NCBI GenBank assembly: GCA_020348445.1
Contig: CP070751.1
Span: forward strand, 2,640,707 to 2,650,756
Source of the DNA: Thermoplasmata archaeon
GTDB taxonomy: Archaea; Thermoplasmatota; Thermoplasmata; GCA-020350865
Direction of reading: 5' to 3'
Length of the DNA stretch: 10,050 nt
Under the pieces are notes generated by a model. It was not told the origin of the DNA, ran no database searches, and saw only the letters and a list, made by a program, of their open reading frames with translations. The stretch's first letter is position 1; each line of letters starts with the position of its first letter. Of this stretch, positions 1 through 10,050 are shown one piece after another. Both the position numbers and the translations under genes were made by a program.

Positions 1-2
1 AT

Positions 3-1241
3 CCATTCAATGTCTCGGCTTTAAATCATTCTGTTAAGGGATATGCTGACCCAGAACCAACCATGAATCTATCAAAAGCAGTCTATGTCGAGGTTCCTTT
101 CAACATTATTCCCAATTCACCGCCTTCAGTTTGGGTTTACACTCCTTCTGGGATTCAAAGCGGCAACATAACCATCGATTTTGTGCTTGAGGATTTTGAC
201 CAAGGCGATGACGGAAATATGAGCATCTCTGTGGAGTACAGCACAGATGGCACTTCTTGGGAAGGGGCTATAGCTGGACAGGGAAGTGATCTAGATCATC
301 TATTCAACAATACACTTTATCATTTTGTGTGGGACTCTAAAGCAGATATTGGATCGATATATGACACCACTGTTTACATTAGGATCACCCCTGCTGACAG
401 GGCTGGAAACGGGACAAAGAATCAAACTGGGAGCTTTACTGTGGACAACAAACCCCCTGAGTTGATATCAGGGCCTACTGTGGATGCCACCAACTCAACT
501 GCCACCATCCAATGGACTGTGGATGAGTCTTCAGATGCAAGTGTTTGGTTCGGGCTTGATGGCTCGTTAACAAATTATGCAACTGGTAATTCAGGCTCGA
601 CCTTCCAATCAGTGACACTTACTGATCTAGAACAAGGTCGAAGATATACATATACAGTCAATTCCATTGACCAATATGGCAACCAATATACATCCCCCAT
701 GTATATGTTCGAGACAAAGGTACATATTCAACTTTATAAAGGCTGGAACATGATTTCAATTCCTCCCTATATTACTGATCCAAATCTCGAAATAGTATTG
801 AACTCGATTTCGGGACAATACGATGCTGTGCAATGGTATGATCCTGCGGATGGCAAAGATCCTTGGAAGCACAATCGCCCCGGAAAACCCTTTGGCAATG
901 ATTTAAATATCATTGAGACCAGAATGGGCTTATGGATTCACATGACAGAAGATGCGATTCTGATTCCAGATCAGATCGTCCCAGACCCTGATTACTTTGA
1001 ATTTATCTCTTTGATTGCGGGCTGGAATTTGGTGGGTTATCCTTCTGTGACCACCCGCGATGTGACAACTATTTTAGATCCTGTTCCATACGATAAGGTG
1101 ATGACCTACGATGCAGCCACGGGAGAGTGGCTCAGTTATGATAAAGGAACGGGCTTAGGTGATCTCACAGAAATGGAGCTTGGACAGGGGTATTATATCC
1201 ATGTCACTGTTGATTTCCCGTGGCAGATTACTTATGTGTGA
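3..1241 (+). CDS. 5'-truncated secreted surface protein (gene 1): end of carboxypeptidase-regulatory-like domain, Ig/cadherin-like domain, FN3-like domain and duplicated GWN C-terminal module; paralog of gene 2
   Basis: Frame +3 is open from the window edge (PFNVSALNHSVKGYADPEPT precedes the ATG at 63), and the identical peptide lies inside gene 2 at offset +2651. The ORF-track start at 63 is therefore an internal Met. Stop TGA is at 1239-1241. About 86% aa identity to gene 2 over 412 aa (57 differences by manual count). Confidence 0.93.
   Translation, partial: PFNVSALNHSVKGYADPEPTMNLSKAVYVEVPFNIIPNSPPSVWVYTPSGIQSGNITIDFVLEDFDQGDDGNMSISVEYSTDGTSWEGAIAGQGSDLDHLFNNTLYHFVWDSKADIGSIYDTTVYIRITPADRAGNGTKNQTGSFTVDNKPPELISGPTVDATNSTATIQWTVDESSDASVWFGLDGSLTNYATGNSGSTFQSVTLTDLEQGRRYTYTVNSIDQYGNQYTSPMYMFETKVHIQLYKGWNMISIPPYITDPNLEIVLNSISGQYDAVQWYDPADGKDPWKHNRPGKPFGNDLNIIETRMGLWIHMTEDAILIPDQIVPDPDYFEFISLIAGWNLVGYPSVTTRDVTTILDPVPYDKVMTYDAATGEWLSYDKGTGLGDLTEMELGQGYYIHVTVDFPWQITYV
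723..1238 (+). other. C-terminal bipartite GWN module of gene 1 (two repeats of ~93 and ~79 aa)
   Basis: HIQLYKGWNMISIP...YDAVQWYD...PW...NDL..IE..MGLWIH aligns with FISLIAGWNLVGYP...YDKVMTYD...EW...GDL..ME..QGYYIH. GWN codons are at 741 and 1020. Confidence 0.85.
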
Positions 1242-1277
1242 TTATTGAATTTCAATTTGGGGTTATTCAACTTTCGT

Positions 1278-1294
1278 TCTAAAACATATATAAA
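1278..1294 (+). promoter_or_regulatory. Putative archaeal BRE/TATA promoter of gene 2
   Basis: TCTAAAACA followed by TATATAAA (1287-1294). It is homologous in sequence and position to the element upstream of gene 3. Confidence 0.55.
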
Positions 1295-1357
1295 GGAGAA
1301 AACGGATAGGGAATCAGAAGATTCATGGCCAGAAAGGGGAGTTATGGCGATGGCGAT

Positions 1358-1364
1358 GAGGTGA
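1358..1364 (+). promoter_or_regulatory. Archaeal-type Shine-Dalgarno GAGGTGA for gene 2
   Basis: GAGGTGA lies 5 nt upstream of the in-frame ATG at 1370. Confidence 0.7.
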
Positions 1365-1369
1365 GCAAG

Positions 1370-3892
1370 ATGAAGAACAAAAGGCAGTTAGAATCGATTT
1401 TATTGGTTTTTATTTTTGTATCAAGTAGCATTGTAATCGTGGTTCCTTTGACAGCTCCAAAGGCCAGGGGACAGATTGTTCACGATTCAGGCTCCGCCCA
1501 AGCAGAGGATGGGATTTGGCCATTTGATATAGATGGTGACGCTGATGGCATCGTACATTGGAATCCAAATGAGGATCACTGGATAGAGGAAAATTACACT
1601 GTTGAAAGCGGCTATACCCTCGATATACCTGCTATGAATTTCATGGGCAATCCTTCTACTGCCAATGAAATAACTTTTAGGGGCCGGGGGCATAAGATCG
1701 AGGTGTGGGGCACGCTGCTTACCCACACAAATAGCCTCATGCCCCGATTATGGACTGCTTTTTTGGATGGTGATGGCACAGGTTGGGAAGGTATAATATT
1801 CCGTCCCGGTGGTGCGGGAAACATACAAGATTGCCTTTTTTCCGGGGCAAAAAGAGCTGTTAGATATTTCCCGGCACCCCTGCCTGGCCCCGGTGGCTCA
1901 ATAATGCTGGAACCTGGTATATATCGTTCCCATTTTATGGACATAGAGGAGTACGGCGTGGAGGTGTCCGGCGCAGAAGGTTACACGAATGTGGAGCTCT
2001 GTTATTTTGATCAGAGCACGAATCCCAGGGGAAGGGGTTTGCAAGTCATAAGAGGAAATTTGGATATTAAAAACTCGATGTTCATTTCTCACGGCGATGA
2101 CGAGCCTCAACTTTATATATGGGATTCCATTGTCCATGCCGAGGAAGTGACTTTCACTGGCGCAGGTCGATCTGGAAGCCTGGTACGAATCAGAGAGAAA
2201 AGCAATGGGACAGTGCTTACACAATGCAAGTTCCAAACTGGAGCACCAGGCGATCATTATATATGGACCCAAGGATGCACCCCTTTAATAGATAACTGCA
2301 CCTTTGAGACGAAAGATGGTCAGCTTTCAGTAATCGCAGAGGAAAAATATATAGGTCCTTCCCACCCGATACTTCGGAATGCCTCAAGCATGCTCCCGGG
2401 AAATGACGATGCTCCCTTTGATAATTCCACGATCAACGCCACAGGCGCATCCAGCGTAACTCTTCAATGGTACATGCATGTGAATGTGAAAAACCCACTT
2501 GGTCACCCCATAGAGAACGCACCAGTTTGGGTAAAGAATCGCACCGGTGACCCTGCCGAGCCCCCCTCAAAAATAACAGATTCTAAAGGATGGGCATTAT
2601 GGTTTTTGATCACCGAGTTGATCCAATACAATGATAGCAGGGCTATCTTCAATCCATTCAATGTCTCGGCTTTAAATCATTCTGTTAAGGGATATGCTGA
2701 CCCAGAACCGACTATGAATCTATCAAAAGCAGTCTATGTCATGGTTCCCTTCAACGTGATTCCCAATTCACCGCCTTCTGTCTGGGTTTACACACCTTCT
2801 GGGATTCAAAGCGGCAATATCACCCTCGATTTTGTGCTTGAAGATTTTGATAAAGGTGATGACGGAAATATGAGTATCTCTGTGGAATACAGCACAGATG
2901 GTACTTCTTGGGATGAGGCAATAGCCGGACCGGGAAGCGATCTAGAACATCTATTCAACGATACACTTTATCATTTTGTTTGGGACTCTAAAGCAGATCT
3001 TGGATCGATACTTAACACCACAGTTTATATCAGGATCACACCTGCCGACAGGGCCGGAAACGGGACAAAGAATCAGACAGGGAACTTCACTGTGGACAAC
3101 AAACCCCCTGAATTGATATCAGGACCTACTGTGGATGTCACCAACGTAACTGCTACCATCCAATGGACTGTGAACGAATCAGCTGATGCAAGTGTTTGGT
3201 ACGGGCTTGATGGCTCGTTAACAAATTATGCAACTGGTAATTCAGGCTCGACCCTACAATCAGTGGCACTAACAGATCTGCAACCAGGTCGAAGATATAC
3301 GTATACAGTCAATTCCATGGACCAATATGGCAACGAATACACTTCTTCCATTTACATATTCGAGACAAAGGTGCACATTCAGCTTTATAAAGGCTGGAAC
3401 ATGATCTCGGTTCCTCCTTTTATTACTGACCCAAGTCTCGAAAGTGTATTGATATCGATTTCGGGGCAATACGATGCCGTGCAATGGTATGATCCTGCAG
3501 ATGGCAAAGATCCTTGGAAGCACAATCGTCCCGGAAAGCCCTTTGGCAATGATCTGGATATCATCGAGACCAGAATGGGCTTATGGATTCACATGACAGA
3601 AGATGCAACCTTGATTCCAGATCAAATAGTTCCAGACCCTGATTACTCTGAATTTATCTCGTTGGTAAATGGCTGGAATTTGGTAGGTTATCCTTCTGTT
3701 ACCTCCCTAGATGTCGCAGATGCGCTGGATACTGTTCCGTACGATATGGTTCTGACCTATGATGCACCTACGGGGCAGTGGCTCAGATATGATCCCGGTA
3801 CAGGATCTGGTGATCTTTCGCAGATGGAGCTTGGACATGGATATTATATCCACGCTACATTTGATTTCCCCTGGGAAGTAACCTATGTTTGA
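1370..3892 (+). CDS. Secreted surface glycoprotein (gene 2, 840 aa from ATG 1370; ORF-track start 1325 is possible): signal peptide, right-handed parallel beta-helix, carboxypeptidase-regulatory-like domain, Ig/cadherin-like domain, FN3-like domain, duplicated GWN C-terminal module
   Basis: Signal peptide MKNKRQLESILLVFIFVSSSIVIVVPLTAPKARG|Q (1370-1471). Beta-helix-type motifs W.GIIF, DCLF, QCKF and DNCTF (~1550-2470). VNVKNPLGHPIENAPVWV...TDSKGWA (~2472-2750). NSPPSV...SVEYSTDG.SW...FTVDN (~2765-3100). PPELISGPTV..TN.TATIQWT..LTDLQPGRRYTYTVNS.D.YGN (~3101-3373). GWN module 3374-3889. 20 N-x-S/T sequons. Domain names come from motif recognition, not an HMM search. Confidence 0.93.
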   Translation: MKNKRQLESILLVFIFVSSSIVIVVPLTAPKARGQIVHDSGSAQAEDGIWPFDIDGDADGIVHWNPNEDHWIEENYTVESGYTLDIPAMNFMGNPSTANEITFRGRGHKIEVWGTLLTHTNSLMPRLWTAFLDGDGTGWEGIIFRPGGAGNIQDCLFSGAKRAVRYFPAPLPGPGGSIMLEPGIYRSHFMDIEEYGVEVSGAEGYTNVELCYFDQSTNPRGRGLQVIRGNLDIKNSMFISHGDDEPQLYIWDSIVHAEEVTFTGAGRSGSLVRIREKSNGTVLTQCKFQTGAPGDHYIWTQGCTPLIDNCTFETKDGQLSVIAEEKYIGPSHPILRNASSMLPGNDDAPFDNSTINATGASSVTLQWYMHVNVKNPLGHPIENAPVWVKNRTGDPAEPPSKITDSKGWALWFLITELIQYNDSRAIFNPFNVSALNHSVKGYADPEPTMNLSKAVYVMVPFNVIPNSPPSVWVYTPSGIQSGNITLDFVLEDFDKGDDGNMSISVEYSTDGTSWDEAIAGPGSDLEHLFNDTLYHFVWDSKADLGSILNTTVYIRITPADRAGNGTKNQTGNFTVDNKPPELISGPTVDVTNVTATIQWTVNESADASVWYGLDGSLTNYATGNSGSTLQSVALTDLQPGRRYTYTVNSMDQYGNEYTSSIYIFETKVHIQLYKGWNMISVPPFITDPSLESVLISISGQYDAVQWYDPADGKDPWKHNRPGKPFGNDLDIIETRMGLWIHMTEDATLIPDQIVPDPDYSEFISLVNGWNLVGYPSVTSLDVADALDTVPYDMVLTYDAPTGQWLRYDPGTGSGDLSQMELGHGYYIHATFDFPWEVTYV
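3374..3889 (+). other. C-terminal bipartite GWN module of gene 2
   Basis: HIQLYKGWNMISVP... followed by FISLVNGWNLVGYP...GYYIHATFDFPWEVTYV-stop. No hydrophobic tail. Confidence 0.85.
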
Positions 3893-3928
3893 TAGTTGAG
3901 TTTCAATAGGCCATTGTTCAAGTATTGC

Positions 3929-3945
3929 TCTAAAACCTTTATATA
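3929..3945 (+). promoter_or_regulatory. Putative archaeal BRE/TATA promoter of gene 3
   Basis: TCTAAAACC immediately followed by TTTATATA (3938-3945), a close match to the archaeal TATA consensus, 55 nt before the ATG at 4001. Confidence 0.65.
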
Positions 3946-3986
3946 GTACATTACTGATTATGAGGGTGAAATTTATTAAAGGAGAT

Positions 3987-3991
3987 GGAGG
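3987..3991 (+). promoter_or_regulatory. Shine-Dalgarno GGAGG for gene 3
   Basis: GGAGG lies 9 nt upstream of ATG 4001 (12 nt from the second ATG at 4004). Confidence 0.55.
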
Positions 3992-4000
3992 CATAAAAAT

Positions 4001-6520
4001 ATGATGACTAGATTGAAGACTTTAAAGGATAAAAGGCAGTTGGAATCGATTTTGATCGTGTGTGTGCTTTTGGCAACGAGCATAGTGGTGATTTTTCCAC
4101 TGACCGCGCCCAAGGTTAGTGGTCAAATTATTCATGATATGGGCCAAGCCATGCTAGAAGACGGCCAACCCACTGATGCCGATGGTCAAATTAACCAAAT
4201 CGTTGTATGGGACAATTCTGACACACATATAGTTCAAACACAAAATTATCTTGTTAATCCCGGGTATACACTGGTTATACACGGATTAACTCCTCCAAAT
4301 GGTATATCTTTTGATTTGGGAGCAACCAGGATAGATGTGGCAGTTGACGCCAAATTGATCACCCATGATAATGGTGCTGACTTCACAAGAACTGTATTTT
4401 CTTCCTCAGGAATTGGAGGCTGGGACGGCATATATTTCCTGCCAGGCAGTGAAGGTAGAATATTGGATTGCGAGTTCGATGGTCCCAACAATGGTGTGAT
4501 TTTCCAAGGAGCATCCCTTATGGAACCTGGTATATCCAAATCCAGTTTTATAAATATGGCCGCATTTGGTATACAAATGGATAGAGCAGTGAATTATACG
4601 AACATGGATTTCGTCGTATTCGATGACAGCGCCGCACCAAGCGCGGTTTGTCTGGATGTTCGCAATGGCACTTTGAATTTGACCGACGGTGTAAGCTTCA
4701 TAGGCCACGGCATTGGTATGCCCAGTATGTATGTTTCCAATGCGAACGTAACCCTCGATAGCGTTAACTTCAATGGTTTTGATATTCCAGGTCAGGGTCT
4801 TTTGGTGGAGGAAAAGTCCAATGGGACAGTGCTTGATTTCTGCGAGTTTCAAGGTGGTTGGCCTGGTGAATATTATGCAAAAACCAACGGGGCATCCATT
4901 TTTATGGATAACTGCTCATTTTACCAGGGAGGAGCCTCCGCCGGCGCTCTAACATTGCAGGCAAATGATTATTCCCCAGGTTTTCCATCCCATGATCTTC
5001 TAAGGAATCCCATGGGTATAGGCAGCGACTGGGACAATGCAACACTAGGTGTCACTGGAGCCTCTAGCATCACTGTGGAGTGGTGGCTGGATGTGGAGGT
5101 GGTGGATCCTGATGGTCACCATATAATAAGCTCAACTGTCAATGTCTCAGACCCCTCTTCCCCTGACAAACGGCTTTCTGATGCATTGGGCTTTGCAAGA
5201 TGGTTTTTGGTCACTGAGTTTATTCAATACAGCGGTTTGCGGTCATACTTCGATCCATTCAATATCTCTGCCACCAACGTTTCGTCTATCGGGTATCTGG
5301 AACCACCGGCCAGTGTAGAAAAGTCAAAGATCGTAACAGTTGTCGTTCCATTCAGTATTATACCAAACACGTTACCTAAGGTCACATGGTTGCCCACACC
5401 CCCAGGTGTACAATCTGGCAATATCACCATCGAATATATACTCGAAGATCTAGACCCATGGGACGACGGAACCCTAAATGTAACAGTATCCTACAGCTTT
5501 GATTCCTTGATCTGGCATTATGCAACTGCTATGCCCAGTAGCCCCCCGACTGTTAATCTGAACAATAACACGCTCTATTACTTCTATTGGGACTCCTCAT
5601 GGGATTTGTTTGAAATGCAAGTTCCAGTAATATATATTCAGGTCCGTCCTTATGATGCCGCGGGCCGAGCCGGAGGCCAATCTGGGCTTACATTGGAAAC
5701 CGGGGCTTTCGAGGTGGACAACCAGGCACCAAGCCTCGTTGGTCAAGATCCTACTGCCACGCCTACAAACACCACCGCACTTGTCACATGGTTCGTGAGT
5801 GAAGATGCCGATGCAGCGGTATGGTACGGGCTCGATGGTGTTCCTACAATGGAGCAGACAGGCGCTGTACAAACCCCAGATCAAAGTGTGGATCTAACAG
5901 GCTTGATTCCAGGCAGGAATTACACATTTTATGCCAATTCCACAGACGCAATGGGTAACAAAGCTTCCTTTGGACCGTTTTGGTTCCACACAGAGGTTCA
6001 TATCCAATTATATAAAGGCTGGAACATGATATCGATTCCGCCTGACATTCCCGACCCAGATATTGCAGACGTTCTGCTCCCGATAGCAGGCGACTATGAT
6101 GCCGTTCAGAGGTACGATCCATCGGACGCCACAGATCCTTGGAAGCACTACAATCCAAATAAACCCTCACAATACAACGATTTGAACCAGTTGGCCTTGA
6201 ATATGGGCCTTTGGATACACATGACAACCGAGAGAGTTTTCATAGTAAACCATGAAGTTCCAACTCCTTCAGGTGCATATCCCATTGGAATGTTTGTGGG
6301 CTGGAACCTCGTTCCATATCCATCATCCATTGCAAGGGATGTTCCCACAGCATTATCAGGCGGCTTCTCATGGGATATGGTCATGTATTTCGACGGAGCT
6401 TCTGGTCAATGGTTAAGATATGACGGGGTAACATATTTCGACATCACCCAAATGGAGATCGGTCATGCCTATTATGTCCATGTCACATCAGGTGGATTTT
6501 GGAACGTAAATTATACGTGA
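4001..6520 (+). CDS. Secreted surface glycoprotein (gene 3, 839 aa): more diverged paralog of gene 2 with the same architecture (signal peptide, beta-helix, Ig/FN3-like stalk, GWN module)
   Basis: Signal peptide ...KDKRQLESILIVCVLLATSIVVIFPLTAPKVSG|Q (4001-4123) is homologous to gene 2. Shared motifs: W.GI.F.PG..G.I.DC.F, MEPGI, EKSNGTVL..C.FQ.G.PG, DNC.F, QSGNITI, EDxDxxDDG, F.VDN.PP, VWYGLDG and VHIQLYKGWNMIS. About 17 N-x-S/T sequons. Confidence 0.93.
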   Translation: MMTRLKTLKDKRQLESILIVCVLLATSIVVIFPLTAPKVSGQIIHDMGQAMLEDGQPTDADGQINQIVVWDNSDTHIVQTQNYLVNPGYTLVIHGLTPPNGISFDLGATRIDVAVDAKLITHDNGADFTRTVFSSSGIGGWDGIYFLPGSEGRILDCEFDGPNNGVIFQGASLMEPGISKSSFINMAAFGIQMDRAVNYTNMDFVVFDDSAAPSAVCLDVRNGTLNLTDGVSFIGHGIGMPSMYVSNANVTLDSVNFNGFDIPGQGLLVEEKSNGTVLDFCEFQGGWPGEYYAKTNGASIFMDNCSFYQGGASAGALTLQANDYSPGFPSHDLLRNPMGIGSDWDNATLGVTGASSITVEWWLDVEVVDPDGHHIISSTVNVSDPSSPDKRLSDALGFARWFLVTEFIQYSGLRSYFDPFNISATNVSSIGYLEPPASVEKSKIVTVVVPFSIIPNTLPKVTWLPTPPGVQSGNITIEYILEDLDPWDDGTLNVTVSYSFDSLIWHYATAMPSSPPTVNLNNNTLYYFYWDSSWDLFEMQVPVIYIQVRPYDAAGRAGGQSGLTLETGAFEVDNQAPSLVGQDPTATPTNTTALVTWFVSEDADAAVWYGLDGVPTMEQTGAVQTPDQSVDLTGLIPGRNYTFYANSTDAMGNKASFGPFWFHTEVHIQLYKGWNMISIPPDIPDPDIADVLLPIAGDYDAVQRYDPSDATDPWKHYNPNKPSQYNDLNQLALNMGLWIHMTTERVFIVNHEVPTPSGAYPIGMFVGWNLVPYPSSIARDVPTALSGGFSWDMVMYFDGASGQWLRYDGVTYFDITQMEIGHAYYVHVTSGGFWNVNYT
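5999..6517 (+). other. C-terminal bipartite GWN module of gene 3
   Basis: HIQLYKGWNMISIPP...YDAVQRYD..D..DPWKHY.P.KP...NDL.....MGLWIHMT, then IGMFVGWNLVPYPS...WDMVMYFD..SGQWLRYD...DITQMEIGHAYYVH...-stop. Confidence 0.85.
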
Positions 6521-6523
6521 TAT

Positions 6524-6600
6524 TGACCATAATTATTTATAGTCATATTCCCATGCCAATTGGCAGGTCTGGCTGTTTCCTCATAGGCTGAGGTAAGCCA
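6524..6600. promoter_or_regulatory. Cluster of dyad-symmetry elements downstream of gene 3 (operator, terminator or RNA structure candidates)
   Basis: TGACCATAA-ttat-TTATAGTCA (6524-6545, 8/9 pairs), perfect palindrome TGCCAATTGGCA (6554-6565), and an interrupted hairpin TGGCT..CCTCA-taggc-TGAGG..AGCCA (6570-6600). Confidence 0.4.
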
Positions 6601-6719
6601 AGGCAAAACTCTAAATACCTTAAAGAGTATACGGTTTATGTGCACTAATATAATGAACATACGAATTAAAACCTAAAAACCGAAAAAAATGTCCGATGCA
6701 TGGGATGGCAATAAGGGGA

Positions 6720-6735
6720 GAAAAAGAATTATATC
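6720..6735 (+). promoter_or_regulatory. Possible BRE/TATA promoter of gene 4
   Basis: Purine-rich GAAAAAG followed by AATTATAT, about 40 nt upstream of ATG 6777. It is a weaker match than the gene 3 promoter. Confidence 0.3.
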
Positions 6736-6764
6736 CTTGTTTCGGGCAGAGAATTTGATGAAAT

Positions 6765-6769
6765 GGAGG
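6765..6769 (+). promoter_or_regulatory. Shine-Dalgarno GGAGG for gene 4
   Basis: GGAGG lies 7 nt upstream of ATG 6777. An in-frame TGA at 6759-6761 excludes earlier starts. Confidence 0.7.
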
Positions 6770-6776
6770 ACTGAAG

Positions 6777-9700
6777 ATGTCTAAGAGAGGAGAGTTTAAG
6801 AAAAGAAGATTTTTTTCTTTTACCTCGTGTGTGTTGCTTACCCTAAGCACCCTGCTTATCGGGATATCGTTTGAAGTGCCCAATGTGAGTGCAAATGAGA
6901 ACCATGATGTGGGAGAGATTAATTTTGATATGCTCACAGGTTATGGCAGACTTTTAATGCCTCTTAAATGGCCTAATCCTGGTTCCTTCCAAACCGTAAG
7001 TCACCAAGGAACTGGTTTTATTGGATTGGTTGTGGATCAGGACGGCTACAATCATACCCCTGGGTCTGTGGATATCGCGGATTGCTTTAAAGAGGCAGAT
7101 ACCAAGTACTGGACCCAAGATGATTTTGGAGCATCGTCAATTACTATGGCCATCGATTCCGGTGGTGTCCAAAAAAGCATCGCAACTATGAAGAATCTTT
7201 ATACCACACAGGATGCCAACGATATACAAATCGATCAAACAGTCTGGACAGTTGAAAACAAGGACTGGGCAATATTTCAATGGAATGTTCAGAATATTAA
7301 GAGCCCTGCAGCTGATATTACAGGCTTCAAGCTCGCTTTGGAGGTGGATATCTCGCAAACTGATTGGGGGGCGTCGACAACAGATGCTGGTCTAGGCGGG
7401 GACTCAGGAGACGACGTCGACGGTTTCGATGCCGGTGAGAACGTGTACTGGGCTCAGGATGACGCAGGTTCTGGAGTCGCCATGGGATTTGGCTCAGTCA
7501 TTGCCTCGGACCCCATCACACATTACTTTTCAAAGGATTATAAACCCGCAACCTATATTGAATACAAGGAATATTGGGAAGACGAGCAATGGTTGTACGA
7601 CAGAATCAGCGCAGCAAACAGTGTTGAGGGAGACATCACAGCAGGAAATCGAACATCCCAGGTTGGATGGACTGGAGAAACCATAGCTGCAGGATCCTCA
7701 AGGACCTTCACCCTCGTGATCGCCATAAATAATACGAAAAACAGCATGATCAATGCAATAAAGGATGCTCAATACTACTATAGAAACGTGATAACAGGCT
7801 TTGTGTTTACAGAATTTTCGGATTCAGGGGGAACCCACCAAATCGAGATATTTAACAACGGCCGTGAATCAACTCCCGCATCAAATTTTGAATTTTCATT
7901 GGACGGTGGAGTATCGTTTTTGACGGTGTCCCCGGACAAGGACCCGATACCCACATACGAGTATGCGGTTTTCGATGTCACTGGTGGCGGATCCATCGGC
8001 GATCAGGGTGATACAATTAGTGTGTACGAAAATGGAATGTTAATTGACCAGGTTGCTTTTGGACAGGAAGGGCTTGCACCCGATCCTTTACCCGGAGAAT
8101 CGGTGGCAAGGTATTATAATCCTAATACGGCCTCATATTCTAACCAATGGGTTCACCAGGCCTCAGGGGGGCATACATTTGGTGCTCAAAACGATGTGGG
8201 TGTTGTCATGCCCAGAACCAGGATTGTTATCAACAGGGTCATGTTCGATCCCAGCGTGCCAGACGAGGGATACATCGAGCTGATGTACACCGGACCCATA
8301 GGACTGTCTACGAACATTACAGGATACAGGATCCTTTGCAATGACGAGTATGTCATACCCGCGGGACCTGACACCACTTTGGACTACTACAATAACAAAT
8401 TTTATGTGTTCACATATTCTGATATGAATCCATTTTTCACAAGCATGGACCCATCTGCAGACAATGTATATCTTTGCCTGGGTAACAGGAGCATTTTGGA
8501 CAGGGTTGGATGGAGCGGTTCCCACACCACAGGATTTTTCATGTCCAGGATCCCTGATGGAAATGGAACTAATTTGGGTTACAACGATGCCACTTCCATT
8601 GCTGCTAGCTGGTTTTTCGATCAGCAGCCAGTCGTAATGCTCACAGAGTTGTATGTGGACAGCACAAGCGCCCGAATCGAGGTCTTCAACCCAAGAGGCG
8701 GCGAAAAGTTGCTTGATTCCAGATGGAGCCTGGAAAGCAGTATAAATGGCCCCGGGGCACTTCCAGGATTATGGAATTTGGGTAAGATACCCCGTGATGG
8801 AGGATATGATGACTTCACCATGAACCCGGGTCCCGTACTTGGAGGAGAAGGTGATACGATCACTTTATATTGGGATCCAAGCTCCGGCCCAATTTTAATG
8901 GATCAAGTTGGCTTCGGAACACACGGACCTGCACCAGATCCCCTCTCGGGGGAATCCACTGCCCGCTACTACAATGACACCCAAATGATCTACTACGATA
9001 ATTGGACCAGGGAAGATACTCCCTCTTTCGGAGCTCAAAATGATGTCATAGCTATAAACCAAAGCTCTTGGATCATCTTAAATGAGGTCATGTTCTATCC
9101 GGGTACTATCCCAACTGGAAGGTTCTTTGTTCTAATCAATATAATGCCAGGGTGGAATGTGAATGTCGCAGGTTACACGATAGTATGCGATGCACCATAT
9201 CTATTTCCATCGTTTCCCATAACCCCTGGAGGATTTGATGGATGGATTTACGCACCTGACGATCCAGATGGCCGGCCGAATATGGTGATCATCAAGTACA
9301 CGGATGATCCCACAAACTCCACTAATTTCTTCGATAGTATTGATGAAACAGGAGACAATATTTACCTTTACGATTTCAACGGGGAGCTTGCCGACATGGT
9401 TGGATGGAATAATCCGCATACCCAGGGAATGACCGTGCGCAGGGTTCCAACTGGAAACGGCACTTATCAGGGCCATAACGACATCACTTCTGAGGCCGCA
9501 AGCTGGGTTTTCGATACTCCATTGGCAGTTCAAGTAACAGAAATATCTGACGACCAATCAACATCTGAAATCGAGATATATAACCCCAGGTATTCGCTGA
9601 TCAACTTCAGTTCTGGAAACTATGATTTTGAGAATTCCACAGGCGCTGCGCTCACAGGCACGTGGACAAAACCAGAGGCGGGAGCAGGTGAGTACGCTGT

Positions 9701-10050
9701 TTTCGATGTAACTTCCCCAGGTTTAGACCCAGATAGTGATATCATACGCTTCTATCAGAGCGGAGTCTTAATCGAGGAAATAGGCTATGGAACAAAAGGA
9801 CCAGTTCCTGATCCTTTGGCGGGCGAGAGCGTTCAAAGATATTGGAATGGCGTGTATTATACCAATTTATGGGGAAGGAACTGGACAACAGGAATCAATT
9901 TCGGGCTTCAAAATGACATACCCCCCGCAAATCTCTCTTCATTCTTTATGCTGAACGAGGTGCTCTTTAATCCCAGCAATCAAGATGATACTTATGTGGA
10001 GGTTTTCAATGCCTATGGAATCGCATGGGATATCTCTGGATATAAGATCG
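6777..10050 (+). CDS. 3'-truncated large secreted protein (gene 4, at least 1091 aa) with an N-terminal ~300-aa domain and tandem lamin-tail-domain (LTD)-like repeats; missing from the ORF track
   Basis: Manual translation of frame +3 from ATG 6777 shows no stop to the window end (MSKRGEFKKRRFFSFTSCVLLTLSTLLIGISFEVPNVSA|NENHDVGEINF ... FMLNEVLFNPSNQDDTYVEVFNAYGIAWDISGYKI). The signal peptide is 6777-6893. LTD-like motifs include (I/L)NEV.F.P..YVE.FN...DISGY.I, GD.I.LY...IDQV.(F/Y)G, GES..R and FG.QND. Many N-x-S/T sequons. Confidence 0.92.
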   Translation, partial: MSKRGEFKKRRFFSFTSCVLLTLSTLLIGISFEVPNVSANENHDVGEINFDMLTGYGRLLMPLKWPNPGSFQTVSHQGTGFIGLVVDQDGYNHTPGSVDIADCFKEADTKYWTQDDFGASSITMAIDSGGVQKSIATMKNLYTTQDANDIQIDQTVWTVENKDWAIFQWNVQNIKSPAADITGFKLALEVDISQTDWGASTTDAGLGGDSGDDVDGFDAGENVYWAQDDAGSGVAMGFGSVIASDPITHYFSKDYKPATYIEYKEYWEDEQWLYDRISAANSVEGDITAGNRTSQVGWTGETIAAGSSRTFTLVIAINNTKNSMINAIKDAQYYYRNVITGFVFTEFSDSGGTHQIEIFNNGRESTPASNFEFSLDGGVSFLTVSPDKDPIPTYEYAVFDVTGGGSIGDQGDTISVYENGMLIDQVAFGQEGLAPDPLPGESVARYYNPNTASYSNQWVHQASGGHTFGAQNDVGVVMPRTRIVINRVMFDPSVPDEGYIELMYTGPIGLSTNITGYRILCNDEYVIPAGPDTTLDYYNNKFYVFTYSDMNPFFTSMDPSADNVYLCLGNRSILDRVGWSGSHTTGFFMSRIPDGNGTNLGYNDATSIAASWFFDQQPVVMLTELYVDSTSARIEVFNPRGGEKLLDSRWSLESSINGPGALPGLWNLGKIPRDGGYDDFTMNPGPVLGGEGDTITLYWDPSSGPILMDQVGFGTHGPAPDPLSGESTARYYNDTQMIYYDNWTREDTPSFGAQNDVIAINQSSWIILNEVMFYPGTIPTGRFFVLINIMPGWNVNVAGYTIVCDAPYLFPSFPITPGGFDGWIYAPDDPDGRPNMVIIKYTDDPTNSTNFFDSIDETGDNIYLYDFNGELADMVGWNNPHTQGMTVRRVPTGNGTYQGHNDITSEAASWVFDTPLAVQVTEISDDQSTSEIEIYNPRYSLINFSSGNYDFENSTGAALTGTWTKPEAGAGEYAVFDVTSPGLDPDSDIIRFYQSGVLIEEIGYGTKGPVPDPLAGESVQRYWNGVYYTNLWGRNWTTGINFGLQNDIPPANLSSFFMLNEVLFNPSNQDDTYVEVFNAYGIAWDISGYKI
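7800..10050 (+). repeat. Protein-level (A-B)n repeat array of LTD-like domains in gene 4
   Basis: A1 ~7800-8198, B1 ~8223-8618, A2 ~8631-9047, B2 ~9072-9512, A3 ~9528-9920, B3 from ~9945 (truncated). The PDPLxGESxxRY motif starts at 8079, 8934 and 9807 (periods of 285 and 291 aa). Confidence 0.88.

Follow-up and report, generated by a model that had tools for sequence, protein, structure and literature searches.

The three paralogous genes in the window (the whole stretch of 10,050 nucleotides analyzed here) end in the same C-terminal module, which we call twin-GWN. It is close to certain that twin-GWN is a large uncurated family of 165–172 residues, made of two homologous repeats of ~80 residues and predicted to be a beta-rich, autonomously folding extracellular domain. 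It is also close to certain that Sec-exported proteins of Thermoplasmata, Anaerolineae, and some methanogen MAGs share the module as an interchangeable tail at the C-terminus. Its role is probably that of a shared cell-surface retention tag acting through non-covalent docking, a reading on which our own opinion is evenly balanced.

All three genes lie on the + strand. Gene 1 (3–1241; ORF list and translation), which is paralogous to gene 2, is present only as its 3′ part; the 5′ end is missing because a run of N (an assembly gap) lies directly upstream of the window. A RecD-like fusion was considered as its upstream head and rejected, since that ORF read through the run of N. Along 1,295 nt the DNA of gene 1 is 86% identical to positions 2652–3946 of the window. 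Its module, copy 1, occupies 723–1238 (repeat a ~723–983, repeat b ~984–1238); the HMM match stops 3 aa short of the stop codon at 1239–1241. Gene 2 (1325–3892) encodes a predicted exported protein of 855 aa with beta-helix, Ig-like, and FN3-like parts and the module at its end, the Pfam matches (Beta_helix, Big_1, fn3, Pur_ac_phosph_N) being weak and under the Pfam cut-offs. The FN3-like domain (3110–3367; fn3 E 0.0019, Pur_ac_phosph_N E 2.2e-4, both below cut-off) is directly upstream of module copy 2 (3374–3889; repeat a ~3374–3634, repeat b ~3635–3889), which was the query for structure modeling. Neither a linker nor a cleavage motif was found at this junction. Gene 3 (4001–6520; ORF list and alignment) codes for an 839-aa paralog of gene 2, has a Pfam Beta_helix match of 26.6 bits (cut-off 25.9), and carries copy 3 at 5999–6517 (repeat a ~5999–6262, repeat b ~6263–6517). 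The ORFs bore out the coordinates that an earlier note on this DNA had given for the three modules, and the two halves proved homologous within each copy, as the note had proposed (blastp, 26–34% identity, E 8e-8 to 9e-10).

The Sec-type signal peptides claimed for genes 2 and 3 were recovered, each with a positively charged N-terminus, a hydrophobic stretch of 18–20 residues, and a small-residue site. That of gene 2 is predicted at 1370–1471, counted from the internal Met16, with a KNKRQ n-region, an h-region of 18–20 aa, and an ARG/Q site; that of gene 3 is predicted at 4001–4123 with a VSG/Q site. The scan found no TM-like segment in either protein beyond the N-terminal one, in agreement with the reported lack of a C-terminal TM helix. 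All signal-peptide and TM calls come from sequence and a hydropathy heuristic, not a dedicated predictor. The long N-terminal hydrophobic stretches (18–22 aa) could also be uncleaved signal anchors; the module would then sit at the distal tip and not at the anchor point, and this counts against the retention reading.

The head of gene 3 had been called strongly diverged. It is the less conserved part, with roughly 41% identity to the head of gene 2 against 54% between the modules (copy 3 vs copy 2), but it is not unrelated, as the alignment of the two proteins runs over their whole length with 44% identity. The 13 residues VHIQLYKGWNMIS, described as the invariant beginning of the module, are indeed identical in all three genes; the start had been set one codon late, however, at His instead of the invariant Val, whose codons are at 720, 3371, and 5996. 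The codons for VHIQLYKGWNMIS differ among genes 1–3 at synonymous sites. Recent gene conversion was therefore rejected as the source of the identity, which points to conservation at the protein level.

The AF2 model of copy 2 had a pLDDT of 88.7 and a pTM of 0.85. Over its 172 residues it contains 13 strands of at least 3 residues and only two short helices, and each repeat is modeled as strand-strand-helix-four strands. The aromatic-rich conserved positions in the alignment from the source genome are W8, Y33, W48, H50, W71, W101, Y106, W136, H160, and W167, of which W8, W48, W71, W101, and Y106 are invariant in the cross-domain alignment. The earlier note could not assign the module to a named Pfam family, and no curated family matches it. 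Pfam-A and NCBIfam gave no family over the module in the three window proteins at E ≤ 1, and none in a diverse set of 21 modules from archaea and Chloroflexota, where the best hit was a stray DUF1737 (E 0.0069, 3 of the 21). The searches also yielded no confident match to a characterized domain, a result that would have spoken against a sorting or docking signal. Foldseek against the PDB returned nothing at E ≤ 0.001 (TM-scores ~0.1–0.2). The best Z of VIA-align against 48,161 chains was 3.9 (RCK_C, HPr, and cupin-like fragments), well under the noise level stated for the tool, with no match of any fold at Z ≥ 5, the SH3-like barrel and the beta-sandwich or jelly-roll of CBMs included; the structure comparison covers the whole module and mainly the second repeat within it. 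The profile had no match below E 0.39 among PDB sequences. The ESM Atlas gave a score of 0.95 for unnamed clusters only, and no named entry above 0.83. A full-text literature search that included the motif strings found no paper on the twin-GWN domain.

In the source genome (5.16 Mb), 102 ORFs with the module were recovered by HMM. In 94 of the ~98 ORFs not cut by gaps the module ended 0–5 aa before the stop codon, and it was internal in only four. An N-terminal signal-like hydrophobic segment with small-residue sites was present in 91 of the 102 ORFs, and ~2 had a later membrane anchor. Among the 292 ORFs that encode 400 aa or more and whose only hydrophobic segment is N-terminal, 89 carried the module (~30% of the large candidate secretome). 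The cargo formed 23 unrelated clusters, and the module is not confined to the paralog family of the window. Represented are NosD beta-helices, propellers (BNR, PQQ, Kelch, FG-GAP), SBBP and LTD proteins, peptidases (M14, M28, M23, S8), a purple acid phosphatase, and the CBM proteins GHL15+CBM4_9 and CBM96. The head of gene 3 is 65% identical to that of ORF 5015539–5017749, whereas the two modules share 31%; by this sequence comparison, heads and tails have separate histories.

A few copies depart from the terminal, anchor-free arrangement, and as observations these count against the retention reading. A membrane anchor accompanies the module in just two cases. ORF 3763363–3766470 has the module and a C-terminal TM, ORF 2317907–2322085 has a Spherulin4 domain downstream of the module, and ORF 1054992–1059101 has it between two beta-helix units, with PEF-CTERM at the end. 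The last of these has the look of two fused beta-helix genes and not of a dedicated scaffold.

Searched against 1.84 billion proteins, the profile matched 9,692 clusters; among the 150 best, the module ended 2 aa before the C-terminus in 147. The HMM check proposed in the earlier note gave the outcome that the note counts as support, namely many proteins with unrelated N-terminal domains in the source genome and in public collections, those of the source genome mostly with a signal-like N-terminus, the module at the extreme C-terminus, and no TM anchor. The hosts were Thermoplasmata, a Methanosarcinales MAG, and Anaerolineae/Chloroflexota, in which 53 of the 201 genomes sampled had the module. 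The idea of a specifically archaeal signal has to be given up, since the module is common in Anaerolineae/Chloroflexota too. At other loci of Thermoplasmata and Chloroflexota the module is likewise terminal, with surface-type cargo (BNR, MBG, He_PIG/cadherin-like, beta-helix), and single-repeat relatives occur in giant proteins of other Thermoplasmatota. Apparent stand-alone modules (database proteins of 214–258 aa) were rejected as 5′-truncated fragments from short contigs. Chloroflexota genomes usually had far fewer copies, with 2–3 in each of the three that were fully counted and a maximum of at least 12 in the sample of the class; such small numbers are low for a sorting tag and count against the retention reading.

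Among 216 module-free paralogs of the cargo, 37 ended in a TM helix with a K/R tail. A second recurrent unnamed C-terminal module was present in 37 ORFs and never together with twin-GWN; hhalign gave weak pattern-level similarity between the two (E 0.0013 in one comparison, probability 19%). An anchor or a second module on module-free paralogous cargo is a pattern that fits twin-GWN as a localization tag. The source genome also encodes an archaeosortase-like gene and 3–5 PEF-CTERM proteins, twin-GWN being the commoner tail by ~20 to 1. There was no match to TIGR04126 in this genome, and the TIGR03024 matches fell in other proteins.

If twin-GWN retains proteins at the surface, the cargo would be exported via Sec and the signal peptide removed; the module, translocated last, would fold outside the cell and hold the protein by binding non-covalently to an envelope component. 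Candidates for this component are a surface glycan or lipoglycan, the S-layer, or a membrane-anchored receptor. The module would thereby replace the C-terminal TM helix, PEF-CTERM tail, or second unnamed tail of paralogous cargo. It counts against this reading that the module occurs in both Archaea and Bacteria, whose envelopes differ greatly; a single conserved receptor therefore seems unlikely, and a generic ligand is favored. With about 100 tagged proteins, the genome falls in what we take to be the range of sorting or docking tags such as dockerin and the T9SS CTD. The earlier proposal of a portable anchoring or assembly tag stands as far as a portable tail on varied exported cargo is concerned, but the anchoring or docking itself is still conjectural. 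A more specific proposal, which we regard as possible and decidedly tentative, is that twin-GWN marks the cargo of an undescribed surface display system in which a dedicated receptor (a protein or a specific envelope glycan) captures all tagged proteins, the second tail of 37 ORFs being a parallel class. Were this true, some Thermoplasmata, and Anaerolineae to a lesser extent, would wear a cellulosome-like or T9SS-like coat of ~100 enzymes and adhesins.

Listeria GW modules, SLH domains, and dockerins offer the closest working analogies to the proposed role. The GW modules of InlB and Ami (PF13457) are likewise tandem, C-terminal Gly-Trp repeats of ~80 residues on signal-peptide proteins without a TM or sortase signal, and they hold their proteins by non-covalent binding to lipoteichoic acid. 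The twin-GWN repeat differs in its predicted strand-strand-helix-four strands, with no SH3-like match above noise, and in its archaeal and Chloroflexota hosts; PF13457 had no match in the 25 sequences scanned. Type I dockerins (PF00404) are also internally duplicated, almost always C-terminal, and found on dozens of unrelated exported enzymes per genome, but each spans ~70 residues and contains two Ca-binding loop-helix (F-hand) segments of ~22 residues, whereas twin-GWN has 165–172 and is almost all beta in the model. Neither the dockerin HMM nor that of SLH (PF00395) matched the module in the window proteins and the 21 diverse modules. The T9SS CTD (Por_Secre_tail, TIGR04183/PF18962) resembles twin-GWN as a beta-rich, extreme C-terminal domain on tens to hundreds of diverse secreted or surface proteins per genome, but twin-GWN is a two-repeat unit and sometimes internal, and the Por_Secre_tail and type B CTD HMMs of Pfam and NCBIfam did not match it. 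The T9SS is an outer-membrane translocon of Bacteroidota, an envelope that the twin-GWN hosts are assumed to lack. PGF-CTERM and PEF-CTERM, too, are C-terminal tags that archaeal surface proteins have in common; unlike twin-GWN, which has no hydrophobic helix, they are short tripartite TM-helix signals processed to a lipid anchor.

Some of the same features could be explained by a lectin- or CBM-like domain that binds an environmental polymer, a particle, or the glycan of another cell, and so targets the substrate and not the envelope of the producer. The module is beta-rich with many conserved aromatic positions, much of the cargo consists of hydrolases and adhesin-like repeats, internal positions between catalytic domains are tolerated, and occurrence in Archaea and Bacteria of similar habitats is expected if function is independent of the host envelope. 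We consider this explanation rather unlikely, however, as the module is terminal in ~96% of the copies in the source genome and in 147 of the best 150 clusters worldwide, and CBMs are, to our knowledge, not normally restricted to the extreme C-terminus. One binding domain on ~30% of the large candidate secretome, including non-catalytic propellers and LTD proteins, would be unusual, and the module and TM anchors are mutually exclusive on paralogous cargo. Moreover, no CBM family HMM matched the module; the CBM4_9 and CBM96 matches sit in the cargo.

Homotypic or heterotypic assembly, in which tagged proteins join each other or anchored proteins with internal copies to form a proteinaceous coat, is improbable. 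The module is internally a pseudo-dimer, with its two repeats packed rigidly in the prediction (pTM 0.85), and this would suit it, as would the single-repeat relatives in giant proteins of other Thermoplasmatota, and the few PEF-CTERM- or TM-anchored proteins with an internal copy could be nucleation points. Self-association has no positive support, however; the anchored candidates number only two, and the anchored copy of ORF 1054992–1059101 looks like a product of the beta-helix gene fusion. More improbable still is a C-terminal export, folding, or pro-domain, like the pre-peptidase C-terminal domain (PPC) or the T9SS CTD, that aids translocation or folding and is then cleaved. An extreme C-terminal position on diverse exported cargo, as the last part to cross the membrane, and copy numbers presumably similar to those of T9SS CTDs agree with such a role. 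Against it, the module directly abuts differing upstream domains with no conserved cleavage motif or linker, internal copies are tolerated, PPC and Por_Secre_tail HMMs do not match, and the hosts are archaea and Chloroflexota, which are generally taken as monoderm and so would have no second membrane to cross.

We know of only three established means of archaeal surface retention, namely TM anchors, lipid anchors, and archaeosortase signals. Twin-GWN matters because little is known about how exoenzymes and adhesins are kept at the surface of uncultured sediment and digester archaea. One uncurated domain accounts for ~30% of the large candidate secretome of one genome and for ~9,700 protein clusters in two domains of life, and it has a confident predicted structure without a convincing PDB fold match. 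Defining the family would improve the annotation of thousands of hypothetical surface proteins, and the module of ~170 aa offers a clonable handle for studying which proteins these cells display and what holds them. If twin-GWN does bind an envelope component, it would represent a new principle of non-covalent anchoring common to archaea and monoderm bacteria.

The window was filled by four ORFs on the + strand: gene 1 (3-1241, 5' end open), gene 2 (1325-3892, 855 aa), gene 3 (4001-6520, 839 aa), and gene 4 (6777-10049, 3' end open). It is a single contig in a scaffolded genome (one scaffold of 5.16 Mb, 41.5% GC, about 35 kb of N), and N runs adjoin its base 1 (G000:C1:2640707, in source genome coordinates) and its base 10050 (2650756), so that gene 1 is without its 5' part and gene 4 without its 3' part. 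A long ORF that links gene 1 with a RecD-like helicase further upstream was rejected as an artefact, since its reading frame crosses the N run.

The 3' halves of genes 1 and 2 (window 1-1295 and 2652-3946) shared 86% DNA identity over 1295 nt, and the match continues for 54 nt after the stop codon, which shows that the two are a recent tandem duplicate, downstream spacer included. Genes 2 and 3 aligned over their full length with 44% identity. These two matches make genes 1-3 paralogs that share a single domain order: a signal-like N-terminus, then a weak right-handed β-helix, Ig-like and FN3-like domains, and then a C-terminal module of 165-172 residues, twin-GWN. Gene 4 codes for over 1091 aa; its N-terminus is signal-like, and three of its stretches are of the lamin-tail type (LTD, PF00932). 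Its C-terminus was lost in the assembly gap. A paralog of gene 4 (G000:C1:2454267-2457746) has the same N-terminus and carries twin-GWN at its end. Elsewhere in the genome, several N gaps fall inside twin-GWN modules or adjoin them; many of the gaps seen are in or beside genes that carry the module, which makes some gene ends uncertain.

In genes 1-3, the module lies at 723-1238, 3374-3889, and 5999-6517, exactly where the earlier note had placed it, and each copy reaches the last residues of its protein. The two halves of each module were homologous, as had been claimed (blastp E values from 8e-8 to 9e-10), and the 13 residues VHIQLYKGWNMIS were indeed invariant across the three genes, with codons that vary at synonymous sites. 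These codon differences rule out recent conversion as the cause of the identity, which reflects purifying selection. A hydropathy scan of genes 2 and 3 agreed with the Sec-type signal peptides and the missing C-terminal transmembrane helix described for them: the N-terminus is basic, a hydrophobic stretch of 18-20 residues and then a small-residue site follow, and no other hydrophobic segment is present.

The same note had proposed an HMM search, and had named as support a strictly C-terminal module on many signal-peptide proteins with unrelated N-termini and no transmembrane (TM) anchor. This was the outcome of our search. An iterated HMM search of the source genome revealed the module in 102 ORFs (105 places in a protein search), a copy number that is approximate because of the assembly gaps at twin-GWN modules; the repeats themselves are the likely cause of these breaks. 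The module ended 0-5 residues before the stop codon, most often exactly 2, in 94 of about 98 ORFs (gap-cut ORFs excluded), and the commonest C-terminal ending was WEVPL. By hydropathy, a hydrophobic segment lay at the N-terminus of 91 of the 102 ORFs, and a later anchor was present in only about two. A crude hydropathy count gave 292 ORFs of 400 aa or more whose sole hydrophobic segment is N-terminal; 89 of these (30%) carried the module.

It is therefore not limited to the paralogs of the window, and its cargo is varied. The preceding regions formed 23 clusters, with 54 NosD-type β-helix, 12 BNR-like, and 3 PQQ propeller proteins. Peptidases M14, M28, M23, and S8 each occurred as single cases, as did a purple acid phosphatase, GHL15 with CBM4_9, CBM96, FG-GAP, Kelch, SBBP, and lamin-tail domains. 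No linker or conserved cleavage motif was found before the module, which directly adjoins any preceding domain. Four internal copies were present in the source genome. One lies in a 1369-aa ORF (G000:C1:1054992-1059101) composed of a β-helix, an MG4-like domain, the internal twin-GWN, a second β-helix unit without a signal peptide of its own, and a PEF-CTERM tail. This ORF resembles a fusion of, or read-through between, two neighbouring surface-protein genes, and not a designed scaffold. In another, a Spherulin4 domain follows the module.

Neither Pfam-A nor NCBIfam gave a match on the module, whether for the proteins of the window or for 21 diverse family members. A confident AlphaFold2 model built with a 30-sequence alignment (pLDDT 88.7, pTM 0.85) predicted two strands, a short helix, and four strands for each repeat. 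Nothing above noise was obtained with Foldseek against the PDB, with VIA-align against 48,161 chains, or with a profile against PDB sequences; the ESM Atlas returned unnamed clusters only, and a literature search found no published description. Within the databases searched, twin-GWN is a new, large, uncurated family without a detectable known fold.

A profile of 30 modules was searched against 1.84 billion cluster representatives and matched 9,692 clusters at E ≤ 1e-3, 4,414 at E ≤ 1e-10, and 733 at E ≤ 1e-30. The match stopped 2 residues short of the C-terminus in 147 of the best 150 clusters. The named records were mainly Thermoplasmata and 'Methanomassiliicoccales' MAGs (43 copies in a 3.2-Mb Thermoplasmata MAG), with a Methanosarcinales MAG (10 copies) and Chloroflexota (Anaerolineae, Caldilineaceae, Brevefilum, and a 2.1-Mb Chloroflexia contig; 2-3 copies in each of three genomes). 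The earlier note had called the module a candidate archaeal surface sorting/docking signal; given its occurrence in Chloroflexota, Anaerolineae included, the word archaeal is wrong. Matches at E ≤ 1e-10 were found in 53 of 201 genomes sampled from the class Anaerolineae, with copies up to at least 12. Within the phylum of the source genome the distribution was patchy (45 of 401 sampled genomes at E ≤ 1e-5), and most small genomes of the source class in that sample were without it. The terminal position was kept in both the archaeal and the bacterial loci fetched, and the Chloroflexota cargo was also of surface type (BNR/sortilin propeller, MBG, He_PIG/cadherin-like repeats, β-helix).

Heads and tails of these proteins have separate histories, and gene 3 offers direct evidence, in a clear case of tail exchange. 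Its first 488 residues were 65% identical to those of its closest paralog by head (G000:C1:5015539-5017749; alignment of about 490 aa), against 44% for gene 2. The middle region of that paralog did not align with gene 3, and its module was 31% identical and of a different twin-GWN subtype. Such similar heads with divergent modules show that cargoes exchange the tail.

There were 216 cargo paralogs without twin-GWN, and 37 of these ended in a TM helix and a basic tail. Another recurrent and uncurated module, about 250 aa long, formed the C-terminus of 37 ORFs (G000:C1:4493112-4496381, 4496505-4498760, and 35 more), among them NosD β-helix and LTD-like proteins. Its motif, W.WHST.MP.GA.D ... GYQISTS..TKF.FIG, is always 24 residues from the stop codon. 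It had no Pfam match, showed a weak and at most tentative similarity to twin-GWN by hhalign, and never shared any of these 37 ORFs with it. Many giant cargo paralogs end in a CxxC...CxxCG zinc-ribbon-like or a long acidic/proline-rich tail (large ORFs starting at G000:C1:770719, 4914444, and 4435597); such tails probably lie in the cytoplasm, following a TM segment. An archaeosortase/exosortase-like gene is present, with matches at G000:C1:2831818-2832426 (-) and 4781037-4781315 (+), one of them above the Pfam cut-off. The source genome had 3-5 PEF-CTERM tails (matches at 1059012, 873714, and 4372139) and no PGF-CTERM match.

This choice of tails is the strongest indirect argument for a localisation tag. 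We favour, at roughly an even chance, a tag that would hold or dock its protein non-covalently at the cell envelope, because the tail is interchangeable with membrane anchors, is carried by about 100 exported proteins of unrelated kinds, and is kept at the chain end. Against it stand hosts from two domains whose envelopes differ, the few copies in Chloroflexota, and the four internal copies. A lectin- or CBM-like ligand-binding domain, the main rival, would explain why the conserved positions are rich in aromatics and why the module spans two domains, but it leaves the strict terminal position and the exclusivity with anchors unexplained, and we consider it unlikely. Less likely than this are an assembly domain, which seems improbable, and a domain for export or folding that is then cleaved off, for which we see very little probability.

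A caveat for all these readings is the great length of the hydrophobic stretches at the N-termini (18-22 residues). Signal-peptide cleavage is nevertheless more economical than an uncleaved N-terminus, because C-terminally TM-anchored paralogs have an N-terminus of the same kind. As far as its context shows, twin-GWN would work like the known portable tails of surface proteins.

Follow-up and report, generated by a model that had tools for sequence, protein, structure and literature searches.

The locus and its largest open frame

The window analysed here, a stretch of 10,050 bp from a Thermoplasmata archaeon, is an entire contig flanked by two 100-N spacers, and its source MAG comprises 354 contigs and is 82% complete. 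The largest ORF of the window runs on the forward strand to its end, the next in size being 855 and 839 aa. The features on which the analysis turns are listed below (residue numbers refer to the largest ORF).

732..1208, + strand: GWN-GWN tail of the 5'-cut gene 3-1241
3383..3859, + strand: GWN-GWN tail of the neighbouring gene 1325-3892 (AF2 model, pLDDT 90.9)
6008..6487, + strand: GWN-GWN tail of the neighbouring gene 4001-6520
6637..6665, + strand: conserved 29-nt element, an inverted repeat TATGT...ACATA around a TATA-like core (93% identity to G002:C93)
6765..6769, + strand: Shine-Dalgarno-like GGAGG, 7 nt before the ATG
6777..10049, + strand: partial CDS from the ORF listing of the window, 1091 aa, ATG start, 3'-open
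6777..6893, + strand: putative signal peptide, residues 1-39 (KKRR n-region, hydrophobic core, VSA; hydropathy)
6900..7784, + strand: N-terminal domain, residues 42-336 (HMM; beta-supersandwich with the invariant acidic loop GLGGDSGDDxDGFD)
7791..8597, + strand: unit 1, S domain 339-460 and LTD 467-607 (HMM parsing)
8616..9491, + strand: unit 2, S domain 614-746 and LTD 749-905 (HMM parsing; best Pfam LTD stretch 764-878)
9507..10049, + strand: unit 3, S domain 911-1035 and the first 51 residues of LTD3 (1041-1091), cut (HMM parsing)
6620-6937 (-), 7429-7686 (+), 8163-8525 (-), 8621-8863 (-) and 9201-9557 (-): small ORFs of the ORF listing, shadows of the partial CDS

The first-pass annotation had described frame +3 as an open stretch of 1091 codons that starts at ATG 6777 and reaches the window edge, and translation of the frame indeed meets no stop. 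Across 6777..10049 the other five frames contain 40, 72, 27, 49 and 64 stops, and 1091 open codons would arise by chance at the given base composition with a probability of ~10^-27.5. Because the enclosing frame is conserved along its whole length in 57 other proteins (E ≤ 1e-3, 45–58% identity), the small ORFs listed within it are shadows, as had been supposed. The same annotation held that the largest CDS was missing from the ORF track; it is the largest ORF of the window, but it was not overlooked: the frame runs off the end of the contig. A real gene underlies the open frame, which covers its first 1091 codons; its 3' end was lost at the contig end.

The window cannot be extended within the genome, because it is a whole contig of the 354-contig MAG and nothing links it to the DNA past the N spacer. 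What passes for a "single contig" genome is in fact concatenated, and reading over its N spacers yields false gene ends; a "1145 aa" ORF was discarded as an artefact of translating through the spacer. The gene is present in the public read runs X1 and X2, and independent contigs of run X2 span 6500–10050, each with 0–2 differing letters. The locus continues in the sample, one X2 contig, which matches 9256–10050, extending 239 nt beyond the window edge, and an exact-match scan of JGI metagenome contigs with the last 34 bases of the window gave 0 matches.

The Shine-Dalgarno sequence claimed for the frame is found as GGAGG, and the signal peptide claimed for the protein holds as well: a K/R-rich N-terminus is followed by a hydrophobic stretch (best 17-mer at residues 18–34, mean hydropathy 2.05) and by an A-x-A-like VSA at residues 37–39, with cleavage predicted before N40. 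The pattern "...LLIGIS...PN.SA" is conserved among relatives, and hydropathy analysis of the remaining residues of the 1091-aa part gave no comparable hydrophobic stretch. The intergenic stretch of 165 nt that contains the 29-nt element is conserved at 73% in contig C229 of a same-genus genome (G003), and the element itself matches 27 of 29 positions at a similar distance upstream of a three-unit gene on contig C93 of a second such genome (G002). A scan of the MAG at up to 6 mismatches found just one other copy, which precedes the closest paralogue, P0003 (23 of 29 positions), while a reversed control gave 0 occurrences. We regard this element as a candidate promoter or operator.

Domain architecture and family

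Past the signal peptide, the 1091 residues comprise an N-terminal domain, the head, followed by six lamin-tail-type Ig-like domains that form three S-LTD units, the last one cut. The Pfam LTD model (PF00932) matches the protein with 63.3 bits against a cut-off of 34.3, and the S domain is itself a divergent LTD that aligns to the LTD profile (95.4%, hhalign); a Pfam search of the 1091 residues within the window returned no VWA domain. The AF2 model of the head has a pLDDT of 92.7, and Foldseek pairs it with the N-domains, of carbohydrate-binding type, of the GH94 glycoside phosphorylases (E 6.4e-7, TMq 0.57–0.61), 123 chains in all matching the head fold at E ≤ 0.001. The head is 42–68% identical to that of 44 relatives, with 16 invariant columns, and its invariant acidic loop probably binds Ca.

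With a 300-aa N-domain and S-LTD units that are co-linear with those of its relatives, the protein falls into an unnamed Ndom-(S-LTD)n family; sequence comparison places it in a large family of Thermoplasmata proteins that carry the annotation lamin tail domain-containing, 11 of the 57 homologues being named "lamin tail domain-containing protein" or "VWA domain-containing protein" by NCBI. Neither Pfam nor NCBIfam has a model of the head, of the alternating divergent and canonical LTD pairs, or of either of the tandem tails described below, and the nearest clusters in the ESM Atlas are labelled "hypothetical protein", with taxon labels based on 1–5 members. A literature search found no publication that names both Thermoplasmata and the lamin tail; judged by titles and the openings of abstracts, the reports on lamin tail domains and archaea do not concern this family, and those on sorting signals describe known short C-terminal signals only.

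Three kinds of ending occur among the 54 complete relatives, namely fn3 + GWN-GWN (13), VWA + fn3-B-fn3-B (38) and a TM helix (3), and at least five switches of tail type are seen on the N-domain tree. The N-domain phylogeny was considered as a predictor of the tail and set aside as uninformative, the classes being intermixed.

How the gene ends

Because the C-terminus is absent from the assembly, we infer the ending of the gene. All 15 of the 15 best matches of unit 3 are the last units of their proteins, so the third unit is probably the last one here too. In G003, contig C229 has the same layout as the window, a GWN-tailed gene and then an LTD gene, the latter cut at the end of S3; contig C200 of the same genome carries a 5'-open ORF of 994 aa that runs from LTD3 through a VWA to a B-B end, with a second LTD gene after it, and the G003 gene is evidently split across these two contigs. 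In G002, contig C93 carries an intact 2020-aa gene with a VWA + fn3-B-fn3-B end and, after it, again another LTD gene; this genome has three complete three-unit genes, every one of them B-type (2024, 2030 and 2031 aa stop-to-stop). Since the syntenic counterparts in both genomes are B-type, a B-type ending is favoured, and we consider it probable that the window gene ends in such a tail.

The MAG itself contains a fragment that may be the missing part. Contig k64 holds an orphan LTD-family tail and then the N-part of a second LTD gene.

G000:C1:1602542-1604368, - strand: orphan 609-aa tail fragment on k64, LTD-family, B-type

The second gene of k64 continues on contig k73; k73 was tried as a continuation of the window gene and rejected, as it is the remainder of the second k64 gene, both halves matching P0017-19 at 60–67%. 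With that gene accounted for, no LTD-family 5' part in the MAG other than the window gene is left without a tail, and the MAG has one orphan LTD-type B tail and no orphan LTD-type GWN tail. The lengths sum to 1091 + 336–342 + 609, that is, about 2,036–2,042 aa. The VWA MIDAS reads DSSGS...TDA in the orthologues, and ITDA is kept in the orphan tail, which holds the C-terminal half of the VWA. A search for k-mer overlaps (21 to 127 nt) of the window end, k64 and k73 with any other contig end found none, and hence no physical link from the window to k64. The spacer between the two genes of k64 is not conserved with G003:C200, and the spacing of 354 nt that k64 shares with G002:C93, considered as a sign of orthology, was unsupported by DNA alignment. 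The proposed orthologues, at only 47–53% identity, could be paralogues; even orthologues need not share a tail, because tails have been swapped repeatedly within the LTD family, and the counterpart of the orphan tail may have escaped binning, because the MAG is 82% complete.

The gene might instead belong to the same family and end, ~282 residues past the LTD, in one fn3 and a literal GWN-GWN pair, giving a protein of ~1,460 aa like P0004 and P0006 with its 3' end unassembled. We think this unlikely, if well worth weighing: the closest relative overall, P0003 (58%), is a GWN-tailed paralogue that shares the upstream element, the best match of every segment is GWN-tailed (S1, P0003, 65%; S2, P0003, 67%; S3, P0005, 62%), GWN-tailed relatives with three units exist (P0004, 1469 aa; P0006, 1423 aa; P0033), the clade of the query in the N-domain tree consists of two GWN-tailed proteins and one B-tailed protein, and all three upstream neighbours carry GWN tails. 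The B-type counterparts in G003 and G002 argue the other way, as do the orphan tails of the MAG, where the LTD-type B tail has no GWN equivalent.

Tandem tails in the genome and beyond

Tandem tails are found at the end of 126 complete ORFs of the MAG (GWN 91, B 35). Hydropathy analysis of 117 of the tail-bearing ORFs gave an N-terminal signal-like start in 94 and another TM-like stretch in 0. Such tails are carried by unrelated protein bodies, in many copies per genome. Of 121 genomes sampled from the class, 65 have the GWN pair, and in a public library it gave 14,595 representative clusters; in 149 of the best 150 of these 14,595 matches the tail forms the very C-terminus of the protein. The B module is without the GWN motif. 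In clean hhalign comparisons of B with GWN modules the top probability was 90.8% (E 1.2e-6) and the others lay at 0.3–55%, and B is at most a probable remote relative of the GWN module; an earlier 99.9% GWN-versus-B profile match was withdrawn, its B alignment having been contaminated by GWN-type modules and fn3 strands.

These counts bear on the first-pass prediction that, if the GWN module is a general sorting tag, the present protein should also end in it. The idea of a portable C-terminal tag stands in its general form, given the 126 ORFs, the tail switches and the lack of extra TM stretches among the 117 ORFs, whereas its literal form, an LxxGWN end at this locus, probably fails, the syntenic counterparts being B-type. 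That one adhesin body occurs with three alternative endings, exchanged many times, gives good grounds for viewing the uncatalogued tails as portable modules of addressing or retention.

A tandem tail of either type could also be something other than a retention domain, such as a cleaved secretion or sorting signal comparable to the T9SS C-terminal domain (CTD), or a dockerin-like plug for a scaffold. T9SS CTDs and dockerins occur at the extreme C-terminus of unrelated bodies, in many copies per genome, and the likeness of the present tails to them in these respects speaks for such a role. We nevertheless find it doubtful: the proteins already have N-terminal Sec-type signals, two GWN tails and five whole relatives gave no Pfam match to Por_Secre_tail, dockerin or the Listeria GW domain at E ≤ 1, and the analysis turned up no partner or processing enzyme.

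Retention by a tandem tail is also preferred over a C-terminal TM helix or a PGF-CTERM-like signal, either of which could make the protein a membrane-fixed scaffold. P0015, P0058 and P0059 end in a hydrophobic helix and a charged tail, and units 1 and 3 both have P0015 among their better matches, but just these 3 of the 54 complete relatives end so and the syntenic counterparts have B-B tails. A homologue of archaeosortase A is indeed encoded in the genome (146.7 bits, cut-off 75), yet a genome search with the PGF_CTERM model found nothing at E ≤ 0.001, and we judge an anchor of this kind quite improbable. That the frame is a dead or chimeric gene, assembled wrongly from repeated LTD units, is scarcely credible: the contig does break within a repeat-rich gene, and in three of the four assemblies of the genus the break falls in the same unit, but there is no stop or frameshift in 1091 codons, the architecture is co-linear with intact relatives, and the independent X2 contigs agree.

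Discussion

The reading that we favour, with some reserve as to its details, is that of a secreted, adhesin-like surface protein of ~2,040 aa in which the third unit is the last, followed by a VWA + fn3-B-fn3-B end, and which is held by its tail and faces outward. Beyond the window, ~950 more codons would encode the rest of LTD3, a MIDAS-bearing VWA and the fn3-B-fn3-B tail, the 3' end of the gene probably being the orphan fragment on k64, with ~1 kb unassembled in between. After Sec export and cleavage of the signal peptide, the anchor-less C-terminal tandem tail would hold the protein non-covalently on the cell envelope, and the LTD stalk would present the VWA and the N-terminal head outward, where the predicted targets of both are particles, polymers or other cells in the sediment.

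Taken alone, the gene is one more large lamin-tail-domain surface protein of an uncultured sediment archaeon; its value lies in its context. The tails are common, as their numbers in the MAG, in the library clusters and in the genomes of the class attest, and they offer a concrete handle on surface protein retention in cell-wall-less or poorly known Thermoplasmata. Tentatively, and with more doubt than confidence, we suggest that this archaeon and many other Thermoplasmata may rely on two interchangeable tandem tails, GWN-GWN and fn3-B-fn3-B, neither of them with an anchor, to display the greater part of their exoproteome; the two would dock on different envelope partners or layers, with LTD adhesins, the present one included, being retargeted by recombining tails. 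If true, such two-tail display would amount to a surface-display system, so far undescribed in archaea, that has an addressing code built in.

Comparison with known systems

The head shares its fold with the N-domains of GH94 cellobiose/chitobiose phosphorylases and of GH116, which are galactose-mutarotase-like (8ho7_A, E 6.4e-7, TMq 0.57; 3qde_A, TMq 0.61); with 7–13% identity, TM scores of ~0.5–0.6 and no catalytic domain, the likeness is one of fold only. The bacterial and archaeal VWA surface adhesins, whose binding depends on the MIDAS, would be matched by the VWA with DSSGS...TDA on an Ig-like stalk in the proposed orthologues and in the probable 3' part. Here, in contrast, the VWA would lie outside the window, and a tail domain, in place of a TM helix or a sortase motif, would serve as the anchor.

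By analogy, the tails resemble the T9SS C-terminal domain of Bacteroidota (Por_Secre_tail, PF18962), a beta-rich module of ~80–100 aa that ends many unrelated exported proteins, but they do not match it in sequence, they come as a tandem pair and their host is archaeal. The GW modules of Listeria (InlB, Ami) and other non-covalent wall-binding repeats likewise are tandem, anchor-less C-terminal repeats with a conserved Gly-Trp, and a further shared feature would be the proposed non-covalent hold on the surface.

A further known group is that of the prokaryotic LTD (PF00932) extracellular proteins found in Thermoplasmata and Methanomassiliicoccales MAGs, with which the present protein shares a Pfam LTD match above cut-off, predicted secretion and a multi-domain build. 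What sets this subfamily apart from the other LTD proteins is a supersandwich head of 300 aa peculiar to it, the alternation of divergent with canonical LTDs in pairs, and a tandem tail of either of two uncatalogued types.

A large open frame at the window edge

Frame +3 is open from an ATG at 6777 to 10049, where its last complete codon ends; by ORF listing and translation, no other ORF in the window is as long as this run of 1091 codons. Each of the five other frames has 27–72 stops over the same stretch, and at the window's base composition the probability of an open frame this long is ∼10^-27.5. A GGAGG lies 7 nt upstream of the ATG, and the N-terminus runs from MSKRGEFKKRR through a hydrophobic core (top 17-residue hydropathy, 2.05) to VSA, which looks like a Sec signal; a hydropathy scan found no TM-like stretch elsewhere in the 1091-residue protein. 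The first-pass annotation had proposed a large gene here, with a Shine-Dalgarno motif and a signal peptide, and had taken the small ORFs listed in the region for shadows. These proposals are borne out: translation is free of stops to 10049, and because the long frame is conserved over its full length in 57 other proteins, the small ORFs are indeed shadows. This is a genuine gene, probably extending past the part that the initial reading saw.

A 29-nt element at window positions 6637–6665, an inverted repeat (TATGT...ACATA) flanking a TATA-like core, is kept upstream of the counterparts in two other assemblies of the genus (G002:C93, 27/29 positions, and G003:C229) and is found within the MAG solely before the window gene and its paralogue P0003; it may serve the gene's sub-clade as a promoter or operator. 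Several metagenome contigs matched the window only at this element.

Domain architecture and family

Pfam recognizes the lamin tail domain (LTD) alone in the window protein (63.3 bits; cut-off, 34.3), and HMMs built in this analysis parse it further.

Domains of the window protein (frame +3, residue numbers)
1–39: putative signal peptide (HMM parse and N-terminal pattern)
42–336: N-domain (HMM)
339–607: S-LTD unit 1 (HMM)
614–905: S-LTD unit 2 (HMM)
911–1091: S-LTD unit 3, with LTD3 cut after 51 residues (HMM)

The S domain is a divergent LTD (hhalign 95.4%, E = 1.9e-8), and the body therefore consists of six Ig-like sandwiches. Of 7,999 candidates scored in a search of 5.8 billion proteins, 58, query included, passed E ≤ 1e-3. 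Those with NCBI entries are annotated there as "VWA domain-containing protein" or "lamin tail domain-containing protein" and come from MAGs of Thermoplasmata or Methanomassiliicoccales. Apart from the query itself, the top match is P0003 from the same MAG (58%), followed by matches at 46–50%, and the MAG has >12 paralogues. The window gene adds one member to a family of LTD surface proteins that is annotated yet unstudied. Three minimal members (P0052–P0054, 608 aa) fuse the N-domain straight to fn3 + GWN-GWN without any LTD unit, and so head and tail can function without the stalk.

Tail modules in the family, the MAG, and the class

Among 71 family sequences (the 58 database proteins and 13 additional MAG paralogues), 38 end in B-type modules (37 via motif and k255_47554 via HMM), 13 in GWN-type modules, and 3 in a hydrophobic helix plus charged tail (P0015, P0058, and P0059), while 17, query included, are cut or end otherwise. 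The GWN-tailed form has ∼282 residues past the last LTD (fn3 + GWN + GWN) and the B-tailed form ∼860 (a spacer, a VWA domain, then fn3-B-fn3-B, with PKD domains in some). On an N-domain tree of 55 rows, counting well-supported branches alone still gives a minimum of 5 (GWN) to 9 (B) switches of tail, and the smallest clade around the query (SH-aLRT 87) groups it with two proteins that have GWN tails and one that has a B tail; given these repeated changes, the tails are swapped cassettes that cannot be predicted from the head.

A six-frame scan of the MAG gave 145 ORFs with any of the units defined here, and 126 complete ORFs end ≤15 residues from a tandem pair (83 + 8 GWN-GWN, 35 B-B). By a crude rule applied to Met starts only, 94 of 117 tail-bearing ORFs have a K/R-plus-hydrophobic N-terminus, and a second TM-like stretch is absent from all 117. 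In clean profile comparisons, GWN repeats match one another at 96.9%, B repeats at 98.5%, and the modules of GWN-tailed LTD proteins match those of the window's neighbor genes at 99.9%; GWN against B reaches 90.8% at best (E = 1.2e-6), with the rest at 0.3–55%, and the B module is without the GWN motif. On these profiles, the B module is a probable, if unproven, remote relative of the GWN module. A GWN-versus-B match of 99.9%, inflated by a mixed alignment, is withdrawn. Neither a Pfam or NCBIfam model nor, by sequence, a PDB relative was found for either tail.

With a cut-off of E ≤ 1e-3, a GWN-pair profile matched 14,595 representative clusters, of which 1,091 also passed 1e-30, and the pair ends at the protein C-terminus in 149 of the best 150 library matches, the sole one with an internal pair being P0164 (1538 aa; residues 959–1127). 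Among the 121 genomes sampled from the class, 65 contain the pair, with 0/12, 0/10, and 0/9 in the searched genomes of some families. A B-B profile has matches in 31/121 genomes at E ≤ 0.001, the weak ones covering fn3 only; strong, full-length B-B tails are seen in the genus of the window and in a small number of other families. GWN pairs also end two giant tail-bearing proteins, open frames of 8,661 and 8,676 aa, in a different genome of the class (G024:C11:82955–83461 and 108868–109374 for the pairs). The window's MAG has an archaeosortase A homologue (G000:C1:4780632–4781375; 146.7 bits; cut-off, 75), and a search of this genome, 82% complete, with the PGF_CTERM model gave no hit at E ≤ 0.001.

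The contig edge and the missing 3' end

The "one-contig" genome is in fact 354 contigs linked via 353 spacers of exactly 100 N each, and the window is one complete 10,050-bp contig flanked by two of them. A 1145-aa ORF read through the N spacer is false, the sequence beyond being an unlinked contig. A contig from a public metagenome run (X2) extends 239 nt beyond the window edge; an exact-match scan with the last 34 bases of the window found no match in JGI metagenome contigs, and a k-mer comparison of contig ends (21 to 127 nt) found no overlap joining the window to k64, another contig of the MAG. The third S-LTD unit of this gene or of its look-alike is the break point in three of four assemblies of the genus (G000, the window's own; G001, L044; G003, L045), intact three-unit genes being seen in G002 only; this unit is a repeat-driven weak spot for assembly. 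At the left edge, the first ORF (window 1–1241, 5'-cut) closely duplicates the second gene (1325–3892) over the latter's C-terminal half, with tails 82% identical, and the first 55 nt reappear at 2652; these tandem near-duplicates probably caused the break there.

All 15 best matches of the third unit are the last units of their respective proteins, and LTD3 is therefore very probably the final LTD of the window gene. G003:C229 has the window's layout, a GWN-tailed gene and then an LTD gene (49–53% identity), with upstream intergenic DNA 73% identical across 165 nt, and its LTD gene breaks off where S3 ends. On G003:C200, a 5'-open ORF (994 aa) starts at the LTD3 start, shows 60% identity to the last 43 window residues, and ends, after a VWA domain, in a B-B pair; G002:C93, which shares the 29-nt upstream element, carries an intact version of 2020 aa. 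In both, a second LTD gene comes next. G002 has three complete three-unit genes, each of them B-type. Within the MAG, k64 (G000:C1:1600501–1604369; L048) holds a 5'-open 609-aa tail, half a VWA and then fn3-B-fn3-B, whose best matches are the homologue P0014 (56%) and the G003:C200 tail (56%). Downstream of this tail lies the N-part of a second LTD gene, with the remainder on contig k73 (1634654–1638110; L049); the halves, each 60–67% identical to P0017–19 and with ∼40 residues missing between them, jointly make up a ∼1,740-aa LTD-VWA gene. With the k73 remainder assigned to that second gene, the window gene is the sole LTD-family 5' part without a tail in the MAG, and window part, gap, and k64 tail would total ∼2,036–2,042 aa.

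We judge this evidence stronger than that for a GWN tail, which is carried by the closest paralogue (P0003) and by the top match of every segment and which we consider unlikely here; a TM or other ending is more improbable still. The gene thus probably ends in a B tail, and the odds lean slightly toward k64 being its actual 3' end. The earlier idea of a shared GWN tag was right in kind, tandem tails ending so many complete ORFs of the MAG, but the G003 and G002 counterparts and k64 indicate that this gene probably carries the B tag instead.

Discussion

We propose that the protein would be exported by Sec, with the signal peptide cut after VSA39, and that its tandem tail, without an anchor, would hold the C-terminus at the envelope; the tail may instead act as a sorting signal that is removed by cleavage, or as a plug of the dockerin type. 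In the envelope-held arrangement, six LTD domains would form a stalk, and the MIDAS-bearing VWA domain (DSSGS in the proposed orthologues) and the distal supersandwich head would bind ligands, in the manner of an adhesin or of a protein with which a sediment archaeon captures particles. The N-domain has 16 invariant columns, the acidic loop GLGGDSGDDxDGFD among them, and its structure is predicted with confidence (pLDDT 92.7, pTM 0.91). As modeled, this head resembles the beta-supersandwich found N-terminally in GH94 phosphorylases and in GH116 (E = 6.4e-7, TMq 0.57–0.61; 123 chains at E ≤ 0.001).
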